Positions 1 to 64,000 of a stretch of DNA of 64,000 nucleotides are shown in pieces. Origin of the DNA: an uncultured bacterium (lineage in GTDB: Bacteria > Arandabacterota > Arandabacteria > Arandabacterales > JALGWA01); the NCBI GenBank assembly GCA_964604955.1, contig CAZSBE010000002.1, positions 194 to 64,193 of the forward strand, in the 5' to 3' direction. The notes beneath the pieces are model-generated. The model saw only the letters and a list, made by a program, of their open reading frames with translations. It was not told where the DNA came from and made no database searches. The position numbers and the translations under genes were made by a program. Each line of letters opens with the position of its first letter. Positions within the stretch are counted from its first letter, which is position 1.

Positions 1-27
1 CAACCATCACGCGCGGCAGGTCGACCG

Positions 28-813
28 TCATTCCCGCCCCCCGCGCCAGATCCTGATGAGCTCGGCGGTGATGCTGACTGCGATCTCCCCGGGCGTTTCC
101 GCATCTATGTCAAGCCCCACGGGAGCGTGCACGCTGTCCAGGAACTCCTGCGGCACGCCCCGTTGCCTGAGTGCCGAGTAAACACTCTCAATCTTCCGCC
201 GGCTTCCGACCATCCCGACATAGCGGAGCCCGAGACCGCTGAGCGCTTCGAGCCATTCCCCGTCGAGCGCGTGGGCGCGCGTCGCGATAACCGCGAAAGA
301 CCCCGCGTCCATGTCCAGCCGCCGCTCGAAATCACCCGGCGTTGCTTTGGTGCATCGCACGGTTGCCGGCAGGCCGGCGCCCGTCAGGAATTCATCACGA
401 TCGTCCATCAGCGTCACTGCAAAGCCGGCTGCATCCGCCGCCACCGCGAGCGCCCTCCCGACATGGCCGGCTCCCACGACGAAGAGATTCCGGTACTCTC
501 CAAGGGCCTCGAGAAAGACCTTCATGCCTCCGCCGCAAACCGAGTCGACCTCGCCGCTCTTGCCTGAAAGATCGAGATCGACGATCCGGGCCTCGCCTGT
601 TTTCAGAATCCCGGGCGCCGCGGCCAGCACCATCTTCTCGACGGCGCCTCCCCCGACAGTCCCGAAGGTCTCCCCGGTCGAGGCAATGACCATCTTCGCC
701 CCGGCCATGCGCGGCGTGGAGCCCCTCGCTTCGATGACGGTGGCGATGCACACTTTCCGCCCCACACGCAGCCACTCGCTTGCCTTCTCGAGGACCTTTT
801 CGATCTCACCCAA
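28..813 (-). CDS. XdhC/CoxI-family molybdenum hydroxylase accessory protein (YqeB-like)
   Basis: 261 aa. It has a Rossmann-like GxGxxG segment (VVGAGHVGRALA) and overall XdhC family similarity. It overlaps the downstream mocA-like stop by 8 nt. Confidence 0.8.
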   Translation of the reverse strand: MGEIEKVLEKASEWLRVGRKVCIATVIEARGSTPRMAGAKMVIASTGETFGTVGGGAVEKMVLAAAPGILKTGEARIVDLDLSGKSGEVDSVCGGGMKVFLEALGEYRNLFVVGAGHVGRALAVAADAAGFAVTLMDDRDEFLTGAGLPATVRCTKATPGDFERRLDMDAGSFAVIATRAHALDGEWLEALSGLGLRYVGMVGSRRKIESVYSALRQRGVPQEFLDSVHAPVGLDIDAETPGEIAVSITAELIRIWRGGRE

Positions 814-1417
814 TCTGATTCAGTCTCCTCTTTATCTCGTTGAAGTCGCCATGCGTATCCACATCGATGAGAATTCCGTCCGTATCGACGGGGACTTCCG
901 CGACGTCGTTCCCCTGTTTATCGATAAGGTCCCTGGCGCCCCGGTCGCCCTGAAGGCCGTAGACCTCGCTCTCCATATCCGCGCTCAGGATAACCGGGTG
1001 GCCGCGCTCGCCGCCATAAACCGGAACTCCTATCCTGCGCCCCGACGCGACGTACCCCGCGATCACCGAGTCGATGACCTCCGATGTGACCAGAGGTTTG
1101 TCGGCCAGCGATATCAGTATGGCATCCGGCCTCCACATCTCCGCCGCGCGCTTCCATCCAGCCTTGAGCGACTTGCTCATCTCGCACTCCCCGGCGAGGC
1201 TCACGAAATCGACACGGTCGCACCCGTTGCGCTGGATCACCCCATCAAACCCTTCGAGCCAGCCGGGTACGACGGCGCAGATGCGTCTCACCGAGCTCGC
1301 CAGGTGATTCCCGAGCACATGCTCGAAGAGAGTGCCGCTTCCCAGCCTTAGAAGCATCTTGGGCTCACCCATCCTCTTCGAACACCCGCCTGCCAGGAGC
1401 AGACAGTCGATATCCAC
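806..1417 (-). CDS. mocA: MobA/MocA-like molybdenum cofactor nucleotidyltransferase
   Basis: 203 aa. The N-terminal LLAGGCSKRMGEPKML motif is typical of MobA-like NTP transferases. It sits between XdhC and YqeC as in Se-dependent Mo hydroxylase clusters. Confidence 0.8.
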   Translation of the reverse strand: MDIDCLLLAGGCSKRMGEPKMLLRLGSGTLFEHVLGNHLASSVRRICAVVPGWLEGFDGVIQRNGCDRVDFVSLAGECEMSKSLKAGWKRAAEMWRPDAILISLADKPLVTSEVIDSVIAGYVASGRRIGVPVYGGERGHPVILSADMESEVYGLQGDRGARDLIDKQGNDVAEVPVDTDGILIDVDTHGDFNEIKRRLNQIG

Positions 1418-1424
1418 CTCTCTC

Positions 1425-2237
1425 TCACCTCATTACCGCGAAAGCCTCTTCAACCGCGCGGCCGACCGAACCGATGACGACGCCTTCCACTTCACCCGAG
1501 GAAACGAGCCGGTGGGCCAGCGAGACCACCGGGTTATCCTCCACGGGAGTACATTCATCACCCGCGGGCAGGACATCACCCGGAACCAGCTTGTTCACCA
1601 GGACCAGCATCCGCGCCCCGGCCGGCCTGCGGCCCAGGTACGAATCGGGTGACAGCACGGTGGCGGCGATCACCGCGTCGTCGATGAGCGCATCGACCGG
1701 CACGCCCGCGACTTTCGCCACAGCATCCGGGTTGTAGACGGCGGCCGAGTTTACTTTCTCCCCGATGCAGTCGGCGCCGACGACCACGACGTATACACTT
1801 GTCAAAGACGGCAGCGGCGGCTCGTGGGCCTCGGGCACCTTGAGGGATCTGCCCCGGGCGCCGTCGCACTCCGAAACCACCGCCCAATCAGGGTTCTCCC
1901 GCGACACCTGGTCGACGAACTCCGGACTGTGCCCGATTATCTTACCGCCGGCCTCCGACCTCCCCGTGAGGGCGAAGCCACGCGCCTCGACCATGCCCCT
2001 CAGGACCTCGATGTGGGACGCATTGCCTTCACCCAGCGCGACCTCCGGCATAGTCCCCTCGGCCGGCTCCATTATCCTGGTCGTCGTCGTCGCAATCACG
2101 GGGATACCCGACGCTGCGAACTCGCGGACCAGGCGGTACATGAGCGACGTCTTGCCGCCCGCGCCGACGATGCTGACGACATCTCCGGGACCCGCGTTCA
2201 GAGCGCCGCGGAGCGACGCCTTCCTGCCGATCATCAT
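1425..2237 (-). CDS. yqeC: YqeC-family putative selenium-dependent hydroxylase accessory protein
   Basis: 270 aa. It has a P-loop-like VSIVGAGGKTSLM segment and YqeC family architecture. It is adjacent to mocA and xdhC. Confidence 0.75.
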   Translation of the reverse strand: MMIGRKASLRGALNAGPGDVVSIVGAGGKTSLMYRLVREFAASGIPVIATTTTRIMEPAEGTMPEVALGEGNASHIEVLRGMVEARGFALTGRSEAGGKIIGHSPEFVDQVSRENPDWAVVSECDGARGRSLKVPEAHEPPLPSLTSVYVVVVGADCIGEKVNSAAVYNPDAVAKVAGVPVDALIDDAVIAATVLSPDSYLGRRPAGARMLVLVNKLVPGDVLPAGDECTPVEDNPVVSLAHRLVSSGEVEGVVIGSVGRAVEEAFAVMR

Positions 2238-3403
2238 TTCTTCAGACCGGCTACGATATTCTCAAAGCTCTTCAAGGCCTTCTTGATGTTCTCAATCGAG
2301 TTCGCGTACGAAAGCCTGAGATAGCCCTCTCCGAAGCTGCCGAAAGCGGTGCCCGGCAACACGGCCACGCCGCCCTCATTGAGGAGCTTGTCGGAGAGCA
2401 CCTGTGCGCTTACGCCCGTTCCCGTTATGTTGGGGAACACGTAGAACGCACCCTTGGGCAGCAGGCATGTTACGCCGTCTATGGCATTGAGCCCTTCGAC
2501 GATGACGTCGCGCCTCTTCTTGAACTCGGCTACCATGGCCCTTGAGGCGGCCTGGTCGCCCTTGATGCCTTCAATGCCGGCCATCTGCGTGAAAGTGCAT
2601 GTGCAGGACGTGGCGTTGATTTGAAGCTGCGTCATCGCCTGCGCCAGCTCTTCCGGCATCACGCCGTAGCCGAGCCTCCAGCCCGTCATGGCGTAAGTCT
2701 TGGAGTAGCCGTCGATGATGATGGTCCGCTCCCTCATTCCGGGGAACACCGCGATGCTGTTGTGCTCGCCTTCGTACACCATCTCCGAGTAAACCTCATC
2801 GGAAAGCACCCAGAAGTCTTTTTCAACGGCCAGCCCGGCTATGGTCTCGAGATCCTTCTTGGGAATCACACCCCCGGTGGGATTCTGCGGCGAATTGATG
2901 ATCATCATCTTGGTCTTGGAGGTCACCTTGTTCTTCAGCTCATCGACGTCAAGGGAGAAGCCCTTGCTTTCGTGAAGCTGAATGGGAACCGCCCTGGCCC
3001 CCAGGAACTCGATAACCGACTCGTAAATCGGGAAGCCCGGGTTCGGGTAGATCACCTCGTCGCCCTCATTGACTAGCGCGAGCATGCCGAAGAACATGAT
3101 GGGCTTGGCGCCGGGCGTTACAACCACCTGCTCGGGTTTTATGTCGATCTTCTTGCGCTTCGAATCGACTTCGGCTATGGCTTCACGGAGGTCGACGACG
3201 CCCTGCGCCGAGCAGTAATGCGTGTACCCGTCCCAGATGGCCTTCGCGGCCGCCTCCCTGATATTGTCGGGCGTGTCGAAGTCCGGCTCACCTATCTCGA
3301 GGTGAACCACTTCTTTCCCCTTGGCTTCGAGAGCTTTGGCCCTGGCCAGAACCTCGAAGGCGCTCTCGGTACCCAGTCTTGACATTCTCTCGGCAAGCTT
3401 CAT
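2234..3403 (-). CDS. PLP-dependent class I/II aminotransferase (aspartate aminotransferase family)
   Basis: Typical AspAT start MKLAERM. Motifs include EPDFDTP, NSPQNPTG and the lysine motif YSKTYAMTGWRLGY. A GGAGGAGG ribosome-binding site lies just upstream of the ATG at 3403. The ORF track shows an 11-codon longer alternative start. Confidence 0.85.
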   Translation of the reverse strand: MKLAERMSRLGTESAFEVLARAKALEAKGKEVVHLEIGEPDFDTPDNIREAAAKAIWDGYTHYCSAQGVVDLREAIAEVDSKRKKIDIKPEQVVVTPGAKPIMFFGMLALVNEGDEVIYPNPGFPIYESVIEFLGARAVPIQLHESKGFSLDVDELKNKVTSKTKMMIINSPQNPTGGVIPKKDLETIAGLAVEKDFWVLSDEVYSEMVYEGEHNSIAVFPGMRERTIIIDGYSKTYAMTGWRLGYGVMPEELAQAMTQLQINATSCTCTFTQMAGIEGIKGDQAASRAMVAEFKKRRDVIVEGLNAIDGVTCLLPKGAFYVFPNITGTGVSAQVLSDKLLNEGGVAVLPGTAFGSFGEGYLRLSYANSIENIKKALKSFENIVAGLKK

Positions 3404-3425
3404 TATCCTACCTCCTCCAACTCGC

Positions 3426-3851
3426 TCAGTCTTCAAACCGGAGCAGTTTGAGCCCTGTGTCTCCGTCCACCTCTCTTACCATGCGCGTACCCGAGACCAT
3501 TACGGCTATTTCGTTCGTCATATGGACATTCGCGGAAATCAGATGGCCCGCCACGGCGCTGCCGTCCTTGCGGCCCGCGGTGACGTGCATGTGGATGACC
3601 GGGTCCCCCTCGAAGGTGGAGATGTTGCCGCTTAAGGCACAGAGTTCCACCTCTTCCCCGACTTCGAAGGTCTCGTATTTCCCGTCACCGGCATAGTAGC
3701 CCAGCCGGGCGCCGCTCAGCATGCCCACACCGCCCAGCAGAATGCCCGAAGTCACTCCCTCACTTTCCAGCGCCGCCCTGAGGCACTCGAGAAGGTCATC
3801 GCCGTGACCCAGGCGTATCAAAACGAGATTGCCGCTTCTGCCCGTTACCAA
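3426..3851 (-). CDS. PPC/DUF296 domain protein
   Basis: 141 aa. It shows the DUF296 (PCC) fold signature with a glycine-rich core. Confidence 0.6.
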   Translation of the reverse strand: MVTGRSGNLVLIRLGHGDDLLECLRAALESEGVTSGILLGGVGMLSGARLGYYAGDGKYETFEVGEEVELCALSGNISTFEGDPVIHMHVTAGRKDGSAVAGHLISANVHMTNEIAVMVSGTRMVREVDGDTGLKLLRFED

Positions 3852-3854
3852 TTC

Positions 3855-4331
3855 CTAACTCCTTCCATCTTCGGCATGAGACTCCTCTATGGCGTCCACT
3901 ATCTTCCTGTAGCCGGTACACCTGCAGAGCACGCCCGAGATCGCCGCTCTTATCTCATCGCGTGTCGGGTCCGGGTTGGTTCTCAGGAACGACTCTCCGA
4001 CGAGTATCATCGCCGGAGTGCAGAAGCCGCACTGCACGGCTCCGCGTTCCACGAAAAGCTGCTGCATGCGGCTCAGGCGCTCGCCCTTGGCGATCCCCTC
4101 TATGGTGGTAATCGACTTGCCGTCGGCCTGGAAGGCGAAGGTTATGCACGAGAGAACGGGCCTGTCCTCGATGAGCACCGTGCAGCTCCCGCAGTCCCCC
4201 TTCCCGCAGCCCTGCCGGGTCCCGGTCAGGCCCAGCCTGTCCCGGAGGAAACTGAGCAGGCTCAGCGACGTCGCGACTTCGGCCTCGACCCTGTCGCCGT
4301 TCACCCTGAGATTGATCCTGACTGTTTCCAC
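3855..4331 (-). CDS. (2Fe-2S)-binding small subunit of a molybdenum hydroxylase (CoxS/XdhC-small-like)
   Basis: Cys motifs CGKGDCGSC and CGFCTPAM...CRCTGY. I took GTG at 4331 as the start because it avoids overlap with the upstream gene. AGGA sits upstream. An alternative ATG lies at 4394. Confidence 0.75.
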   Translation of the reverse strand: METVRINLRVNGDRVEAEVATSLSLLSFLRDRLGLTGTRQGCGKGDCGSCTVLIEDRPVLSCITFAFQADGKSITTIEGIAKGERLSRMQQLFVERGAVQCGFCTPAMILVGESFLRTNPDPTRDEIRAAISGVLCRCTGYRKIVDAIEESHAEDGRS

Positions 4332-4351
4332 ATCGGCCAATTCAGCCCGTC

Positions 4352-5578
4352 CTATTCTTGTCCCAGAGCGCGTTCCACTTCTGAAATGTCGCACCCGATG
4401 TCGGTCACGAGGTCGCGTGACTTCAGCGCCTCCGGGTCCTTGAGGCCGCTTCCCGTGACCAGGAATACGACCCTCTCTTCTCGCTTGATGATGCCGTCAC
4501 GCGAAGCGCTGAGGAGCCCCGCGAACGCGGTCGACCCCGCCGGTTCCGCGAATACCCCGGTGTGGCGGCCGAGAAGCTCTATCGCCGACACTATCTCCTC
4601 ATCACTCACCGTCACCGCGGTGCCGGCTGACTCCTTAAGACCTTTGAGCGCCTTTCTCCAGTTCCGGGGCTTTCCGACCCTTATGCTGTCGGCGAGCGTC
4701 CGCGGCTCCGCGCAGTAGGCCTCGCCCCTGCCGAGGAAGCACTCCACGACGGGGCTGCAGCCCTCGGCCTGCACGCCCAGTATTCTCGGGAGGCGGTCGG
4801 TGACGCCCGCGGCCATGAGATCCTTGAATGCCTTCCACTGCCCGCTCAGGATGCAGCCGTCCCCCACGGGAACGACCAGCCAGTCGGGCACGCAGTATCC
4901 CAGCTGTTCGTATATCTCGAGCGAACACGTCTTCTTGCCCTCGACCAGGTAGGGATTGATGGCGCAGTTTCGGTTGTACCAGCCCCATTTGTCGATGGCC
5001 GCGGTGGCGACATCGAAGGCGTCCTCGTAAGTACCCTTCACCCTGAAGACCTTCGTGGCGCAGGCGCCGATCTGGTAGAGCTTGGGCTCGGGGGCGCTTT
5101 CGGGAACGAATATGTAAGAGTCGACGCCTACCGACGCCGACAGCACCGCCAGCGAGGAGGCGGCGTTGCCCGTGGAGGCGCAGGCGATGGCGTCCCTCCC
5201 GTCCTCGACGGCCATGGCGATACCGACTGCGGACGCCCGGTCCTTGAGCGAGCTGCTCGGGTTGACCGTATCGTCCTTGAGGTAAACCTCGTCGATGCCT
5301 GTAAGATCGGTCAGCTTCTCGAACCTGTAGAGCGGAGTCATGCCGACCTTGAGCATGCCGGGAGGCGGCTGCGTCAGCGGCAGGAAGTCCTGGTACCTGA
5401 AGATATTGTTCACATGCCTCGACTGCAGCGGGCTCTCCTCGAGCGAACGGCGGAGCTCGTCATAGTCGTACTCCACATCGAAGATGCCCTCGATCCCGCA
5501 TTCGGGGCAGGTCACGAAGTCGCCTTTTTCATAGCGTTTCCCGCATTTGAGGCAGACGAGACCGGTCACCTTACCCAT
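4352..5578 (-). CDS. PLP fold-type II enzyme, threonine-synthase-like, with N-terminal Cys4 zinc ribbon
   Basis: PLP-lysine motif SSSLKDRAS. Zinc ribbon CLKCGKRY...CPECG. The glycine-rich GSTGNAASS is present. The start is at MGKVTGL. The large ORF-track N-terminal extension has no support. Confidence 0.75.
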   Translation of the reverse strand: MGKVTGLVCLKCGKRYEKGDFVTCPECGIEGIFDVEYDYDELRRSLEESPLQSRHVNNIFRYQDFLPLTQPPPGMLKVGMTPLYRFEKLTDLTGIDEVYLKDDTVNPSSSLKDRASAVGIAMAVEDGRDAIACASTGNAASSLAVLSASVGVDSYIFVPESAPEPKLYQIGACATKVFRVKGTYEDAFDVATAAIDKWGWYNRNCAINPYLVEGKKTCSLEIYEQLGYCVPDWLVVPVGDGCILSGQWKAFKDLMAAGVTDRLPRILGVQAEGCSPVVECFLGRGEAYCAEPRTLADSIRVGKPRNWRKALKGLKESAGTAVTVSDEEIVSAIELLGRHTGVFAEPAGSTAFAGLLSASRDGIIKREERVVFLVTGSGLKDPEALKSRDLVTDIGCDISEVERALGQE

Positions 5579-6959
5579 TGAGGTCACCTCCACCGGCATC
5601 CCGCTCGACAAACCTCCCGTCACCGGCCGCGCCCAGGAACTTACCATCCCGGACGATGACCCTGCCCCGCTGGACGGTGACGTCGGGGAACCCGGAGAGC
5701 GTGTCGCCCTCATAGGGCGAGTAGTCGCAATTCATGTGAAGCGTCCCGGGGCTTACCCTGACTTCTCTCGCGGGGTCAATGACGATGAGATCGGCGTCGC
5801 TCCCGACGCGAATCACTCCCTTGCGGGGGTAGAGCCCGAAAAGCCTCGCCGGATTCGAACACAGCACCTCCACCAGCCTTTCCAGAGGCAGCCGCCCTTC
5901 GTTGACGCCATGCGTCATGAGTATGGGTAGAAGCGTCTCCACCCCGGGCAGCCCGAAGGGTATCTTCCGGAAGTCCCCGCCCCACATGTCCTTCTGCTTG
6001 CGGGTGAAGCTGCAGTGGTCCGTGGAAACCACCTGTATGGAGCCGTCCGCCACGGCGCCCCACAGGTAGTCGCAGTCTTCCTGGTAGCGTATCGGCGGGC
6101 AGGTGGCGTAGAGGTGGCCGTCCGGACCCTCGAATGCCCCGTTGTTGAGCATGAGATACTGGGGGCAGGTTTCAGTGAAGACCGGGTATCCGCAGGCCTG
6201 CCACTCCTCGGTGACTCTCGCCGCGTCTGATGTGGACATATGCACTATGTATACCCGGGCGCCGCTGGCGGAGGCGAGGAATATGGCGCGCTGGACGGCC
6301 TCGCTCTCCGAGAAATTCGGCCTCGACAGCGCCTGCTGGACGGCGTCCGTCCTGCCGGCGTCCACCGAGCGCCTGGTAAAGACATCTATAATGTAGGGGT
6401 TTTCGGCGTGAACGCAGACGGTGGCCCCCAGCGACGCGGCTTCCTCGAAACACTCGAACATGATGCCGTCGTCGGCCATCCATCCCTCTTCCTTGTAGAT
6501 CATGAAGAGCTTGAAACTGGGTATGCCCGCGTCGACGAGCTCCTTCATCTCCCCGCGGGTCCTGTCATTCCAGTCGGTTATGCCGCAGTGGAGGCCGAAG
6601 TCTATCGCGCTCTTTGCCGCGGCGACTTCCTTTCTCCTGGCGACGGCCTCGGCGAGCGACTCGCCGGCGGTCTGAATCGCAAAGTCGATCATTGTGGTCA
6701 CACCGCCGAAGGCTGCGGCGATCGAGCCGGAAGTGAAGTCATCCGAGGACACCGTGCCGCAGAACGGGATCTCCATGTGGACATGCACGTCTATTGCGCC
6801 CGGCAGGATGAGCTTGCCGGCCGCGTCGACCGTCGAGGCGCCTTCGATGCCGACTGCCGGCGACTCGATGGCGGCGATCTTGCCGTCCCTTATGCCTATG
6901 TCGCCCCTGTACGTCCCGGACTCGCCGGCAATAGTCCCGCCCTTAAGCACCAGATCCAT
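5571..6959 (-). CDS. Dihydropyrimidinase / D-hydantoinase (cyclic amidohydrolase)
   Basis: It starts MDLVLKGGTI. The metal-binding motif is DVHVHMEIPF, with KLFM and D...H signatures of the hydantoinase family. Confidence 0.85.
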   Translation of the reverse strand: MDLVLKGGTIAGESGTYRGDIGIRDGKIAAIESPAVGIEGASTVDAAGKLILPGAIDVHVHMEIPFCGTVSSDDFTSGSIAAAFGGVTTMIDFAIQTAGESLAEAVARRKEVAAAKSAIDFGLHCGITDWNDRTRGEMKELVDAGIPSFKLFMIYKEEGWMADDGIMFECFEEAASLGATVCVHAENPYIIDVFTRRSVDAGRTDAVQQALSRPNFSESEAVQRAIFLASASGARVYIVHMSTSDAARVTEEWQACGYPVFTETCPQYLMLNNGAFEGPDGHLYATCPPIRYQEDCDYLWGAVADGSIQVVSTDHCSFTRKQKDMWGGDFRKIPFGLPGVETLLPILMTHGVNEGRLPLERLVEVLCSNPARLFGLYPRKGVIRVGSDADLIVIDPAREVRVSPGTLHMNCDYSPYEGDTLSGFPDVTVQRGRVIVRDGKFLGAAGDGRFVERDAGGGDLNG

Positions 6960-8166
6960 AGCGTTTCCCTTCTTCTTCTCCGCCGGCCTCGTCGGCGTCG
7001 ACCCTCTCCATGGTGATGCATCCGGGTGAGGGGCAGACCTGCATGCAGAGCGAACAGCCGAGGCATCTGGATTCGCTGACAACCGGGTAGCCGCCTGGTC
7101 CGATGCTGATGGCGTTGCCGCCCGCGTCCCTGCAGGAGATGTAGCAGAGGTCGTCCCTGAGGCACATCCCGGTTCTTATGCGGGGCACCGACCTGGTCGT
7201 CCCCAGGTCTTCGTATGTGACGATGTTCTTAAGCAGCCGTCCCTCCATCGCCCTGACGCCGGCGAAGCTGTTCCGCTTGAGGTAGTCCGTGAGGCCGCGG
7301 GCGAGGTCATCCACCATGGCAAACCCGTGGAACATGACTCCCGTGCAGACCTGTATCGCGCGTGCGCCGACGAGCAGGAACTCGCAGGCGTCCTGCCAGG
7401 CCATGATGCCGCCGACGCCGCTCACTTCAAGCGAAGTCGCCGCGCGCAGGTCCGCCACGACCCTCAGGGCCATTGGTTTCACCGGCGCCCCCGAAAGGCC
7501 CCCCGGCGAGGTGAGGCCGTCGATTGACGGATGTATTTCGAGGTTCTCGATGTCGATCCGGCCGAGACCCGGCACGGTGTTTATGGCGGAAACGCCCCGC
7601 GCGCCGGCGCTTTCGGCGACCTGCGCCACTGTGGCGACGTCGCCGGCGTTGGAGCCCAGTTTGACGATGATGGGAACGCGCGCGGCATCCCGGACGGCGG
7701 CAGTCACTTCCCGCGTCAGCTCCGGGTTCTGCCCGATCGAGAGGCCCATTTCATGGTTGCCGACTCCATGCGGGCACGACAGGTTGAGCTCGAGCGCGTC
7801 CGCGCCGGCCCGGCCGCACCTGTCGGCCATCAGTCTCCAGTCGGCGAGCTTGTAGGCGGGAGCGGCGATGCTCGCGATGAGCATCCTGTCCGGGAAGGTC
7901 TTCTTCACAGACTTGATGTCCTCGAGCCAGGCGTCGAGGTCGCGGTCGCTCAGGAGCTCGAGGTTGAGAAAGCCGCCACCCACGCTTGCGAACCTGGGGC
8001 TCAGGCGGACGCCCGAAGCGGGCTCAAGGGATATGGTCTTGGTCACGGCACCCGCCCAGCCGGCTTCGAAGCCGCGGGCGATATGACCCGCGTCCCGGGT
8101 GGCCGGGCCCGAAGCCAGGAGGAATGGGCTCCTCAGGGCGAATCCACAGAAATCGGTGCTGAGCAT
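6943..8166 (-). CDS. preA: PreA-like dihydropyrimidine dehydrogenase subunit (DHODH-like domain plus 2x[4Fe-4S] ferredoxin domain)
   Basis: Dihydroorotate-dehydrogenase-like TIM-barrel core. C-terminal CLGCSLCMQVCPSPGC ferredoxin motif. Confidence 0.8.
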   Translation of the reverse strand: MLSTDFCGFALRSPFLLASGPATRDAGHIARGFEAGWAGAVTKTISLEPASGVRLSPRFASVGGGFLNLELLSDRDLDAWLEDIKSVKKTFPDRMLIASIAAPAYKLADWRLMADRCGRAGADALELNLSCPHGVGNHEMGLSIGQNPELTREVTAAVRDAARVPIIVKLGSNAGDVATVAQVAESAGARGVSAINTVPGLGRIDIENLEIHPSIDGLTSPGGLSGAPVKPMALRVVADLRAATSLEVSGVGGIMAWQDACEFLLVGARAIQVCTGVMFHGFAMVDDLARGLTDYLKRNSFAGVRAMEGRLLKNIVTYEDLGTTRSVPRIRTGMCLRDDLCYISCRDAGGNAISIGPGGYPVVSESRCLGCSLCMQVCPSPGCITMERVDADEAGGEEEGKRYGSGA

Positions 8167-8187
8167 CTCCGAACTCCGCGTCTGCAG

Positions 8188-9051
8188 CTATTGCCGAGGT
8201 TTGACGAGTTCTTCGTAGGTGTCCGGTCTCCTACCCTCATAAAAATGCCAGAGACCCCTCACGCTTTCAATCAAAGAAAGATCCAGGTCGGCGACAATGA
8301 CATCGTCTCCGGAATCGCTTCCCTTTGCAAGGACTTTGCCCGCCGGGTCGCAGAAATAGCTCGAGCCGTAGTACTTGCCGCTCTCCCAGGGCTTCTCGAG
8401 ACCCACGCGGTTCAGCGCCCCCACGAAATAGCCGTTGGCGACGGCGTGGGCCCGCTGCTCTATATCCCAGAGATGGCGCGACAGCCCCTCGACGGTCGCC
8501 GACGGGTTGAAGACGATCTCGGCCCCTTTAAGACCGAGCGCCCTCGCCCCCTCGGGGAAGTGCCGGTCATAACATACGTAAATGCCCACGCGCCCGAACT
8601 CCGTGTCAAAGACGGGATAGCCCATGTCGCCGGGCTCGAAGTAGAACTTCTCGCGAAAGCCCTCCAGGTCCGGAAGGTGCATCTTCCTGTACTTGCCCAC
8701 GACTTCACCGTCGGTTCCTATGAGCACCGCCGTGTTGAAGTACTTGCCGCCTGCCTTCTCCGCGAGGGGAGCGACGAGCACAATGCCCAGCCGCCTGGCG
8801 ACGTTTCCCATCCTGGCCGTGGTCTCGCCGGGTACGGTCTCGGCGAGGTCAAGCCACCGCCGGTCCTCCCCGGCCGGAAAATAGGGCGCGTAGAAAAGCT
8901 CCTGAAGGCAGACGATGCTGGATCCGCGCGAAGCCGCCTCTTCTATCATGGGAATCTGCCTTGCGATCATGGCCTCTTTTACGGACTGGATCGGGCCCGA
9001 CGCATCGGGGCATCCCGTCTGGATCAAGGCGCATGTCACTGTCCTGGCCAT
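8188..9051 (-). CDS. N-carbamoyl-amino-acid / beta-ureidopropionase-type amidohydrolase (nitrilase superfamily)
   Basis: Nitrilase-superfamily catalytic cysteine context VCYDRHFPE and overall CN-hydrolase fold. It follows the hydantoinase and DPD genes. Confidence 0.8.
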   Translation of the reverse strand: MARTVTCALIQTGCPDASGPIQSVKEAMIARQIPMIEEAASRGSSIVCLQELFYAPYFPAGEDRRWLDLAETVPGETTARMGNVARRLGIVLVAPLAEKAGGKYFNTAVLIGTDGEVVGKYRKMHLPDLEGFREKFYFEPGDMGYPVFDTEFGRVGIYVCYDRHFPEGARALGLKGAEIVFNPSATVEGLSRHLWDIEQRAHAVANGYFVGALNRVGLEKPWESGKYYGSSYFCDPAGKVLAKGSDSGDDVIVADLDLSLIESVRGLWHFYEGRRPDTYEELVKPRQ

Positions 9052-9117
9052 CGCTTTCCTCTCCGGGGAAATGCGCGTACTGATCCCGGCCTGTCTGCCT
9101 TCGGAATCAGGGCTTGG

Positions 9118-9146
9118 CGCCTAAATTAAAGCCGCTACAGGGCGGC
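9118..9146 (-). terminator. Possible intrinsic terminator after the PMT-like gene
   Basis: On the minus strand there is GCCGC-CCUGUA-GCGGC, then UUUAAUUU. The stem is only 5 bp, so this is weak. Confidence 0.25.
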
Positions 9147-9204
9147 AGGATAGTATAACACCGGAGCGGAGGAGTGTCAATCGGGGCAGCGCCGGGGGCC
9201 GGGA

Positions 9205-11619
9205 CTAGGGGCCTTCGAGTCTCCCCAGGGCGGCCTGGGCCTGGTCGCGCGCCGTCCCCGGCGGGGCGGTCTCGAGGTATTTTCTGTACGTCTCGCGGGC
9301 GCGGGCCCCGTCGCCCGTTCTCTCGTATGCCACCGCCAGGTTGCCCCGGGCCGTGAGGAGCAGCGGGCTGGCCTCGAGGGCGCGCTCGAAATAACGGATT
9401 GCCGAATCGGGCTCGTCCGTCCTCAAGAAAGCCAGCCCCATGTCGGAGAGCAGGTTCGCATCATCCGGAGCGACTTCGAGTCCGGCCCTCACGGCACCGA
9501 ACGCCTCGTCGCAGCGTCCCAGACCCATGAGAACCGTAGCCTCCGAATGATAGGGGTGAGGACTGTGAGGCTGGATGTCCCGTGCCGTCCTGATCTGCTC
9601 GATGCCGAGGTCGGGGTTGCCGGTATAGGCCAGGGCTATGCCCAGGCCGATATGGGCGTTGACGGTTGCGTTGTCCCGCGACAGGGCCTCGCGGTAATAG
9701 TGCATGGCCGTGGTGTAATCGCGCTTCCTTGAATAGGCATTGCCCAGGTTGGAGTACATCGGAGCTGGATTCGGGTTGCCCCTGAGGGCCTTTTCGTACT
9801 CGGTGATGGCCAGGTCGACATTGCCGCCCATATAATAGAGGCTGGCGAGCATGTCATGGGCTTCGAAGAAGTCGGGGTCGATGGCGACGGCCCGCTCCGC
9901 CATCAGGAACGACTCGCGCGGCGAGCCCAGCTCGAGAAGAAGTCTGGAGGCGTATATATGCGTGCCCGCATCGTCGCCAGCCGCGGCAACCGCCGCTCCG
10001 ACCGATGCCCTCGCGCCCGCTGTATCCCCGGCCGCTATACACCATCTCGCCAGGTGAAGGTGATACGTGCCGCTGAGAAGCCTCGAGTTGTAGTCCCTCC
10101 TGTCGCCGTCGCGTCCGCGCACCTCAAAGCGCTCGGGCGGCAAGCACTCTCTGCCCTCGCTCTCAAGGGCATACACCATGCCGCAGATATCGGCGTCGTA
10201 CCCGGCGACCACCGGCGGCACGGGCCCCACAAGCGCGAGGTCCGCCGGGCCCAAGGCCTCCACGAACCACTGCACGCATTCATCCACGTTCCGGGGGCCC
10301 GCGGGAAGACCCGCCGCCCGCGGGTTGGACGAGCCCAGCACGAAGACCCGGGCCGGGGCGTTTTCCACAAGCGAGACGTAGAGCAGCGGAAAATCGAGGG
10401 CGCTGCCGCTTCCTATCAGCAACGGCTCCGGGGCGCTCTCATCGCGCGCGCTCTCGACCGCGGCCATCGCATAGTCATGTGCGAACCAGGCGTCATGCCG
10501 CCTCTCGAGCGAGACGAGGTTGGTAACGAATATGAGCGAAACGCCGGCGAGGACGGCCGGCCCCGCCGCCCTGTTGAGCCTCGCCAGTCTCTCGATGAGG
10601 AAGCCGGCGCCGAGGGCGGCGAAGACCCCTACCGTGATGAGGGCCGGGAAGACGTGGCTGTCGATATCCGGGATATTGTATGCGGCCGAGTGGACCCCGT
10701 AGAAAACGAAGACCAAAAGCGCGCCGGCCAGCAGTCTCCATCTCTTGATCGAGACGGCCAGCCCGAGAAGCGCCAGGGCCGAAAGCCACAGGCCCCCCTG
10801 CGCGAACATGAGCCGCAGATAGGCGCCGAAATCGGCGAGCCTCGCGCCGGCTTCGAGGGGTTTCACTCTCCACTTGTAGCCCTGAGCGGTAATGTGGGAG
10901 ATGAAACCGTCAAGCGTCGACGTCTCGCCCCAGGTCAGGGGCGGAGCCTGCGCCGAGCGTATGGGTATGTAAAGCCACACCGTGAGCCCGAGCATCAGAA
11001 AGAGCAGCGCGACGACGACCGCGTTGAGCCTCGGCCTCACCCCCGATACGAGAAGGCCTATTACGGCCGCGGCCAGCGCGTACACCAGGCTGAGGTGATG
11101 GGATACTGCGAGCCCGCCCGCGAGTCCCATGAGCACAAGCACGCTGTCACCGCGCCTCGCGCCGGCCAGGGCAATCAGCAGCAGAGCCGTGACGAAAACG
11201 GCGTTAAGCGTATAGACCTCCGCCCCGGTGGCCTGCAGCCACCAGGCTTCGCGCGTGGCGAGGCCCAGGGCCACCACGACCCCCGCCCACCTTCCGGCCC
11301 CGAGGCCCCTGGCGACCAGATAGACGAAAGCGGTGAGAACCGAGGCGAGAACCGCGGACATGAGATTGTAGCGGTATGCCACCGACCCGAAGGCGAAGAT
11401 GCTGGAGAATATCCTGCCCAGCATGAGATAGAGCGGATAGCCGGGCGGATGCGCGACGCTCAGCGTGCGCGACGCTGCGATCAGCTCCCCGGCGTCCCCG
11501 GGCAGCACGCTGGGCGCCAGCGTGACGATGTAGATGAGAAGGGTCACGAAGAAGATGCAGACACATGCAATAATGTCCGGGCGGGCGCCCGCATCCGGTC
11601 GTCCGGTCAAAGAAATCAT
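9205..11619 (-). CDS. Polytopic membrane protein (DUF2723 / PMT-like GT-C fold) with C-terminal TPR repeats
   Basis: About 11 predicted TM helices in the N-terminal 470 aa. The C-terminus has multiple TPR units (for example AYSRKRDYTTAMHYYREAL). Confidence 0.6.
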   Translation of the reverse strand: MISLTGRPDAGARPDIIACVCIFFVTLLIYIVTLAPSVLPGDAGELIAASRTLSVAHPPGYPLYLMLGRIFSSIFAFGSVAYRYNLMSAVLASVLTAFVYLVARGLGAGRWAGVVVALGLATREAWWLQATGAEVYTLNAVFVTALLLIALAGARRGDSVLVLMGLAGGLAVSHHLSLVYALAAAVIGLLVSGVRPRLNAVVVALLFLMLGLTVWLYIPIRSAQAPPLTWGETSTLDGFISHITAQGYKWRVKPLEAGARLADFGAYLRLMFAQGGLWLSALALLGLAVSIKRWRLLAGALLVFVFYGVHSAAYNIPDIDSHVFPALITVGVFAALGAGFLIERLARLNRAAGPAVLAGVSLIFVTNLVSLERRHDAWFAHDYAMAAVESARDESAPEPLLIGSGSALDFPLLYVSLVENAPARVFVLGSSNPRAAGLPAGPRNVDECVQWFVEALGPADLALVGPVPPVVAGYDADICGMVYALESEGRECLPPERFEVRGRDGDRRDYNSRLLSGTYHLHLARWCIAAGDTAGARASVGAAVAAAGDDAGTHIYASRLLLELGSPRESFLMAERAVAIDPDFFEAHDMLASLYYMGGNVDLAITEYEKALRGNPNPAPMYSNLGNAYSRKRDYTTAMHYYREALSRDNATVNAHIGLGIALAYTGNPDLGIEQIRTARDIQPHSPHPYHSEATVLMGLGRCDEAFGAVRAGLEVAPDDANLLSDMGLAFLRTDEPDSAIRYFERALEASPLLLTARGNLAVAYERTGDGARARETYRKYLETAPPGTARDQAQAALGRLEGP

Positions 11620-13736
11620 CTGCCTCTCGACACAACTGCGAACTTCGTATGGGCGGACAGGTCCGCTGTCTCGTCACGCACGTTCATCTTGAGGACGCAC
11701 ACATAGAGCCCCGGAGCGAGGTGCCCGGCGTTTCCAGAGAGGCTTGCGAGCGGCAACTTGAACTCGGGTGCATCGATCAGCCCCTCACCCCTGAGAACCC
11801 GGAGGCCCGTCACGTCAAAGACCTCGATGAGGTAGCTTGCAAGGAAGTTCGTCTGGCTCGTGAATATGTCGGCTGTTATGACCGCGTCGTTCGGACTCTC
11901 AACCGGATTGGGGTAGAAATGCAGGTTCTCGAGCCTGGCGGTCACCGGGCTTACAGTCAGCGTCACGGTCGCCTGGTTGTTGCCCACATCGCTTTCTACA
12001 TCTTCGTCCACCGGAACAAGTGATATGGAGTAATCGATGTCGCCGTAGTCGCTCAGGCTGGTTTTCCAGGTGGCGGCCGCCTCGGCGATGCCACCGGCGA
12101 CCGCTTCAAGCCCAACCGGGCCCTCATGAACCACCGGGCCCGTGCCGTCCCTGCCCTGCCTCACGGTGAACGTGTAGACGGCCGGCCCCGAAAGGGGGCC
12201 TCCCACGTTCAGCGCCCTGACGGTCGCTGTAAGATCGCTTCCGGCCACCAGCGGGTAGCCGCTCGACCGGCCCTCCCAGCCGAACTCAATGCTCGCGGGA
12301 GTCACCACGAGGTCGCTCAGGGAGTCCCCCGGAATGTCGGCAAAGCGGAGCATGTACGCAGCGACCAGCCGCACGTTGTCGGCGACCTGGTCGAAGTCGA
12401 CGTTGCCGAGCGTGTCGCCCAGCGTGTGATAATGGGGAGTCAACGGTTCGGGGAGATAGCCCAATGTCTGGGCTCCGATCATGAGGGCGGGAATCCCCTG
12501 CCACCAGAACGGTGCATGATCGCTGTTGTGGATCTCCGGGCGAAAGCGGTCTATGAATTGCGTCTGCAGGCCCAGGTTGTCCGCCGTCTCCTGAAGGGCC
12601 TCCGTAATCCAGCCATCGCGATATCCATATACGATCTCGATCCACTTCTCGGCTTCGGTGTATCCGACCATGTCGATGTTGATCACCCCTATTATCGTGT
12701 CATTCGCCGCGAGGTTTTCAGCATAGTAATCGCTGCCAAGCAGCCCGATCTCCTCGGCGGACCACAGGGCGAAAGTGATGCCGAAATCGAACTTCTGACC
12801 GGCGAGCAGCCGCGCGCACTCGAGTACCGTGGTCGCGCCCGAAGCGTTGTCATCCGCTCCCGGGGCAGCGTCTGTCCGCCAGTCCCAGCCCGGCTGCCTG
12901 ACTCCTATGGCGTCGTAGTGGCCACAGATGATATAACGGGCGCTCGTTCTGGTGCCGGGCAGGTCGGCGACTATGTTCACGAAAACAGTATCCTGACCCT
13001 TGTAATACTCGGGCAGCTCCGGTTCGAACTCCTGCTCCCATACCGCCCCGCCTGCGGGAAGAACGTACTGCTCCAGTCGCTGCCTTATATAGGGAGTAAT
13101 GTTCTGTTTGAGGTCATAACGAGCACAGAACCGCGACCTGTACCTGCCGGAGGAGCCATCGAAGTTCATGAAGTATATGGTCTTCTCCACGCTATCGGGA
13201 CTCGCCCCCTCGGTAATCGACCTGATAAAATGAGCGCGCGGCCGCGTCATCGGTCTCTCTGCAAGCAGCTTTTCATGTAGTTCCTCACCTGCAGGCCGGC
13301 CGAGGAGGGCGTTGACCGGGGTGAATTTCACTCGCGAGATAGAGTAGCCGCTGTCCAGGACCATGTAGGCCCGGTCGACTTCACCCGAGAAAACCGTGAT
13401 GCGCTCTGTGCGGTAAACGAGGTCCACGCCTGCCGCTCCCAGAATCTCATCCGGCACCGGATAGGGCGAGTTCCACAGGGGCGCGTCACCTCTGGACCCC
13501 AGCACGTGGACTCCTCCGGCCGAAAGAGCAGCCGGATCGCCTCCCGGCACATCGACAAGCAGCTCGCCGGGCCCGGTGAAAAACCCCCTGAGCGGCTCCA
13601 TACGCGCTTCCAGGATAGCCTCATCCGCCGTCATCACCACCAGCTGCGAACCCGGTTCACCTACCGGGGCTCCCCATATCAGCAGCGTGGCCAGAACCGC
13701 AAGACCGCATGAGACGAATTGCGCCGGCTTTTTCAT
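11616..13736 (-). CDS. Secreted M28-family zinc aminopeptidase with C-terminal FlgD-Ig/T9SS-type sorting domain
   Basis: Signal peptide MKKPAQFVSCGLAVLATLLIW. M28 motifs HYDAIG, DDNASG and SAEEIGLLGS. The tail FYPNPVES...YVCVLKMNVRDE resembles a Por/FlgD C-terminal domain. Confidence 0.75.
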   Translation of the reverse strand: MKKPAQFVSCGLAVLATLLIWGAPVGEPGSQLVVMTADEAILEARMEPLRGFFTGPGELLVDVPGGDPAALSAGGVHVLGSRGDAPLWNSPYPVPDEILGAAGVDLVYRTERITVFSGEVDRAYMVLDSGYSISRVKFTPVNALLGRPAGEELHEKLLAERPMTRPRAHFIRSITEGASPDSVEKTIYFMNFDGSSGRYRSRFCARYDLKQNITPYIRQRLEQYVLPAGGAVWEQEFEPELPEYYKGQDTVFVNIVADLPGTRTSARYIICGHYDAIGVRQPGWDWRTDAAPGADDNASGATTVLECARLLAGQKFDFGITFALWSAEEIGLLGSDYYAENLAANDTIIGVINIDMVGYTEAEKWIEIVYGYRDGWITEALQETADNLGLQTQFIDRFRPEIHNSDHAPFWWQGIPALMIGAQTLGYLPEPLTPHYHTLGDTLGNVDFDQVADNVRLVAAYMLRFADIPGDSLSDLVVTPASIEFGWEGRSSGYPLVAGSDLTATVRALNVGGPLSGPAVYTFTVRQGRDGTGPVVHEGPVGLEAVAGGIAEAAATWKTSLSDYGDIDYSISLVPVDEDVESDVGNNQATVTLTVSPVTARLENLHFYPNPVESPNDAVITADIFTSQTNFLASYLIEVFDVTGLRVLRGEGLIDAPEFKLPLASLSGNAGHLAPGLYVCVLKMNVRDETADLSAHTKFAVVSRGR

Positions 13737-13747
13737 CAGTAGTCTCC

Positions 13748-15616
13748 TTAGAACCTCACTCCGTAGTCGAACCTGAGGTCTTCTCTTCTCTCGCCGGTAT
13801 CGTAGGAAGTCGAACCGAACTTGAGCGTGGCCGACCCGGCGCTCCCCAGTTTGAGAACCCCTATAAGATACCACCGCGAGCCGTCGCTTTTCAACATCTC
13901 TAATGACGGGTAGTACGGGAGCCCGGGTTCGTACTGGAAGAGGCGCGCGGAGTAGTCTTCCACTCTGAATGCGTGAAAGCCGCCCTTGAGCGTGAACCGC
14001 CGGGCCGCCTCCAGGCGCGTATCGAGCCGCACCAGGTCCGAGTAGTAGCTCTCTCGGCGCCCCCCGGCCTCCACCCTGGACCGCTGGCCTTCGATGCGGA
14101 GCCTGAGCCAGAGGATTCTGTGCGGCCTGTACTCGAGGTCGAGCCGGGTGCGGTATCTTGACCTCTCCGACGTCACATCGTCGATCCCCTCGGGCGGCTC
14201 CTCGGCCGCAGTTATCTTCTCGGACGCCTCCATCCGGAAGTCTCCGAAGCCGATGCCGAGTTCGAAGAGCGTCTCAGAACCGGTCGGGTTCAGGCCCCTG
14301 CCGGCCCCGAGGTCTTTGCGGTGAATGTCATTGCTGATCGCGATCAGCGTGCGCGGAGCCGGTTTCAGCGTGAGGCGAAGGAGGAGCCCCTCCTCGCCCG
14401 CCGTCTCGCGCGCGTAGGACGAGAATGGCCGGGAGTGAAGGCTGAGATAAGTCCGCGCATACTTGCGGCCGAGCGCCAGAAGGTCCAGGCCGGGCCGCTC
14501 GAAAGCGATGCCCCCCAGGAAGGCCGTTCCTCCGGCCCCTGAGAAAGCGGCCTCCCCGAATACGCCGAAATCGTCACCCATGTAGGTGAGGTCCACGGAT
14601 GCCAGGCGGTTGGTCCTGCCTTCGACCCAGGGGAAGGCGCCGGCGGCGAATCCCCCGCCGAACCTCGCAAGCGAGAGGCTCATGCCCCCGCGCACCCGCC
14701 CGCGGCTTGAGCGCAGCGCGAATCCTGCAAGGTCTTCGCGGAGCGTATCCCTGCCTTCGGTCTCGGTCGGCGTTACGTGGATTCCCGAGGTCCGTATGTA
14801 CTCGACCTCGCCGTCTTCGTTTAAGGTGGCGTCCAGATGGGTGCTGGATAGCGCGACGCAGAATTCGATGCCGCGGGCCGCGAGCGAGAGCGCCGCCCCG
14901 CCGAGGGCGAAGTTCTCGACCGTCGAGGTGTAAGGCTTGAGCCCGAAAGCCCGGCGGCTCAGTCGCCACGGGCCTATGGTGGACGGCGAGTAGCCGTAAG
15001 GGCCCGAGAAAACGAGCCCGTAGCCCGAGTTCAGGAAGTAGCTGCCCGCCACGATATGCACCCTCGACCACCTCTTCTGCACATAGACGGACTGGAAATC
15101 GTTCAGGCGAGTCTCAAGCCGGTCTTTCTCGACCGTAAGGCCCAGTCCCAGGCCGGAGTAGTCACCTCGAACCGTAAAGTAGGTCTTGTTGGCTTCGATC
15201 GCTGACCGCGGGGGGCTGGATATGAACCTCAGCCTTGCGGTCCCCGTCGGGCGCAACGCTTTCTCAACCGGCTTCACCACGACGAACGGGGCAAGCAGTT
15301 CAACCGTCTCGGCCGTCACGCCTTCGATTCGCGTGAGGTCGTCAAGCGAGCCGAGTTCGCCCGCCTCCCTCAGGTCGACTATCCGGGCGGCAAGCCACGG
15401 GCTGACCCACGGAAGCGCGGCCATGGTTTCGGGGTCGGCGTCGGTCAGATTGATGGGGTCTTTAAGGGCGGCGTCCAGAATGCTGAGAAGGTCCAGGTAC
15501 TCCTCCTCGGACTCCACGTTCTTGAATATCTCATCGCCGGTTTGGCCGAAACACGGGCCGGAGGCTGCGAGGAGAATAAAGCACACTGCGAGCGGAAGGG
15601 GAATGAACGATCTCAC
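13748..15616 (-). CDS. Outer-membrane beta-barrel protein with N-terminal ComEA-like helix-hairpin-helix domain
   Basis: Signal peptide. The HhH motif is INLTDADPETMAALPWVSPWLAARIVDLREAGELGSLDDLTRIEGV. There is a long beta-rich region ending in the C-terminal aromatic ...DYGVRF. Confidence 0.65.
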   Translation of the reverse strand: MRSFIPLPLAVCFILLAASGPCFGQTGDEIFKNVESEEEYLDLLSILDAALKDPINLTDADPETMAALPWVSPWLAARIVDLREAGELGSLDDLTRIEGVTAETVELLAPFVVVKPVEKALRPTGTARLRFISSPPRSAIEANKTYFTVRGDYSGLGLGLTVEKDRLETRLNDFQSVYVQKRWSRVHIVAGSYFLNSGYGLVFSGPYGYSPSTIGPWRLSRRAFGLKPYTSTVENFALGGAALSLAARGIEFCVALSSTHLDATLNEDGEVEYIRTSGIHVTPTETEGRDTLREDLAGFALRSSRGRVRGGMSLSLARFGGGFAAGAFPWVEGRTNRLASVDLTYMGDDFGVFGEAAFSGAGGTAFLGGIAFERPGLDLLALGRKYARTYLSLHSRPFSSYARETAGEEGLLLRLTLKPAPRTLIAISNDIHRKDLGAGRGLNPTGSETLFELGIGFGDFRMEASEKITAAEEPPEGIDDVTSERSRYRTRLDLEYRPHRILWLRLRIEGQRSRVEAGGRRESYYSDLVRLDTRLEAARRFTLKGGFHAFRVEDYSARLFQYEPGLPYYPSLEMLKSDGSRWYLIGVLKLGSAGSATLKFGSTSYDTGERREDLRFDYGVRF

Positions 15617-16440
15617 TCGCCGGTTCCGGTAATGTAGAAGACATCGACCTGAGGCCGGCAGAGGAACCTGAATGGAAATATGTTGGTGCCGATGCCTTTG
15701 TTGACATTGAGGCGAAAATCGCCGAGATCGAAGAGGCCCGAGATATACTCGCTCCTGGAAGCGTAGGGGATCAGGCTCACAATGGCGGGCACTCCTATCT
15801 GACCGCCGTGGGTATGGCCGGACAGCACCAGGTCCACGCCGGCCTCCCTGAGGTCGTCGAGGATGTAATCGGGATGGAAGTGCGTAAGCACGATCACGGG
15901 TTTGGTTCCGTCCACCTCCGAGAGCGCGGTCCTGGGTCTGGCGCGGTGGGTCACGGGGTCGTCGAGTCCGACCAGCAGGAACTCGCCGCAGTCAACGCTC
16001 TCGTTGAAGAGGAATCGGATATTCGGCGAATCTTCCCAGAGCGCGCCTCTGCGCCTGGCGTCCTGAATGACGGCATCGGCATTGCCGCACACGGCGAATA
16101 TGCCCTTGCGAGCCCGCAGCATGGAGGTAAACGCGAGGCCTTCTGCGAGCGAGCTGCGCCCTTTAAGAAGGTCACCTGTGATGAAGACATAGTCAGGCCC
16201 GATCTCCCGCACTATCTTCACGAGTCTCCTCTCCCTCAAGCCGACCCGGGTCGTGTGAGTATCCGCTATATGGACAATGCACACGGGCTCGTCCGGGAAC
16301 CCCCGTATGGTGAGGTTGTGGGTCTCCACCCTTATCCAGTAGGGCTCGATGATGCCCGCGTAGATTAGAAAGCCGACGAGTAGGGACAGCCACCAGATGT
16401 TCTTCTTTGATATGCGCATTTCTTGGAGTGAAGCTAACAC
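15613..16440 (-). CDS. Membrane-anchored calcineurin-like metallophosphoesterase
   Basis: N-terminal TM helix. Motifs DTH, GDLL, GNAD and LSGHTHGGQ. Confidence 0.8.
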   Translation of the reverse strand: MLASLQEMRISKKNIWWLSLLVGFLIYAGIIEPYWIRVETHNLTIRGFPDEPVCIVHIADTHTTRVGLRERRLVKIVREIGPDYVFITGDLLKGRSSLAEGLAFTSMLRARKGIFAVCGNADAVIQDARRRGALWEDSPNIRFLFNESVDCGEFLLVGLDDPVTHRARPRTALSEVDGTKPVIVLTHFHPDYILDDLREAGVDLVLSGHTHGGQIGVPAIVSLIPYASRSEYISGLFDLGDFRLNVNKGIGTNIFPFRFLCRPQVDVFYITGTGE

Positions 16441-16552
16441 AGGCCCGGTTCGCGGTCAATAGAGCCTCCATGTCCGGACGGGCGGGTCGCCGGCAGGGGT
16501 TTGAAAGGCGGGCGGGATTATCAGCGCGGGAACCATCCGCCCGCCAGACAAA

Positions 16553-16577
16553 CTTGTTGCCTATATATGGCAACAAG
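16553..16577. promoter_or_regulatory. Perfect inverted repeat CTTGTTGCC-N7(TATATAT)-GGCAACAAG, candidate operator
   Basis: The 9-bp arms are exact reverse complements around an AT-only spacer. It lies in the 227-bp intergenic region about 110-135 bp upstream of the metallophosphoesterase start. Confidence 0.45.
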
Positions 16578-16667
16578 CGTGCCAGCGGGCAGGCGTACCT
16601 GTCGGTTCTCGGCGCGGGCATCGCCCTGAAACGTCCGAAACCTGACGGCGCCGTCCGTGGAGTGACG

Positions 16668-17519
16668 CTACTGCCATGAGTAGGCGATACCGGCTTCATG
16701 TGTCATCCCCAGATCGAAGTTGACGGTCGATGAAACGTCCAGGCCCAGCCCTCCGGCGCGAAGACCGAGGCCGAACGAGAACTCCATCGGGAAAGTCGAT
16801 GAGCCCAGCCTCACGAGTATTCCACGCATCGCACGCCACTCGAGGCCCGTGGCATAAGCCGTACGGAGGCCGTTCTCTTTCTCCAGCCGGAAGCCGCAGG
16901 CCGCCGACCCCGAGACCGCGTACCCGACGCCCGCGCCCACCCGCCGTGGAACGCCGCCACCCGCGACGCCCAGGCCGGAGGCGAAGGCGTTGCCGATATC
17001 GAAACTGACCCTGAGCCGGGGAGTGACGCGCGCGTATATGAGGAGGTCGAAAGCCATGCAGCGGCCTTCGTAGAGACCGGGAGATATGGCCTCGCCCAGC
17101 CTCAGCCCGGGCTGGAGCCAGAGGTCGCCGCGGCGGAGGGCAACTGAGAAAGCCGCGGTCTGCTCGAAGTAGCCGGGAGCCGCGAGGCCGCTATAGGAGA
17201 AACATGCCCCGGCCCGGCCGCCGCTCAGGGTGACTTTGCCGCGGAGAGCGACGACGTCGATGCCGGCGACGCCGAAAGGCCGGTAGCCGTACGCGTCCAC
17301 AACGCCTTCGGACCGGCGCGCGCCCGAAGCGTGAAAGACCGAGCTGGTCGAACCGTCCACGAGGCCCAGGGCTTCGGGACCCGAACAGCTTCGCTCCGCC
17401 GGGGAAAACGGCCTGAGTTCGAAGGCCGCCTCGGAGGGGGCGGCCAGGAAAAGGCATGAAACAAACAGGCCGGAGAGCGCCAGAGCCCCGCCGAGACGCG
17501 GACGGGCATGTTTCTCCAT
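16668..17519 (-). CDS. Secreted outer-membrane beta-barrel-like protein (hypothetical)
   Basis: Signal peptide LALSGLFVSCLFLAAPSEA. Gly/aromatic-rich alternating pattern. Aromatic C-terminal ...AYSWQ. Confidence 0.5.
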   Translation of the reverse strand: MEKHARPRLGGALALSGLFVSCLFLAAPSEAAFELRPFSPAERSCSGPEALGLVDGSTSSVFHASGARRSEGVVDAYGYRPFGVAGIDVVALRGKVTLSGGRAGACFSYSGLAAPGYFEQTAAFSVALRRGDLWLQPGLRLGEAISPGLYEGRCMAFDLLIYARVTPRLRVSFDIGNAFASGLGVAGGGVPRRVGAGVGYAVSGSAACGFRLEKENGLRTAYATGLEWRAMRGILVRLGSSTFPMEFSFGLGLRAGGLGLDVSSTVNFDLGMTHEAGIAYSWQ

Positions 17520-17524
17520 GACCC

Positions 17525-19219
17525 TCACCTCCGCACCAGCACGACAGGCATCTTCGAGTGAATCGTCCGCCCGCCGCCGGTGGGCGAGGCCTCCAGAAGG
17601 ACTATATAGACTCCGATCGGCGCCGGGCGCCCGTCCTTCACGCTGCCGTCCCAGAAGGTGATCCTTCTCTCCTCAACCAGGTCCCCGTCCAGAAGCGTCT
17701 TGAACGGCCGGCCGTTGATGTCGAACACCTTGAGCCTCACGACCGCCGGTGCCGGCATTTCAACCGAGACCGAGAGCAGGTCATCGGCGCCATCGCCGTC
17801 CGGCGAAAAAGTCCCCGGCCGGATCTTGAGATAGCCCCCGGGCTCGGAGAAAGTCACCGACACGCTGTTCGGCCGGCCCGGGCTTGCCGGCGACGACCCG
17901 TAGTGCGGCGACCAGTTGGAGGCACGCTCCGATTTAGCCTGGGAGTCGATCCTCTCGACGGAGCGCCCGGGCTTGCCCCAGGCCGCGCTGTATGCAACCG
18001 AATCCACGCGTGTCCCGAAGGCGTCCCGCAGGACGACCATGTCGGCGTAGCCGCGCGGGCCTTCTGTATCGTTGAGGGTCGGCCAGCCCCCGGCCGGCTT
18101 AAGTGCGGCGCAGCCCGCGCCCGGGTAGGCGGCCAGGAAGTCGTCCTCGTCCTCGACGAGCAGGAGATAACCTCCCGGCGCGAGCAGGGGGCCCGCTTCA
18201 GCCAGCTGCCTCCGCTTACCGCCCGAGTCCTCGAGCGTCCAGCCCTCGAGGCTTACGAACGATGCGCTTCTATTCAGGACCTCCACCCACTCGCATCCGC
18301 CTGAGGCCGGCTTGAAGATGAACTCGTTGACCACCACCGGCGCGGGCCAGATGAGGATGCTAGTCGCGAGCGTGTCGTTGTGATGCCACCTGTCGAGAGG
18401 GTGCGTCTGCCAGAGGCGGGCGCCGTGAAGTCCCTCTCCGACATTGGGGATGTCGACGGCGATCCTGCGGTATGCGCCCGGCTCGATGTCCGCATCGAGC
18501 CGCGACGAGTCCCGGCAGCCGCAACACGCCAGATGCACCCAGGCGCCGGCGCCGCACGAGCTCCCGCCGACATTCGCGATGTTCGAGATCACCTGAAGCG
18601 CGGCGTGGCCGGGTTGCGCATAGCGGGACAGGCAGGCCCTGGTTACGGCGAGGTCGAATGGCGGGTGATTGAAGTCGCCCGGGGAAGGCGCGGGGAACGG
18701 GGAGAAGTCAGCCGAGTTGTCGCCCGTGTCGATGCCGTCGGGGCTGCGGCCCAGGCTCGAGCCCGCCGCCGGCCCCGTTGCCGGAGAGCCTTCGTAGTAC
18801 TCTGCGAAGTCATGGGCGCCCCAGCCCACTACGTCCGCGGCGGACCCGGGCGAGTCGAGCCGGCAGGCGTCGGGTCCATTTTGAAGGTCAAGCGAGGTTA
18901 TGAAATCGGGCGCGGGCCGGACGGCCTCCTCCCCTATGACGAAGAAACCGCCTGCTCTTATGGTGTCAGCGCGCGTGCCCTGCCACTCGCTCTTCCACCT
19001 CCCGGCATGCGCGCCGTTCCCGGTCGCCACTTCATGATAGTGCAGACATATGTCGGCACCGGTTCCGTTGTAGAGCTCTATGAACTCCCGACCGGCGTCC
19101 GCCCCGTCGGGATCGTACAGTACTTCATTGATGACGACACCGGTGGAACCCGCGGAGCATACGCGGGGGAGCGTCAGAAGCAGCAGCGTTGCGATTGTCT
19201 TTTCCCATCCCATCATCAT
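17525..19219 (-). CDS. Secreted lamin-tail-domain (LTD) protein with two LTD repeats and C-terminal FlgD-Ig-like domain
   Basis: Start MMMGWEKTIATLLLLTL signal. LTD signatures are VVINEVLYDP...EFIELYN and VVVNEFIFKP...EWVEVLN. The C-terminal FSPDGDGADD motif fits a FlgD-Ig-like domain. The ORF-track N-terminal extension is translated repeat element. Confidence 0.7.
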   Translation of the reverse strand: MMMGWEKTIATLLLLTLPRVCSAGSTGVVINEVLYDPDGADAGREFIELYNGTGADICLHYHEVATGNGAHAGRWKSEWQGTRADTIRAGGFFVIGEEAVRPAPDFITSLDLQNGPDACRLDSPGSAADVVGWGAHDFAEYYEGSPATGPAAGSSLGRSPDGIDTGDNSADFSPFPAPSPGDFNHPPFDLAVTRACLSRYAQPGHAALQVISNIANVGGSSCGAGAWVHLACCGCRDSSRLDADIEPGAYRRIAVDIPNVGEGLHGARLWQTHPLDRWHHNDTLATSILIWPAPVVVNEFIFKPASGGCEWVEVLNRSASFVSLEGWTLEDSGGKRRQLAEAGPLLAPGGYLLLVEDEDDFLAAYPGAGCAALKPAGGWPTLNDTEGPRGYADMVVLRDAFGTRVDSVAYSAAWGKPGRSVERIDSQAKSERASNWSPHYGSSPASPGRPNSVSVTFSEPGGYLKIRPGTFSPDGDGADDLLSVSVEMPAPAVVRLKVFDINGRPFKTLLDGDLVEERRITFWDGSVKDGRPAPIGVYIVLLEASPTGGGRTIHSKMPVVLVRR

Positions 19220-19270
19220 CACCGCATCAATCGTCGCCCGCCGCCCCGCCCGAGTCAAGCTCCCCATGAG

Positions 19271-19318
19271 GGGGTCAGGTCTTAAAATGCACAAGGGGTC
19301 AGGTCTTGAAATGCACAA
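19271..19318 (+). repeat. REP-like element, two tandem 24-bp units (GGGGTCAGGTCTT[A/G]AAATGCACAA), upstream flank of the transposase gene
   Basis: Direct reading. The units are exact except for one A/G difference. Confidence 0.9.
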
Positions 19319-19372
19319 CACCCGGTGGCCCCACCATTCCCTCCGAATCTGGCACGGAGGTTGCAATTGTAA

Positions 19373-20236
19373 ATGCCCGCTATGGTAAGACCGATACGCA
19401 TTGAAGCCCCGGGAGGTGTCTACCACATCACTTCACGGGGAAACGCCAAACAGACGATCTTCCGGGACGCAGTGGATTACCGGTGTTTCTTCTCCATCCT
19501 GGGGGATGTCGCCGGCGACTGCGGGTGGCAGTGTTACGCCTATTGCCTCATGCCGAATCACTACCACCTGGTGCTGATGACACCCAGCGGAGCGCTCTCG
19601 AGGGGGATGCGGCAGATCAACGGGGTATACGCGCAGAGGTTCCATTGCCGCCATGCTTCCGTCGGCCACGTCTTCCAGGGAAGGTTCAAGTCCATTCTCG
19701 TCGACAGGGAGGCGTACCTGCTTGAAGTGTGCCGCTACGTCGTGCTCAACCCGGTGAGAGCGGGTCTTGTTCGAGAATGCGGCGACTGGCGCTGGTCCAG
19801 CTATCTTGCCACGTTGGGACGCGACCCGAAGCCCTCGTTCCTGGCCAGCGAATGGCTGCTCGGACAGTTCGCCAGGTCTCCGGCGAGGGCGCGGACCGCA
19901 TTCGTCAGATTCGTGGAGGACGGCCTCAAGGCCACCAGCCCGTTGGAGAACATCCGGGGAGGTGTCTTTCTGGGAAACGAGGCCTTTGTGTCCGGTTTCT
20001 CGGCGCAACTTGCCCGCAAGAGGGCCGAGCGCGACTTTCCCCGTGTGCAGCGCCACGCGGACCGGCCGCCGCTCTCGGAGATACTGCGCGCGACGGGGGG
20101 AAGCCCCCGGACAGGCCGGCAGATCGCGGAGGCGCGGGAGCGCTGGGGCTACACCATCACGGAGATTGCGCGGTATCTTCATCTGCACCGGAACACGGTC
20201 GCGGCTCTCGCAAGAAGAGCGGGCGAGCAGGACTGA
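19373..20236 (+). CDS. Y1 HUH tyrosine transposase, IS200/IS605-like and REP-associated (RAYT-type), with C-terminal HTH region
   Basis: 287 aa. HuH motif HYHLVL. Downstream catalytic Tyr region RWSSYLAT. It is the only plus-strand gene in the window. It is flanked by inverted copies of the short repeat. Confidence 0.75.
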   Translation: MPAMVRPIRIEAPGGVYHITSRGNAKQTIFRDAVDYRCFFSILGDVAGDCGWQCYAYCLMPNHYHLVLMTPSGALSRGMRQINGVYAQRFHCRHASVGHVFQGRFKSILVDREAYLLEVCRYVVLNPVRAGLVRECGDWRWSSYLATLGRDPKPSFLASEWLLGQFARSPARARTAFVRFVEDGLKATSPLENIRGGVFLGNEAFVSGFSAQLARKRAERDFPRVQRHADRPPLSEILRATGGSPRTGRQIAEARERWGYTITEIARYLHLHRNTVAALARRAGEQD

Positions 20237-20254
20237 CCCGGAGCAGCCCGGGCT

Positions 20255-20290
20255 TGTGCATTTTAAGACCTGACCCCGGGGTCTGACCCC
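20255..20290 (-). repeat. Inverted REP-like unit (TTGTGCATTTTAAGACCTGACCCC) plus palindromic tail GGGGTC-T-GACCCC, downstream flank of the transposase
   Basis: It is the exact reverse complement of the first unit at 19271. It also supplies the last codons and stop of gpmA. Confidence 0.9.
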
Positions 20291-21033
20291 GTGGGCCCGG
20301 CCTGGTCCGCGACAGACCGTTTGGCGCGCTCGACATCTTCCGGGTCACCGAGATAGCGGGACCTCAACGGCTTGAGTCCGTCGTCGAGTTCGTAGACGAG
20401 CGGTATGCCTGTCGGTATGTTCAGCCGTACGATCTCATCATCGGAGAGGCCGTCGAGGTACTTGACGAGCGCCCGCAGGCTGTTCCCATGGGCGGAGATG
20501 ATGGCGCGGCGGCCCGACTCGATCGCCGGGGCTATCGCCTCGTGCCAGTAGGGAAGAAAACGCGCGACGGTATCCGCCAGGCTCTCGGTCAGCGGTATGT
20601 CACTTTCATTCATGTCTCTGTAGCGCGGATCGTGCCCGGGATACCGCGGGTCCGATTTATCCAGGGGCGGCGGCTTCACGTCATAGCTGCGTCTCCACTC
20701 CATTACCTTTTCTGCGCCGAACTTCGCGGCCGTCTCGGCCTTGTTGAGGCCCTGGAGCGCGCCGTAATGCCGCTCGTTGAGTCTCCAGGACTTCTCCACC
20801 GGTATGTGCAGCAGCCCCATCTCCTCGAGCACGATGTCGAGGGTGTGTATGGCCCGTTTCAGAACTGAAGTGAAGGCGATGTCGAAAACGTAGCCTTCCT
20901 GTGAAAGGAGAGCCGCGGCTTTGTGGGCTTCCTCCACGCCCCTCGCCGAAAGGCCGACGTCGGTCCAGCCCGTGAACCTGTTCTCCTTATTCCAGGTGCT
21001 TTCACCATGTCTCAAGAGCACGAGTCTGTGCAT
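20263..21033 (-). CDS. gpmA: 2,3-bisphosphoglycerate-dependent phosphoglycerate mutase
   Basis: [10 protein letters not shown] phosphohistidine motif, length, and overall dPGM similarity. The C-terminal ...DPGVRS-stop is encoded inside the repeat element. Confidence 0.9.
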
Positions 21034-21034
21034 A

Positions 21035-22084
21035 TTACGCTATCGTCACCTCGTTCGAGAGATATACATCCTGTATGGCATTGAGGATCGCAATGCCGTC
21101 CGCCATCGGTTTTTGAAACGCCTTCCTCCCGGAGATAAGACCCATCCCTCCCGCGCGCTTGTTGATGACTGCTGTCCTCACCGCCTGGGCCATGTCGTTC
21201 TCGCCGGACGCGCCGCCGGAGTTTATGAGTCCCACCCTGCCCATGTAACAGTTCGCCACCTGGTAGCGCGTGAGGTCGATTGGATGGTCGCTCGTCAGCT
21301 CCGTATAGACCTTCTCATGGGTCTTGCCGAAGCCGACCGCCGTGAAGCCGCCGTTGTTCTCGGGCTGCTTCTGCTTGACGATGTCGGCCTCTATGGTCGC
21401 GGCGAGATGGTTGGCCTGGCCTGTAAGGTCGGCGGCCAGGTGATAGTCCTTGTCCTTTTTGAACGCTGGGTTCCGGAGATATGCCCAGAGTATGGTCATC
21501 ATGCCGAGCTCATGGGCGTATTCAAAAGATTCCGATATCTCGACGATCTGCCGGTTACTCTCCGCCGACCCATAGTATATAGTAGCCCCGACAGCGACCG
21601 CTCCCATATCGAAAGCCTGGTCCACGCTCGCAAACAGGATCTGGTCGTGTTTGTTGGGATAGGTCAGGAGCTCATTGTGGTTGATCTTGAGTATGAACGG
21701 GATTCTGTGGGCATACTTGCGCGCCACCGAGCCGAGAACCCCGAGGGTCGAGGCCACGCCGTTACAGCCGCCTTCAATTGCTAACCTTACAATGTTCTCG
21801 GGATCGAAGTACATTGGATTCGGGGCGAAGGACGCGCCCGCCGTATGTTCGATGCCCTGGTCGACCGGCAGGATGGAGACGTATCCGGTGCCGGCGAGCC
21901 TTCCGGTGCCGGCGAGCGCATGCATGCTGCGCATCACCTGAATCGGTCGGTCCGACTCCCTGACGACGCGGTCGATGAAGTCGCCGCCAGGAAGATGGAG
22001 GTTCTCCCTGGGGATTGTCTCACATTTGTGGCCCAGCAGGTAGTCGGCCTCCGGGCCCAGAAGCTTGCGTATCTCAGTTGCCAT
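21035..22084 (-). CDS. fbaB: Class I fructose-bisphosphate aldolase (FbaB/DhnA type)
   Basis: It matches E. coli FbaB closely along its length ([38 protein letters not shown]). Confidence 0.9.
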
Positions 22085-22104
22085 CTCAAAACCTCCTCAG
22101 GCGG

Positions 22105-22839
22105 CTAGCCCAGGTGGGGCTTGCCGACAACGCTCATGTAAACCACACTCTCTTCGGCCCCGTCCACGCCGATTATCTTATTCACCTCTTCGTCGAAGAG
22201 CGCGCCGATCTGGCACGAGCCCAGGCCGATCGCCGTCGCGGCCAGCGCCAGGTTCTCGCCGATGTGACCGGCATCGAGATATATGTATCTGTATGCGCGC
22301 TGCCCGTACTTCCACCTGGACCTCTGGAATATGCCCGTCCAGACTAGGATGGCCGCCGCCTCCATGCACATCTTCTGGCCCAGCGCGGCGATGGCGATCT
22401 CGCTCGAGAAGTCCCCCTCGCTGATGGCCTCCAGGCAGTGCTCCTTCACCGAGTAGTGGTAGACACCGGCCGGTATTCCCTCGACCCTGTTCACCACGAC
22501 ATATGTCTCAATCGGATAGAGCGCGCCCGCCGACGGCGCAGTCCGAAACTCGGAGCCCCGCTCGGTCCTCCGCACTCCGGTCGACGCCCAGAGCAGGTAT
22601 GAGAGGTCGTCGGGCGTGAGCGGGTCCTTCGCGTAGTGCCTTATGCTCTTGCGCTTGAGCAGAGCTTCATCCAGGGGCAGGGTCTCCCTCTTGCTCTTGC
22701 AGGCGAGTTCGATTCTCGGGGCATCCGGGTACTCTTTGTAGACTTCGGGCTTCGAGGCCCAGTCGAGCCCGCCGCCGGGCATCCTGTCGCGATGGTACTT
22801 GGTCTTCTCCTGAAACTCGTCCCCTACGCGTTCGGTCAT
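22105..22839 (-). CDS. SagB/ThcOx-type nitroreductase-fold dehydrogenase
   Basis: 244 aa. Nitroreductase-like fold with the SagB-type pattern RSIRHY...PSAGALYP. Confidence 0.65.
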   Translation of the reverse strand: MTERVGDEFQEKTKYHRDRMPGGGLDWASKPEVYKEYPDAPRIELACKSKRETLPLDEALLKRKSIRHYAKDPLTPDDLSYLLWASTGVRRTERGSEFRTAPSAGALYPIETYVVVNRVEGIPAGVYHYSVKEHCLEAISEGDFSSEIAIAALGQKMCMEAAAILVWTGIFQRSRWKYGQRAYRYIYLDAGHIGENLALAATAIGLGSCQIGALFDEEVNKIIGVDGAEESVVYMSVVGKPHLG

Positions 22840-22870
22840 TTCAAATCACCTCGTCTGGTTCCGGATGGCG

Positions 22871-22919
22871 TTGTGCATTTCAAGACCTGACCCCGTTGTG
22901 CATTTCAAGACCTGACCCC
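22871..22919 (-). repeat. REP-like element, two tandem units (TTGTGCATTTCAAGACCTGACCCC), overlapping the 3' end of sdhB
   Basis: Direct reading. A 1-nt spacer separates the units. Confidence 0.9.
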
Positions 22920-23687
22920 GTCGGGGGCTTTGCCGGCGTCGGATATCTCCCGGCGCGCGGCGCCTATCGCCATGTTCGGTGGAACCTGCTTGGGGCAGAC
23001 CTTCTTGCAGTTGGTATGGAATCGACAACTCCACCAGCCCCCCCGGTCGTTGGCGAGCATGAGCCGGGCATCGTCATCCGGCTCCCTGGTGTCGATGTGA
23101 AACCTGTAGAGCTTGGCGAGCGCGGCGGGGCCCATGTAGCCGGGATCCTCCGCGTTCACCGGGCATGCACCGAAGCACGCGGCGCACAGAATACAGTTGG
23201 TGTAGGGCTCGAGCGCGCGCACGGCCGCCGGGTCCATAAGGTACTCGCCCTCGCCCGGCCCGCGCGCGGGCTTGAGAACCGGCTCCACGGCGCGGTAGTA
23301 TTCGAAGAACCGGGTCATGTCCACGACAAGGTCCTTGATGACCGGAAGATGCGGAAGGGGTTCGATGAGGACCTCGCTCTCCGGGTCCCACTCGACCTTC
23401 GCTTCGAGCGCGGCATATGGCTTCAGGTCCACCTCTGCGGCGCCGGCAAGCAGCACCTCGACCTGCGTGCGGCAGGCGAGCCGCGGCACCCTGTTAATCA
23501 GCATGGCGCAGTTGCCGCAGACGGCCCCGCGGCAGGAATATCTCAGTGAGAGTGAGTCGTCGATCTCGTCCTGAACCTGAAAGAGGGCGCCCAGCACGGA
23601 CATGCCCGGCCGGGGCTCGATCTCGAAGGTATCGTAACGGCTCTTCCCCTCATCGGGGTCGAAACGGCGGATCTTGAGGATTATCAT
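22905..23687 (-). CDS. sdhB: Succinate dehydrogenase/fumarate reductase iron-sulfur subunit
   Basis: [2Fe-2S] CRGAVCGNCAM and [4Fe-4S] CILCAACFGACP motifs. The C-terminal ...GVRS-stop comes from the repeat. Confidence 0.9.
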   Translation of the reverse strand: MIILKIRRFDPDEGKSRYDTFEIEPRPGMSVLGALFQVQDEIDDSLSLRYSCRGAVCGNCAMLINRVPRLACRTQVEVLLAGAAEVDLKPYAALEAKVEWDPESEVLIEPLPHLPVIKDLVVDMTRFFEYYRAVEPVLKPARGPGEGEYLMDPAAVRALEPYTNCILCAACFGACPVNAEDPGYMGPAALAKLYRFHIDTREPDDDARLMLANDRGGWWSCRFHTNCKKVCPKQVPPNMAIGAARREISDAGKAPDGVRS

Positions 23688-25411
23688 CAGTAGACACGCT
23701 CCTTCACCGGGAACCTTCCGAGCCTGACGGGCGCGTACTCGAGTTCGGCCTGCCCGTCGCGGAGATAGGTCATGGTGTGCACGAGGAAGTTCACGTCGTC
23801 GCGCCCGGGGTAGTCATCACGTGCGTGCGCGCCGCGGCTCTCTTCTCTGGCAAGCGCGCCCATCGCCACGACCTCACCGATTTCCATCATGGCCTGGAGC
23901 TCCAGAGCGTATACAAGCGCCTGGTTGAAGACCCGGGACTTGCTGTCGATATAGACTTTTCTGCATCGCTCCTTGAGGTCCCGCACCTCCGCCAGGCCCT
24001 TCTCCATCTTCGCCCCGCTCCGGTACACGCCGAAGTTCTCGAACAGGGTATTCCTGATAGCCGCCCTGAGTCCGGCGACGTGTTCGCCCCCGCGTCGGCC
24101 CAGAAGCTCGTCAATCCGGGAGCGTTCACCCGCGACCTTCGCCTTCGCGGCCTCCCCGGAGGGCGCCCCGGCTTGCGCGCAGGCCGCTGCCATCGCCGCC
24201 CCGGAGAGCTTCCCGAAGACCACGGTCTCGAGAAGCGAGTTTCCCCCGAGGCGGTTGGAGCCGTGGACACTCACGCATGCGCATTCGCCGCCAGCGTATA
24301 GCCCTGGAATCGCAGTCGCTCCGTCGTTACCGCAGGCCACACCGCCCATGGAGTAGTGCTGGCCGGGCTGGACGGGAATGGGCGAGGCGACCGGGTCGAC
24401 TCCCGCGAAGTCCAGTGCGATCTGCCGTATGCCCGGCAGCCGCTCGGTGATCTTCTCGCGCCCCAGATGCGTGAGGTCGAGATGAACGTATTCGTCTTCG
24501 AATCCCCGGCCCTCGTTTACTTCGGTCTGTATCGCCCTCGCCACGATGTCGCGCGGCGCGAGTTCCATGGCCTCGGGGGCATAGTCCCTCATGAAGCGTT
24601 CGTGCCTGTTGTTGTAAAGGTAGCCGCCTTCGCCCCTCGCGCCCTCCGTGATGAGGATATTGGTGCCGAAGAGCGTGGTCGGATGGAATTGAATGAACTC
24701 CATGTCCTTCAGCGGCACGCCGGCGCGGAAGGCCAGCGCCGCGCCGTCGCCGGTGTTAATCAGGGCGTTGGTCGAGCGCGCGAAAAGGCGGCCGTAGCCT
24801 CCCGTGGCCAGGAGCACGGCCTTCGCCCGGAAACCGTGCAGCGTCCCGTCGGCGATGTTCATGGCCACGAGGCCGGTGCACCTCCCGTCTTCCAGCACAA
24901 GCGATGTAGCGAAGTACTCGTCATAGTACGTGATGTCCACCGCCGTCAGTTGCTCGTAAAGGGTGTGGAGAAGGTTCCGGCCGGTGCGGTCCGCGGCATA
25001 ACAGGTACGGGGGAACCCGGCTCCCCCGAACGGGCGCTGGGCGATCCGGCCGTCGTCGAAGCGCGAGAAGACGGTGCCCATGTGCTCCATCTCGATTACT
25101 GCGCCCGGGGCCTCCCTCGTCATTATCTCCACAGAGTCCTGGTCGGCGAGATAGTCCGAGCCCTTCACGGTATCGAAGGCGTGGAGTTCCCAGGAGTCGT
25201 CCTCGCCCCCGGGGGAGTTGGCCAGCGATGCGTTGATGCCTCCTTGGGCGGCGACCGAGTGGGACCGAAGCGGATGCACTTTGGACACGACCGCTACTGA
25301 GCAACCGCCTCTTGCTGCTTCTAGGGCCGCCCTCAGTCCGGTCAGCCCTCCGCCGACTGTGATCACATCGTAAGAGTGCAGCGTATGGTCATTCATGTCG
25401 TCCCACTCCAC
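23687..25411 (-). CDS. sdhA: Succinate dehydrogenase/fumarate reductase flavoprotein subunit
   Basis: FAD motif VITVGGGLTGLRAALEAA, the covalent-FAD histidine context SHSVAAQGG, and overall SdhA/FrdA similarity. The start could be 15 nt downstream. Confidence 0.9.
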   Translation of the reverse strand: MEWDDMNDHTLHSYDVITVGGGLTGLRAALEAARGGCSVAVVSKVHPLRSHSVAAQGGINASLANSPGGEDDSWELHAFDTVKGSDYLADQDSVEIMTREAPGAVIEMEHMGTVFSRFDDGRIAQRPFGGAGFPRTCYAADRTGRNLLHTLYEQLTAVDITYYDEYFATSLVLEDGRCTGLVAMNIADGTLHGFRAKAVLLATGGYGRLFARSTNALINTGDGAALAFRAGVPLKDMEFIQFHPTTLFGTNILITEGARGEGGYLYNNRHERFMRDYAPEAMELAPRDIVARAIQTEVNEGRGFEDEYVHLDLTHLGREKITERLPGIRQIALDFAGVDPVASPIPVQPGQHYSMGGVACGNDGATAIPGLYAGGECACVSVHGSNRLGGNSLLETVVFGKLSGAAMAAACAQAGAPSGEAAKAKVAGERSRIDELLGRRGGEHVAGLRAAIRNTLFENFGVYRSGAKMEKGLAEVRDLKERCRKVYIDSKSRVFNQALVYALELQAMMEIGEVVAMGALAREESRGAHARDDYPGRDDVNFLVHTMTYLRDGQAELEYAPVRLGRFPVKERVY

Positions 25412-25557
25412 ATGAGTATTCGGGTGTCACAGGATCCGCGCGGTTCTCCCCTTTGGATGACGGCAAGGGGCAGCAGGTTCCCACGCGTGGTCGATTCATA
25501 TCACCCGGTCGCCGCGAGGTCAAGAACGGGAGCCGGCGGACGGAAAGAGGGGCCAGG

Positions 25558-25626
25558 TGTGCAATTCAAGACCTGACCCCTGTGCAATTCAAGACCTGAC
25601 CCCTGTGCAATTCAAGACCTGACCCC
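25558..25626 (-). repeat. REP-like element, three tandem 23-bp variant units (TGTGCAATTCAAGACCTGACCCC)
   Basis: Direct reading. Three exact copies lie between the cytochrome c gene end and the sdhA start. Confidence 0.9.
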
Positions 25627-25633
25627 ATCCGGG

Positions 25634-26083
25634 CTACTTTGTTTTCTCCACCTTGGCCGGCTTCACAGAAGCGCAATATGCGACCAGGTCCGTAAGCCTC
25701 TGGTCGTCCCACGCCAGCGCCTGGCCCTTAAGAGGGTTCGTGATACAGTAATTCACGACCTGATCCAGCGTCATGACCCTCTTGGCCCCCGCCATAAACA
25801 TGGGGTACTTGGCCCCGAGATTGTCGAACGCCTTCAGGGTCATGTCGCCCATCTTGGCGTCCTTCATGCCACCGTTCATGTGACAGTCATTGCAGGTCTT
25901 CCCCGACGTACCCAGCTTCTTGTCGCTGAAGAGAGCGAAGCCCCGCTCGACTGACTTCGCCAGCTCAGTCACCGGATCCATCTTTGCCATCTCCTCTTTC
26001 TTCTCCTGGGCATAACTCACCACGACACTGCCGACCATGACGGCCAGCAATAGGAAGATCACCATCCTGTTCATTTTCGTCAC
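25634..26083 (-). CDS. Secreted mono-haem c-type cytochrome
   Basis: Signal peptide. Single CNDCH haem-binding motif. 149 aa. Confidence 0.75.
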   Translation of the reverse strand: MTKMNRMVIFLLLAVMVGSVVVSYAQEKKEEMAKMDPVTELAKSVERGFALFSDKKLGTSGKTCNDCHMNGGMKDAKMGDMTLKAFDNLGAKYPMFMAGAKRVMTLDQVVNYCITNPLKGQALAWDDQRLTDLVAYCASVKPAKVEKTK

Positions 26084-26158
26084 CTCCCTTCACCGAAAAA
26101 GTATCGAGTCGAGAGCCCCGGGCTATCTGAATCCTTGAGCCGGACCCCGAAGCCCCGG

Positions 26159-26917
26159 CTAGAGCGTCTTAAGATACTCGACGAGGTCGGCGGTCTCCTT
26201 CCCGGAGAGCGAGTTAAAGGACGGCATCGTGCCGACCGGTTCCCTGAGCTGGCTTATCACGTTCTCCACGGTGGCCGGCCTGCCGCTCTCCGGAAGCGCG
26301 TCCTTCTTTAAGAAGCCCTTCAGGCCGGGCGCATAGCCGGACTCGTCATTGTCGGTCGCGTGGCATGAGCTGCAGTGAGCCTCGAAAACCAGGCGCCCGG
26401 CGGCCGCCTCTCCCAGGGCTGATCCTCCCGCGGCCGTTCCGACCGCACCCTCACCTGCCGCGCCCTCACCCACCGCGACTTCACCTTCCGCGCCGGCGCC
26501 GCCGGAGGCGGCTTCCCGCACGAAGAAATAGCCCGCTGAAGTGCCTGCGACGACTACGGCCAGCACGAAAGCGATAATGCCCATTGGCGGCACGAAGTTG
26601 AGCAGGCCCTTGAACCACCTGACGATCGTTATCTTCACCGCCAGCACGCCGATCAGGGCAAGCGCCGCAACGCCGTGCAGGGCGGCGCGATTCGAGATCC
26701 GGTCGCCGACACGCGCCACATAATGAATGCAGATGATACTGGTTACGATCAGCAGGATTATGAAGATCCACCCCATGGCCCTGTGCAGCCTGCGGAGCGA
26801 CAGCGGACTCGTTTTGTGCTCCGTCACTCCCATGAGGCTCAGCATCGCGAGTACGGCCGCGGCGCCCGCAGCCATGAAGACGACCGCGAGAATGGATTTA
26901 AGCATGAACATCGACAT
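26159..26917 (-). CDS. Four-TM membrane protein with C-terminal c-type cytochrome domain
   Basis: Four hydrophobic helices containing conserved His residues, a Gly/Ala/Glu-rich linker, and a CSSCH haem motif. Confidence 0.65.
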   Translation of the reverse strand: MSMFMLKSILAVVFMAAGAAAVLAMLSLMGVTEHKTSPLSLRRLHRAMGWIFIILLIVTSIICIHYVARVGDRISNRAALHGVAALALIGVLAVKITIVRWFKGLLNFVPPMGIIAFVLAVVVAGTSAGYFFVREAASGGAGAEGEVAVGEGAAGEGAVGTAAGGSALGEAAAGRLVFEAHCSSCHATDNDESGYAPGLKGFLKKDALPESGRPATVENVISQLREPVGTMPSFNSLSGKETADLVEYLKTL

Positions 26918-27060
26918 GGGCCCTCACCTCCGTGTCTCCGGCGGAGTAATCCACTGCTTCCAGTTACTCTCTTGGATGCTCGCCGTGATTATCCGGATGG
27001 TAACGTCCCTGAGTGCCAATCGCCCCGCAACCCCAGTATGAGGCGAGGCCCTGTCAGGAA

Positions 27061-28218
27061 TCAAGGTGTTTTTCGGCCGGTGTGCTCTCGCGGCTGGGTC
27101 TTCTCGGGCTCGGGTTCGAACCAGTGGCCGACTATGCGCTGGCCGCAATGGGCGCAGACTCCGTCCAGCGGCTTGCCGCTGGCTGACCTGTGACCGCCAT
27201 AAGCGTCGTCGGCATCGCGCTCGCGTATGTAGTTGGCGAACACCGCCCTGTTGGCCCGGCCCACGACAACGCGACCGCATTTGGGACAGTAGGTGTTCTC
27301 GCCGGGATAGCCAGGCACGTTTCCCGTGTAGACATAAAGCAGCCCGACGTCGATTCCTATTCTGCGCGCCCGGTCCAGGGTCTCGACCGGGGTCTCGGGC
27401 ACGCCGGGCAGCCCGGGCTGCGGAACGAAGCGCGTGACATGCCAGGGGGTCCGCTTACCGAGCCTCGTGGCTATCCAGGTCGCAAGTCTCCCGAGCTCGA
27501 TGTCCGCGTCGTTTATGCCGGGAATCACGTTGGTCACGACTTCGACGTGAGCCTTGTACCTGCTCTTGATCCTCAGGGCGTTCTCCAGGATGATCTCATA
27601 GTCGTCTATTCCCGCTATCTTCGAGTAAGACTCGGCCGAGAATCCCTTGAGGTCGAACCTGTAGACGTCCAGGTGGCGCCCGATGAGATCGAGAGCGTCA
27701 TGCGTCATGTAACCGTTCGTCACGTAACTGGTGTAGAGGTTCTCCCTCCGGGCCAGGTCGCTGGTCTCGATCGTGTATTCGAGCCACATGGTCGGCTCGT
27801 TATAGGTCCAGGATATGCCCTGGCAGCCCTTGGCGAGGGCTTCATCCACGACCTCTCCCGGTTCCATGTACCTGGCTTGCCCGAGACCGTCCGCGCAGGG
27901 GTCGGCGCATGCGATTTCATGATTCTGGCAGCCGGAGCATCTGAAGTTGCAGCCCAGGCCTCCGAGCGAAAGCCACCTGGAGCCGGGGAGGAAATGGAAG
28001 ATGGGCTTGGCCTCGATCGGGGCCACGGCAATAGTCGAGACCGCGCCGTGGACTATGCCCCTGACCGTTCCCCTGTCGTTCCGCCTGGTCCTGCAGAACC
28101 CGCACTCGCCCGGCGCAATGACGCAATGTCGCCCGCACATCATGCAACGGGCGCTCCCGTCCTGGAGCGTCTCCTGAAGAGCGGTCTTCACTTCCGTCCT
28201 GGGATCGGTCTTTTCCAT
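27061..28218 (-). CDS. Radical SAM enzyme, PflA-like (AmmeMemoRadiSam-type core) with N- and C-terminal Cys-rich zinc-ribbon-like segments
   Basis: CNFRCSGCQN (CX3CX2C) radical SAM cluster motif. N-terminal CMMCGRHC...CGFC. C-terminal CPKCG...CAHCG. Confidence 0.7.
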   Translation of the reverse strand: MEKTDPRTEVKTALQETLQDGSARCMMCGRHCVIAPGECGFCRTRRNDRGTVRGIVHGAVSTIAVAPIEAKPIFHFLPGSRWLSLGGLGCNFRCSGCQNHEIACADPCADGLGQARYMEPGEVVDEALAKGCQGISWTYNEPTMWLEYTIETSDLARRENLYTSYVTNGYMTHDALDLIGRHLDVYRFDLKGFSAESYSKIAGIDDYEIILENALRIKSRYKAHVEVVTNVIPGINDADIELGRLATWIATRLGKRTPWHVTRFVPQPGLPGVPETPVETLDRARRIGIDVGLLYVYTGNVPGYPGENTYCPKCGRVVVGRANRAVFANYIRERDADDAYGGHRSASGKPLDGVCAHCGQRIVGHWFEPEPEKTQPREHTGRKTP

Positions 28219-28244
28219 TCCTGTTTCCCTGAGTGATCTCGCCG

Positions 28245-28814
28245 TCAGAGCGGGCGCGCCCTGAGGATCACCACCCTGTACAGACCTCCATAATACCTCA
28301 GTATCTCCTTGTTCGCCCCCAGTTTCTCGATATATGCATAATCGAGGTTCCTGGAACCGTAGAGGGTGCGCCCCAAGCGGTTGATGACGTGGTCCCAGAT
28401 GAAACGCGGGATATAGAAGGGCCTGTCATAGTCAATGATCACCACTCTCGAAGAAACCCTCAGGGCTTCCCTGACGGCGTCTGCAGGGCTCTTGAGCCCG
28501 CGAAGCACATAGCAGAACACCGACGTATCGAAACTCCCGTCCCTCAGCGGAAGCCGCGCGGCGTCACCGGCGACAAGCCCCACCTCCCGGAACCTGGATC
28601 GCGTGAACTCCAGCATATCGAGCGAAGTGTCCACCCCGACCCGCACGGGAGCGGCCAGGAGATTCATGTTCTTGCCGGATCCCACGCCGATCTCAAGCAG
28701 CGAAGAAGACTCGAGCCGCGGGAAGACCTTGCCCCTCACCCTGTCCGCAAGCGACAGGGAGAGCGCGGAGTCCAGGAAGTTGTAAACGCAGGGATGTCTG
28801 TAAATCCATCTCAT
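28245..28814 (-). CDS. Class I SAM-dependent methyltransferase
   Basis: Motif I LEIGVGSGKN with a downstream acidic motif. The start is MRWIYRHP. It is translationally coupled to the GNAT gene. Confidence 0.7.
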   Translation of the reverse strand: MRWIYRHPCVYNFLDSALSLSLADRVRGKVFPRLESSSLLEIGVGSGKNMNLLAAPVRVGVDTSLDMLEFTRSRFREVGLVAGDAARLPLRDGSFDTSVFCYVLRGLKSPADAVREALRVSSRVVIIDYDRPFYIPRFIWDHVINRLGRTLYGSRNLDYAYIEKLGANKEILRYYGGLYRVVILRARPL

Positions 28815-28840
28815 GCTTCTGCCTGCCCCCGCCGGAAGCG

Positions 28841-29722
28841 TCACCTGCGGCGAAGCCGCTCGCCGCCGAGCTCGTATATGACCTGGCCGGCCGTCTCGCT
28901 CTTATCGTAGACGGACCGACGCAACAGTCTCGCATAGTACGTGGTCGGCACGGCGGCCGAGCAGTACTTGAGGCCGCCGGCGGCCGCCATGTAGAACGCG
29001 TTTCTCGCGAGCGCCTTTATGGCGGTCACGTTGCCGTCCACGAACCCGAGCGATACCAGGTCTGAATCCTCCTCCTGGTCGATCGTGTAAACAGCGAGGC
29101 CCGATATCCCGCCCTTCCCGTCAATGATCGTGACCGCCCCGCTCTTGATATAGTCCCTCAGGAGGCGGGCGGAGAACTCGCGGAACACCCAGCCCTCGGC
29201 GATCAGTCCCCTGGAGGCCTTCAGAAACTTCGAGCTCTTCATGAAATCATAGACAGCCTCGAAGTCGTCCATGCCCGCGACCCTTCCCCTCACTCTGCCC
29301 TTCCGCGACCTGACCCAGAAGAAACGAAAGCGCGCCACCAGCTCGAATCCGAACTTCTCGCCTATGCGCCGGCTGGCCCGGTTACGCGTATTGGTGCAGA
29401 AGCGGACTGCGCGCGGGTTCATGCGTTTCACCGTGCGCAGCACCTCGTTGTTTATTTCGTTCGCAATCCCCTTCTTCCTGAGGTGCGGCGCGACCCTCAG
29501 GCCCTGAAGCCACACTTCCCCCTTCGCAAACTCGCTTACCTTCGCGATGCCGACCGGTTTCCCTTCGAGCTCCGCCAGAATGAACCTGCCGCCCTTTTCC
29601 TTGATCCACCTGTCCCAGACCAGCTGGATGTAGTCACCGAAACCCGGCCACGTGTTCCTGCAGAAATCAAACACGGCCTCCCGGTCGGAAGGGCGCGCGT
29701 CTCTCAGTTCAAGATATTTCAT
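28841..29722 (-). CDS. GNAT-family N-acetyltransferase (tandem acyl-CoA N-acyltransferase fold)
   Basis: 293 aa. GNAT motif A-like segment QGLRVAPHLRKKGIANE. It overlaps the methyltransferase gene by 4 nt. Confidence 0.6.
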   Translation of the reverse strand: MKYLELRDARPSDREAVFDFCRNTWPGFGDYIQLVWDRWIKEKGGRFILAELEGKPVGIAKVSEFAKGEVWLQGLRVAPHLRKKGIANEINNEVLRTVKRMNPRAVRFCTNTRNRASRRIGEKFGFELVARFRFFWVRSRKGRVRGRVAGMDDFEAVYDFMKSSKFLKASRGLIAEGWVFREFSARLLRDYIKSGAVTIIDGKGGISGLAVYTIDQEEDSDLVSLGFVDGNVTAIKALARNAFYMAAAGGLKYCSAAVPTTYYARLLRRSVYDKSETAGQVIYELGGERLRRR

Positions 29723-29736
29723 GTGCCTCTCTTGCC

Positions 29737-30600
29737 TCAGTCCGCGGCGCCTTTCCGCGTGAGAAGCGAATAGACGTCGCCTCGCCTGAGCCCGTATCTC
29801 GCCGCAATCGTCTTCGCGGCCTCAGACTTTCTCATTCCGCTCTCTATGAGCCCGACAGCTTCATCGCGCAGGGCATCGAAGTCGACTCGCCCTCCCGGGC
29901 CGGCACGGGTGCCTGCGCCCGCCCCCTCGCAGACGATCACGAACTCTCCCCGCGGCCTCGTCTGGGAGTACTCCCGCGCGAGACCGGCGAGCCTGCCCCT
30001 CGACATCTCCTCATACATCTTAGTGATTTCGCGTGCAACAAGGCAATTCCTGTCGCCAAGCACCTCCGCCATATCCGCAAGGCAGGCGGCCAGCCGGTGC
30101 GGCGCCTCGAAAAACACAAGCAGCCTGTCGTCATCGGCGAGCTCGGCGAGTCTCTTCAGGCGCCTGGCCCTCCGGCGCGGAAGGAAGCCCTCGAAAACGA
30201 AGCGCGCCTCGCCCATGCCCGCCGCCGAGACGGCGGCGACTGCGGCGCTCGCGCCGGGCACGGGTACGACCGCGAATCCCCCGCGGTACGCCGCGTCGAC
30301 CAGGTCCCTGCCCGGGTCGGATATCCCGGGCGTGCCGGCCTCCGCCACAAGGGCGACGCTCTCCCCGCCGGCGAGGGTCTCCATGATCTTCGGAATGGCC
30401 CGACGGGAGTTGGCCTCCCTGTAGCTCCTCACAGGGGTCCTGAGGCCGTAATGGGAGAGAAGGTTCTTCGTCTTCCTGACGTTTTCGGAAACGATGAAGG
30501 TGACGCTACCGAGAACCTCTATTGCTCTGTAGGTTATGTCGCTGAGATTGCCAATGGGGGTGGCGACAACAAAAAGCGAAGCCTGTTTTCTGCGAGGCAT
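29737..30600 (-). CDS. rsmI: 16S rRNA (cytidine1402-2'-O)-methyltransferase
   Basis: N-terminal LFVVATPIGNLSDIT tetrapyrrole-methylase motif, overall RsmI similarity, and the C-terminal ...EFVIV segment. Confidence 0.85.
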   Translation of the reverse strand: MPRRKQASLFVVATPIGNLSDITYRAIEVLGSVTFIVSENVRKTKNLLSHYGLRTPVRSYREANSRRAIPKIMETLAGGESVALVAEAGTPGISDPGRDLVDAAYRGGFAVVPVPGASAAVAAVSAAGMGEARFVFEGFLPRRRARRLKRLAELADDDRLLVFFEAPHRLAACLADMAEVLGDRNCLVAREITKMYEEMSRGRLAGLAREYSQTRPRGEFVIVCEGAGAGTRAGPGGRVDFDALRDEAVGLIESGMRKSEAAKTIAARYGLRRGDVYSLLTRKGAAD

Positions 30601-30613
30601 AAGTGTAGGCGTC

Positions 30614-30820
30614 CTACGCCGGTCCCTTGAAAAGCATCAGGTGATCCAGAAGTCGCTCCTGTTCCTCCGCGAGCTGCTTGGCTGCGTCAAAATCCCCTTT
30701 CTCGAGCGCGGCCTGCATCCTCCGGTCTATTCCCTCAATCTTCCGTGCAAGCGACCTGGTATTTTTGCTGGCGCCGGATTTGTTCGCCTTAGAAGCTCTG
30801 GCGGTCCTAGTGCTTGGCAT
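30614..30820 (-). CDS. Small basic/coiled hypothetical protein (68 aa)
   Basis: It is tightly packed between rsmI and recJ on the same strand. I could not recognise a family. Confidence 0.3.
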   Translation of the reverse strand: MPSTRTARASKANKSGASKNTRSLARKIEGIDRRMQAALEKGDFDAAKQLAEEQERLLDHLMLFKGPA

Positions 30821-30844
30821 TCTCGTGAGCCTGAACCCCCCTTC

Positions 30845-32509
30845 CTACGACGACTTCTTGAAGTCGATCATGTCGATCAGCCTTACACTTCCTTCACTGA
30901 ACGGACTGAACGCGAGACTCACCTTCTCTCCCGACTTCAAGAAATCCATAGCTCCGGAATCCTCGCTCGATACTGCGACTTCCCCAAGCCTCCACTGCCC
31001 ATCAATCTCTTTAAACACACTTCGGTCCAAAGATTCAAGCACAAAAACCGGGCGCGGGTTGCATTCCCCGAAAGGTTCGAGGCGCATTAGCGCCCTGAAG
31101 GTGTCGATCCGCATGTCATCATGTTTGAGTTTAGCTTCAATGCTGATTTCTTTAATGAGAATCCTGGGATCGATCCTCGCCTCGAGAAAAGAAGAGAAAC
31201 CTTCGAGCATTGCGCCGGCGTTAGCGGGGTCGATAGAGAAACCCGCCGCCTGCTTATGGCCGCCATAACCGAGGAGGAGACTCTTGTTCGCGGTCAGGGC
31301 CTCAACGAGGTCGATTCCCTTGGGGGCGCGGGCCTCGCCGATGCTCTTGTCACCCTTGGTGGCGATTATGAGAACGGGCTTGTTCTCCCGGTCCGCGATT
31401 CTCGAGGCGCAGTACCCGACGGTCTTGTCGGGGAGGTTATCGACGCTGAAGGCGATCACCTTCGCATCGCCGAAATCGCGCGCCTCGAACTCCTCTATCA
31501 CCCTGCTGAACGCCCTGCGCGCCTTCTCCTTCTTCCGCTCCCGCTCCAGAACCAGCGTGCCGAATATCTCCTCGGCGTCCTCTTCCTCCGTCGAGAGCAG
31601 GAGTTCGCATCCGAGGTTGCCGCCCTCGCTGGAACGCGAAGCCCCGATCAGCGGAACGATCTTGGCGAGAATCTCCGTCATGGTCGAGTCCTCGTCGACC
31701 CATATGTGGGACCGCAGGGTGACGAAAGGCGTGATCTTCCTGCTGGCGATCTGCCGCACTCCGTGATAGACGATGATGCGGTTTTCGCCGACCAGGGGGA
31801 CGCGGTCGGCGAAAGTTCCGAGCGCGGCCATGCCGAGCATCCCGTCCATGGAAGGGGGGCTGCCGGTCTTCCGGTATGACTCGGCGAAGATCTCCATGAA
31901 CCTGTAGGCAACGCCGCATCCGGCAAGGTCCCGGAATCCGTACTTCGAGTCGGAGCGCTTCGGGTCTATCACGGCAACCGCAGGCGGTATCTCCGCGGGG
32001 GGTTCGTGGTGGTCTGTGATGATAGTGTCTATTCCGAGCTCGCTGGCGTACGCGACCTCATCCCTGCAGGAGACGCCGCAGTCGACCGTGATTATGAGCG
32101 AGACGCCCATCCCTTTGAAACGGTCGATGAGATGCCTGGAAAGCCCGAGGCCCTCGGTGGGCGAGTCCGGAATGTAATACGACACGTCCGCGCCGATTTC
32201 TTTCAAGGACCCGAAGACGATGGTCGTGGCCGTTATGCCGTCCGCGTCGTCATGGCCGAGAACGGCGATGTGCTCATCGTCGAATACCGCTTTCATGAGC
32301 CTCTCGACCGCCGCCGCCGCGTCCGGAAGCAGCATGCCGTCCGACAAGTCCGCGAGCGCCGGGTCGAGAAAGCTCCGCGCACCGGACTCGTCTACGATGC
32401 CGCGCGCGGCCATCACCGTCGCCGTTATCGGAGTCACGTCGAGAGAATATTCGAGTCTCTTTATGTCGGCGGGCTCCGGTTTTTCTATCTTCCAGCGGTA
32501 CTTTGCCAT
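30845..32509 (-). CDS. recJ: Single-stranded-DNA-specific exonuclease RecJ
   Basis: DHH motifs VLGHDDADGITA and IITDHHEPP. DHHA1 region GGHKQAAG. Confidence 0.9.
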   Translation of the reverse strand: MAKYRWKIEKPEPADIKRLEYSLDVTPITATVMAARGIVDESGARSFLDPALADLSDGMLLPDAAAAVERLMKAVFDDEHIAVLGHDDADGITATTIVFGSLKEIGADVSYYIPDSPTEGLGLSRHLIDRFKGMGVSLIITVDCGVSCRDEVAYASELGIDTIITDHHEPPAEIPPAVAVIDPKRSDSKYGFRDLAGCGVAYRFMEIFAESYRKTGSPPSMDGMLGMAALGTFADRVPLVGENRIIVYHGVRQIASRKITPFVTLRSHIWVDEDSTMTEILAKIVPLIGASRSSEGGNLGCELLLSTEEEDAEEIFGTLVLERERKKEKARRAFSRVIEEFEARDFGDAKVIAFSVDNLPDKTVGYCASRIADRENKPVLIIATKGDKSIGEARAPKGIDLVEALTANKSLLLGYGGHKQAAGFSIDPANAGAMLEGFSSFLEARIDPRILIKEISIEAKLKHDDMRIDTFRALMRLEPFGECNPRPVFVLESLDRSVFKEIDGQWRLGEVAVSSEDSGAMDFLKSGEKVSLAFSPFSEGSVRLIDMIDFKKSS

Positions 32510-32516
32510 TAGTTGT

Positions 32517-33563
32517 CTATGCGGGTCCAGCGAAGACCTTTTCGAACGCCATAGTCGCCCGGTCTATGTCATCATCGTCTATGTCAAGATGCGTGACCGC
32601 TCTTATCGTAGTGCCGCCAAACGGTAGCACGAGGATTCCCTCTTCCTCAAGCCTTAAAATCGCCTCGTCCATACCCAGACCGCTGCCCGCGACGTCAACC
32701 ACGACGATGTTAGTCTGCACCGTCTCGAGATCGATGGCGACGCCCGGAACCCCGGAGACGGACTCGGCGAGCCTGCGCGCGCGCGCGTTGTCATCCGCGA
32801 GGCGCCCGATGTTGTTCTCGAGCGCGTAGACGCCCGCGGCGGCGATAATGCCCGCCTGTCTCATGCCGCCGCCCAAGAGCTTCCTGTTCCGGTGGGCCCG
32901 CTTTATGAAATCCCGGTCGCCGACCACCACCGACCCTATCGGCGCGCCGAGGCCCTTCGATAGACAGAACATCATTGAATCGCAGAGCGCGCAGTATTCC
33001 CCCGCATCGATTCCCGAAGCCACGGCCGCGTTGAATATTCTCGCGCCGTCGAGATGCACCTTGAGGCCCCTCGCCTCCGCCAGGCCATAGATCTCGCGCA
33101 TTGTCTCCAGCGGATAGACCACTCCGCCCGCCCTGTTGTGAGTATTCTCCAGACAGATGAGACGGGTTACGGGCTCGTGCGGGTCATCGGGGCGTATGGC
33201 CTTCTCGATCCTTGCGGCCGTGAGTATGCCCATCTCCCCGGTGAGCGGAGCCAGCTGCACACCGCACAGTACGGCGGGCCCTGCCGCCTCATAGTTGTAA
33301 ATGTGCGAGCCCGTCTCGACGATAGCTTCGTCGCCGCGCCTCGTGTGAGCCATGACGGCGACTTCATTCCCCATGCTTCCGCTCGGCACGAAAAGGGCGG
33401 CTTCACGGCCGGTTATCTCGGCGGCACGGCGCTCGAGCTCGTTGACGGTCGGATCGTCGCCGAAGACATCGTCGCCTACGACGGCCTCCGCGATGGCCCG
33501 GCGCATCTCAGGCGTCGGCCTCGTGACGGTATCGCTTCTCAAATCCACGGGATTATGCGGCAT
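32517..33563 (-). CDS. ltaE: Low-specificity L-threonine aldolase (beta-eliminating lyase family)
   Basis: It starts MPHNPVDLRSDTVTRPTPEM. PLP-lysine context CLSKGLGAPIGS. The longer ORF-track start has no support. Confidence 0.85.
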   Translation of the reverse strand: MPHNPVDLRSDTVTRPTPEMRRAIAEAVVGDDVFGDDPTVNELERRAAEITGREAALFVPSGSMGNEVAVMAHTRRGDEAIVETGSHIYNYEAAGPAVLCGVQLAPLTGEMGILTAARIEKAIRPDDPHEPVTRLICLENTHNRAGGVVYPLETMREIYGLAEARGLKVHLDGARIFNAAVASGIDAGEYCALCDSMMFCLSKGLGAPIGSVVVGDRDFIKRAHRNRKLLGGGMRQAGIIAAAGVYALENNIGRLADDNARARRLAESVSGVPGVAIDLETVQTNIVVVDVAGSGLGMDEAILRLEEEGILVLPFGGTTIRAVTHLDIDDDDIDRATMAFEKVFAGPA

Positions 33564-33616
33564 CGGATATCCTTTCCAGAAAACACTACAGGGGGAAGTA
33601 TACGAATCGCGGCCGC

Positions 33617-34687
33617 CTATGTCAACGCGGCCGCTCTCTCTCCTTCCCGGCCGGTGGCGATGTGGAAACACGTTTCGGCGAGACTGACGAGCTCGTGATA
33701 ACTCCAGTCGCCGCGGTCGTTGACGATCGTAAGCAGGTGCCCGGGCAGGCCCTCGAGCCCGAGATATGCGCCGCTTATCGCGCCTGCCATGGCGGCGGTG
33801 GTATCTACGTCCCCGCCGCAGCCGATCGATGTCTTGATCGTGGTCCAGTAGTCTTCCGGAGTTCTAAGGAAGGAGTAGAGGCTCCAGAGCACGCTCGGGA
33901 TCACGAAAGGAGATATGTACTTCCAGGCGTCTACGTGATCGGCCGCCACGCCGCACCTCGAGATCGGAATGACGGCCACTTCCGGCTCGAGCCTCGTCCA
34001 GATGGCCAGCTCCTCGATGTAGAGGGCGAACTCCTCATGATAGACCTGTACCCACTCGCCGAGCGTGCCCAGAAAAGCACCCATGTCCAGAGGATACGAG
34101 CGGGACGCCAGCGCGACCGCTCCGGCGATAGCCACCGACCCGGCGGAGCAGCGCTTGTCCATGTGAGTGATGCGCCCCTGATCGTATGCGACCTCAATCA
34201 TCCTCGCCGGGTCGTCGCCGTATATGAGCCCCACGGGGCCCGCCCGCATGGCCGTTCCGTTACCCGCGGACGGCGCGGGCTCCGCCGCCTCCGTCCAGGG
34301 AATGCCGCTCCTCAGGCGAAGAGCCGCCTGGAGGGTCGCGATCCCCGAACCGACCACGCGGTGTTCGGCGAAGATCTCGCAGATCCTCCTCGCGTAGTCC
34401 TCCGGAACGAATTCGCCGCAGGTCGCGTAGCTGATCATGAGCTCCCGCGCCAGCTGGGAGTCGTCGGTGTATTGCCCGAGGGTGTACGGCGAAATATCCA
34501 TCTTCTCGGGGCCGAAATCCCGGTTCATGAGCCCCTCCAGCACCTTCTCCACATACAGCGAGCAGGCGTCGGGCAGGGTTCCTTCAACCGGAAACCCGAG
34601 AGCGTCTCCCAGGCACTGGCCCAGCAGGCAACCCGCAAAGAGATCCTTCGAAGGGGTGCGCTTCCCCGGCTCTTTCTTCCCGTGCAT
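33617..34687 (-). CDS. ADP-ribosylglycohydrolase family protein
   Basis: GDALG motif near the N-terminus and DVDTTAAMAGA near the C-terminus. Confidence 0.8.
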   Translation of the reverse strand: MHGKKEPGKRTPSKDLFAGCLLGQCLGDALGFPVEGTLPDACSLYVEKVLEGLMNRDFGPEKMDISPYTLGQYTDDSQLARELMISYATCGEFVPEDYARRICEIFAEHRVVGSGIATLQAALRLRSGIPWTEAAEPAPSAGNGTAMRAGPVGLIYGDDPARMIEVAYDQGRITHMDKRCSAGSVAIAGAVALASRSYPLDMGAFLGTLGEWVQVYHEEFALYIEELAIWTRLEPEVAVIPISRCGVAADHVDAWKYISPFVIPSVLWSLYSFLRTPEDYWTTIKTSIGCGGDVDTTAAMAGAISGAYLGLEGLPGHLLTIVNDRGDWSYHELVSLAETCFHIATGREGERAAALT

Positions 34688-34877
34688 GGCCGCAGCTCCT
34701 GGCTTTCCCTGCCGCTAGATTCTCTACCGAGGGCTCGGGCGCGGATGGGCGTGAAGATCTCCGGGCCGGGCGCCTCAGGAATCCACAGGCGGGATTATAG
34801 CACATTCAGCGTCAATCCTCAATCCCGGCATTCCACGCGCAATACCCGACGTTTCAGTGGGGACGGGGAGCCGGTGC

Positions 34878-36767
34878 CTAGACCAGCCTGCGCTTGTCGG
34901 CCGCCCGGCGGGTCACTCCCAGGCGGTCGAGGTGCTCGAGTATGGGGACGGCGTACTTGCGGGTGGTGTCGAGGGCGTTCTTGAGTTCGCTCACCGTGGC
35001 CTCTCCGTGTTCGTTGAGATATTCGGTGACCCTCCTTGTGGCCTCCTCGATTGCCCGCCCGTGCACGTAGAGGCCGGCATCGAGTTTGACCACGGTCCCC
35101 TCCTCCACCAGGAGGCGCATGACCTTGTTCAGGGTCGCGCCGTCTGTATGAGCGGCTCTGGCAATGTCGCTCTCTGAGGGAGTCTGGAACATGCGGTCTT
35201 CAAGCAGACGCAGCACGGTGTCCCTCGCCGCCTTCTCCCCCGGGCCGAGCTCAACGTCGCTCGAACCCATCCTCACCCTGCCCTTCCGCGCGAACACGCC
35301 GCCCTCGCCGGCGAGCCTGTCGAGAACCCAGTTGAGCAGGCCGTCCGGAAGCCCGGTCTTCTCCCTCAGCTCTTCCTTGGACATGCCCCACTCGAGCTTG
35401 TTGCGAGACTGGTAGGCCGCAAGCGTCTCCGCGATGCCCCTCTCCAGGCCGTCGAGCACGTCCGCGTGAATGAACGCTCCCGGGGCGGTCTCGCAGAGCC
35501 GGCCCCTCTCGACGAGCGACACCGCTACCGACGCGGCTTCGGGGCGGGTGAGCGTGAGGCGTTTCCTGACGTCCTCCAGCGAAGCGTCGTGGGCGTATCT
35601 CCTGAAATGGGCTTCGACTATTTCATCGGGCGTCCCGGCCGCAAGCAGACCCAGAAACTCGCCGACTTGGGAGTCCTTCTTCCTGTGCCTGCCCGCTCTC
35701 GTGTCGAGGACCCGGCCTCCCCCGATTGTGGCCGGCGGCGAATAGGTCCTTACGACGAACCGGTCGCCGAAGGCGGCCACGACCGGCTTCTCGAGCCTTA
35801 CCTGTACGAAAGTCTTCTCCCCCGGGTTTGCCTGGTTCGCGCCCACTACGAATGCCCGCCCCAGGGTCTCGCTCGAGCCGAGATGAAAGCGTATGCGCGC
35901 GCCGTCCCGCAACTTCCTCTTATATGACGGCAGAAGGTAGAGCTCGGTATCGACCATGGACGTCACTTCGAATTCACCCGGGGTAACGACGCATGCGCCG
36001 CGGTCGACGCCGTCCCTGTCCACCCCGTGAAGGGCGACAGCCGTCCGCTGCCCGGCGTAGGCCCGCTCGACCTTCTCGTCGTGCACTTCAACGCCCCGCA
36101 CTCGCACGCTCACGCCACCGGGGAGCACATCGAGCCGGTCGTCCCTCGCAATGGCCCCCGACCAGAGCGTCCCCGTTACCACGGTGCCGAAACCGGTCAT
36201 GGAAAAGACCCTGTCCACCGGAAGGCGCGCGGCTTCGCCTATTGACCGGTCTTCGATCTTCCCCACCACGTCGATCATGGCCTGCATGAGCTCGTCCAGG
36301 CCCTCGCCCGTGGTCGCGGAAGTAGCGACCACCGGAGCGTCCTCGAACGGGGTGTTCTCGACGAATTTCTCCACCTCTTCGCGCACCAGCTCCACCATCT
36401 CTGGCCCGGCTAGATCGGTCTTGGTGAGCGCGAAGACGGCATGCCTGATGCCGAGCAAAGAGATGATGTCGAAGTGCTCCCTGGTCTGGGGCATTATGCC
36501 CTCATCGGCGGCGACGACGAAGAGAACGGCGTCAATCCCGCCCACGCCCGCCAGCATGTTCTTGACGAAGCGCTCGTGCCCCGGAACGTCGACGATTCCC
36601 ATTCGGGTTCCGTCGGGAAGGTCGATCCGCGCGAAGCCCAGGTCGATGGAAATGCCGCGTTCTTTCTCTTCCTTCAGGCGGTCGGTGTCGACGCCGGTCA
36701 GCGCCTTGATGAGAGCGGTCTTGCCGTGGTCGATATGTCCGGCTGTGCCCAGGACGATTCTTCGCAC
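34878..36767 (-). CDS. selB: Selenocysteine-specific translation elongation factor SelB
   Basis: GTP-binding [17 protein letters not shown] and TKTD. The long C-terminal winged-helix extension (629 aa) is typical of bacterial SelB. Confidence 0.9.
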
Positions 36768-36784
36768 TTCCGGTCCTCCGTGCC

Positions 36785-38038
36785 CTATTCGGGCACTCTC
36801 TCGATGTCGGCGCCGAGGCCGCGCAGCTTCTCCTCTATTGCCTCATAGCCGCGGTCTATGTGATACACGCGCGAAACGTGCGTTTCGCCCTCCGCGACGA
36901 GCCCTGCCAGTACGAGGGCGGCGCTTGCCCTCAGGTCGGTCGCCATCACCGGGGCCCCGCTCAGCGTCTTCACGTACCCGACCTGGGCGGTGCTTCCGCT
37001 GAGCTTGATATCGGCGCCCAGGCGCCTGAGCTCGGGCACATGCGTGAACCGGTCCCGGAATATGGTTTCACTTATTATGCTCGTGCCCCTGGCGACGGTC
37101 ATGAGTGCCATGAACTGGGCCTGCATGTCGGTGGGGAAGCCCGGATATGGCGCGGTCACGACATCCACCGAGTTCAGGAGCTTCTTGCCGTTGATCTGGA
37201 GCCGCGTCCTCGAGACCTCCACTCCGACTCCGCACTGGACCAGCTTGACCGTAACCGACTCGACATGCTCGGGAACGCAGTCGACGATCTCGATCCGGCC
37301 GGCGGTTATCGCTCCGGCAACCATATAGGTGGCCGTCTCGACGCGGTCCGGCACTATCTTGAATTCCGCGGGAGAGAGCTCGTCCACGCCGTCGATTGTT
37401 ATGACGTCGCTGCCAGCTCCGCTTACTTTCCCGCCCATCAGGTTCAGGAAATCGGCGAGGGCCGTGATCTCGGGCTCCCTGGCCGCGTTGGTGATGACGG
37501 TCTGTCCCCTGGCGCGGCTCGCCGCCATCATGGTATTGGCGGTGGCTCCCACGCTGGGCGAGGAAAAGGTGACATGGCTGCCCTTGAGCCGCCGCACGTC
37601 TGCCTTGATATAGCCGTGGTCTATGTCGACATTCGCTCCCAGTTCGCGCATCGCTCTTATGTGAAGGTCGACCGGCCGCGGCCCCCAGGCGCAGCCGCCG
37701 GGAAGCGAAACCCTGGCCTTGCCCACGGACGCGAGCAGAGGGCCAAGCACGTATATGGATGCCCGCATCTTCCTCACGAGATCGTAGGGCGCCTCGTGGC
37801 TCACGACCTCGCTCGAGTCTATAGTGAGAACGTCGCCATCCCACCGGGACTTGACCCCGAGCTGCTCCAGCACCGCGGCCATGGAGGCCACGTCTTTGAG
37901 CCGCGGAACGTTCCTTATCACCGAAACGCCCCGCGTGAGAAGACACGCGGTCATCACGGGAAGCACGGCGTTCTTGGCGCCGCCTATCTTCACCCGGCCC
38001 TTGAGCCTCTTGCCGCCTCTCACTACGATCTTGTCCAT
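36785..38038 (-). CDS. murA: UDP-N-acetylglucosamine 1-carboxyvinyltransferase
   Basis: MurA start [12 protein letters not shown]...GAKNA, the catalytic Cys context, and length 417 aa. Confidence 0.95.
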
Positions 38039-38917
38039 TTACGCCATCCTCGCGGTTATGACCCTGTCTCTTCCCGAGAGGTCCTTGACGACCCCGACGG
38101 CAGCCGCGCCCGCCCCTTCAAGCAGCCGGCCTACGGCTTCGCCCTGGTCCGGCGCCACCTCGAGCGCCACCAGCGCCCCCCTCGACAATATAGACGGAAG
38201 GGCCGGGATGATTCTTCTTACGAATTCCAGGCCGTCCTCTCCCCCGTCCAGGGCTGCCCGGGGCTCGTGGTCCCGGACTTCGGGTTCAAGGCCGGCGATG
38301 TCGGCGGCGCGGACATAAGGAGGATTGCAGACGAAGATGTCGAAGCCTCCCCCGCCGTCGGTCTCTCTCAAGAAACTTATACCATCTCCCACGATGAACT
38401 GCATGAGGTTTTCGACGCCGTGCCTGGAGGCATTCGCCCTGGCCGTATCGACCGAAACCGCCGAAACGTCCGTCGCGACCATGCTGAGGAGGGCGCCTCT
38501 CTCCATGCCGAGCACGCAGGCGAGGCTCACGCAGATGACGCCCGAGCCCGTGCCCATCTCGATAATCTTCAGCCGGCCGGCGCCTGCCGCTTTCGCCTTC
38601 TCAATAACGCACTCGACGAGCACCTCCGTTTCCGGGCGCGGGATGAACACACCTTCGCGCAGCCCGAAGGCGAGCGACATGAATTCGCACTCCCCCGTTA
38701 TGTACTGCAGCGGATATCTCCCGGCCCGCCGCCGCGCGAGCTCCAGCAACCGCTCCGCGTCCCCCGGTGAGACATCCCGCTCGCCATCGAGATAGAGGCC
38801 GGTCCTGGTGAGACCGAGAACGTGACCGGCGATGATCTCGGCCTCGGTCCTGGCCGTGGATATGCCCGCCCCGGAGAGTATATGCTCGACCGAGGTTACG
38901 AGAGCGACAATAGACAA
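38039..38917 (-). CDS. prmC: Release factor glutamine N5-methyltransferase
   Basis: NPPY motif (FVCNPPYV), SAM motif IEMGTGSG, and position downstream of prfA. Confidence 0.9.
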   Translation of the reverse strand: MSIVALVTSVEHILSGAGISTARTEAEIIAGHVLGLTRTGLYLDGERDVSPGDAERLLELARRRAGRYPLQYITGECEFMSLAFGLREGVFIPRPETEVLVECVIEKAKAAGAGRLKIIEMGTGSGVICVSLACVLGMERGALLSMVATDVSAVSVDTARANASRHGVENLMQFIVGDGISFLRETDGGGGFDIFVCNPPYVRAADIAGLEPEVRDHEPRAALDGGEDGLEFVRRIIPALPSILSRGALVALEVAPDQGEAVGRLLEGAGAAAVGVVKDLSGRDRVITARMA

Positions 38918-38948
38918 CGTGGTGCCTTCCTTTACCTGAAGGCCGGCA

Positions 38949-40019
38949 TCAGAAGCCGGTGGACTCTATTCTCTGCTGAGTGTCATGGACCCTGAGGGCA
39001 TCGATTATCTCGTCGAGGTCTCCGTCGAGCACCCCGTCGAGCTTATGGAGGGTGAGGCTTATCCTGTGGTCGGTGACCCTTCCCTGCGGGTAGTTGTATG
39101 TCCGGATCTTCTCGCTGCGGTCGCCCTTGCCCACCTGCTGCTTGCGCTCCCTGGCCCGTTCCCGCTCCTGTTCGACCCTGGCCATTTCATAGAGGCGCGA
39201 CCTCAGGACCTTAAGGGCCTTCGCCTTGTTCTTATGCTGCGACTTCTCGTCCTGGCACTGCACTACCATCCCCGTGGGAATGTGCGTGACTCTGACCGCC
39301 GAGTCCGTGGTGTTCACGCTCTGCCCTCCCGGACCCGATGAGCGGAACACGTCGATCCTGAGTTCTTCGGGCCTGATGTCCACGTCGACTTCCCCTGCCT
39401 CCGGCAGAATGGCTACGGTCACCGCGGAAGTGTGTATGCGCCCTGATGACTCGGTGGCCGGGACCCTCTGGACGCGATGGACGCCGCTTTCGTACTTCAG
39501 CCTGCTGTATGCGCCCCGGCCCTCGACCAGGAATATGACTTCCTTGAAACCGCCGACGCCGGTGGGGCTGGAACTCAGTATCTCGGTACTCCAGTTGTTG
39601 CCCTCGGCATACTTGGAATACATGCGGTAGAGGTCGGCGGCGAAAAGCGCGGCTTCCTCCCCGCCCGTTCCGGCCCGTATCTCCACCAGCGTGTTCTTCT
39701 CATCATTGGGGTCTTTGGGAATCAGCATCTCCTGGAGAGCCAGCTCTATCGCCTCCGCCGAAGCCTCCAGGCCCTCTATTTCCTGGCGCGCAAGCTCGGC
39801 GAGCTCGTGGTCCGCGGACGACTCTATTATCTCCTCGGCCTCGGCGATGCCCGTTTTCACCCGCTCGTACTCGCCGGCCTTCCTGACGATGCCCTCGAGT
39901 TCGCTCATCTCCCTGGAATACTCCATGAGGAGCTTGGGCTTGCTGACGATTTTCTCGTCCGAGAGCAGTTTGCCGAGCTCTTCGTACCGCTCGCAAGCTC
40001 TTCTGAGCGCGTCCCGCAT
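38949..40019 (-). CDS. prfA: Peptide chain release factor 1
   Basis: PxT-like and GGQ ([11 protein letters not shown]) motifs. The start is MRDALRR. Its ATG overlaps the TAA of the upstream DUF1385 gene (TAATG). Confidence 0.95.
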
Positions 40020-40981
40020 TACTCGGCTTCCTCCATGTGCAGCGCGCGCTTCAGGGCGTCGAGCGCGACCTCTATCTGGTCGTCGCTCGGCTCGCGCGTC
40101 GTGAACTTCTGCAGGAGCAGTCCAGGCGCCGTGATTATCCTGAGCAGAGCACCGCCCGTCTGCCGGCCCGCCCATCGCGTTATCTCGAACGAGATGCCCG
40201 CTATGAGCGGTACCAGCGCGAACCTGCGGAGCCTGTCGCTGACGCTTTCGGGCCGCCCCAGGAATATGAAAACGACTATGGCTATGACCATTACGATCAG
40301 GAGAAAGCTGGTCCCGCACCGCCTGTGCCTCGTAGTATGGCTCCTGGCGTTCTCCAGCGTCAGTTCCTGCCCGTCCTCGTAGGTCGTGATGCACTTGTGC
40401 TCGGCGCCGTGGTATTCGAAGACCCTCCGCATGTCCCGCCACATCGAGATGAGCCCGAGGTACAGGAAGAAGATCGCCAGGCGCACCAGGCCGTCGACTA
40501 TGTTGAAGAGTATGCTTCCCTTCACGCCGACGTACTCCGCGATGACGAGCGGCAGCCAGAAGAAGAGAAGCATACCTAGGACCAGCGCGATCACGATGGT
40601 GCCGCCCATTGAGAGATTCGCCTTCCATCCGCCGGACCCGGGCCCGCTCCCGGCCGCTTCGGCGGCCGGCGGCTCCGCCTCCTGCTCCGCGGGCTCTCCT
40701 GCATCAGCGGCCTTGTCCTTCGCGGCTTCCGCGGATGCTATCTCGGCGGAATAGGAGAGCGACTTGATGCCGATGAACAGGGTCTCGAAGAGCGAGATCG
40801 CTCCCCTCAGGACCGGTATGCCGAGGACCCTGTTCCTCTTGGTCACCGAGACATAGGGTTCGGTCCTGTGTATTATCCGGCCGTCGGGCTTGCGCACGCT
40901 GGTCACTACGAGATTGGGGGACCGCATCATCACGCCTTCGATGACAGCTTGTCCCCCTATAGTGAGGCTATCGTTCTTCAA
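40019..40981 (-). CDS. DUF1385 (YqhQ-like) membrane protein
   Basis: It sits in the conserved rpmE / DUF1385 / prfA / prmC gene order. It has a metal-site-like HGAEHK motif and hydrophobic segments. Confidence 0.75.
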
Positions 40982-40991
40982 ACGATGTCAC

Positions 40992-41237
40992 CTATTTCTC
41001 TTCTGCCGTCCCTGTTTCCTCTGCGTCCTCGTCGTCCGCCTTGAGGCCGTATTTCTTCCTGAACCTCTCCACCCTGCCGGCTGAGTCGACGAGCTTCTGC
41101 TTGCCGGTGAAGAAGGGATGGCAGGCTGAACAGATGTCGACGCGAATCTCGGGGGAAGTCGAACGCGTCTCGACCACGTTCCCGCATACGCATATTATCT
41201 TCGACGGTACGTACTTGGGATGAATGCCTTTCTTCAC
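40992..41237 (-). CDS. rpmE: 50S ribosomal protein L31
   Basis: MKKGIHPKY start and a CxxC...CxxC zinc ribbon. There is an acidic C-terminal extension. Confidence 0.95.
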
Positions 41238-41314
41238 TTCGTGACCCTCCTCAATCGCTCATAAAGTACGGCGGGCGGCAAAGGCCGCCCACCCATCGCT
41301 CAATCTATGCTAAC

Positions 41315-42583
41315 CTAAGTGTTCATCGTCTTCAAGAACATCTTGTTGGACTTGGCCTTGGCGAGCCTTCCGACCAGGAACTCCATGGCCTCGATCTGGT
41401 TCTTGTCGCTCAGGAACTTACGCAGTATCCAGACCTTGTTGAGCTCCTCGGGGCTCAGGAGCAGCTCCTCCTTGCGCGTGCCGGACCGGTTCAGGTCTAT
41501 GGCCGGGAACACTCTCCGGTCGGCGATCTTCCTGTCCAGCACGAGTTCCATGTTGCCCGTACCCTTGAACTCCTCGAAAATGACGTCGTCCATGCGGCTG
41601 CCCGTGTCGATGAGCGCCGTCGCTATGATGGTGAGGCTCCCGCCCTCTTCGATGTTCCGCGCGGCTCCGAAAAAGCGCTTGGGCCACTGCAGGGCGTTCG
41701 AGTCTATACCGCCGGAGAGAATCTTCCCGCTGTGCGGAATCACCGCGTTATTCGCGCGGGCCAGCCTGGTGATACTGTCTAAGAGAATCACCACGTCCTT
41801 GCCGTGCTCGGTCAGGCGCTTGGCCTTCTCCATCACCATATTGGCTACCTGCACGTGCCTCTGGGGCGGCTCGTCGAAGGTAGAGGAGATGACCTCGCCC
41901 TTGACGCTTCGCTCCATGTCCGTCACCTCTTCGGGACGCTCGTCAATGAGAAGCACGATAAGTTCGATCTCGGGGTGGTTGGTGGTCATCGCGTTGGCGA
42001 TGCTCTGCAGAAGCATGGTCTTGCCGGCCCGGGGGGGCGAGACGATGAGCCCGCGCTGGCCCTTCCCGATCGGTATGAACAGATTTACGATCCTCGTCGA
42101 GAGGTCTTTCGGGTTCCATTCGAGTTCGACCCGCTGATCCGGATACAGGGGCGTCAGGTTGTCGAACAGAATCCTCTCCTTCGCCACGTCGGGATTCTCC
42201 ATGTTGACGGCTTCAACCCTCAGGAGGGCGAAGTAGCGCTCGTTGTCCTTGGGCGGCCTGACCTGCCCCGAGACTGTGTCGCCGGTCCTCAGGTCGAATT
42301 TCTTTATCTGCGACGGAGAAACATATATGTCGTCGGGGCCCGGCAGGTATGAGTAGTCCGGGCTTCTCAAGAACCCGTACCCGTCATCCAGTATCTCGAG
42401 CACGCCCTGCGAGAAGATCAGTCCGTTCTTCTCCGTCTGTGCCTCCAGGATCTTGAAAATCAACTCCTGCTTGCGCAGACCTGTGATGCCGTCGATCTTG
42501 AGATCTTTCGCGAACCCTACAAGATCCGACATGGTCTTGGTTTTCAACTCGGCAATATCCATGTTATCTACATCTTTAGGCAT
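41315..42583 (-). CDS. rho: Transcription termination factor Rho
   Basis: Full-length similarity to Rho. It has the N-terminal OB region, Walker A PPRAGKT and the Q/R loops. Confidence 0.95.
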
Positions 42584-42835
42584 AATGCTCCACCACCCCC
42601 AGGTGTTAGAATCTGTGTCGACAGCTCATGAGTGAGTCTTCCGGCGAATCTCTTCATCCGATGAATTCAGTTCCTTCCCCTGCGGGCAGTCCGCGCACGC
42701 CGACGACATTGATTGCCATGCTGAGACTCTTAACAAGGGTCGGATGTCAATTAATGAGATACCGATTAGGAATGCGTGTTTCTGACTCTGTAATAATGCT
42801 AAATCAGTCTCGCTGTATTGTCAAGACCTAAGAGA

Positions 42836-43885
42836 CTACTCTCCTCGCATCTCCTTTGCCTTCGTGAATTCCGCGACAGCCTCGGCCGTCCTACCGGACT
42901 TGGTATATGCCGTCCCCAGCAGCTCGTGGTATTCAGCCTTGTCACTGAAGGCGATCAGCTGCGTCAGCGTCTCGATCGCGGCGTCGTAGTTCTCCGTCTT
43001 CACGTACGAGAACCCGAGCCTGTACAGCGAATCCTCGTAAAGCTCGGGACTGGCATCCTTCGACCCCGCGGCGGCCTTCTGGAAAGCCATCCCGGCCTCC
43101 GCGTACATCTTGCGGTTGAAGTAGGCCGCGCCGAGGCTGAACTGAAGATCGTAGTCCTCAGGCTCTAAATCGGCAGCCCTGGCAAAGCTCTCAAGCGCTT
43201 TGTCGTAATCTTCGAGAGTAAAGGAAACATCGCCCAGCGCCATGAGCCCGTCGACGTCATCCGGCGCGACTTCGACGATCTTGGCGAAGGCTTCCTGCGC
43301 CTTGGCCAGGTTGCCGGCGTTGCGGTAGCTGATCCCCAGATTCCTCCAGCCCTCCACATATGTCGGGTCGACCTCCACTGCCTTCTGGAACGCCTCCAGC
43401 GCCTTGACCTGGGGTTCCGGCACGGCGTCCGTGGCCTCGGAATTGGAGTAGGCCACGCCCAGATTCACCCATCCGACCGGGTCCTCATCGTATATCGACG
43501 TGGCCATATCGAACTGGTAAATCGCCTCCTTGAAGTTATCCGTGGAGAGAGCCGTGATCCCGTACTTGGCGTGCTCGACGAAGTAACCCCTCTGCATCTC
43601 CTTCACCTGCATTCTCTTCTCGTCGTCCGGGGCTTTCTCCCGCGCGGCTTCGAAATAGACTTTGGCCTCCGCGTACTTGTCCTGCTCTGCAAGGGAGCGC
43701 GCCAGGAAGGTGAGGGCCTCCCAGTTGTCGGGGTCTTCCTCAACGGCCTGCCTGAAGGCGGTCTCGGCCTGCTTGTAGTCCTTGTGCTGGAAGAAGTAGG
43801 TTTTTCCGCTCCTGAAGGCCGTGGAACCGCCGCAGCCTATGGCGATAATCGTAGCCAGAATTATGACGAACTTCACCGTCCTCAT
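42836..43885 (-). CDS. TPR-repeat protein, probable lipoprotein
   Basis: Signal with a lipobox-like ...IAIGCGG, followed by about 8 TPR units. Confidence 0.7.
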   Translation of the reverse strand: MRTVKFVIILATIIAIGCGGSTAFRSGKTYFFQHKDYKQAETAFRQAVEEDPDNWEALTFLARSLAEQDKYAEAKVYFEAAREKAPDDEKRMQVKEMQRGYFVEHAKYGITALSTDNFKEAIYQFDMATSIYDEDPVGWVNLGVAYSNSEATDAVPEPQVKALEAFQKAVEVDPTYVEGWRNLGISYRNAGNLAKAQEAFAKIVEVAPDDVDGLMALGDVSFTLEDYDKALESFARAADLEPEDYDLQFSLGAAYFNRKMYAEAGMAFQKAAAGSKDASPELYEDSLYRLGFSYVKTENYDAAIETLTQLIAFSDKAEYHELLGTAYTKSGRTAEAVAEFTKAKEMRGE

Positions 43886-43990
43886 TGTTCCCTCCTTTTC
43901 AATCGCTATACTCCGTACGACACTATCGTACAAAGAAAATGGCTTGTCAAGCTAATAGGATTTTGGGCGCGTTCGGCCCCTGAGAGGCCT

Positions 43991-46234
43991 TTAGATCATG
44001 TTTTCCGGGTCCACGTCTATGCCGAAGCGCACCTGCTCACCGCTCGAGTTCTTCCTGAAAGCATCGAGGCATGCACTTACGAAAGCCGGTATATTGCGGT
44101 TCCTGCTCCCCTTGAGGATGAGATGCCACCTCTGGACGTTCTTTATCCGCGGTATGGGCGCCCGCGACGGCCCCAGGACCTCGACCTCGATGCCCGATTC
44201 CCGTGAGATCTTCCGCGCGAGCCGCGCGAAACCGTAGGCCGCCTGCCGGGCCGACTCCTCGCCGCGCGACTCGGCCACGACTCTCACGAGCCTCGCGAAC
44301 GGCGGGTACGACAGCTCCTCCCGTATCTCGACCTCCTCGGCGAAGAAGCCCTTGAAGTCGTGGTCCGCCGCGAAGTGCAGGGCATGGTGCTCGGGATTGA
44401 ACGTCTGGATTATGACGCGCCCCGGGAACTCGCCCCTGCCCGCGCGCCCGGCCACCTGGGTCAGGATCTGGAACGTGCGCTCGCCGGAGCGGAAGTCGGG
44501 GAGATTCATGCTGACGTCGGCGTTGACGACCACCACCAGCCCCACTCCCTTGAAGTCATGCCCCTTGGCGACCATCTGGGTCCCGACAAGCATGCTCACC
44601 AGGCCGCTGTCGAAGTCGGTGAGGAGTACCTCAGCCGAGCCCTTGAGCCTGGTGGAGTCGCGGTCGAACCTGGCAGCCGGCGCGTCCGGGAACCGCTCCG
44701 CGATGTAGTCCTCTATCTTCTGAGTGCCGGAACCCACGAACTCTATGTTGGCCCCGCCGCATTTCGGGCACGTGTCGCTGCCGGCCTCGCGGTAATCGCA
44801 GTAATGGCATTTGAGCTGCTTCTGCCTTATATGGTAGGTAAGCGTCACATGGCAATTCCGGCACCTGGGTACGAAACCGCAGTCCCTGCACTGTACGAAA
44901 TTCGCGAAACCCCTGCGGTTCAAGAACAGGACCACCTGCTCGCCGCGGCCCAGCGCCTCCTCGACGGCCTTCTCGGCCTCCGGGGAGATGGGGGCGCGGC
45001 CCGCCACGGTCTTCATATCGACGACGGTGACCTCGGGCAGCGATCCGCCGGCTATCCTGTCGGGCATCTCGTAGAGCTCGTACTTGCCGTTCAAGGCGTT
45101 GAAATAGGTCTCGAGCCTCGGAGTGGCGCTCCCCAGGACCACCACCGCCCCCTCTGTCTTGCCCCGCATCAGGGCGACTTCGCGCGCATTGTATCTCGGC
45201 GCGTCCTGCTGCTTGTAGGATGAATCGTGCTCTTCATCGACAACGATGATGCCGACGTTCGTGAAGGGAGTGAATACCGCCGACCTCGCGCCCACGACGA
45301 CGTCTATGGCGCCCGCGATCGCGTCGGTCCAGGTCTGGTATCGCTCTCTGGGGGTCATGCGGCTGTGAAGAAGCGCACAGCGGTCGCCGAAGTAGTTCCG
45401 GACGCGCGCCATCACCTGCGGGGTCAGGCCTATCTCCGGAACAAGGTATATGGCCTTCCCGCCCGAGCTGACCACCTCGGCTATCGCCCTTAAGTAGACC
45501 TCCGTCTTCCCGCTCCCCGTGACCCCGTGGAGGAGAAATGCCTTGAAACCGCCCGCCGCGGCCGCCGCGGTGATCGACCTCAAGGCCCTGTCCTGATGCG
45601 GCGTGAGGTTGTGCGCACCAGGTTCCGGCTCGCCGTGGTCGCGGACTGCAGCGCCGGCGTCAGCGTCCCTTATACCGCGCTTCCTTCCCCTGCGCGGCAC
45701 GACTTCTGTTCCGACGACGCCCGCCTTCTCCAGGGCGTTTACCGAGCCCGCGACGTCGTCCGAGGCGACCTTGCGCTTAAGCGTGTCAAGCCCAAGCGGC
45801 TTGCCTCCGTCCAGTGCTTCGATTATTGCCGCCCGGTCCGGATGCGTGGAGCGGATCACCTCGAGCTCCAGCTGGCTGGGGCGCGATATCAACTTCACGA
45901 CCTGCCTGAAACCCGCGTGCGGCGGGGACATGGCCCCCAGCACCTCTCCCAGGGGGGCAAGATAGTAGTCCGACATCCAGCGCGCCAGTTTCATGAGGAC
46001 GGGGGTTATGATGGGCTCCTCGTCCAGGATGCCCCTTACCGCTTTGAGCTTTCCGTCCCCCGGGCCGGCATGGCCCAGGCCGACGACTACGCCGGCCATG
46101 AGCCGCGTCCTCACCTCGACGGCGACTCGCATGCCGACCGCCAGCCTATCACGAAGGCCGGGCGGGACCGAATAGGTAAGCGTCTTGTCAATGGGAATGG
46201 GAACGGCCACTTCGGCCTTGAGCGCGTTCTGCAA
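43991..46234 (-). CDS. priA: Primosomal protein N' (replication restart helicase PriA)
   Basis: DEXH helicase motifs GVTGSGKT and DEEHD. Cys4 zinc-binding CxxC pairs (CRDCG...CRNC...CHYCD...CPKCG). Confidence 0.95.
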   Translation of the reverse strand: MQNALKAEVAVPIPIDKTLTYSVPPGLRDRLAVGMRVAVEVRTRLMAGVVVGLGHAGPGDGKLKAVRGILDEEPIITPVLMKLARWMSDYYLAPLGEVLGAMSPPHAGFRQVVKLISRPSQLELEVIRSTHPDRAAIIEALDGGKPLGLDTLKRKVASDDVAGSVNALEKAGVVGTEVVPRRGRKRGIRDADAGAAVRDHGEPEPGAHNLTPHQDRALRSITAAAAAGGFKAFLLHGVTGSGKTEVYLRAIAEVVSSGGKAIYLVPEIGLTPQVMARVRNYFGDRCALLHSRMTPRERYQTWTDAIAGAIDVVVGARSAVFTPFTNVGIIVVDEEHDSSYKQQDAPRYNAREVALMRGKTEGAVVVLGSATPRLETYFNALNGKYELYEMPDRIAGGSLPEVTVVDMKTVAGRAPISPEAEKAVEEALGRGEQVVLFLNRRGFANFVQCRDCGFVPRCRNCHVTLTYHIRQKQLKCHYCDYREAGSDTCPKCGGANIEFVGSGTQKIEDYIAERFPDAPAARFDRDSTRLKGSAEVLLTDFDSGLVSMLVGTQMVAKGHDFKGVGLVVVVNADVSMNLPDFRSGERTFQILTQVAGRAGRGEFPGRVIIQTFNPEHHALHFAADHDFKGFFAEEVEIREELSYPPFARLVRVVAESRGEESARQAAYGFARLARKISRESGIEVEVLGPSRAPIPRIKNVQRWHLILKGSRNRNIPAFVSACLDAFRKNSSGEQVRFGIDVDPENMI

Positions 46235-46279
46235 CTTGGTCCTCTTCCGGATGGGTGAAGTCAGGTAGTTCCTGAGGTA

Positions 46280-47395
46280 TTATAATTCCGTCGCGGTGCC
46301 TACTTCAACCGGAACTTCCTCCGGCCGGGGCATGGCGGAGCCGAGTCTCAGGAACTCGGCGGCGATGAGGGGATCGAAATCCCTGCCAATACCCTCCTTT
46401 ATGAACAGCAGGGTCTGCTCGGTGGAGAACGCAGACCTGTAGGGCCGCTCGGATGTGAGGGCGTCATAGAAGTCGACCACCGCTACAATCCTGGCCAGAA
46501 ACGGTATCTCCTCGTCGCGCAGGCCGTCGGGATAGCCCGTTCCCCCGAACCTTTCATGGTGGCTTCTTACGACCGGCTTGGCCCCCTGCAGGAAATCGAC
46601 GCGGTCTATGATGCGCTCGCCGATGATGGGATGCCGCTTGATGATCTTGTACTCCTCCGGCGTGAGCCTCCCGCGCTTGTTCAGAATCTGCCCCCGGACG
46701 CCGATCTTGCCGATGTCGTGAAGCATGGCTCCGTACTGGAGGTCCCTCATCCCGGCCCGCGAAACCCCGAACCTCTCGGCCAGAACGATGGCGTACTGGG
46801 TCACGCGCTTGGAGTGACCCCGCGTATAGGGGTCCTTCGCCTCGACGGCGGCCGCCAGCGCCTCGACGGTTGAGAAATAATTCTTCTCGATGCGATTGAC
46901 CAGCTGGGAGTTCTCGACGATGGTCGCGGCCACGTCTGCGACAAGCGATACGATGGGGATCAGGCTGTCGGAGACATGTGAGCGGTCCCGCATGAAGATG
47001 CTGAGCATGCCGACGCTGCGCTTGCGGTAGGTGAGCGGCGCGCCCACCATGGACTTGAAGCCCTCGCGCCGTACGTACCCGGGCAGGGATGGAGATTCGG
47101 GCGTGATCTCGTCGATTACGGTCGGGCCGCCTTCGGCAAATACCCTCCCGGCGAAACCCCTTTCGTCCAGGATGCGGCTGGCGTAGACGATCTCCCGCTT
47201 GAAGCCCTCCGGGACGCGAAGCAAGAGCAATTCCTCTGCGAATCCGCTGATCTTCAGCGATAGCCCGTCTATTCGCACAAGCGGGTCGAGCGCGAGCGCA
47301 AGCCGCTCGAGAATGCTCTCTATGTCGGCATTTGCCAGAATGCCTTCAGTGGAGAGAAACGGTGCGACCCCGCCGGTCAGGTCGTTGTTTTCCAT
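46280..47395 (-). CDS. GAF domain / HD-GYP phosphodiesterase
   Basis: N-terminal GAF-like domain. HD motif LHDIGKIGV and HHERFGGTGYP. Confidence 0.8.
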   Translation of the reverse strand: MENNDLTGGVAPFLSTEGILANADIESILERLALALDPLVRIDGLSLKISGFAEELLLLRVPEGFKREIVYASRILDERGFAGRVFAEGGPTVIDEITPESPSLPGYVRREGFKSMVGAPLTYRKRSVGMLSIFMRDRSHVSDSLIPIVSLVADVAATIVENSQLVNRIEKNYFSTVEALAAAVEAKDPYTRGHSKRVTQYAIVLAERFGVSRAGMRDLQYGAMLHDIGKIGVRGQILNKRGRLTPEEYKIIKRHPIIGERIIDRVDFLQGAKPVVRSHHERFGGTGYPDGLRDEEIPFLARIVAVVDFYDALTSERPYRSAFSTEQTLLFIKEGIGRDFDPLIAAEFLRLGSAMPRPEEVPVEVGTATEL

Positions 47396-47403
47396 TTTAC
47401 GAC

Positions 47404-47775
47404 CTACCTGTTGAGTATCCCCTCGACCCTTTCTATCAGCCTGCCGGGACTGAACGGCTTGACGACGTAGTCGTCCGCTCCGGCCTCTTTGCCGAGCTTC
47501 CTGTCCACGTCTCTGCCCTTGGCGGTGAGCAGGATCACGGGGATGTTCTTGGTCTGCGGATCGCTCTTCAGCTTCTTACATGTCTGATACCCGTCCATCT
47601 TGGGCATCATTATGTCGAGGACGATCACGTCCGGGCGTTCCTGTCTGGCTTTCTTAATGGCCTCATCGCCGTCCGAGGCAGTCATCACGTCATAGCCTTC
47701 GGCGCAGAAACTGAAGTTCAAGATGTGCTGAATGTACTCTTCGTCGTCCACGACGAGAATCTTTGTCTTGGACAT
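47404..47775 (-). CDS. Single-domain response regulator (CheY-like receiver)
   Basis: DD...D57 context (VIVLDIMMPKMDG) and K (VKPF). 123 aa. Confidence 0.85.
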   Translation of the reverse strand: MSKTKILVVDDEEYIQHILNFSFCAEGYDVMTASDGDEAIKKARQERPDVIVLDIMMPKMDGYQTCKKLKSDPQTKNIPVILLTAKGRDVDRKLGKEAGADDYVVKPFSPGRLIERVEGILNR

Positions 47776-47793
47776 CCTGTCACCTCCCGGTGT

Positions 47794-50361
47794 CTATAGT
47801 GCCGCCACGCTGAGTTCGTTCTGTTTCATGAGTTCATCTTTGCCGATTATCTCGATGAAGTGCTCCACGACGTCCGGGTCGAACTGGGTGCCGCTGCAAC
47901 CCATGAGCTCCTCAATCGCCTCTTCGCGTTTCATCGCCTCCCTGTATGGCCGCTTCGTAACCATCGATTCATATGCGTCGACGACGGCCAGTACCCGGGC
48001 CGCAAGCGGTATCTGGTCGCCGGCCATGCCGCCCGGATAGCCCTTCCCGTCGAAGCGCTCATGGTGATGGAGTATGACTTCCTTGACCTTCTCGAGGAAC
48101 TCGATGGGTGCCAGGATGTCGACGCCGTTCTCGGGGTGGCGCTTGATGTTCTCGAATTCACACGGTCTCAGTTCACCGCGCTTCCGGAGGACCTCGTCTC
48201 CGACCCTTACCATACCGACGTCGTATATGCGGGAAACGTACCTGAGGAGCCTCAAGTCCTCTTCCGGGAGCCCCAGGGACCGGCCGAGTTTCACGACCAG
48301 CCTCGCGGTTTCCTCTCCCCTCTTTGTGAAAGCGAAACGCCGCGATTCGATGAGGCACTGGAGCGAATTCACTATGGAACCGAACTCGCCGCGCACCGCC
48401 CTGTAGTCTCTGAGTTTCTCCAGTATGTAGGCTGCCCGGTCTGCGAGTATTTCAAGGATCTCGGCGTCATTTTCGCCGAAGGGCGTAAGGCTTATCTTGT
48501 TGGTGACGTTGAGTACGCCGATAACGCGCCCGTCCCTCTTCAAGGGCACACTCACCAGCGAGCGCGATTCATAATTGGACCTGTTGGGGCGTCCGAAGCT
48601 GGAGTCGGCTTCGATGTCGCGTATCAGGAGCGGCTTTCCGGTCTGGGCCACCCAGCCCGATATGCTTTCGCCGACCTTCACCCTGGTATTCTTCATGGTC
48701 GCCTCGTCAAGGCCCATCGCGGCGCCGACGTAGAGCTCGTCTCTCTCCTCGCTCACTAGCATGAGTGAAGCCGTCTTGGCTCCCATGACCTCCGCGATCA
48801 TGTCGACGATCAGTTCCGGCACCTCCCTGTCCGCTTCGCTTCCCGCGGGTTCGCCGACAATCTCATTGCTCGTCGGAGCCACGGCCTTCCTCTTGGGCAG
48901 GTTCACGGTGAAACGCGTGCCGCTGCCTTCCTCGCTCTCCACCCAGATCTTGCCGTCATGCCATTCGACGATGTTGTTCACTATGGCGAGGCCCAGCCCC
49001 ACGCCGCCGTAGCGGCGCGTCGCCGAGGAGTCGACCTGGTAGAACCCGTCGAAAATCCTGTCGATCTCCGACTGCGGGATGCCGATGCCGCTGTCTTCGA
49101 CAACTATCTCCACGGCGGAGTCCCCGTCGCTTACGGCTGCGGCGACGCGGCCGCCCTCGGGCGTGAACTTGACGGCATTGGTCACCAGGTTGAGTAGCAG
49201 CTGCTGCAGCATGCCCTCGTCGGCGTAGATGGTGACAGGCCCTTCGCCGAGCTTCAGTTCCAGGTGAATGGCTTTCTTCTCTATGGTCGGCGACAGGATC
49301 TGGCCGACGTGGCGGGCCACCTGGTTGAGGTCGACGGTGCACTTGGCCAATCGCACCTTACCGGACTCCAGATGCGAGAGCTCGAGCATGTTGTCCACTA
49401 TGCTCGTCAACCTCTTCGCCTCCTGCTCGATGATATGCAGGAATTCCAGCTCGGTTTCGCGCGGCGTGTCGCCAAGGTCGTTGGACAGCGTCTCGGCGTA
49501 GGCCCTGATCGAGGTCAGCGGCGTCCTCAGCTCGTGTGATACGGTCGCAACGAAGTTGGACTTTATCTCGTTGAGCTCCTTGAGCCGCTTGGTCGCATCA
49601 CGCAGCTCGACAATATGTTCTTCCAGTTTGCCGTAGAGCCTGGCGTTCTCTATCGCGGTGACGGCCTGGTTGGCGAAGATCTCCAGCGTTTCGATGGTCT
49701 CGGCGCCCGGTACCCTGCGGTCCAGAGGGTCGTCGACCGAGAGGTAGCCTATGAGGCGCTGGTCGCGCGTCCAGAGGGGCACGAAAAGGCTGTCCATGGG
49801 ATGCCACTCGCCGTTGGACCGCTCCCCCAGGTCGGGCACGTAGACTTCGTCTTCCATGTTCCGCCAGAACTCGTGTTCGTGGCCTATGAAGTATGACCCC
49901 GAAACCTCGAATTCGGGCGTCATCCAGGTCTTGAAGGTCTCGAGCGGCACCTCATTGGAGCTCAGTTTCTCGATGGCGTCGGCGGCGAGGCCTGCAAAGG
50001 CCCTGGCCTCGAAGCAGCCGGTGTCCTCGTTGAGGATCCTGAGCAGGACCATCCCGAAGCCCAGGCTCTCCCGGACGGCCCCGACTATCTGGTTGAGAAG
50101 CGGCTGGAGTTCGAGGTTGGCGTTTATCCTGTTGGATATCTCGAGTATCCGGGCGAGGTTGCTGGCGCGGGCGCGCGCGATATGGTCCATCTCCGCCGCC
50201 TTCTGCTTCACCCGCGCGGCCGACCGGTTGGCGCTGAGCTGGCGCCGGATTGCGACAAAAGCGATCTCCGCCAGTATGAGCGCACCTGCTGCGATTGCCA
50301 CGGCGACCGCTGCGGACAGGCCGTGGCCCGAGTGCAACGCGGCAACAAAGTCAGGGATCAT
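47794..50361 (-). CDS. Hybrid sensor: TM / GAF / histidine kinase (HisKA+HATPase) / GAF / HD-GYP-like domain with degenerate HD (YD)
   Basis: H-box VSHELRTPLTSI. HATPase motifs NLVTNAVKF, DSGIGI and GGVGLGLAIV. The C-terminal HD-GYP has HHERFDGKGYP but carries IYDVGM in place of LHDIGK. Confidence 0.8.
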   Translation of the reverse strand: MIPDFVAALHSGHGLSAAVAVAIAAGALILAEIAFVAIRRQLSANRSAARVKQKAAEMDHIARARASNLARILEISNRINANLELQPLLNQIVGAVRESLGFGMVLLRILNEDTGCFEARAFAGLAADAIEKLSSNEVPLETFKTWMTPEFEVSGSYFIGHEHEFWRNMEDEVYVPDLGERSNGEWHPMDSLFVPLWTRDQRLIGYLSVDDPLDRRVPGAETIETLEIFANQAVTAIENARLYGKLEEHIVELRDATKRLKELNEIKSNFVATVSHELRTPLTSIRAYAETLSNDLGDTPRETELEFLHIIEQEAKRLTSIVDNMLELSHLESGKVRLAKCTVDLNQVARHVGQILSPTIEKKAIHLELKLGEGPVTIYADEGMLQQLLLNLVTNAVKFTPEGGRVAAAVSDGDSAVEIVVEDSGIGIPQSEIDRIFDGFYQVDSSATRRYGGVGLGLAIVNNIVEWHDGKIWVESEEGSGTRFTVNLPKRKAVAPTSNEIVGEPAGSEADREVPELIVDMIAEVMGAKTASLMLVSEERDELYVGAAMGLDEATMKNTRVKVGESISGWVAQTGKPLLIRDIEADSSFGRPNRSNYESRSLVSVPLKRDGRVIGVLNVTNKISLTPFGENDAEILEILADRAAYILEKLRDYRAVRGEFGSIVNSLQCLIESRRFAFTKRGEETARLVVKLGRSLGLPEEDLRLLRYVSRIYDVGMVRVGDEVLRKRGELRPCEFENIKRHPENGVDILAPIEFLEKVKEVILHHHERFDGKGYPGGMAGDQIPLAARVLAVVDAYESMVTKRPYREAMKREEAIEELMGCSGTQFDPDVVEHFIEIIGKDELMKQNELSVAAL

Positions 50362-50401
50362 ATTCGCGGTCGTCCCCCCCGTTATCGGCCTGACTCAGGC
50401 G

Positions 50402-52777
50402 TCAGTGGGCGGCCCTGCTGGGCTCGAGCCCGGGCTTGTTCTCCCCGGCGCCGCCCCTTGCCTCGAGCACCCACCTGACCGACTCCATAACGCTGACCAG
50501 CTGGTTCCTTGCGCTCTCGTAGCCGGTGGCCCGGTCAAAGGCGACACCTATCCTGTCAGCGAGAGCCACCAGGAGCGCGAGCTCCTCCCGGTCGAAGACC
50601 CGCGCGCGCTGTTTCCCGCCCTCCACGCCGATTACGCCGATTACGCGCTCCCCGGCGCGAATGGGCGCGAAGGCGCATGGGTACTCTCCAATCGGCGAAT
50701 CCGCGCCTACTTCTAATTCGGCTGCTTCGGCTTCACAGTTGAGGAGAATGGGCCGGCCCCTGTCGAAGACCTCTCTTGCCGGTCCGGCCAGAGTTCCGGC
50801 CTCCCCGGCGGTCCCGCCGGAGGGATCGCCTGAGCCGCCCTCCAGGGCCAGTTCACCGGTGGCGGTGTCTTCGAGGTATATATGGCAGCCGGCCGCTTCC
50901 ATGGTCTTCGAGACCATGTCGGCGACGAGATCCAGCATCTTCCTGATGTCCGGCCGCGAGCTCATGGTATCGAACATGAGGTCGGACGGAACGACCGGCC
51001 TCTGGCTCTTGCCGAAGAGCACGTTCAGGGTCCAGGAGGCCGGGTCATGGGTTTCGGCCCAGATCCTGCCGCCGTGCCTGAGGACTATGTTCCGGGATAC
51101 CTGCAGCGACAGCCCGAGCGAACCCGAATCCGGCGGCGCCTTTTCGTCTCCCCAGACGGCGTTCAGTATGCCCGCGGCATCGATAGACGGGGGCGAGGGC
51201 TGGAAGGACATGCGGATTTTCAGGAAAGACTCTTCCTCGCCGAGACTTATCCTCACGGAAGTGGATTTTTTGGCGAAGCTCACACTGATCTCGACGAGGT
51301 TTCTCAGGAGTAGGTACATCATATCCTTATCTGCATACGCGCTCGGATCGCCTTCGCCGCCCTCGACCACCACGTCTATCTCTCTGTCAACACAGATGGG
51401 TTCATGAATTGCACAGACATCCCTGATGAGCTCGCGAACGCCGACGTTCTCCTGGCGGAGGTCCCCCTCTCCGAACTCCATCCGCGAGAGGTCGACGACG
51501 CTGTTCACCGTGCTTAAGAGTTTTGCGGACTCCTCCACGACCGCGCCCAGGAACTTCCTCTTGAGCGGGAATCCCTGGTCGTCTATACGCTGCAGCAGCG
51601 TCTGCGAATAGCTCTTTATGGCGTCGAGAGGCATCCTCATCTGGCTCGTCACCGTCGATATGAACTCCGACTTGAGCTGGTCGCTGCCGACCAGTTCCCT
51701 GTGGGCGCGCTCGAGTTCGGAGAGTTTCCTCTGGAGCTCCTCGGCCAGCCGCGCCTCCATGATGGAAACGGCCGCGTGGTTGGCGAGTATGGCCAGCAGC
51801 ATGACATCGTGCTCCCCGAACTCCCGCTTCCTGGTGTCTCCGACGTAGAGAACGCCGAAGGGCTCCCCCCTGGCCATGAGCGGGACGGCGAGTATGGACT
51901 TGAGCTTGCCGTAGGTTACGGCCGATGACTGGCTCGACCTGGCGTCTGCCGATGTATCGTTGATTACGAGATGTTCGCCGTTGGTGAGCACCCAGTCCGT
52001 CATGCCGCCCTTACGCACCCTCCACTTGAGCTTACGCTTGAACTCGCTTGCGATGCCCACGGTCACGCTGGACAGAAGGTCCTTCTCGAGAAAGAGCGCG
52101 ACGCTGGCGGTCTCGACGCCGAGAAGCGCCCTGGCATCGCGGGCGAGAATATCCATGATGCCGCCCTGCTCGGTCTCCTGGGAGGTGGCGAGGCTGGTCC
52201 GGTAGAGCTGCACGATGTTGTCCTCGAGCGGGGCGCCTTCAGGGCCGGCCCCGTAGGCGCCGGCCGGAAAGAACTCGGTAGCCCGGGACCCGGCGCGCCG
52301 CGACGTAAGGGACCTGGCGACGGCCGTGAATCCGACGGCGCAAAGCGGTATGGAGAAAAGGAAGTTGTTCGAGTAGCTGCCCAGGTAGGACGCCAGGCCG
52401 CTTCCCATGACAAGCAGCGAGGCGACGACGAGATAGCCGAGTGTGCCGGCCCTTCCGGTGTGTATCAGAAACCCCAGCTGGACCATCACCACGAACCCGA
52501 GCCAAAGTGCCGTATTGAATGAGAAGATCGACAGCAGCGCGAAGGTCGCGGCCAGGTCCAGGCCCAGGAGGTTATGGCAGGTGTCTTTCTTAATGCCGCC
52601 GTCGAGATAGACGCGCCGGGGCACTACAGCCAGCGTGACCACGGCCAGCGCGGTGCTCACGGCGAGATACGTGCCCCTCTCGGCACCGAAGAACGCCGCT
52701 GACGCGGCTATAAAGAGAAGAACGTACGTTCTCGCTTCCAGGAAGAGCCGGGAGCGGGTCATGCGAGATTGTGTCAC
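50402..52777 (-). CDS. Multi-TM GAF-domain sensor with histidine-kinase-like core lacking the phosphoacceptor His (pseudokinase-like)
   Basis: N-terminal TM helices and two GAF-like regions. The dimerisation box reads ISTVTSQMRMPLDAIKSY (Q in place of the conserved H). The HATPase region has the N box but poor D/G boxes. Confidence 0.6.
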   Translation of the reverse strand: MTQSRMTRSRLFLEARTYVLLFIAASAAFFGAERGTYLAVSTALAVVTLAVVPRRVYLDGGIKKDTCHNLLGLDLAATFALLSIFSFNTALWLGFVVMVQLGFLIHTGRAGTLGYLVVASLLVMGSGLASYLGSYSNNFLFSIPLCAVGFTAVARSLTSRRAGSRATEFFPAGAYGAGPEGAPLEDNIVQLYRTSLATSQETEQGGIMDILARDARALLGVETASVALFLEKDLLSSVTVGIASEFKRKLKWRVRKGGMTDWVLTNGEHLVINDTSADARSSQSSAVTYGKLKSILAVPLMARGEPFGVLYVGDTRKREFGEHDVMLLAILANHAAVSIMEARLAEELQRKLSELERAHRELVGSDQLKSEFISTVTSQMRMPLDAIKSYSQTLLQRIDDQGFPLKRKFLGAVVEESAKLLSTVNSVVDLSRMEFGEGDLRQENVGVRELIRDVCAIHEPICVDREIDVVVEGGEGDPSAYADKDMMYLLLRNLVEISVSFAKKSTSVRISLGEEESFLKIRMSFQPSPPSIDAAGILNAVWGDEKAPPDSGSLGLSLQVSRNIVLRHGGRIWAETHDPASWTLNVLFGKSQRPVVPSDLMFDTMSSRPDIRKMLDLVADMVSKTMEAAGCHIYLEDTATGELALEGGSGDPSGGTAGEAGTLAGPAREVFDRGRPILLNCEAEAAELEVGADSPIGEYPCAFAPIRAGERVIGVIGVEGGKQRARVFDREELALLVALADRIGVAFDRATGYESARNQLVSVMESVRWVLEARGGAGENKPGLEPSRAAH

Positions 52778-53757
52778 TCGTCCTCAATCCTTCCGACCGG
52801 GGCCGGATTCCCCTCCTTCCTCCTCTCCTTCACCACCACACTGCCATCGAGCGTCTTGCCGTAGCGTTTGAGCTCCGAGGCTATGTCGCTCAGCCGGGCC
52901 AGGTGGGCGATAGAACCGTTCTCGCTGGAGACGATCGCTATCGTCATGGTGAGCAATGGGAATCTGTCCACCGTCCCCTTGCGGTTTATGACTTCCACGA
53001 AACCTTTCTCGATGTCCTTCTGGTCGAAAAGGCGCGTGATGGTCTTGTCGAAGGTCCTGGTTATCTCCCGGGCGACGAGGTCGCTCTTGTCGGGCGAGGT
53101 GATTACGACGAAGTCGTCGCCGCCGATATGCCCGATGAAGTCGTCGGGGTTGCCGCAGGTCTTGGCGGCGTCGATGAGTATCTCGGCCGTGATCTTGATG
53201 GCATCGTCGCCCCGGCTGTAGCCGTAATAGTCATTGAACGCTTTGAAGTTGTCTATGTCGGCGTACATGAAAGAGAAATCGCCGTTGGACTGGAAACGCC
53301 GTTCGATTTCGCGCTCGATGGAGACATTGCCGGGAAGCCCGGTGAGCGGGTTGGCCTGCCGCTGCAGCTGGCTCCACTGGAGCACGTTCTTGACGCGCAC
53401 CAGAAGCTCCGTTATTGCAAAAGGCTTGGTGATATAGTCATTGGCGCCGTCCTCGAAGCCCTGCAGCCTGTTCTCGAGCTCCGCCTTGGCCGTGACCATG
53501 ATGATGGGTATGTGGCTCGTCTGGTAATTGGACTTGAGGCGCTTGCACAACTCGTAGCCGTCCATGTTGGGCATCATCACGTCGAGCAGGATCAGGTCGG
53601 GCTCGCGTTCGGCCACCCTGCGCAGCGCAATCTCGCCGTCGGCGCAGGTGCATACGTCGTACCCGGCTTTCTCGAGCTGGAAAGTCACTATCTTGCGGAT
53701 GGGTTCCTCATCGTCAACGACGAGTAACCAGGGCTTCCGCGAAGGCCCGTCTTCCAT
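52774..53757 (-). CDS. Response regulator with GGDEF-family domain (signature GGDDF)
   Basis: Receiver with DD...D (LILLDVMMPNMDG). C-terminal GGDEF fold carrying NPLTGLPGN and HIGGDDFVV. Confidence 0.8.
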   Translation of the reverse strand: MEDGPSRKPWLLVVDDEEPIRKIVTFQLEKAGYDVCTCADGEIALRRVAEREPDLILLDVMMPNMDGYELCKRLKSNYQTSHIPIIMVTAKAELENRLQGFEDGANDYITKPFAITELLVRVKNVLQWSQLQRQANPLTGLPGNVSIEREIERRFQSNGDFSFMYADIDNFKAFNDYYGYSRGDDAIKITAEILIDAAKTCGNPDDFIGHIGGDDFVVITSPDKSDLVAREITRTFDKTITRLFDQKDIEKGFVEVINRKGTVDRFPLLTMTIAIVSSENGSIAHLARLSDIASELKRYGKTLDGSVVVKERRKEGNPAPVGRIEDE

Positions 53758-53910
53758 AGTCCCCTACTCCTGATATCTACGGTCTTACCCTGTCTCGCCC
53801 TACGATTCGCAATAAGCGTGCCATCCACGCCGGAACCGTGGTAACAGGGGGTGGTGCGATTAACCCTTTAGAATCAAAGGATTAGGCCCCGAGGCGGCGC
53901 CTCTCAGAAA

Positions 53911-53924
53911 GCGGAGCCGGGGCC
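53911..53924 (-). terminator. Possible short hairpin terminator downstream of tsaD
   Basis: AGCCG-GGGC-CGGCT palindrome with a U-rich tract (CUUUCUG) following on the minus strand. Weak. Confidence 0.2.
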
Positions 53925-53965
53925 GGCTGGCGCAGGGTGCATTGCAGATCGCAACGACGGTTGCA

Positions 53966-54976
53966 TCATGCAAGATGCGCGCGCTCATAGCGCCTTGTCG
54001 AATAGGGGGTTGCCGAGAGGCCGGTAGTCTCGCCCGCCATGAGTTTCAGGTAGCCCGCCTCCGCGATTATGGCGCCGTTGTCTGTGCAGAACTCGGCCGG
54101 GGGCAGCAGCACCCGGAGGCCCACCGCCCCGCCTTCCTTCTCCAGCCTGGCGCGAAGGCGGGAGTTGGAGGCCACGCCTCCAACGGCCGCTATGGTGTCG
54201 ACCCCCGCCGCCCGGGCCGCCGCGATGGTCTTTATGACGAGAACGTCAACGGCCGCCTCCTGGAAGCTGGCGGCTATGTCGGACGCGGACTCCGCGGTCA
54301 TCTCGCCCTTCGTGTCATCGATGAAGTACCTCACCGCCGTCTTGAGGCCGCTGAAAGAGAAGTCGTAGGCCTTATCGAGGATGGGCCGCGGGAAGTCGAT
54401 GGCGTCGGGACGGCCGCGCGCCGCCACCCTGTCGACTTCAGGCCCCCCGGGATAAGGCAGGCCGAGCATCTTGGCCACCTTGTCGAAGGCCTCGCCCGCG
54501 GCGTCATCGCGGGTCGCTCCGATGAGCGACATCCGGAGACCCTCTTCAACAAGGAACAGATGCGTGTGCCCGCCGGAGGCGACGAGGCTGACGAAGGGCT
54601 TTTCGATTTCGCCGAATGAGAGGTACACGGCCGCCACATGGGCCTCGATATGGTCGACCCCGGCCAGGGTCTTGCCCGTCGCGAAACACAGGCTCTTGGC
54701 GAAGGAAACGCCAACGATGAGCGCGCCGATGAGACCCGGGCCGAGCGTAACGGCGACGGCGTCGATTGAATCCAGGTCCGCGCCGGCCTCCCTGAGGGCC
54801 TCATTCATTATGGGAACGATCGCCTTGATGTGCGCGCGGGATGCGATCTCGGGAACGACCCCGCCGAACTCGCCGTGAATCGCCTGTGAGAGGACGATGT
54901 TGGACAGGAGCCTGCCGTCTTCCAGCACGGAAGCGGCGGTCTCGTCGCAGGAAGTCTCTATTCCGAGGATTCTCAT
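53966..54976 (-). CDS. tsaD: tRNA N6-adenosine threonylcarbamoyltransferase TsaD
   Basis: RILGIETSCDETA start and HxEAH metal motif (HIEAHVAAV). Full-length Kae1/TsaD similarity. Confidence 0.9.
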   Translation of the reverse strand: MRILGIETSCDETAASVLEDGRLLSNIVLSQAIHGEFGGVVPEIASRAHIKAIVPIMNEALREAGADLDSIDAVAVTLGPGLIGALIVGVSFAKSLCFATGKTLAGVDHIEAHVAAVYLSFGEIEKPFVSLVASGGHTHLFLVEEGLRMSLIGATRDDAAGEAFDKVAKMLGLPYPGGPEVDRVAARGRPDAIDFPRPILDKAYDFSFSGLKTAVRYFIDDTKGEMTAESASDIAASFQEAAVDVLVIKTIAAARAAGVDTIAAVGGVASNSRLRARLEKEGGAVGLRVLLPPAEFCTDNGAIIAEAGYLKLMAGETTGLSATPYSTRRYERAHLA

Positions 54977-54994
54977 CGCGGACACGTCATAGAG

Positions 54995-56050
54995 CTACCG
55001 TATCACCAGGCCGATATCGATCGGCGTCACGGAAACGAAGCGGAAGCGGTATGGAGCCTCCAGGCGGACCCTCACGACGAACGGTTGAATCTCCTCCTGG
55101 TTCCTCGCCACGACTCTCCCTTCGAAGTGCAGGACGTTGCCATCGACAGCAGGCGTGAGTACGATCTGCCCCCTGGGAAGGTCCCCAAGGTCCACGAGGA
55201 GCCGGACGTCCTCCGGGTTGAGCGAGTCCACCTGGGAGGCGGCGCCGGATATCACTATGTCCATGGCCTCCGGGGTGAACTTGACCCTCAGCGACTTGTC
55301 GGCCACCGGCGCAATGGGAACCGAGGGAATGCCGAGTTCTTTTCTGTCCTCGATTCGGGCGCTGATCCGCACCTTCTCGGGATCGCTCTGGACGAAGGCC
55401 CAGGGCGAGAGGTCCACACTCGTCTCGGCGTACTCGTGCCTGGCGAGCTGGTTTATGTCCACCGGCTGGGTGGTGATCCCCTTGAGGCCGCCGACGATCT
55501 TCTCGGCCCCGGCCACGACGACCTTGGCGGGGTCCGACCGCGGAGTCCCTATGAGGACCTTGTCGTGATCGAGTTCGCCTCTCATCACCGGTTCCACCCG
55601 GATCTCGCGGGTGGTCAGCCTGTCGAGCTCCACGCGGATGGCCTTGGGCTCGATGACCTCGAGCACTTCCACGTCGTCCTTGTCCGGAGGGATTATGGCC
55701 TCGCCCGGACTCACGACATGCGTCACTATGCCTTCGCCGGCCGCCGACAGGTCGATTCCGAAATAGACGTCATCGAGCTGCCACTTGAGAAACCTGCCCC
55801 TTCCCCGCACCCTGGCCTTCGCCTCGCCCGGAACGCCCTCTACGAAGGTCATGTCGGTGGGCATGTTCGTATAGCGCACCGGGAGACTGACGACCACCTC
55901 GATCTCTCTTCTCCCGGCGATATTGAACCAGAGAAAAAGCGAGAACGCCAGGGCCGCGATCTTCATCCCGGCGCTGCGCCTCATCACATCCGGCAATCTC
56001 ATTTCGCCTCCTACCGCCCGCAGCATAACGGAATAAACGGCCCGAGACAA
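54995..56050 (-). CDS. YbbR-like repeat domain protein (CdaR-like), membrane anchored
   Basis: N-terminal TM segment IAALAFSLFLWFNIA, followed by three repeated beta-rich YbbR-like modules. The start codon is uncertain (candidates at 56050, 55984 and 55966). Confidence 0.5.
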   Translation of the reverse strand: MSRAVYSVMLRAVGGEMRLPDVMRRSAGMKIAALAFSLFLWFNIAGRREIEVVVSLPVRYTNMPTDMTFVEGVPGEAKARVRGRGRFLKWQLDDVYFGIDLSAAGEGIVTHVVSPGEAIIPPDKDDVEVLEVIEPKAIRVELDRLTTREIRVEPVMRGELDHDKVLIGTPRSDPAKVVVAGAEKIVGGLKGITTQPVDINQLARHEYAETSVDLSPWAFVQSDPEKVRISARIEDRKELGIPSVPIAPVADKSLRVKFTPEAMDIVISGAASQVDSLNPEDVRLLVDLGDLPRGQIVLTPAVDGNVLHFEGRVVARNQEEIQPFVVRVRLEAPYRFRFVSVTPIDIGLVIR

Positions 56051-56064
56051 CAGGTAATTCCGAG

Positions 56065-56108
56065 GGGGTCAGGTCTTCTCCGAGGGGGTCAGGTCTTGAA
56101 ATGCACAA
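56065..56108 (+). repeat. REP-like element: one truncated unit (GGGGTCAGGTCTTCTCCGA) plus one full unit (GGGGTCAGGTCTTGAAATGCACAA)
   Basis: Direct reading. It lies in the intergenic region between holB and the YbbR-like gene. Confidence 0.9.
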
Positions 56109-56112
56109 TGCC

Positions 56113-57477
56113 TCACGACCCCGCCGCCACCCTGAGCAAGGTGGCGTCGAGGAGGAGGCTGAGGTCGACGTTATAGGGGAGGATGCCGAAGGTGTCTTCG
56201 ATCTGGCGGGAAATGGAGAGGAGCGCCTGTTCGTCGAGAGACCTTGCGTGGTTTTGCATGGCAGTCAGGTACTTGTCGGGAAGCAGACTTCCAGTGACCC
56301 CCGATTTCACCCTGAGGGTTTCCACTATCCAGAAGATCAGAAGCTCGAACGTCGTCCGCACCTCATCGCGGAGCTTGCGCCTGTGGGCCACTCCCTCCCC
56401 CAGCACCGCCCGGGAGAAGGCGAACACGTGCTCGGGCCTGCCCGCCACTATGTGATCGAGAAGCGCGCGCACGGCGTCGAGTCTCTCTTCGACTCTCGAC
56501 AGGCTGAGCTCCAGCGCCCGGCCCGGGCAGTTACCCGAGAGCGCGGCGATCACCCCGGCCCGGTCTCCCGTATCCCCGACCAGGGATCCCAGGGCCTCGG
56601 CCATCTCCTGCGCCGTGAGCCGCTTGAAGCGCACCACCTGGCAGCGGGAGACGATGGTCGAGAAGAGGCTCCCGGCATCCGAAGTCACGAGGATTATTAC
56701 CGAGTCCTCCGGGGGCTCTTCCAGCGTCTTCAGCAGGCAGTTCTGGGCCTGCGGCGTCATCTTATGGGCGTCGTCTATGATCACCACTTTCTTGCCGTCA
56801 ATCAGGCTGCGCCTGGCGAGAAAGGACTGTACCGGTCTTGTGAATTGCCAGCCCTGGCGTTGAGTGACATATGCGATAGGTATGGCGCCGCGATAGGGCA
56901 TAAGCGAAAGAGGGTATTCGTAGAGAAGCCTCAAGAGGCGATACTCCTGCTCGGTCAGTTTGCCCTGATCGTAGGACTTCCTTATCGTCTCGGTGATCCG
57001 CGCCGGCGTGTAGCATTCCCTTGAGGGCACGCTGCCTTTCCCGAAGAGGTTGTCGCTTACGATGTTGAATCCGTCCACCGCCGGGTCGCGCTCAATATCG
57101 GGAAGGGGCTCCTCCAGGTACTCCCCCTCGGCGAGCGCTGCGACGGTCTGGCCGTAGCGTTCGCGCCAGTCTTCGCCCGTAAGCCCCAGGCTCGCTTTAA
57201 CAAACTCCCGGCCCAGCCAGCGCGGCTTGTTGGCATCGGCGATGAGAAGCAGCTCCGGGTGGTTGAGCGTGTCCATGGCCCGGCACGACTCGCAGCTGCC
57301 GGCGCCTTCGCAGGTGCAGTTGACGGCCCGCGCGAAATCAAGGGCCGCCTGCTTCTTGCCGACGCCGTCGGGCCCGAGAAGAAGATATGCGTGCCCCAGG
57401 CTCCTCGACGTCGCGACCCTTTCCAGGAGACCGAAGACCCTGCTGTTCCCTATTACCTTCCGCCCATTGTGCTGCAA
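56113..57477 (-). CDS. holB: DNA polymerase III subunit delta' with about 100-aa inserted region
   Basis: AAA+ P-loop GPDGVGK, and the SRC motif within TIVSRCQVVRF. There is an insertion between Walker A and the DEAD-like VVIIDDAHKM. Confidence 0.8.
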   Translation of the reverse strand: MQHNGRKVIGNSRVFGLLERVATSRSLGHAYLLLGPDGVGKKQAALDFARAVNCTCEGAGSCESCRAMDTLNHPELLLIADANKPRWLGREFVKASLGLTGEDWRERYGQTVAALAEGEYLEEPLPDIERDPAVDGFNIVSDNLFGKGSVPSRECYTPARITETIRKSYDQGKLTEQEYRLLRLLYEYPLSLMPYRGAIPIAYVTQRQGWQFTRPVQSFLARRSLIDGKKVVIIDDAHKMTPQAQNCLLKTLEEPPEDSVIILVTSDAGSLFSTIVSRCQVVRFKRLTAQEMAEALGSLVGDTGDRAGVIAALSGNCPGRALELSLSRVEERLDAVRALLDHIVAGRPEHVFAFSRAVLGEGVAHRRKLRDEVRTTFELLIFWIVETLRVKSGVTGSLLPDKYLTAMQNHARSLDEQALLSISRQIEDTFGILPYNVDLSLLLDATLLRVAAGS

Positions 57478-58536
57478 GCCTCAACCCCCAGCGTTGAGAT
57501 GAGCCGCTCGAGTACTATCTTATGAGGCACCGACGTGCTCACGAGTTCGACATTCGCTTCCAGAAGCCCGCCCAGGAACCGGACCAGCGCGCCCACCTCG
57601 AAACCCGAGCCCTCCTTGAACCGCATGTAGATCGCGTACGGCCGCATCCACATATAAGAATCGCGCCGCGAGATGCCCGCGTCCTTCGTCCATGCGTCGA
57701 AGCGCGGGAAGACCATGTTCTTGAAAGCGCCGAACTGCATGTTCTCGTCCCAGCCGCTGACGGTATTGTCCAGAAACAGCCTCACCTGGATCAGGCAGCG
57801 GATCTCCCGCGAGATCCTGTAGAGCAGACCGATGGCAGACTCGTCCGGCCGGTCCAGCAGCTCCGCGAGCAGCGCCATCGCGGCCGCCGAATCCCTTGTT
57901 ATCACCGCGCGCGTAAGTTCGTACACCTTCTCATGCCTGGACTTTCCCACCACGGCCTCTATGTCCGCGGCCGTGACCTCGCCGGCGTCGCCCACATAGG
58001 TCACGACCTTTTCGATCTCCGTGCCTATGGCCCGCAGGTCGTCCTTCAGGTCCAGGAGCAGTTGGGCTACGTCGCGGTTTGCCGCCTTGCCGAGGTCCCT
58101 GAATTTCCTGAGTACATAGCGCTCCATGGCTTCGGCGTCCATCACCGGCACTTCCATGAGCCCGCCCATCCTGTTCACGGTCTTCACGAGCTTGAGGCGC
58201 TTGTCGACGTCCTTTGTCACCAGTATTAGTATCTGCCCGGGAACGAGGCCCTCGGAGACGCATTTCTCGATCTCGGAGATGAGCTTCCTCTGCTTCCCGA
58301 ACCTGAGATGTTTGAGCACCGTCACCTTGTTGGCGGAGAACAGGGAGGGCGATACGATCTCGGCCAGAACGTCGTCGGTCCGCCCTTCCTCGCAGTCGAC
58401 GGTTTCAATGGCCGGATCTTCACCGACCGCCGCCCGAAGTTTCACCAGAAGAGTGGCAAGCATCTCCTCGACAAGGAACTCATCCTCGCCGAAGACCAGA
58501 TAGACATTGCTCGGCACATCGCTGCGGGGGCTCAAG
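57453..58536 (-). CDS. holA: DNA polymerase III subunit delta
   Basis: The conserved N-terminus is VYLVFGEDEFL. There is no in-frame ATG or GTG near it. A TTG at 58536 gives M-SPRSDVPSNVYLVFGEDEFL and overlaps the upstream TGA stop (TTGA). The ORF-track start at 58898 would overlap the upstream gene by about 370 nt. Confidence 0.7.
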
Positions 58537-59827
58537 CGGCCTCCTGAAGCGGATAGGACACGTATTGATCGAGAAACGAAACCCTGTAGAGCTCCACGAG
58601 ACTCTTGACGGCCTCGTCGTCGAACTTGGTGGACGCCCCTTTCACGATCTTGCCCACGGCCTGGTCTATTTTCATGGCGTCCCTGTATGGCCTGTCCGAG
58701 GTCATGGCGACGAAGGCGTCTGCCACCCTGAGGAGGCCCGCTTCCCGCGGTATCTCCTCGGCCCGGAGCCCGCGGGGATAGCCCCTCCCGTCGGGCCGCT
58801 CGTGATGGGCGCGCACTATCTCGCTCACGCGCTCGAGGGAGCGTACCCTGCCGATTATGTCGGCGCCGATCTCGGCATGCTGCCTTACCCTCATCCACTC
58901 GACCGGCGTCAGCGGCTCAGGCTTGGAAAGGGAACGCTTGGCCAGCGAGAGATACCCAATGTCATGCAGCAGCGCCGCGTACTCCAGTGCCTGTATTCTC
59001 CAACCGGAGAGACCCGAGCGCTTGGCGAGCTCCACGGCGAGGCCGGCGACGCGCTCCGACTCCCCGCCCATGAAGGGCGTCGTTGAATCTACCGTGCTCG
59101 CGAGGGCTGCAACCGTCTCCCTCTGGCTGCTGAGGAGATCGAGGTTCACCTTCGAGCTCCTGGCGTAGTAGACCAGCCACAGGAAAAACACCACGACCAG
59201 CAGGGTAGAGAAACCCGAATACAGGAATGCCAGCGTCGTTCCCACGACCGGGGCCGCGAACGACTGGGGCAGCAGATAGAGGTAATTGGCCCGCCAGGCC
59301 GTGACCGGGAACCTCTTCAGGTTGAGCGAGGACCAGACCGTTACAAGACCGGTATTCATCGAGAAGTAGGTCAGGTGGCACAGCACGATAGGCAGGATGA
59401 GGCCGGTGCCGGTCGAGAGGGTATAGCCGGCCCCCAGCAGCGGGACGCCTCCCGCCAGGCGGTAAACCGTCCCGGCCAGGAAGAGCGAGACCACCATCTG
59501 GGACACATTGAAAACCGCCCGCGGCACGCCGAAGCGGAGATAGAACTTCAGGAGTATGAGCATCGCTACGGCCCCGACCCACGCGGCCACGCTCGCACCG
59601 TACGTGATGATGACGGCGAAGTTGACGACGGCCGTTCCTATCACGCCCCCGCCGCTCTGGAGTGACACATAGGTCAGGATGCCGGCCACGACGAGGAGCG
59701 AGAACCAGATGAGGAGCCCGAAGGAGTCGGTCGAAAGAGCGGCAGCAAACCCGGGAATCGAGTAAGCGAGAATGAGCCCCGCGATTACAGCGAGCGCGAG
59801 TGCGAACGCAGATCCTCTGCTCTTCAT
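58532..59827 (-). CDS. Polytopic membrane (about 7 TM) HD-GYP domain protein
   Basis: N-terminal 230 aa are hydrophobic helices. HD-GYP motifs LHDIGY and HHERPDGRGYP. Confidence 0.8.
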   Translation of the reverse strand: MKSRGSAFALALAVIAGLILAYSIPGFAAALSTDSFGLLIWFSLLVVAGILTYVSLQSGGGVIGTAVVNFAVIITYGASVAAWVGAVAMLILLKFYLRFGVPRAVFNVSQMVVSLFLAGTVYRLAGGVPLLGAGYTLSTGTGLILPIVLCHLTYFSMNTGLVTVWSSLNLKRFPVTAWRANYLYLLPQSFAAPVVGTTLAFLYSGFSTLLVVVFFLWLVYYARSSKVNLDLLSSQRETVAALASTVDSTTPFMGGESERVAGLAVELAKRSGLSGWRIQALEYAALLHDIGYLSLAKRSLSKPEPLTPVEWMRVRQHAEIGADIIGRVRSLERVSEIVRAHHERPDGRGYPRGLRAEEIPREAGLLRVADAFVAMTSDRPYRDAMKIDQAVGKIVKGASTKFDDEAVKSLVELYRVSFLDQYVSYPLQEAA

Positions 59828-59981
59828 CCCTGAATGCTTCCCGTTCCGACCGGCCCGTTGTCAGCCGATCACGTCCCAGAAACCGAATGTCCTCATCAGC
59901 CCGAGCATGGTGCTCAGGAACTGTCCCAGTGGTGCTCTAAGCATCGCTCTCCGCCTGAGGTACAGACTGAGTCCGCGGCTG

Positions 59982-61280
59982 TCAGCCGCAGGCCACCTTC
60001 TTGTCCTCTATCATACGCATAAGGTACTCGACGACTACCGGATCGAACTCGCTTCCAGACCCCTCCGAGAGTTCATTCACGGCATCCTCCAGGCTCCGTC
60101 TCTTCCTGTACGGGCGGTCGGTGGTCATGGCGTCGAAGGCGTCGGCGACGTTGAGTATCCTCGCGCCCACCGATATCTCGTGCCCCATGAGCCCTTCCGG
60201 ATAGCCCCGGCCGTCCGGCCGCTCGTGATGCTGCGCGACTATCTCGGCGGATTCACGGAGCAGCCTCAGCCGCGAGATAATGTCGGCGCTCGACCGGGGA
60301 TGCTGTCTTATCATCTCCATTTCGTCTTCATCCAGCGGCCCGGGCTTCGACAGCACCTCGGTATCCACGCCTATCTTGCCGATGTCGTGAAGCAGCGCGC
60401 CGCCCTCGATCTTCTCGACCGTGACTTCAGGGAAACCCATCTCCCTTGCGAGCCTGCAGGCCAGGCGCGACACCCGGTTGGAGTGGTCGTGCGTGTATCT
60501 GTCTCGAGCATCGACCGAGGAGGACAGAGCCCTGACAGCCTCTATTCTCGAAGCCCGGAGGTCGAGGCCGCGCTTGAACGCGTCCCTCGTAAGGAGAACC
60601 GGAAACGCGAAAGCCACGAAGGCCGCCGGACCCGCGGCGCGGTAAACGACGCAGGCCAGGGCGCCCAGCACGACCGTGAAGAAGTGATGGTGCAGGGTCC
60701 GGCCGTAGTTGAGCAGCCAGTACTCGCCGAGGTCATACTCCGTTCGCTTCCGGAACAGCGTATCGACCATCGAACTCATGACGAGATAACCGAGCGAGCT
60801 CAGAAGCAGCGCAGGCACGGCGGCAGCCGAGAATATCCATGAGTCGAGAAGACCGGAATCGCGGGTGATGAGCACGGCCTGGCTCTCGTTCAGGAGAATC
60901 ATCCACGTGGGAACGAGGGCGCGCCACAACCCGAGCGCCGTGAACAGCGCGACGACGTTGCGCAGAGCCATGACCGGCACGGCGCGCATGGGCCTGCCCC
61001 TGACTGCGGCGGACGCTATGGCCGCCGCGATACCCAACGGAGCTATCCTCGCACCGCCCGCGAGAAGACACAGCGCCAGCAACACACTGTCGGAAGGAGA
61101 CAGGAAGCCCCCCCACGGAAGTTCCAGCGTAAAGAGGCATAGAGTTGCGACGACCGCGGTTATTGCGACGGTGTGGAGCGCGGGGAAACCGAGATAGGAA
61201 ATCGATGCTCCTATGAGCAAAGTACCGGCAAGGAAAGCCAACACCCGCAAAATTGTATATGGTCTGAGGCCCGATCTCAT
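59982..61280 (-). CDS. Polytopic membrane HD-GYP domain protein (paralog of the upstream gene)
   Basis: Same architecture as the gene at 58532. Motifs LHDIGKIGV and HHERPDGRGYP. Confidence 0.8.
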   Translation of the reverse strand: MRSGLRPYTILRVLAFLAGTLLIGASISYLGFPALHTVAITAVVATLCLFTLELPWGGFLSPSDSVLLALCLLAGGARIAPLGIAAAIASAAVRGRPMRAVPVMALRNVVALFTALGLWRALVPTWMILLNESQAVLITRDSGLLDSWIFSAAAVPALLLSSLGYLVMSSMVDTLFRKRTEYDLGEYWLLNYGRTLHHHFFTVVLGALACVVYRAAGPAAFVAFAFPVLLTRDAFKRGLDLRASRIEAVRALSSSVDARDRYTHDHSNRVSRLACRLAREMGFPEVTVEKIEGGALLHDIGKIGVDTEVLSKPGPLDEDEMEMIRQHPRSSADIISRLRLLRESAEIVAQHHERPDGRGYPEGLMGHEISVGARILNVADAFDAMTTDRPYRKRRSLEDAVNELSEGSGSEFDPVVVEYLMRMIEDKKVACG

Positions 61281-61392
61281 TGCCTCGGGATATCCTCCTC
61301 ACTTATCAAATCCACATGCGCGCCGTGTAGCAGTCCACATGTTACACCAATTCCCGGGATTTTCACACCTTTTCTTGACATCATTTTGCTCC

Positions 61393-62295
61393 CTAATGAT
61401 AAACCCTCTGGAGTCCCGCCTGATGGGCCGCCGCGAGCGCCGCCTCGAATTCGCGCCGGCTGAGGCCGCCGGAGATTTCCTCGAATCCAGCCGACTTGTA
61501 GCAGGGCCTGTACTGGGCCATGACGTTTACGAAAGCCCGGGGAGAGAGTCTGCCGGCGATGAACTCGAAGATCCTGGCGGCGTCCGCCAGGCCCCCGGGC
61601 ATGACCAGATGCCGTATGATGAGACCGCGCAACGCTATGCCGTCTCTTATGATAAGGTCGCCGACCTGGCTCTGCATCTCGGCGACGGCGCGCGTTGCCA
61701 CCTCGCGGTAGTCGGGGGCTTCGCAGTAGGAACGCGCGGGCTTGTCGCTCCAGAACTTGAAGTCCGGCATGTAAATATCAACCACCCCCCTGAGAAGCCT
61801 CATGGCTTCGCCTCCTTCATAGCCGCCGCAGTTATAGACAAGCGGTACCGACAGGCCGTCGCGCGCGGCGATGAGGGTCGCTTCCAGTATTTGCGGAAGA
61901 TAATGCGTGGGCGTTACGAGGTTGATGTTATGGCAACCGTCGCGCTCCAGACCGCACATCACGGCTGCCAGGTCCACCGGCTCGACTTCCCCGCCGCGAC
62001 ACTCGTGGCTTATGTCGTAGTTCTGGCAGAAGCAGCACTTGAGGTTGCAGCCTGAGAAGAAAATGGTCCCCGAGCCATCACGCCCCACGAGCGGAGACTC
62101 CTCGCCGAAGTGGGGCCCGAAGCTGGCCACGGCTGCAAGTGCTCCGCCCCCGCAATAACCCCGTTCCCCCTTCGACCTGTCCACTCCGCAGCGCCGGGGG
62201 CACAGGGCGCAACTCGAGAGCATCGCTTTGGCCGCAGAAACGCGCCTTTCGAGCTCGCCTGATTCCAAGAGATCCCTATAGGCGGGAAAGCCCAT
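61393..62295 (-). CDS. Radical SAM protein (PflX/activase-like)
   Basis: CNLKCCFCQN cluster motif. Additional upstream CxxC(x)C (CALCPRRCG). Confidence 0.7.
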   Translation of the reverse strand: MGFPAYRDLLESGELERRVSAAKAMLSSCALCPRRCGVDRSKGERGYCGGGALAAVASFGPHFGEESPLVGRDGSGTIFFSGCNLKCCFCQNYDISHECRGGEVEPVDLAAVMCGLERDGCHNINLVTPTHYLPQILEATLIAARDGLSVPLVYNCGGYEGGEAMRLLRGVVDIYMPDFKFWSDKPARSYCEAPDYREVATRAVAEMQSQVGDLIIRDGIALRGLIIRHLVMPGGLADAARIFEFIAGRLSPRAFVNVMAQYRPCYKSAGFEEISGGLSRREFEAALAAAHQAGLQRVYH

Positions 62296-62298
62296 AGG

Positions 62299-63228
62299 TC
62301 AGTCGACGATTACGTCGGAGGGGAGTATATACTTGAGCGGGTTCTGCGCTACGCCGCTTATTCTCACTTCGTAGTGGAGATGCGGGGCTGTCGACCGGCC
62401 CGTATTCCCGACATAGGCGATGACATCGCCGCGCTTCACGTTCTTGCCGACCCGTACGAGGTTCTTGGCGTTGTGGGCGTACCGCGTGACCATGCCGTTG
62501 CCGTGATCGATCTCCACCGTATATCCGTATCCGCGACTGTATTTCGAGACGACGACAACGCCGTCGGCGGTCGCGTACACTTTGGCGCCGCTTCTGGTCT
62601 GGAAGTCGAGGCCTTCATGGCGGCTGATGCGCTTGGTGAAGGGATCCCGCCGCTTGCCGAAGCCGCTCGAGATGAAGCCGCCGTCAACGGGCCTCAGCGA
62701 CGGGATGTACTTGAGGTCCTCGGTCTTCTGGCGGAGTTGCTCGTAGATCTCGTCGAAAGAGTGGCGCTGGAGTTTCATCTGTCTCAGGAGCTTCTCGATG
62801 TCGCTGTCCAGCAGCGAGATTCTCTCCCCCAGGGGGCCGTCGGGCAGCGTGTAGCCCGTCTCCGGACCACCGATACCCACTTCCCACACATCCTTGTCGA
62901 TGGGCTCGAGGTCGGCCATTATCCTCATTCTCTCTTCGAAGACGACGTGTTCATTCATATCGCCCTCGAGCGAGGTGACCTTCTCGGTCAGCCGGTCCAG
63001 CTCGGCCCTCAGGGTCTCGTTCTCACTGGAAAGGCCGGCCAGGCGGGCGTGGTCTATCCTCTCGGAGACCCCGCACAGCCCCGCGTACAGCGAGAACGCG
63101 AATAGCGAACCGATACCAATAGCTACAAATACAAGCAAGGTCCGGGGTATGGATATGGTCCTGGGCTTTGCTTTCGCTGACTGCATGACGATGACTGTAA
63201 ACCTCTCAGAGAGCACTCCAACCCCCAA
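62299..63228 (-). CDS. M23-family metallopeptidase with N-terminal TM anchor and coiled-coil region (EnvC/NlpD-like)
   Basis: LytM motifs HEGLDF and HLHYEVR. The start could instead be MQSAK at 63186. Confidence 0.8.
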   Translation of the reverse strand: MGVGVLSERFTVIVMQSAKAKPRTISIPRTLLVFVAIGIGSLFAFSLYAGLCGVSERIDHARLAGLSSENETLRAELDRLTEKVTSLEGDMNEHVVFEERMRIMADLEPIDKDVWEVGIGGPETGYTLPDGPLGERISLLDSDIEKLLRQMKLQRHSFDEIYEQLRQKTEDLKYIPSLRPVDGGFISSGFGKRRDPFTKRISRHEGLDFQTRSGAKVYATADGVVVVSKYSRGYGYTVEIDHGNGMVTRYAHNAKNLVRVGKNVKRGDVIAYVGNTGRSTAPHLHYEVRISGVAQNPLKYILPSDVIVD

Positions 63229-63290
63229 ACGCAGACGTACAGCGTCGGAGGGTAGAGAATCGCGGCCTGGTTGTCAAGTAAATTATCGGC

Positions 63291-63959
63291 TCAGTTCAGA
63301 TAGGCCTTGAGGTGAACGCTCCTCGAGGCATGTCTCAGCCTCTGTATGGCCTTTTCCTTGATCTGCCTGACCCGCTCGCGGGTTAATCCCAGGATCCTTC
63401 CGATTTCCTCGAGCGTGAGGGCCTCCTCGCGACCGATCCCGAAATACAGCGTCAGGATCTTGGCCTCGCGGGCGCCCAGCATCTCGAGCGCTTCTGCCAC
63501 ATCCTCCTGGAGCGACCTGTCGATGACGCTCTTATCCGGCGAAGGCGCGTCCTCATCCGGGAGAACCTCCCGGAGCGAACTGTCGTCCTCATCGGTGGTA
63601 GGGGCATCGATCGAGAGATGCGGTATCGACACCTTGAGGGTATCCGATACCTCCTTCTCGCTGATATCAAGATGCTCGGCGATCTCGTGGGCCGTAGGCT
63701 CCCTGCCGAGCTCGTGACCCAGCTCACCCGATGTCTTGCCTATGCGGCTCAGCGTACCCGCCCTGTTGAGCGGCAGCCTGACGATTCTCGACTGCTCCGC
63801 CAGGGCCTGGAGTATGCGCTGCCTTATCCACCAGATCGCATAGGAAATGAACTTGCAGCCCTTCTTCTCATCAAAGGTCGTCGCCGCGCGTACGAGACCC
63901 GCGTTGCCTTCGCTGATGAGATCGGCAAGGCTCAAGCCCCTGTTCCTGTACTGCCTGGC
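63291..63959 (-). CDS. Sigma-70 family sigma factor, regions 2.2-4.2 only; the reading frame is closed by TAG immediately upstream of conserved region 2.2
   Basis: It aligns with the RpoD C-terminal two thirds (RQYRNRGLSLADLISEGNAGL, KFISYAIWWIRQ, EIGRILGLTRERVRQIKEKAIQRLRH). No in-frame region 2.1 precedes it within the remaining 40 nt of the window. Confidence 0.65.
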   Translation of the reverse strand, partial: ARQYRNRGLSLADLISEGNAGLVRAATTFDEKKGCKFISYAIWWIRQRILQALAEQSRIVRLPLNRAGTLSRIGKTSGELGHELGREPTAHEIAEHLDISEKEVSDTLKVSIPHLSIDAPTTDEDDSSLREVLPDEDAPSPDKSVIDRSLQEDVAEALEMLGAREAKILTLYFGIGREEALTLEEIGRILGLTRERVRQIKEKAIQRLRHASRSVHLKAYLN

Positions 63960-64000
63960 CTATGTATTTCCTCACATTTAACACCTCATCATCACGTACT

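Follow-up and report, generated by a model that had tools for sequence, protein, structure and literature searches.

What kind of system is a Y1 transposase-like gene bracketed by inverted copies of a GC-rich repeat that is not a palindrome? The question is raised by a locus in the window, by which we mean the whole 64-kb stretch of DNA analysed here. A sequence-only reading had proposed an undescribed class of REP-associated tyrosine transposases (RAYTs) with a head-to-tail tandem repeat. We favour a different answer, with a probability of roughly three in four: the locus is a TIRtron, in which a RAYT-related Y1 nuclease/transposase of the TIRYT type, presumably TnpA_Y1 subclass 2.1, lies between its own terminal inverted repeats (TIRs) of about 23 nt.

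Layout of the locus and its repeat unit

The locus has the following features (positions in the window):

19271-19294, plus strand: outer left TIR unit GGGGTCAGGTCTTAAAATGCACA(A), sequence GGGGTCAGGTCTTAAAATGCACAA; exact inverted match to 20254-20277
19295-19318, plus strand: inner left TIR unit GGGGTCAGGTCTTGAAATGCACA(A); one mismatch to the outer unit
19350-19365, plus strand: sigma54-type -24/-12 element TGGCACggaggTTGCA, between left TIR and start codon
19373-20236, plus strand: probable TIRYT gene, 287 aa; N-terminal Y1/HUH nuclease domain and predicted C-terminal HTH
Residues of its protein: H63, H65 and Y122; WSSY at 141-144; predicted three-helix HTH at about 245-285
20254-20277, minus strand: right TIR unit; reverse-complemented copy of the left one, 18 nt past the stop codon
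20278-20290: 13-bp palindrome GGGGTCTGACCCC, adjoining the right TIR unit
20271-20296, minus strand: stutter, an imperfect tandem duplication of TIR tip and flank, TGACCCCggggtc followed by TGACCCCgtgggc

The two direct 24-bp units expected at 19271-19318 were found there, the inner one 87 nt upstream of ATG 19382. Their exact reverse complement is also present downstream of the gene, but at 20254-20277 and not, as previously given, one position further at 20255-20278. Left and right ends are joined by an inverted repeat of 25 nt with 100% complementarity, 957 nt apart, and the Y1 gene is thus bracketed as described. A longer inverted repeat of 38 nt (82%) was considered and attributed to GC-rich chance beyond about position 24, because across the family the match between TIRs falls off past positions 23-25.

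Based on 151 copies, the unit was defined as 23 nt with sharp edges and the consensus GGGGTCAGGTCTTGAAATGCACA, from which both GTAG and CGTC are absent. It begins with GGGGTCAG, which fits the motif GGGGWSAS, and its conserved tip includes the stretch GGTCAGGTC. Searching the window with up to three mismatches yielded 9 matches compared with 0.00 expected (100 shuffles), and the 11-nt head of the unit was matched 13 times, with 1.95 expected. No Rfam family was matched across the entire window, and searching the literature for the literal sequence of the unit gave nothing but unrelated matches, to primers and to eukaryotic sequence.

Folding as single-stranded DNA was computed for single units, for tandem units and for the left and right ends of the locus. 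One unit has a minimum free energy of 0 kcal/mol, which confirms that the repeat is non-palindromic; tandem units are non-significant (z -1.4 to -1.7) and the left end has no significant structure. The right end gave a modest signal only, with z -2.4 to -2.8, and this goes back to the GGGGTC/GACCCC stutter and to the GC-rich sequence beside it. The idea of a hairpin in the units was dropped, as they do not fold. The 13-bp palindrome exists at 20278-20290, but it is explained as part of a tip duplication: it arises within the stutter, whose direct repeat (20270-20281 and 20283-20294) is 92% identical.

The Y1 protein and its genomic setting

The 287-aa reading frame contains NHYHLVL, in line with the HYHLVL motif noted before, and both profile searches proposed for it gave a match: Pfam Y1_Tnp with E 9.6e-11 and the NCBIfam RAYT model REP_Tyr_transpos (NF047646) with 84.0 bits at a cut-off of 80. 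The model transpos_IS200 (NF033573) failed with 13 bits at a cut-off of 55. ATG 19382 is the likely true start codon, as the resulting MVRPIRIE matches the MARPLRIE of homologues. The HUH and tyrosine arrangement, on which the sequence-only reading had staked its case, is present on alignment: H63, H65 and Y122 align with the catalytic residues of Escherichia coli TnpA_REP (4ER8), and HUH, catalytic Tyr and Q/NPV motifs are invariant in 92 homologues. The same structure is the best match by sequence and by fold, with 4er8_A leading the Foldseek results for the AF2 model (pLDDT 93.6; E 3.3e-8), followed by the TnpA proteins of ISDra2 and IS608. Taken together, these results support a RAYT-type Y1/HUH enzyme.

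Because the full-length Foldseek search did not reveal a C-terminal domain, the last 70 aa were modelled and searched alone. They are predicted to form a three-helix bundle. The structures nearest to it, with Foldseek E values of at least 0.37, are without exception HTH domains that bind duplex DNA: sigma region 4, ParB, DnaA domain IV (2hcb), and DeoR/SorC at about 1 Å rmsd. Pfam HTH_23 matched with E 3e-4 and 21 bits, under its cut-off of 24.6, and a PDB profile search remained sub-threshold as well (E at least 0.018). We regard the domain as a probable HTH mainly on its predicted fold.

The earlier statement that this is the only plus-strand gene in the window is probably right, with 42 of 48 long ORFs of coding-like codon GC lying on the minus strand. 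Among the remaining five plus-strand ORFs, all but 58857-59168 were searched against Pfam; these four had no match, and two of them have a shadow-like codon GC. The window holds one copy of the Y1 gene, and its setting, in the order LTD(-)/Y1(+)/gpmA or DeoC(-), is retained in orthologues of 79% and 68% identity. As a single-copy, syntenic and vertically inherited locus, it behaves as domesticated in this lineage. In L061 and L145, orthologous tandem unit pairs precede the gene, with periods of 30 and 29, respectively. Both orthologues have lost the right TIR or keep it in degenerate form, indicating that the gene persists without needing both ends.

The sole match to TGGCA[CT]N5TTGC[AT] on either strand of the window is 19350-19365, in the stretch that separates the left TIR from the start codon, and the element is kept in the orthologues (TGGCACggaggTTGCA in L061, TGGCATaaacaTTGCA in L145). 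Judged by this conserved motif, the Y1 gene of this clade appears to use a sigma54 promoter and not the TIR, which is possibly a new detail.

Coupling of gene and repeat, and dispersal of the unit

To learn about the relation between gene and repeat, we compared 80 metagenomic loci with homologues of 40-50% identity. Upstream of the gene, GGGGWSAS occurs in forward orientation in 53 of 72 loci and in reverse in 1 of 72; downstream, its complement was found in 43 of 75 and the forward form in 1 of 75. The tip GGGGTCAGGTCTT flanks the genes in inverted orientation; it is shared at the left end of 71 of the 80 loci, in unrelated hosts and at a fixed distance and orientation, and most loci have a right-end ..CAAGACCTGACCCC at or over the stop codon. 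The left TIR mostly begins 46 nt before the ATG, and its TTGAAA, TTGCAA or TTGACA lies about 17 nt from a TAtAnT in most loci. Left and right ends of the same locus match at 16.1 of 22 positions, compared with 11.2 of 22 for ends of other loci; 0 of 2000 permutations reached the observed value. A 44% homologue in a Desulfocapsa MAG is flanked by the unit of the window, and both Sulfuricella copies by a co-varied version (GGGGTCACATCTTGACAT). Across phyla, 13-14 nt of the TIR tip are nearly invariant.

The unit also occurs away from the gene, as the sequence-only reading required of a dispersed repeat. Three of the five sites in the window, all of them intergenic, lie beyond the Y1 locus:

22871-22919, minus strand: two units with period 25, between a Fer2_3 gene and the start of a nitroreductase gene
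25558-25626, minus strand: three perfect 23-nt tandem units (GGGGTCAGGTCTTGAATTGCACA), between cytochrome c and sdhA-like genes
56065-56108, plus strand: partial head and flank (ccgagGGGGTCAGGTCTTct), then one full unit (d=20, j=13)

The pair at 22871-22919 has an orthologous pair in L061 (12738/12768). The intergenic site orthologous to 25558-25626 has a single unit in L061; in L145 it is occupied by an inverted pair of 137 bp. A related MAG has at least 130 units at at least 56 loci; tblastn of these loci gave no TIRYT gene among the matches listed, where one may have been missed. The same MAG contains the REPIN-like inverted pairs that had been suggested as a check, about 120-175 bp long, with elements of about 142 bp among them. 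These ~142-bp elements have a structured core and fold as single-stranded DNA at -44 to -48 kcal/mol, with z between -7.5 and -9. In different genomes, inverted-pair elements have different cores. The borders of 11 elements showed no consistent target-site duplication (0-2 nt identity). Of two copies that are 90.6% identical, one has a 30-bp unit that the other lacks. In L029, a '++ ... -' arrangement of units about 890 bp apart was rejected as a cargo element and read as independent units, because it encloses ordinary genes beside a tRNA.

The proposed head-to-tail unit as a fixed building block did not hold. Array periods differ from site to site: in the window they are 20, 23, 24 and 25 nt, in relatives about 30 nt, 37 nt and others. 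Since the period is not constant, tandemness does not define the unit of this family but arises locally as a by-product, and the arrays look like local duplications of a TIR end. Of 167 stutters of tip and flank, 54 end after TIR position 7, 17 after position 6 and 13 after position 8; among strict tandem cases, position 7 accounts for 14 of 35. The result is the recurrent junction GGGGTCA^G, possibly a new detail. A second class ending after GGTCT (position 12) turned out to be mostly an artefact of a T/C polymorphism at position 13; clean cases are few, with L033 the one in the strict tandem set. A homologue on plasmid 24 of the cultured Legionella adelaidensis NCTC12735 (WP_131739603.1) also has TIRs (GGGTCAGGCCTTGCC) and a stutter.

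Competing explanations, mechanism and known systems

Four other explanations were weighed against the TIRtron. The protein could be a domesticated DNA-binding regulator that no longer moves DNA, its units serving as operator or promoter modules bound via the HTH. This would suit the predicted HTH, the -35-like hexamer TTGAAA within the unit, the vertical inheritance, the orientation of three of the five window arrays towards a downstream gene start and the spacing of the left TIR, which in most family loci looks like the gene's own promoter. However, the invariant HUH, Tyr and Q/NPV motifs argue that catalysis is retained, the precise stutter junction points to DNA breakage and joining, and the differing cores of the inverted pairs as well as the presence or absence of the 30-bp unit also speak against it; in this clade, moreover, the gene appears to use the sigma54 element. 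We consider a pure regulator unlikely. An autonomous insertion sequence, with gene and TIRs still transposing as a ~1-kb unit in the IS200/IS605 manner, is less likely still. Sulfuricella has two identical gene copies 4.3 kb apart, each flanked by TIRs, a few copies are plasmid-borne, and the patchy taxonomy given in PMC6006769 suggests horizontal transfer at group level. Against this stand the single copy in the window, the identical chromosomal position of the orthologues, their decayed right TIR, the failed IS200 model and the rarity of the family on plasmids (8 of 72,556 records).

The units might also be ends of a MITE family moved by an unrelated DDE transposase, with the bracketing of the Y1 gene a coincidence. 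The ~142-bp elements with terminal inverted repeats resemble such a family, but the missing target-site duplications, the tip at its fixed place beside 71 of 80 genes and the per-locus co-variation of both ends make this barely credible. Hardly better placed is the undescribed REP/RAYT class. Its layout of repeat, gene and inverted repeat, the passed REP_Tyr_transpos model and the truly non-palindromic unit are all real, yet the inconstant tandem period speaks against it, and the claim of novelty fails because RAYT-like genes flanked by GGGGWSAS TIRs were already described in 2013 (PMC3733652) and subclass 2.1 in 2018 (PMC6006769).

Within the TIRtron reading, the repeats would be non-autonomous clients of a domesticated Y1 gene. 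They are strewn between genes, alone or in short tandem arrays, and in relatives they also bound inverted-pair miniature elements. The C-terminal HTH would read the conserved tip, perhaps as duplex, e.g. in a stem formed by two inverted units pairing in single-stranded DNA. The HUH/Tyr122 centre would then nick and rejoin one strand, most likely after GGGGTCA, and thereby move or copy TIR-bounded segments without target duplication, while aberrant rejoining would leave short tandem duplications of flank and tip. HTH binding to the TIR, nick site and mobility are what we infer. More tentatively, TIRYTs could form a mechanistically distinct HUH branch that uses terminal inverted repeats in place of hairpins, with the HTH on the tip, a Y1 nick following the CA of GGGGTCA on a different strand at each end and misjoins leaving 'flank + 7 nt' stutters, which are seen from Legionella to uncultured phyla. 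Such a system would scatter promoter-like modules, because the unit carries a -35-like hexamer.

The window locus adds no new class. What the comparative data yield is a defined 23-nt substrate candidate, a tip of which 13 nt are conserved from phylum to phylum, GGGGTCA^G as the candidate nick site, and clients without target duplications. With at least 7,983 homologues at E ≤ 1e-10, TIRYTs are one of the largest Y1/HUH protein groups. HUH enzymes serve as DNA-protein coupling tools, and if this one indeed acts on hairpin-less inverted repeats, the HUH repertoire would be widened. To our knowledge, the characterised Y1 enzymes need a hairpin on one strand, and the literature searched held no TIRYT biochemistry.

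With the IS200/IS605 TnpA proteins (IS608, ISDra2), the window protein shares the HUH/Y1 fold (Foldseek E 1e-5 to 1e-3) and the absence of target duplication. It differs in lacking subterminal hairpins and in being single-copy in the window, and TIRs, in which the strand carrying the recognition sequence changes from one end to the other, misfit the IS608 scheme. REPtrons, which combine a RAYT/TnpA_REP with REP/BIME/REPIN sequences (Nunvar 2010; Bertels and Rainey 2011; Ton-Hoang 2012; Messing 2012, PDB 4ER8; Corneloup 2021, PMC8266576), provide the closest solved structure and the closest NCBIfam model. They also resemble the locus in the single-copy, vertically inherited gene with inverted flanking copies of a dispersed intergenic repeat, in the inverted pairs of relatives and in the junction after CA, TnpA_REP enzymes cleaving after CT or CA. 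In contrast, the flanking unit has neither a palindrome nor a GTAG tag, the protein exceeds those of REPtrons by about 120 aa and has a probable HTH, and its recognition sequence is found on one strand at the left end and on the other at the right.

The closest likeness is to the TIRYT/TIRtron named by Di Nocera, De Gregorio and Rocco (2013, BMC Genomics 14:522; PMC3733652). A RAYT-like gene is flanked there by non-hairpin terminal inverted repeats, most but not all sharing GGGGWSAS; these sometimes overlap the gene's 3' end and form moderately abundant families of singles, dimers and clusters. The window locus has the same kind of gene and repeats, and the overlap with the 3' end recurs among the family loci. 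Quentin, Siguier, Chandler and Fichant (2018, BMC Genomics 19:475; PMC6006769) placed TIRYT in TnpA_Y1 subclass 2.1 as probably equal. According to that paper, subclass 2.1 is present in 14.9% of strains, its proteins are among the longest Y1 proteins, with a serine motif after the catalytic Tyr and a conserved C-terminal extension carrying an HTH (similarity to HTH_23, HTH_28 and Bac_DnaA_C), and the gene has no REP next to it. Serine motif (WSSY here) and lack of an adjacent REP agree with the window locus, whose C-terminal extension has a predicted HTH that is sub-threshold at sequence level. On these sequence features, the locus is most likely a new member of the TIRtron kind known since 2013. 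Beyond the available portions of PMC3733652, our comparison adds the near-invariant 13-14-nt tip, the stutter junction after GGGGTCA, the 142-bp inverted-pair elements with a structured core and this clade's putative sigma54-type promoter.

The Y1 transposase and its flanking repeats

The open reading frame at 19373-20236 (plus strand) encodes a 287-aa protein which the sequence-only reading had taken to be RAYT-like, and profile searches bear this out: it matched Pfam Y1_Tnp (E = 9.6e-11), passed the NCBIfam equivalog REP_Tyr_transpos (84 bits, cut-off 80) and failed transpos_IS200 (13 bits against a cut-off of 55). Among proteins of known structure, E. coli TnpA_REP (4ER8) is the closest, with H63/H65 aligning with its HUH motif and Y122 (CRYVVLNPVRAG) with its catalytic tyrosine. 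H63, H65, Y122, Q102 and the WSSY motif were invariant or nearly so in sets of 26 and 92 homologues. The nearest neighbour of the AlphaFold model (pLDDT 93.6) was 4er8_A (E = 3.3e-8, TM 0.75 on target), followed by the TnpA proteins of ISDra2, IS608 and IS200. The last ~45 residues form three helices in the predicted structure. Modelled alone (pLDDT 82), this C-terminal domain had exclusively duplex-DNA HTH domains as structural neighbours (ECF sigma region 4, ParB/Spo0J, DnaA domain IV and DeoR/SorC/LsrR, the last at ~1 Å rmsd over 43-45 residues), all with E-values short of significance for a domain of this length; sequence-level HTH scores were likewise sub-threshold. Taken together, the protein combines a catalytically intact Y1 fold with an HTH-like domain.

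Repeat units and associated features of the window
19271-19294 and 19295-19318, plus strand: left terminal inverted repeat (TIR), two direct 24-bp units, by sequence match
19350-19365, just 5' of the Y1 gene: predicted sigma54-type -24/-12 element, TGGCACggaggTTGCA
20254-20277, minus strand: right TIR, exact reverse complement of the left units, by sequence match
20278-20290, directly after the right TIR: 13-bp palindrome, GGGGTCTGACCCC
22871-22919, minus strand: two dispersed units, intergenic
25558-25626, minus strand: three perfect 23-nt repeats, intergenic
56065-56108, plus strand: partial head and one full unit, intergenic

Nine unit matches (at most 3 mismatches) were found in the window, compared to none in 100 shuffles. 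The layout proposed from sequence alone, with plus-strand units, an inverted copy and a palindrome, is present, but its right-hand features had been placed one base off. The description of the repeat as non-palindromic also holds: as ssDNA, one unit on its own stays unfolded (MFE 0), and tandem units folded into no significant structure. The repeat extends beyond the gene's own flanks (22871-22919, 25558-25626 and 56065-56108), and all of these further window copies are intergenic.

What did not stand is the suggestion of an undescribed REP/RAYT class. Di Nocera et al. (2013; PMC3733652) described RAYT-like genes flanked by TIRs instead of REPs, many TIRs containing GGGGWSAS, and coined the names TIRtron for the unit and TIRYT for the protein; the TIR families are moderately abundant and occur as singles, dimers or clusters. 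TnpA_Y1 subclass 2.1 is long, has a C-terminal HTH_23/HTH_28/Bac_DnaA_C-like domain and no nearby REP, and probably corresponds to TIRYT (Quentin et al., 2018; PMC6006769). In the literature searched, no other work uses the term TIRYT, and neither paper reports biochemistry. Since the window locus fits the TIRtron description and probably that of subclass 2.1, the class is already known, a new REP class is rejected on the literature, and the locus is a further member of the known, under-studied TIRtron kind.

Units in a relative and inheritance of the locus

A scan for a 22-nt unit pattern, using one genome per species, found it in at least 56 stretches of one MAG, JASFEA01. This MAG comes from a relative rather than from the window organism itself, and its sole nucleotide match to the window is 79%. 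The JASFEA01 stretches, two orthologous loci and the window together gave 151 units with the consensus GGGGTCAGGTCTTGAAATGCACA; conservation is 99% or higher over positions 1-12 and breaks off sharply at both edges. JASFEA01 units are arranged as singles, tandem arrays with varied periods and inverted pairs, at least 11 of the latter having a common conserved ~95-bp core and thus forming elements of ~142 bp. Folding of these elements as ssDNA gave -44 to -48 kcal/mol (z -7.5 to -9), with a basal 23-bp stem in which the two units pair. No target-site duplication was found at their borders.

Several inverted-pair elements (loci L002, L006, L016, L037, L056 and L057 of the JASFEA MAG; L145:11392) have an extra outward tail on one end, ..TGTGCATTTCAAGACCTGACCCC-c-AAAATGCACAG, which forms a 9-10-bp stem with the tip, the conserved outer TIR end, in the loop and recalls a rolling-circle origin. 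At five JASFEA01 loci, units lie ~10-30 nt from tRNA genes (L029:1532, L020:1340, L032:7420, L059:703, L023:7857). Of the 90.6% identical stretches L041:96-348 and L054:3114-3330, one has exactly one 30-bp unit (GGGGTCAGGTCTGAAAATGCACAAAAATGA) more than the other, placed to the left of an inverted-pair element, a single-unit gain or loss. Intergenic DNA of a Gammaproteobacteria MAG (L014) and a Betaproteobacteria MAG (L034, an inverted pair and an additional unit) also has units belonging to this family (GGGGTCAGGTCTTcAATTGCAC and the like), and the surrounding few kb hold no Y1 gene.

The orthologous loci L061 (79% identity of the orthologue) and L145 (68%) have the gene order of the window: an LTD-domain gene (minus), the Y1 gene (plus), and gpmA and/or a DeoC-family gene (minus). 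A tandem unit pair lies upstream of the Y1 gene in all three; the right TIR is intact in the window only, L145 having a degenerate version and L061 lacking it. Two further intergenic unit sites are common to the window and L061, just one being also occupied in L145: at sdhA/cytochrome c, L061 has one unit and L145 an inverted pair of 137 bp where the window has three in tandem, and at nitroreductase/Fer2_3 the window and L061 have two each and L145 has none. Together, synteny and changing unit sites amount, in this lineage, to the behaviour reported for domesticated RAYTs, in which one gene is inherited vertically and its client repeats change slowly.

Compared with most of the family, the window clade has TIR and ATG separated by a further 40-55 bp. 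This additional stretch bears TGGCAC-N5-TTGCA, the single such site in 64 kb, and the element is kept in both orthologous loci with differing spacers. These sequence features suggest sigma54-dependent expression of the Y1 gene in this clade. The predicted transcription start (~19376) would favour ATG 19382 over ATG 19373, and 19382 is likely the true start because homologues begin MARPLRIE. At the other end, the convergent gpmA (20263-21033, minus strand) runs through a stutter, a tandem duplication of TIR tip and flank, into the right TIR, the repeat providing its nine C-terminal codons (TGSDPGVRS) as well as the stop codon (20263-20292). In L145 the gpmA/Y1 overlap is 70 nt.

TIR pairs across the family and the stutter junction

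At least 7,983 homologues (E ≤ 1e-10) of ~285 aa were found in many phyla. In a sample of 80 metagenomic loci with 40-50% identical homologues, GGGGWSAS lay within 250 bp upstream in forward orientation in 53 of 72 loci and in reverse in one; downstream, its complement was present in 43 of 75 and the forward orientation in one. The left end, with GGGTCA in 71 loci, mostly begins 46 nt 5' of the ATG and carries TTGAAA/TTGCAA/TTGACA ~17 nt from TAtAnT. The right end (..CAAGACCTGACCCC) adjoins or overlaps the stop codon, and several homologues end in ..KT because its AAG ACC TGA serves as their two final codons and stop. From position 2 onwards, the tip GGGGTCAGGTCTT reaches 90% conservation or more at both ends (82% left and 66% right for the G at position 1). 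Beyond the tip, ends of the same locus match at 16.1 of 22 positions versus 11.2 for ends of different loci; the same-locus value was reached in 0 of 2000 permutations. The TIR pair is conserved and co-evolving across the family.

A homologue of 44% identity in a Desulfocapsa MAG is also flanked by the window-type unit; in Sulfuricella, two identical gene copies are flanked by a co-varied unit, and a Legionella adelaidensis plasmid carries a 39.5% identical homologue flanked by another variant. The Desulfocapsa homologue (L031:2041-2874) has at least four upstream units, in an array broken by a run of N, and in-frame stops (..RYK*, ..ESP*), which could mean a pseudogene or assembly errors. Upstream at L090:2870-3000, the left TIR and first gene codons (GGGGTCAGACCTTG...ATGGCACGTCC) are present twice, a larger 5'-end duplication.

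Many TIRs have, on their outer side, a duplication of the initial tip nucleotides along with a 4-14 nt locus-specific flank, as in cgaggattcGGGGTCA / cgaggattcGGGGTCA / GGCC.. and ..AAGACC / TGACCCCatggag / TGACCCCatggag. This periodicity most often stops at TIR position 7 (54 of 167 upstream copies; position 6, 17; position 8, 13), as it does in 14 of 35 strict tandem cases; a chance pentamer seed would place the peak at position 6. The preferred duplication boundary is GGGGTCA^G, with no microhomology evident at the junctions. The window 'palindrome' is a degenerate stutter (20271-20296), and the array at 56065 is one ending at position 13.

Proposed mechanism and comparison with known systems

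We propose that the HTH domain would read the tip, plausibly as duplex, for example in the ssDNA stem of two inverted units, and that Tyr122 would nick after GGGGTCA. TIR-bounded DNA may then be moved or copied by strand transfer, and stutters and tandem arrays could arise from aberrant joining. An active autonomous IS, plausible for Sulfuricella, is unlikely at the window locus because of synteny, the single copy and the decaying right end. A regulatory role with operator/promoter modules may coexist with DNA processing; as the protein's only function it is improbable, given the invariant catalytic residues and the stutter-junction pattern. A DDE-driven MITE was rejected, since target duplications are absent and coupling between repeat and Y1 gene is family-wide.

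To what is known of TIRtrons, these data add modestly: cross-phylum tip conservation, the GGGGTCA^G junction and a predicted sigma54 promoter make the mechanism testable. In the TIR geometry, the recognition sequence of one end is on the strand opposite to that of the other, which does not match the one-strand IS608 scheme. Characterised TnpA_REP enzymes are described as cutting after CT or CA (PMC8266576), and the stutter junction similarly follows a CA dinucleotide, a likeness that may serve as a lead.

Follow-up and report, generated by a model that had tools for sequence, protein, structure and literature searches.

A GpmA tail encoded by a transposase-associated repeat, probably acquired through loss of the native stop codon in an uncultured bacterium

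The gpmA gene in the 64-kb stretch of DNA analysed here, referred to below as the window, ends inside a copy of a 24-nt repeat that contributes the last four codons and the stop codon of the gene. At a probability of about 0.85, the C-terminal tail of GpmA arose through loss of the native stop codon and read-through into a repeat that was already present as the flank of a vertically inherited RAYT-like transposase gene, the tail itself being most likely neutral. Under this proposal the transposase and its flanks would have settled beside a gpmA gene whose TAG stop codon directly preceded a half-unit and a full unit of the repeat, and this stop codon would long have been kept. The TAG would then have changed to a sense codon in the common ancestor of the clade to which the window belongs. 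Ribosomes would have read through the half-unit into the full unit, where the stop codon of the unit itself, lying in the frame GGG-GTC-AGG-TCT-TRA, would have closed a tail of nine residues ending in GVRS. The GVRS part would since have been frozen by constraint on the DNA as a repeat or as a transposase site. The features on which this reading is based are given in Table 1.

Table 1. Position of the genes and repeat units discussed, in coordinates of the window
Feature	Position	Strand	Remarks
Two tandem repeat units	19271..19318	+	Left-hand inverted flank of the RAYT-like gene
RAYT-like (TIRYT-type) HUH/Y1 tyrosine transposase	19373..20236	+	287 aa; convergent with gpmA
Full 24-nt repeat unit, GGGGTCAGGTCTTAAAATGCACAA	20254..20277	-	Right-hand inverted flank of the RAYT-like gene; encodes GVRS and stop of GpmA
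gpmA TAA stop, inside the repeat unit	20263..20265	-	Read directly from the sequence
gpmA, 2,3-bisphosphoglycerate-dependent phosphoglycerate mutase (dPGM)	20263..21033	-	256 aa; ORF list and translation, Pfam, NCBIfam, alignment with 17 homologs
Degenerate half-unit, GGGGTCAGACCCC	20278..20290	-	Encodes G-S-D-P of the GpmA tail
Two tandem repeat units	22871..22919	-	Unit 22896-22919 gives GVRS and TGA of the SdhB/FrdB-like gene
SdhB/FrdB-like iron-sulfur subunit gene	22905..23687	-	260 aa, ends in ...GKAPDGVRS-TGA; Pfam Fer2_3 (2.3e-29), Fer4_8
Three tandem repeat units	25557..25626	-	Begin 7 nt past the TAG of a c-type cytochrome gene (25634..26083, -)
One partial and one full repeat unit (1.5), opposite orientation	56065..56108	+	End 4 nt from the TGA of gene 56113..57477 (-)

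The gpmA gene of the window encodes a genuine dPGM. Its product was matched by Pfam His_Phos_1 (1.2e-34) and, at the level of a dPGM equivalog, by NCBIfam PRK14115 (404.7 bits against a cutoff of 305), with GpmA residues 1-245 aligned to positions 1-245 of the 248 positions of this profile. The catalytic His motifs of dPGM, R8-H9-G10-E11-S12 and H182-G-N-S185, are invariant in an alignment of 18 sequences. Residues 1-247 are native, and residues 248-256 (TGSDPGVRS) are a read-through extension. After the conserved Gln (Q244), the window protein has 12 residues, as compared to 3-7 residues in 76 of the 79 scorable distant orthologs listed. In the dPGMs of yeast and E. coli, the C-terminal tail caps the active site, a point against neutrality of the extension.

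The anatomy of the gene end can be read directly from the DNA. On the minus strand, positions 20277..20263 read GGG GTC AGG TCT TAA, corresponding to G253-V-R-S256 and the stop codon, and these 15 nt lie entirely within the repeat copy at 20253/4-20277. An earlier note on this DNA had located the final four codons of gpmA and its stop inside an inverted repeat and had seen no true stop upstream in the ORF, and both observations hold. The 25 nt at 20253-20277 are 100% complementary to 19271-19295, and neither the sequence nor its translation contains an in-frame stop codon ahead of the TAA.

The unit at the end of gpmA, GGGGTCAGGTCTTRAAATGCACAA (20254-20277), is non-palindromic. It opens with GGGGTCAG, which is invariant in seven lineages, and the consensus of the 24-nt unit is GGGGTCAGGTCTTGAAATGCACAA. 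Nine full units, one partial unit and one degenerate half-unit, arranged in five clusters, were found in the 64-kb window. A 21-nt core of the repeat gave 9 matches with up to 3 mismatches (0.00 expected from 100 shuffles), and a 12-nt core gave 11 matches (0.44 expected). The arrays are head-to-tail with a period of 23-25 nt, and a stop codon lies inside, or no more than 7 nt away from, each of the four gene-adjacent clusters of the window. The unit carries an internal stop in both orientations, namely, GGG-GTC-AGG-TCT-TRA in one and ..ACC-TGA in the other. At the gpmA end, the half-unit together with the next GGGGTC forms the palindrome GACCCCGGGGTC, and an equivalent of this half-unit is present in two related loci (L004 and L007). 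In L003 (875-912), 13 nt are duplicated within the repeat copy at the gpmA stop (GGTCTTAAGATGCAGGTCTTAAGATGCACAA), which is not the case in its close relative L002. In L007 (140-200), a short tandem array, CAGTGAATTGCG / CAGTGAATGGCA / CAGTGAATTGCA, resembling the TGCAC end of the unit, lies just past the two units that follow the sdhB-like gene.

The gene framed by the inverted copies encodes a RAYT-like protein whose stop codon is 26 nt from that of gpmA. The protein was matched by Pfam Y1_Tnp (9.6e-11, 42.3 bits against a cutoff of 23) and by the NCBIfam equivalog REP_Tyr_transpos (84 bits against a cutoff of 80), the latter over residues 9-142 of the protein and with a profile of 146 positions. 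In the translation, the HUH motif was assigned to H63-Y64-H65, and Y122 in RYVVLNP is the candidate catalytic tyrosine. The C-terminal half of the protein extends past the REP_Tyr_transpos profile and gave a weak match to HTH_23 (3e-4) that is below the cutoff.

The inverted flanks around the transposase gene are also found in L002-L007 and in four distant loci (L046, L052, L057 and L069). A scan of species-representative genomes with the motif GGGGTCAGGTCTNNANNTGCAC returned, among the matches listed, dozens of contigs of the MAG JASFEA01 as well as matches in Vicinamibacteraceae and in several proteobacterial MAGs. In the four distant loci, transposase homologs of 42-46% identity adjoin the motif directly, and its GGGG end faces outward as in the window; their hosts are Alpha- and Gammaproteobacteria, Desulfocapsa and another proteobacterial MAG. 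Since distant homologs of the transposase adjoin the same motif in the same geometry, the transposase is likely to recognise the 24-nt unit, and the two can be regarded as a putative cognate protein-DNA pair. The flank core GGGGTCAGGTCT..TGCAC is nearly unchanged beside these homologs in different phyla. In L046 (880-1741), the stop of the transposase gene itself (..VQLET-TGA) lies inside its flanking repeat, provided by the ACC-TGA of the unit in the opposite orientation. In JASFEA01 (L009, L017, L024, L026, L031, L032 and L068), copies of the unit bound an element of about 140 bp as its terminal inverted repeats; this element is MITE- or REPIN-like, its internal sequence being 72-87% identical between copies. 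No such doublet element of about 140 bp was found in the 64-kb window, where head-to-tail arrays only are present. A stop codon directly abutting the GGGG, in one of two frames, was seen in about 13 of the 169 listed occurrences, which is near chance by a rough estimate of 3/64 per frame, so that no TAG-containing target site is claimed.

The comparison of gpmA loci provides a series with both states of the gene end. The order gpmA, repeat, and convergent RAYT-like gene was found at nine related loci (the window, L001-L007 and L073), with an LTD-domain gene beyond the transposase gene wherever the contig reaches that far. Because the repeat is the flank of a conserved RAYT-like gene situated between gpmA and the LTD-domain gene at these nine loci, it is likely to have preceded the tail. 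Relatives of GpmA comprise tail-bearing proteins with 81-84% identity to the window protein (P0002-P0004) and short-ended proteins with 75-79% identity (P0005-P0009 and P0013). The tail-bearing proteins have 256 residues and end in GP-G-G-[SA]-[AG]-PGVRS, the short-ended ones have 247-251 residues and end at about DQxKP, and the more distant homologs, numbering more than 100, have 247-252 residues.

At the DNA level, the unit of L001-L003, three assemblies from other samples, is GGGGTCAGGTCTTAAGATGCACAA and overlaps the gpmA stop exactly as in the window. Five related lineages, with a GpmA identity of 75-79%, have the same layout, but in these the TAG is kept 0-24 nt before the unit. The gene ends in L005 with ...AAA CCC TAG followed directly by GGGTCAGGTCTCGAAATGCACAG, in L007 with ...GAG TAG GGG TCA GGA ATA GGG GTC AGG TCT TGA, in L004 with ...CCT TAG GGG CCA TTC GTG GGG TCA GAT CTT GGG GTC AGG TCT TGA, and in L073 with ...ACC TAG CTA CCC ACT GGG GTC AGG TCT TAA. 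In L004, L007 and L073, the full unit past the TAG is thus already in the frame that reads GVRS and stop. In the four tail-bearing lineages (the window and the three with 81-84% identity), the TAG is absent and the frame continues for 9 codons to the TAA of the repeat. The window sequence, ACG GGG TCA GAC CCC GGG GTC AGG TCT TAA, is codon-for-codon collinear with that of L007 from the stop onward, the TAG of L007 corresponding to ACG in the window and to GGG in L001-L003. To turn TAG into ACG or GGG takes two substitutions or more. As the number of codons upstream of the gpmA stop also differs between lineages (two codons), a small in-frame indel may have been part of the mutational path.

The ranks of GpmA identity suggest that the four tail-bearing lineages are monophyletic, and no further members of this clade were found among the GpmA matches listed in the metagenome scan. 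The same scan with GpmA covered 80 listed distant gpmA loci (65-73% identity), and none of them has the transposase or the repeat. No ortholog ending in GVRS without the repeat was found; every GVRS-ending ortholog has the repeat at this place. The association of the GVRS end with the repeat is therefore not a coincidence. A further difference among these loci concerns the DeoC-family class I aldolase gene upstream of gpmA, which is in two pieces (278 and 69 aa) in L005 (1186-2210) and is a single 349-aa gene in L006 (663-1712), whose GpmA is identical to that of L005; the split in L005 is probably a frameshift or an assembly error.

The earlier note had suggested that the element inserted into, or evolved at, the 3' terminus of gpmA and took the place of the native end. 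A mobile copy of the repeat would in that case have truncated the gene and supplied a new C-terminus and stop codon, which accords with the position of the stop and four codons in the repeat and with the end of the SdhB-like protein, which truly differs from that of its ortholog (..APDGVRS* vs ..APPDKK*). For gpmA, such an insertion is nevertheless highly improbable and is contradicted by the comparison: the homology of GpmA is complete to profile position 245 of 248, five lineages outside the clade of the window have the repeat at the same place but beyond the ORF, and it is one flank of a conserved unit of gene size and not a solo insertion. The match to the GpmA profile identifies the tail as an addition of about nine residues, not as a replacement. 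Stop-codon loss followed by read-through, rather than insertion, is indicated by the intact native end, by the location of the repeat beyond the TAG in the short-ended lineages, and by the collinearity with L007.

That the true stop codon was lost through an error of sequencing, assembly or ORF calling in a metagenome-assembled genome is very improbable. The window does belong to the assembly of an uncultured organism, and its exact GpmA protein is recorded only once (NCBI record), but the length of 256 aa and the PGVRS end recur in three independent assemblies (two from JGI, one from Logan) that have 81-84% identity and that stem from different samples and pipelines.

Conservation of the gene end is seen at the level of the DNA. 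The last 15 nt of gpmA are invariant in the four tail-bearing lineages and the 24-nt unit has one variable position, whereas in the gene body of the same lineages none of the 243 codon-aligned 15-nt segments is invariant and no 24-nt segment has one or fewer variable columns. Pairwise identity of the gene body is 80-82% for the DNA and 61-64% at third codon positions for all pairs except the closely related L002 and L003 (96% and 94%, respectively). Tail codons 248-252, which lie upstream of the full unit, vary (T/G, G, S/A, D/A/G, P). Across seven lineages, 20 of the 24 positions of the unit are invariant, as compared to a mean column identity of 60% around it. The invariance of the repeat part next to drifting tail codons and a variable gene body argues that the constraint acts on the DNA unit and that the GVRS peptide merely follows. 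The GpmA tail is most likely a functionally neutral by-product.

A selected function of the GVRS tail, as a C-terminal tag shared by several proteins, or of the stop within the repeat, through termination coupled to a structure or a protein at the repeat, was considered and appears improbable. It would be consistent with the conservation of PGVRS in four lineages, with the stop codons lying in or within 7 nt of the four gene-adjacent clusters, and with the recurrence of GVRS ends on unrelated proteins in different phyla. Stop codons close to REPs have moreover been reported to regulate translation, and in E. coli, as cited in PMC12306157 (its reference 17), REPs located no more than 15 nt from a stop codon cause ribosome stalling and down-regulate translation. 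The repeats of the window resemble these REPs in being extremely close to stop codons, but the E. coli mechanism needs a stable stem-loop and the window unit has none. As single-stranded DNA, the unit showed no hairpin on either strand, its folding energy of 0 to -0.3 kcal/mol not surpassing that of shuffled sequences. When the gpmA end was folded in a 61-nt context, the local hairpin was not significant (-13.6 kcal/mol, z = -1.58, equalled by 12 of 200 shuffles); its stem-forming half-unit and the hairpin are not conserved in L001-L003, and the hairpin is not conserved in L007 either. No terminator-like site was found between gpmA and the convergent transposase gene, and with the fold not significant, a terminator or hairpin role of the repeat at the gpmA end was rejected. 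Against a functional tail it also counts that constraint on the DNA accounts fully for the conservation, as synonymous changes are absent from the repeat part while the adjacent tail codons drift, and that spurious antisense ORFs end in GVRS too, as expected if the stop is a plain property of the repeat.

Other copies of the repeat also end genes, a point that the earlier note had proposed to check. The SdhB-like gene, about 2.6 kb from gpmA, has its TGA at 22905-22907, and its last four codons and stop lie within a unit. Its ortholog in L004 ends in ...GKAPPDKK-TGA, where a half-unit and a full unit begin one base later, and the L007 ortholog ends in a degenerate copy of the repeat (..DGGAR-TGA). 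At this gene, a small replacement of 2-3 residues appears to have occurred, the sequences fitting a small deletion or a rearrangement of the repeat array. Elsewhere, at least three genes supported by Pfam end in GVRS and a stop within the unit, encoding a LOG-family protein (L028), a PolyA_pol/CCA enzyme (L041) and an EF-hand protein (L064). A gene in L063 that is likewise ended by ACC-TGA is probably genuine by its composition. It has also been considered that the internal stop of the unit is a selected 'self-terminating' design, which would let a repeat maintained by a transposase sit flush with or fused to gene ends in the long term, and that the GVRS tag stamped on unrelated housekeeping proteins in several phyla might gain a function; this idea is doubtful and has little probability.

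The window and L004 have clusters of the repeat at the same orthologous intergenic sites, namely, downstream of the genes for cytochrome c, the SdhB-like protein and GpmA. In L004, the repeats are at 981, 3681 and 5279 and the cytochrome gene is at 539-973, and the genes are about 75-80% identical to those of the window. The sharing of these sites in spite of such divergence suggests that the repeats are positionally stable over long times.

Not every ORF that ends in the repeat is a gene. The ORF at 18380..19285 (+, 301 aa) is antisense and ends in GVRS inside the repeat, and ORFs in L013, L053 and L070 resemble such artefacts as well. A Pfam scan of the long GVRS-ending ORFs of L013, L053 and L070 gave no match. 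As antisense-like ORFs without a Pfam match end in GVRS too, a gene cannot be recognised by the GVRS motif alone. Read-through ORFs in L014, L027 and L031 were left out of consideration because of their composition only, which is Arg-rich and antisense-like. At the left-hand flank, the longest ORF of the LTD-domain gene (17525..19426, -) crosses the two repeat units in translation and is about 70 aa longer than the L002 and L003 orthologs (563 aa), and due to this excess the true start of the gene is probably near MMMGWEK. The extension of this ORF and the antisense ORF are likely annotation traps.

Among known systems, the repeat fits the TIRtron/TIRYT class with GGGGWSAS better than classical REPs, judging from its sequence. 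TIRtrons contain RAYT-like genes, termed TIRYTs, that are flanked by inverted repeats other than REPs, some of which carry GGGGWSAS (Di Nocera, De Gregorio & Rocco 2013, BMC Genomics 14:522, PMC3733652). The flanks of TIRtrons can form dispersed families with single, paired and clustered members, and TIRYT proteins can be distinguished from RAYTs by their length and amino-acid signatures (PMC3733652). The window shares with this class an HUH/Y1 RAYT-like gene with inverted non-REP flanks and a flank sequence that forms a moderately abundant dispersed family occurring singly, in pairs or in clusters. GGGGTCAG fits GGGGWSAS (W=T, S=C, A, S=G), a match that is based on an 8-nt consensus. The window protein, with its 287 aa, is longer than classical RAYTs, a comparison made on length. 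The head-to-tail arrays with a period of 23-25 nt differ from TIRtrons.

The REP/RAYT systems (REPtrons), such as E. coli RayT (TnpA-REP) with its GTAG-tagged REPs and the REPINs of Pseudomonas, are similar in that they comprise a single-copy, vertically inherited Y1 transposase gene with inverted flanks and a short repeat that is scattered between genes, mostly just downstream of them; the window transposase also passes the cutoff of REP_Tyr_transpos. However, the unit of the window forms no hairpin and in this differs from the REPs for which the mode of recognition by RayT has been established, and no conserved copy of a GTAG or CGTC tag was found at the unit ends. It thus lacks two defining features of classical REPs, and the label of a classical REP was rejected for this non-palindromic, untagged unit. 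The donated stop codon also differs, being an internal TGA or TAA four codons into the unit and not the terminal TAG of GTAG.

Translated repeats are familiar from Rickettsia palindromic elements, intragenic REPs and MITEs, which are inserted in frame into proteins. Intragenic short dispersed repeats are discussed as translated parts of proteins in PMC3733652, and the members of several REP families were reported to abut or overlap coding regions, with stop codons donated by REP-type repeats (PMC3733652). As in the Rickettsia palindromic elements, the repeat at gpmA is translated into a conserved protein at a tolerant position such as a terminus. The difference is that the gpmA ORF grew into a pre-existing repeat by stop-codon loss and that only 4-9 residues are added. 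Specific to the present case are a 24-mer that is not palindromic and has its stop inside rather than at its end, the recurrence of the GVRS tail, and the series with ancestral and derived states. It is no new kind of system but a clear and ordinary case of a known phenomenon.

For genome annotation, this means that pipelines will report GVRS tails on GpmA, SdhB-like and other proteins that are real but look spurious, and that they will also yield false ORFs and N-terminal extensions where reading frames cross these repeats. With before and after states in sister lineages, gpmA is a well-resolved case of a housekeeping ORF that extends into a transposase-associated repeat after loss of its stop codon. 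Such repeats can hold the same intergenic positions, with their sequence nearly unchanged, even where the genes on either side have diverged to a protein identity of about 75-80%.

Follow-up and report, generated by a model that had tools for sequence, protein, structure and literature searches.

The window analysed here, a stretch of 64,000 nucleotides from an uncultured bacterium, contains a short repeat that reaches into the 3' ends of two protein-coding genes and also borders a transposase gene. The features of importance for the argument are the following.

19271 to 19319, plus strand: left-hand terminal repeat beside the transposase gene, consisting of two tandem units whose GGGG end faces outward
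19373 to 20236, plus strand: gene of a RAYT/TIRYT-type Y1 HUH transposase of 287 aa with a putative C-terminal HTH (weak HTH_23 match), presumably the enzyme that mobilises the repeat family
20253 to 20277, minus strand: right terminal repeat of the transposase gene, a single unit with the GGGG end outward, which gives gpmA its GVRS and its TAA
20263 to 21033, minus strand: gpmA ORF, 256 aa, ending in ...GSDPGVRS
20278 to 20290, minus strand: partial ('stutter') left-end copy GGGGTCAGACCCC, now translated in the gpmA tail (...TGSDP)
22870 to 22894, minus strand: second tandem unit, identical to the first
22895 to 22919, minus strand: gene-proximal unit at the 3' end of sdhB
22905 to 23687, minus strand: ORF of an sdhB/frdB iron-sulfur subunit, 260 aa, with a native tail apparently cut after ...GKAPD and fused to the repeat (...GKAPDGVRS)
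25556 to 25626, minus strand: three tandem units of period 23, starting 7 nt past the stop of a cytochrome c gene, co-oriented with it and without gene overlap
56065 to 56109, plus strand: one full unit and a partial copy, 3 nt past the stop of a holB-like gene and opposite to it in orientation

The repeat has a core of 23 nt, GGGGTCAGGTCTTGAAATGCACA, and a unit length of 23–25 nt. In a pattern scan, the copies at 22870–22894 and 22895–22919 were exact matches to GTTGTGCATTTCAAGACCTGACCCC (plus-strand reading), arranged head-to-tail, and Tandem Repeats Finder describes the same region (22869–22921) as 2.1 copies of period 25 with 100% matches. Over the whole window there are nine unit matches with at most three mismatches, distributed over five loci, against 0.00 expected from dinucleotide-preserving shuffles. 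A stop codon is present in just one of the three frames of the unit, in which GGG GTC AGG TCT TGA/TAA reads as G-V-R-S-stop, and the remaining two frames are open across all 25 nt. The inner half of the unit, AAATGCACA (e.g. window 22870–22880), agrees at 7 of 9 positions with the DnaA-box consensus TT[AT]TNCACA; this likeness may be a coincidence, since it is missing from the repeats of more distant transposase homologues. In the spacer between the cytochrome c gene and sdhA, units occur at the orthologous position in relatives too, a few nucleotides past the stop (window 25556–25626; L117 1324–1346; L044 96–118), with three units in the window versus one unit and a partial copy elsewhere.

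The product of the ORF at 22905–23687 is an SdhB/FrdB iron-sulfur subunit (TIGR00384, 207.7 bits with a cutoff of 88; Pfam domains Fer2_3 and Fer4), and its gene is located directly behind that of an SdhA-type flavoprotein. The last four codons, GGG GTC AGG TCT, and the following TGA all lie within the gene-proximal unit: plus-strand positions 22905–22907 read TCA, which is TGA on the sdhB strand, and 22908–22919 are translated as GVRS. A preliminary description of this DNA had proposed that the tail and the stop of sdhB are encoded by the repeat and that gpmA shares both the tetrapeptide and a repeat-encoded stop. Both statements are correct, the TAA of gpmA being located in the unit at 20253–20277. 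It had further been stated that two tandem units overlap the sdhB 3' end. Two exact units are indeed present, but the gene-proximal one alone overlaps the gene, whereas the other is entirely contained in the 65-nt spacer between the sdhB stop and the nitroreductase gene (ATG at 22839). The array is positioned 30 nt 5' of this ATG, immediately ahead of the ribosome-binding site, in a tightly packed row of co-directional genes. In GpmA, the tail past the family profile corresponds to the DNA between the presumably lost native stop and the TAA of the unit, including the partial copy and the unit itself. For both proteins the family profiles end ahead of the altered tails, at residue 245–248 of 256 in GpmA and at about 244–251 of 260 in SdhB.

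Tandem repeats of short period collapse easily during assembly and the window comes from a metagenome-type assembly, which could mean that the ORFs were extended by an assembly or sequencing error in the repeat and that the real proteins end elsewhere. Such an artefact is extremely unlikely. Since a metagenome contig from an independent assembly (L149) matches the window with 100% identity along 1057 nt spanning the sdhB junction and the exact 260-aa SdhB product is present in NCBI and JGI records, the junction is not a local assembly error. Furthermore, no earlier in-frame stop is present in the sdhB or gpmA ORF, and the same type of fusion was found in other genes of other genomes.

Stops within the repeat also close spurious ORFs, antisense or out-of-frame, in either orientation of the unit. 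Examples are the plus-strand ORFs at 18380–19285, 22636–22890, 19767–20273 and 25376–25576, among which the tails ...HEGVRS, ...VVHFKT, ...LVHFKT and ...GVQFKT occur. For annotation, such repeat-closed ORFs are a trap for gene callers.

The repeat unit is the terminal inverted repeat of the RAYT/TIRYT-type Y1 HUH transposase encoded at 19373–20236. Inverted units bracket this gene (19271–19319 and 20253–20277), with GGGGTCAG outermost and the GGGG ends directed outward, and the same arrangement of inverted units exists around a syntenic orthologue with 70% identity (L171). The transposase is recognised by Pfam Y1_Tnp (E 1e-10) and by the NCBIfam model NF047646, 'REP-associated tyrosine transposase' (84 bits, cutoff 80). 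Its sole PDB match is E. coli TnpA_REP (4ER8), with which the HUH (HYH) and Y-x-x-x-NPV motifs align. Residues 250–282 match HTH_23 with an E-value of 3e-4 and a score of 21 bits, under the Pfam cutoff of 24.6, and precomputed matches to HTH_23 or HTH_38 exist for several close homologues. Homologues of 44–55% identity from Desulfocapsa, Sulfuricella and Nitrospirae MAGs have repeats of the type GGGGTCA[GC][GA]TCTTG... on both sides, and in a fourth homologue-bearing MAG (L182) the left side alone carries such a repeat. Terminal inverted repeats that share GGGGWSAS are also found at L171, L029 and L178–L180. It is thus probable from the arrangement of gene and repeats that the transposase mobilises the unit.

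Two further observations concern the transposase genes. The Sulfuricella MAG (JAQTMN010000004.1, 41013–49220; L178 and L179) contains two identical genes for a 283-aa TIRYT homologue at a distance of 4.3 kb, each with GGGGTCACATCTTGACAT inverted repeats, which is IS-like multi-copy behaviour as compared to the single syntenic gene of the window and L171. In another relative (L123 2090–2141, compared to window 20221–21016), the transposase gene, of which the RAYT is 79% identical, directly adjoins an aldolase gene, and gpmA and the right-hand repeat are missing.

The origin of the shared tail can be examined by comparing the same gene ends in related genomes, of which the following are informative.

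L117, SdhB: ...GKAPPDKK, with a TGA 15 nt before the unit
L123, SdhB: ...GKVPPEIEDDR, with a TGA 9 nt before the unit
L183, SdhB: ...PDKDDGVR, with the stop within a partial copy, GGGGTCAGGTGA
L184, SdhB: ...PPEIGDGA, without a repeat and with a fumarase gene next
L171, GpmA: ...EDQSRP, with a TAG 24 nt before the unit

The native stops of L117, L123 and L171 are in phase with the stop of the unit. When the gpmA regions of the window and L171 are aligned, the window has a gap of 12 nt exactly over the TAG of L171, and in the sdhB alignments a window gap of about 24–28 nt covers the stops of the orthologues. Among the 120 best SdhB homologues, the window alone has the GVRS ending, the common tail being GK.PPE..D... 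At the orthologous sites the 23-mer is identical at 22–23 of 23 positions, even though SdhB identity is only 77–79% and the spacer alongside is divergent. From one orthologue to another, the repeats occupy the same site but vary in unit number, in spacers and in partial copies.

On this basis we consider, with a probability of about 0.8, that the shared tag arose through a tolerated stop-loss fusion with a transposase end repeat already in place, and not through frame-targeted insertion. Copies of the transposase end sequence would have spread through the intergenic DNA of this lineage and its relatives, and the repeats at the sdhB–nitroreductase and gpmA–transposase junctions would predate the split from related species, at a time when the genes still ended at their own stops. 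The native stops may then have been lost in the window lineage through small in-frame deletions (12 nt in gpmA, about 24–28 nt in sdhB) at the boundary of the repeat, which is unstable, so that translation would enter the unit and end at its sole in-frame stop, giving GVRS, with a protein length that is hardly altered. That the change was a deletion in the window lineage is the probable direction, as judged by parsimony and the consensus tail of the homologues in an unrooted comparison. Fusions in the read-through frames would presumably be removed by selection.

A wider view is provided by a census of copies in related genomes, which was based on 177 loci obtained by scanning genome and metagenome collections with the 23-nt core. 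As many as 56 of these loci are from one MAG, JASFEA01, which is a different species from that of the window and matches it in one 2.5-kb stretch alone, at 79%. The fetched loci and the window together gave 396 copies (at most four mismatches) in 220 clusters, with 317 unique flanks after removal of duplicates. The coding frame in the flanks was assigned with a home-made codon log-odds model that was trained on long ORFs of the same DNA and recovers the genes already known in the window; of the 317 flanks, 189 were unclassifiable. The core is almost invariant across copies, with variable flanks. Copies occur as singles, as direct tandem arrays (period 30 in the MAG, 23–25 in the window) and as convergent pairs with the GGGG ends outward; a divergent pair was never found among the census copies. 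Gene 3' ends account for 96 flanks, with the unit co-oriented with the gene in 73 and opposed in 23. The unit is usually located 2–50 nt past the stop codon, mostly with its GGGG end toward the upstream gene. The 73 co-oriented cases are distributed as follows.

Gene stop located 54 to 4 nt ahead of the unit: 60
TAG sharing the first G of the unit: 6
Stop at +12, giving GVRS: 6
Stop inside a variant unit: 1
Stop beyond the unit (read-through): 0

The stop thus precedes the unit, at a median of 15 nt, in 66 of the 73 cases if those with a shared TAG are included. The six ORFs that run into a standard co-oriented unit come from five independent loci. Besides gpmA and sdhB of the window, they encode a LOG-family protein (L012, with an orthologue in L115), a CCA/poly(A)-polymerase-like protein (L020, with a TAG variant of the unit) and an FHA-GAF histidine kinase (L048). 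The earlier suggestion that the element is tolerated at gene ends is supported by this recurrence in related genomes.

It had also been suggested that the element lands in a preferred reading frame, and a tabulation of copies relative to stop codons and frames was proposed as a check. In the census, the 396 copies confirmed the proximity to gene 3' ends, whereas a frame preference did not emerge. An element that integrates at gene ends in a preferred frame, bringing its own stop, would agree with the fact that all six ORFs entering a standard unit use the stop-bearing GVRS frame (naive p about 0.001–0.004), and another six genes have a TAG that shares the first G of the unit. However, just 16 of the 66 upstream stops share the phase of the unit's own stop, against 18 and 32 for the other two phases, so that unit placement has no preference for the GVRS frame. 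Moreover, the orthologues hold the repeats at the same sites past an intact native stop, 9–24 nt away, and the window differs from them by a deletion and not by a new insertion; the variable number and spacing of units at a constant site point in the same direction. Frame-targeted insertion is therefore very unlikely. With stop-loss fusion as the preferred explanation, all fusions share one frame because the unit has a stop in one frame out of three and fusions in that frame end at once. The identical tag is probably a passive outcome of the sites where the element accumulates, the single stop-bearing frame and the tolerance of changes in a non-conserved C-terminal tail.

Regarding the insertion sites, no strong target motif was detected beside the GGGG end, only an A-rich leader and an excess of nearby TAA. 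At 4–8 nt ahead of the GGGG end the flanks of all loci contain 36–47% A in DNA of about 60% GC, and near units, up to 60 nt away, TAA is used as a stop more often than elsewhere (28% vs 16%, p 7e-4). A further peculiarity is formed by the partial 'stutter' copies, in which the outer 8–12 nt of the unit (GGGGTCAG...) and 5–7 nt of flank are duplicated directly upstream of full units. They were found at window 20278–20290 and 56065–56084, L117 4009–4023, L171 about 808–821, L183 1177–1189 and many MAG loci, as well as beside the Sulfuricella transposase genes. Orphan GGGGTCAGGTC 11-mers follow this pattern, 27 of 30 having a full unit no more than 40 nt away; the expected total is about 1.4. The stutter copies suggest that the outer end is nicked repeatedly or is a site of template switching.

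The preliminary description also considered that the repeat may act as a 3' structural or terminator element, for which the sequence analyses gave no indication. The RNA of the sdhB 3' region (22830–22940, minus strand) folds no better than shuffles (z +0.92), and the same applies to RNA and DNA folds of the unit and of dimers, the z-scores being +0.5 to +1.0 overall. A terminator scan detected no terminator-like site, i.e. a GC-rich hairpin with a U-tract, at any repeat locus, and Rfam covariance models gave no matches at E≤1 over 18500–26500.

A more general possibility is that the repeat is a functional 3' element maintained by selection, serving for example as a signal for RNA stability or processing, as a binding site of a protein or as a fail-safe stop, with the overlap with gene stops arising by design. 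This would fit with the short distance to stop codons, with the conservation of the 23-mer at orthologous sites next to diverged spacers, and with the orientation of direct arrays, which are co-oriented with the upstream gene in 32 versus 9 cases with a single gene-end flank (p 4e-4). On the other hand, secondary structure, terminator-like sites and Rfam families are lacking for the repeats as described above, some units in the census are opposed in orientation or located beside gene starts, and the orthologues lack the GVRS tail. Strand-specific single-strand transposition combined with homogenisation by the transposase would account for both the orientation bias and the conservation. Selection for such a function is thus unlikely as the explanation of the shared tail. 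It is also unlikely, although it can be envisaged, that the 23-mer is an orientation-dependent cis-element, e.g. a single-strand or RNA-level binding site with a built-in fail-safe stop, or a bipartite, non-hairpin recognition site of the Y1 HUH enzyme, of which the outer GGGGWSAS half is accompanied by an inner, DnaA-box-like ATGCACA half that would be read by the C-terminal DnaA_C-like HTH. The near-invariance of the unit at orthologous sites and the 32:9 bias could reflect an element function of its own, which passive stop-loss fusion does not need.

Stop-loss fusion as the source of the tag is of relevance for annotation, since repeat-encoded stops put identical short tails (GVRS, GVR) on unrelated proteins, and knowledge of the family avoids their misreading as a signal peptide-like 'tag'. 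From a biological point of view, the sdhB and gpmA junctions offer a clean comparative case in which a dispersed transposase end would have taken over translation termination after a small deletion. The translation of REP-like repeats at gene ends as such was already known, and just over 10% of intragenic REPs occupy the termini of coding sequences (Di Nocera et al. 2013, PMC3733652).

In coding insertions of REPs, RPEs and MITEs, such as the Rickettsia RPEs and intragenic REPs, repeat sequence is likewise translated within host proteins. The present case differs from these in that only four codons and a stop are contributed, by way of native-stop loss beside an extragenic copy that was already there, and not by in-frame insertion. 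As compared to classical REP/RAYT systems and REPINs (E. coli TnpA_REP, PDB 4ER8; Pseudomonas REPINs), the transposase belongs to the same clade, inverted repeats surround an apparently single and vertically inherited gene (synteny of the window and L171), and copies gather close to gene 3' ends, at distances of up to about 20 nt. The targets of classical RAYTs are hairpins. The unit described here is not a classical REP, since it has no dyad symmetry and no predicted structure: it is no palindrome, lacks the GTAG/CGTC tag, and folds at 0 to −0.3 kcal/mol, like shuffles. The enzyme, with 287 aa and the weakly matching HTH domain, is about 120 aa longer than E. coli TnpA_REP (165 aa). A likeness to REPINs exists in the related MAG, where convergent pairs make long hairpins, whereas the dispersed loci of the window carry direct tandem units only and no convergent pair. 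In JASFEA01 the two units of such a pair are spaced at about 119 nt and surround some 96 nt of conserved interior, and the long hairpins into which the pairs fold (z −7 to −9) are REPIN/MITE-like (e.g. L013 1056–1197, L051 3154–3296 and L034 6416–6556). That they are internal-deletion derivatives of the transposase element was not supported by a comparison with the window and L171, to the transposase flanks of which the interior is not significantly similar, the MAG's own transposase gene being outside the fetched loci.

To our knowledge, the TIRYT/TIRtron class has so far not been characterised biochemically, and we know of no biochemical demonstration that a Y1 transposase mobilises a non-palindromic unit. 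The best agreement is nevertheless with this class, which comprises RAYT-like genes flanked by inverted repeats that share GGGGWSAS and are not palindromic REPs, and that are sometimes amplified as dispersed families (Di Nocera et al. 2013, PMC3733652). The class was equated with TnpA_REP subclass 2.1, the enzymes of which are long proteins with a C-terminal HTH that is DnaA_C/HTH_23-like (Quentin et al. 2018, PMC6006769). The system of the window shares a long RAYT-like Y1 transposase of some 285 aa, in which the C-terminal HTH is putative here (a weak match), the non-palindromic inverted repeats that start with GGGGWSAS (here GGGGTCAG) and flank the gene, and the dispersal of repeats in intergenic DNA as singles, dimers and clusters, here nine copies at five loci. 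It is different in that the repeat is a new sequence family, the 23-nt core having no match in a literature search, and in its prominent tandem arrays and stutter copies. Its abundance also sets it apart, with nine copies in the 64 kb of the window and no fewer than 127 in a 405-kb sample of one related MAG. Within the already known TIRYT/TIRtron class, the element thus forms a family that is new and abundant. It adds a well-sampled member to this class, in which a core that is conserved over several phyla could guide work on binding and cleavage, and it provides material for studying how Y1 enzymes of the TIRYT/TIRtron type recognise an end that is not a hairpin.

Follow-up and report, generated by a model that had tools for sequence, protein, structure and literature searches.

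Within the 64,000-nt stretch of DNA analysed here (the window), one gene encodes a sensor histidine kinase with a complete catalytic core, followed by a C-terminal HD-GYP domain in which three catalytic-site residues are replaced and five metal ligands are kept. On comparative grounds we hold, with middling confidence, that the protein is a functional membrane-anchored histidine kinase/phosphatase with a tethered PmGH-like GAF-HD-GYP module whose degenerate HD-GYP domain most likely acts as a non-hydrolysing c-di-GMP receptor, and that such domains make up a distinct, non-canonical subfamily marked by [Y/H]-D-x-G-[M/L], by the lack of the N-terminal ligand His and by constant fusion to a kinase. 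The degeneracy is a signature of the family and not a private mutation, and purifying selection acts on the domain as it does on the kinase core.

Domain layout and active-site residues

The kinase gene and the features of its product are:

47794..50361, minus strand, kinase gene, TM-GAF-HisKA-HATPase_c-GAF-HD-GYP (degenerate) sensor histidine kinase, 855 aa, 100% identical to NCBI protein P0001
50242..50331, minus strand, single hydrophobic membrane-anchor helix, residues 11-40, without periplasmic domain (Kyte-Doolittle peak 2.49)
49648..50109, minus strand, GAF domain 1 (GAF1), residues 85-238 (PF01590, 27.5 bits)
49360..49563, minus strand, HisKA/DHp, residues 267-334, phospho-acceptor H276 (Pfam 71.6 bits)
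48889..49221, minus strand, HATPase_c catalytic domain, residues 381-491 (Pfam 114.5 bits), N, G1, F and G2 boxes intact
48814..48888, minus strand, linker joining the kinase core to the GAF2-HD-GYP module, residues 492-516 (mean identity 0.17; pLDDT below 50 at model residues 24-35)
48418..48813, minus strand, GAF domain 2 (GAF2), residues 517-648 (Pfam GAF 90.2 bits for the protein)
47869..48360, minus strand, degenerate HD-GYP domain, residues 668-831 (PF13487 HD_5, 134.7 bits, cut-off 27.2)
48310..48330, minus strand, FTKRGEE, residues 678-684, in the place of the YTxGHSxRV motif, first metal-ligand His missing
48211..48228, minus strand, IYDVGM, residues 712-717, replacing LHDIGK (Y713 for the metal-ligand His, M717 for Lys, D714 retained)
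48034..48069, minus strand, HHHERFDGKGYP, residues 765-776, HHExx(D/N)GxGYP motif with HH ligands and GYP retained

This layout, proposed in the initial annotation from the letters of the sequence, was borne out by the Pfam matches and the hydrophobic segment: all five kinase Pfam domains (GAF, HisKA, HATPase_c, GAF, HD-GYP) exceed the Pfam cut-offs, the HD_5 match spans profile positions 4-170 of 170, and 120 homologs with the full architecture were found. The ORF starts with ATG downstream of an RBS-like G-rich stretch, and the N-terminus is poorly conserved across the family in the ortholog alignment. GAF1 is likely the primary cytoplasmic sensor of the kinase, with 39 of 166 columns at least 95% conserved in orthologs (hand-set range, residues 70-235). 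The H-box SHELRTPL containing H276 lies at 49516-49539, H276 being unchanged in 43 of 43 representatives, and the remaining boxes (NLVTNAVKF, DSGIGIP, FDGFYQV and GGVGLGLAIV) qualify the protein as a HisKA-type kinase; NCBIfam kinase-core matches reach up to 270 bits, under the equivalog cut-offs.

Canonical HD-GYP domains build one metal site from the first His, the HD His, the HD Asp and a late Asp. In four independent alignments IYDVGM falls opposite the LHDIGK of PmGH, PA4781 and V-cGAP3, all of them active enzymes: phmmer against the PDB sets 'riyDvgm' opposite 'lhDigk' in 5z7c, 4mcw and 4r8z, BLASTP against the intact HD-GYP encoded nearby gives the identical register, and the MAFFT alignments agree. 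The exchange of His for Tyr at the metal-ligand position, as first reported, is thus confirmed, and no HD dipeptide that could represent an intact true dyad was found elsewhere in the C-terminal 200 residues of the kinase. The lesion extends further than first described, because the first His and the motif Lys, both overlooked, are also gone: FTKRGEETA lies opposite YTRGHSKRV, with R681 or G682 at the first-His column. An Arg also replaces the acidic third-metal residue (the E185 equivalent of PmGH). With two of the four first-site ligands gone and the motif Lys as well, hydrolysis of c-di-GMP at a useful rate has most likely been lost.

The metal ligands left are D714, H742, H766, H767 (second metal site) and D795, and H742, H766, H767 and D795 (equivalent to PmGH H250, H276, H277 and D305) are at least 95% conserved. 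As originally noted, the protein keeps the HHExxDGxGYP segment, with H767, E768, G772, G774, Y775 and P776 unchanged in 43 of 43 representatives. PmGH contacts c-di-GMP through the GYP Tyr, RxY[K/R] and the main chain of a KPG motif (bioRxiv 10.1101/2021.11.05.467447); in the window protein the Tyr and RxY[K/R] (RPYR; R804-P-Y806-R807) are kept and KPG reads KRG. Five of the eight canonical-site c-di-GMP contacts of the degenerate HD-GYP protein DvhD are identical as well, its L577, Y621, M646, R650 and Y652 corresponding to L731, Y775, M800, R804 and Y806 (PDB alignment; PMC13090378), and its K582 and E668 are without a conserved counterpart. Because the five other metal ligands are conserved, the domain is remodelled rather than dead, with residual metal binding or catalysis possible; five of seven or eight canonical ligands are compatible with a metallated, perhaps slowly catalytic site. 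The earlier designation as a non-catalytic domain is a reasonable prediction, given the three absent catalytic-site residues and inactive precedents. We infer that the domain is most likely a c-di-GMP receptor because catalysis has likely been lost while the second metal site, D795 and the residues that grip c-di-GMP in PmGH and DvhD remain.

GAF2 and the degenerate HD-GYP domain together resemble PmGH, the top Foldseek match being 4mcw (E 2e-17, 348 aligned columns) and the structural matches including 4r8z and 9rbz. The AF2 model (pLDDT 83.6) resembles PmGH over both domains, followed by PA4781 and c-di-GMP-bound DvhD. The flexible linker that separates HATPase_c from GAF2 shows no conservation and has low model confidence; this favours a tethered module over rigid allosteric coupling.

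Conservation of the degenerate domain

The database survey suggested at the outset yielded 114 full-length orthologs (40-100% identity) and, among the best 150 matches in a library of 50%-identity cluster representatives, 43 HisKA-GAF-HD_5 fusions, 39 of which also match HATPase_c. The first-His column is unconserved across the orthologs, and His is absent from it in all 114 and in all 43 fusions. Position 717 is Met or Leu in every ortholog (111 and 3, respectively) and is never Lys in the fusions (Met in 23, Leu in 18, Ile and Val in one each). Position 713, by contrast, alternates: it is Tyr in 37, His in 76 and Phe in one of the orthologs, with at least four switches among the three residues (UPGMA tree, Fitch parsimony), and Tyr in 27, His in 15 and Phe in one of the fusions. 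The YD dipeptide is consequently not the defining lesion that it was taken for; loss of the first His and of the motif Lys are the universal changes. An association of YD with a separate downstream GAF-HD-GYP gene was considered and rejected, as P0032 and P0114 carry YD without such a gene.

The retained residues are kept throughout the fusions: H742, H767, D795 and Y775 in 43 of 43, D714 and H766 in 42 and R804 in 37. Mean ortholog identity is 0.51 in the degenerate domain versus 0.59-0.60 in HisKA/HATPase and 0.17-0.21 in the linkers, and 25 columns of the domain are at least 95% conserved. Its dN/dS is approximately 0.05 versus 0.06 for HisKA in a comparison with locus L001 in which dS is near saturation; the corresponding comparison with L085 was discarded because indels break the ungapped assumption.

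Operon context and proposed circuit

The kinase gene lies among the following genes:

46280..47395, minus strand, stand-alone GAF-HD-GYP, 371 aa, with DPYTRGHSKRV, LHDIGK and HHERFGGTGYP (complete catalytic set), two genes downstream of the kinase
47404..47775, minus strand, single-domain receiver (REC), 123 aa, intact DD/D/T/K, starting 18 nt past the kinase stop codon
50402..52777, minus strand, tandem kinase paralog, 791 aa, decayed to a pseudokinase, upstream of the kinase gene
52774..53757, minus strand, REC-GGDEF response regulator whose GGDDF is invariant, in synteny at every locus examined

The receiver gene directly downstream, the one neighbour already recognised, is present beside the kinase in 8 of 8 orthologous loci examined, and its product is a probable phosphotransfer partner. 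The initial annotation did not mention the rest of this context (REC-GGDDF, pseudokinase paralog and intact GAF-HD-GYP). The order tsaD, REC-GGDDF, (paralog), kinase, REC, priA is kept in 8 loci across the phylum. In the paralog the H-box His is replaced by Ser (TSQMRMPL), the N and G1 boxes are lost and the HD-GYP domain is deleted. The intact GAF-HD-GYP, likely the operon's real c-di-GMP phosphodiesterase, occurs only in the window's clade (present at L001/L002 and L085; absent from L003, L004 and L086-L088). A scan for promoters and terminators inside the operon returned none above shuffle expectation, which is weakly consistent with co-transcription.

The REC-GGDDF protein is a candidate cyclase and a candidate second phosphotransfer target of the kinase. 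Cyclase activity of a GGDDF protein has been demonstrated only once, for GSU1937 (PMC8835794), so that the local source of c-di-GMP is uncertain. In the circuit that we infer, the kinase would phosphorylate the downstream REC and the upstream REC-GGDDF protein; c-di-GMP would be made by the latter and, in the window's clade, degraded by the neighbouring intact GAF-HD-GYP; and its level would be read by the kinase's own degenerate domain, which might in turn shift the kinase/phosphatase balance, partner access or localisation. More tentatively, the [Y/H]DxG[M/L] kinase-fused HD-GYPs could represent a widespread and hitherto undescribed class of receptors. With a remodelled site that probably holds a single metal, they would bind c-di-GMP or a related nucleotide such as pGpG and toggle the attached kinase between kinase and phosphatase modes; with REC-GGDDF, REC and the clade's GAF-HD-GYP they would form a self-contained phosphorelay/c-di-GMP feedback circuit, kept at the housekeeping locus tsaD-priA throughout Candidatus Eisenbacteria.

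Alternative readings and known systems

A protein of this kind could instead be a bifunctional kinase-phosphodiesterase whose degenerate domain still hydrolyses c-di-GMP, pGpG or cGAMP at a remodelled metal centre, either with a single metal at D714/H742/H766/H767 or with a second metal bound via Y/H713, D714 and D795. The (near) invariance of D714, H742, H766, H767 and D795 in the 43 representatives and 114 orthologs suggests a selected metal site, the substrate-contact residues are retained, an HD is still read at position 713 in 76 of the 114 orthologs, and Tyr is able to coordinate Fe(III) in phosphoesterases of other kinds. However, the motif Lys and two of the four first-site ligands are described as missing in every member, Phe, which is unable to bind metal, is tolerated at 713, and a separate, fully canonical GAF-HD-GYP is encoded in the same operon of the window's clade. 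The behaviour of other HD-GYPs points both ways. The requirements of PmGH are not universal, as V. cholerae VCA0681 is active without a required Asp (PMC4212101) and Lysobacter RpfG is robustly active without 'a key His' (Galperin and Chou). Conversely, the tested HD-GYPs without the dyad, P. aeruginosa PA2572 (YN-GYP; PMC3774798) and V. cholerae VC1087 and VCA0895 (PMC4212101), fail to hydrolyse c-di-GMP although they matter biologically, and V. cholerae VC2497 and VC2340, each lacking one required residue, are inactive too. On balance we regard a persisting phosphodiesterase as unlikely. PA2572, VC1087 and VCA0895 resemble the window protein in having a residue other than His at the HD position (Tyr in PA2572), but they are response-regulator or membrane proteins and not kinase fusions, and PA2572 has also lost the Asp that the window protein retains as D714.

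Slightly less probable still is a nucleotide-independent scaffold for protein-protein contact or dimerisation that docks, for example, REC-GGDDF, REC or the pseudokinase paralog, a role of the sort put forward for inactive RpfG-family proteins such as HnoD. HD-GYPs that work through protein contacts are known (inactive HnoD inhibits HnoB; also RpfG; Galperin and Chou), the GYP motif never varies, REC-GGDDF accompanies the kinase without exception in 8 loci and a flexible tether suits a recruitment module, but a scaffold leaves unexplained why five buried metal-ligand residues and the RxYR/M800 nucleotide contacts are conserved. Family conservation and purifying selection refute the idea that YD arose privately, through faulty sequencing or assembly, or in a domain that is decaying and functionless. 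His (CAY) to Tyr (TAY) does take only one transition and the window does come from a metagenome-assembled contig, but Y713 recurs in independent assemblies (37 of the 114 orthologs, 27 of the 43 distant representatives) and the domain combines its low dN/dS with its 25 conserved columns.

The c-di-GMP receptor reading that we prefer draws on several characterised systems. PmGH of Persephonella marina (PDB 4mcw/4mdz) is the best sequence and fold match to the GAF2-HD-GYP half, and the two share HHExxDGxGYP, RxY[K/R] and the H250/H276/H277/D305-type ligands. PmGH is, however, a stand-alone, active, trinuclear-iron enzyme, whereas the window module sits behind a complete histidine kinase and, unlike PmGH, lacks the first His, the HD His and the motif Lys and has Arg at the E185 equivalent. 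That degenerate GGDEF and EAL domains can serve as c-di-GMP receptors is well established; to our knowledge, DvhD (2026) is the first structural proof of an HD-GYP receptor. DvhD of Desulfovibrio vulgaris (dCache-PAS-HD-GYP, PDB 9rbz/9rc0), a structural match to the window module, has a degenerate HD-GYP that binds c-di-GMP without metal and without hydrolysis (PMC13090378). Its metal ligands are nearly all gone (SQ for HD, MN for HH) whereas the window protein keeps five, its output is control of a periplasmic protease and not a kinase, and its PAS and HD-GYP domains are coupled by a rigid helical stalk.

The closest functional analogy is SgmT of Myxococcus xanthus (GAF-HK-REC-GGDEF), which likewise joins an N-terminal GAF domain, a histidine kinase and a C-terminal degenerate c-di-GMP-metabolism domain and reads c-di-GMP via its degenerate GGDEF (PMC3509222). 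The receptor domain of SgmT binds c-di-GMP and sequesters the kinase spatially, but it is of the GGDEF type in a hybrid kinase with a fused receiver, whereas the window protein uses HD-GYP. CckA is a kinase directly controlled by c-di-GMP. RavS (PMC6707612) and ShkA (PMC6969517) are under such direct control as well, and the three bind c-di-GMP at PAS, pseudo-receiver or CA domains, none via an HD-GYP-type module. A kinase with a tethered degenerate HD-GYP receptor would resemble both SgmT and DvhD.

No characterised HK-HD-GYP fusion appears in the titles and abstract openings of the literature searched, nor was a paper linking Eisenbacteria to c-di-GMP found in that literature. The conserved set (43 representatives, more than 110 orthologs) joins a degenerate HD-GYP directly to a histidine kinase; should c-di-GMP bind to its members, these would be the first HD-GYP receptors coupled to a kinase and would constitute a new c-di-GMP feedback onto two-component signalling. 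They also offer a natural variant set for asking which HD-GYP ligands are essential. For annotation, absence of the first His together with Met or Leu for the motif Lys and Tyr or His at the HD position identifies the subfamily, whose members should not be called 'c-di-GMP phosphodiesterase class II', the JGI label for some of them. In a control sample of unrelated HD-GYP loci from other genomes (at most 40% identity, retrieved with the generic pattern HHE[RW]xDGxGY), ordinary HD-GYPs read HDxGK in 70 of the 84 motif matches among those listed. Among the same listed matches, an HK-HD-GYP ORF at locus L080 carries a canonical LHDVGK motif.

Architecture and gene order of the kinase cassette

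The 855-aa histidine kinase has an ATG start with an upstream G-rich stretch, and belongs to a minus-strand run from tsaD to priA in which the spacing between consecutive genes ranges from a 4-nt overlap to 45-nt gaps.

Genes of the run
53966-54985, minus: tsaD
52774-53757, minus: REC-GGDEF protein with a GGDDF motif
50402-52777, minus: 791-aa paralog
47794-50361, minus: the kinase
47404-47775, minus: 123-aa REC
46280-47395, minus: canonical GAF-HD-GYP protein, 371 aa
43991-46234, minus: priA

Pfam domains of the kinase
residues 85-237: first GAF, 27.5 bits
residues 267-334: HisKA, 71.6 bits
residues 381-491: HATPase_c, 114.5 bits
residues 517-648: second GAF, 90.2 bits (GAF score for the whole protein)
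residues 668-831: HD_5, the HD-GYP model, 134.7 bits (cut-off 27.2)

The sole candidate membrane helix is strongly hydrophobic (residues 11-40), and the kinase core is intact, with the H-box SHELRTPL and the N, G1, F and G2 boxes; these features agree with the order of membrane segment, GAF, kinase, GAF and HD-GYP-like domains proposed in the initial annotation. When orthologs (P0032, P0104 and P0095) were compared with residues 11-40, some had no hydrophobic segment and one had about five; the N-terminal anchor is therefore not constant across the family and membrane attachment is lineage-specific. The 25-residue linker between HATPase_c and the second GAF (492-516; 48814-48888, minus strand) shows the lowest conservation of any internal segment (identity 0.17), differs in sequence between orthologs and has low confidence in the AF2 model, so the C-terminal GAF-HD-GYP module looks tethered, not rigidly coupled, to the kinase.

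The core order tsaD / REC-GGDEF / (paralog) / kinase / REC / priA is kept in eight orthologous loci, including the 2.69-Mb chromosome CP070702.1. In every Eisenbacteria-type locus examined (L001-L004, L085-L088) the cassette (43991-54985 in the window) is flanked by tsaD and priA, both housekeeping genes, a stable placement that is unusual for signalling genes. Among these loci, the canonical GAF-HD-GYP gene is confined to the window's clade (L001/L002, 10967-12082, and L085, 9997-11115, have it as well); its product, encoded two genes downstream of the kinase, has all catalytic motifs intact and is only 29% identical to the kinase's C-terminal half.

Catalytic-site residues across the family

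Alignment by phmmer with PDB chains set 'riYDvgM' of the kinase against 'lHDigK' of three solved active enzymes, V-cGAP3 (5z7c), PmGH (4mcw) and PA4781 (4r8z). Ungapped BLASTP against the canonical neighbour gave the same register (RIYDVGMVRV opposite MLHDIGKIGV) and placed DPYTRGHSKRVTQY opposite RFAFTKRGEETARL, confirming that YD replaces the HD dyad. The substitution noted in the initial annotation is real (His to Y713), but it is not the sole loss: the HDxGK Lys is M717, and both the first metal-ligand His and the acidic residue for recruiting a third metal are missing. An intact dyad does not lie elsewhere, because the domain contains no other HD dipeptide. Metal ligands D714, H742 (RHP), H766/H767 (HHE) and D795 are kept, as is the GYP Tyr775, and R804-P-Y-R807 fits RxY[K/R], given as a c-di-GMP specificity motif by Galperin and Chou (bioRxiv 10.1101/2021.11.05.467447).

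A word-indexed search found 120 homologs (40-100% identity), of which 118 share seven precomputed Pfam domains. Where the source names an organism, the homologs are mostly from Candidatus Eisenbacteria MAGs. The 114 full-length members show no conservation in the column of the first His; they carry M (111) or L (3) at position 717 and H (76), Y (37) or F (1) at position 713, whose state switches at least four times on a UPGMA tree. Each of D714, G716, M717, H742, H766, H767, E768, D771, G772, G774, Y775, P776, D795, M800, R804 and R807 is at least 95% conserved. Representatives of 50%-identity clusters, 1.84 billion in all, were searched exhaustively with HMMER, and motif screening of the best 150 hits yielded 42 kinase-HD-GYP fusions, or 43 sequences with the window protein. 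All 43 match HisKA, GAF_2 and HD_5 (HATPase_c, 39/43) and retain H742, H767, D795 and Y775; position 717 is M23/L18/I1/V1, never K, and position 713 is Y27/H15/F1. As a control, HDxGK was present in 70 of 84 motif matches from 80 unrelated HD-GYP loci, among the matches listed. These counts argue for a three-part family signature (no first His, a hydrophobic residue for Lys, aromatic Y/H at the dyad) of which YD is one allelic state rather than the defining feature. Since position 713 accepts H, Y and even F in turn, selection probably no longer keeps a metal ligand there and may act instead on the aromatic character or hydrogen bonding of the side chain.

Two further loci showed other arrangements. 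In an Aminicenantes MAG (L080), the 988-aa ORF that contains the match at 9001-9552 carries a canonical LHDVGK HD-GYP preceded by H-box and G2-box motifs, and intact-dyad kinase-HD-GYP fusions therefore exist too; a Thermotogaceae MAG (L035) has two large ORFs, of 1025 and 1121 aa, in which LYDLGM and LHDVGM motifs occur but no H-box.

Candidate role of the degenerate HD-GYP domain

Mean identity to the window protein is 0.51 for the degenerate HD-GYP domain, 0.59-0.60 for HisKA/HATPase and 0.17-0.21 for linkers and tails. Against the 83%-identical L001 ortholog, dN/dS is 0.05 both for this domain and for the GAFs, and 0.06 for HisKA (rough values, dS being near saturation), which indicates a domain that is maintained, not decaying. 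When residues 480-855 were modelled with AF2 (pLDDT 83.6), the PmGH match spanned GAF and HD-GYP (E 2e-17, 348 columns); next came PA4781 and c-di-GMP-bound DvhD, a degenerate HD-GYP of Desulfovibrio vulgaris.

Dyad-less HD-GYPs are inactive in V. cholerae (PMC4212101) and P. aeruginosa (PMC3774798), and DvhD binds c-di-GMP at the canonical site with no metal and no turnover, pivoting the preceding helical stalk (PMC13090378). SgmT is a GAF-kinase with a C-terminal degenerate c-di-GMP-metabolism domain as receptor (PMC3509222), and c-di-GMP directly controls kinase output in RavS and ShkA (PMC6707612, PMC6969517). Because of these precedents, the most economical reading is an active kinase whose HD-GYP module is a receptor, not an enzyme. 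The kinase would pass phosphate to the REC and REC-GGDDF proteins, the latter and the canonical GAF-HD-GYP would set the c-di-GMP level, and the degenerate domain would report that level back to the kinase. [quoted passage not shown] With DvhD numbering mapped onto the phmmer alignment, five of eight contacts are identical (L577/L731, Y621/Y775, M646/M800, R650/R804, Y652/Y806).

The family differs from DvhD, however, in its five invariant metal ligands, which would suit a metallated, possibly slowly catalytic site. We consider such a site unlikely. PmGH-derived rules are not absolute, as VCA0681 (PMC4212101) and Lysobacter RpfG, noted by Galperin and Chou to lack 'a key His', both show. A nucleotide-independent scaffold role like that of HnoD is somewhat less likely still. 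That YD is a private mutation, an assembly error or a mark of a decaying domain is ruled out by family conservation and low dN/dS.

Degenerate HD-GYPs and c-di-GMP-responsive kinases are each already known; in the literature searched, neither a kinase-fused HD-GYP subfamily bearing this signature nor any characterised member was described. The family is moderately interesting, is directly testable and helps correct annotation, some homologs being labelled 'histidine kinase/HD-GYP domain-containing protein (c-di-GMP phosphodiesterase class II)' by JGI.

The REC-GGDDF protein and the upstream paralog

The REC-GGDEF protein has GGDDF for GG[D/E]EF, invariant in 8/8 aligned orthologs, and GYxRGD for GHxxGD, and lacks an RxxD I-site; GGDDF activity has been demonstrated once only, in GSU1937 (PMC8835794). 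Upstream of the kinase lies its tandem duplicate, a paralog whose state of decay varies between genomes. The window's copy is a pseudokinase (H-box TSQMRMPL, His to Ser; N-box Asn and G1 box lost) that stops just past the second GAF, its HD-GYP domain deleted; the copy in L085 (4173-7004) is a pseudokinase too and has kept IYDVGM. The slot holds an intact kinase in L004 (5689-8004) and in L087 (3687-6596, with its own REC), and a GAF-only remnant in L086 and L088.
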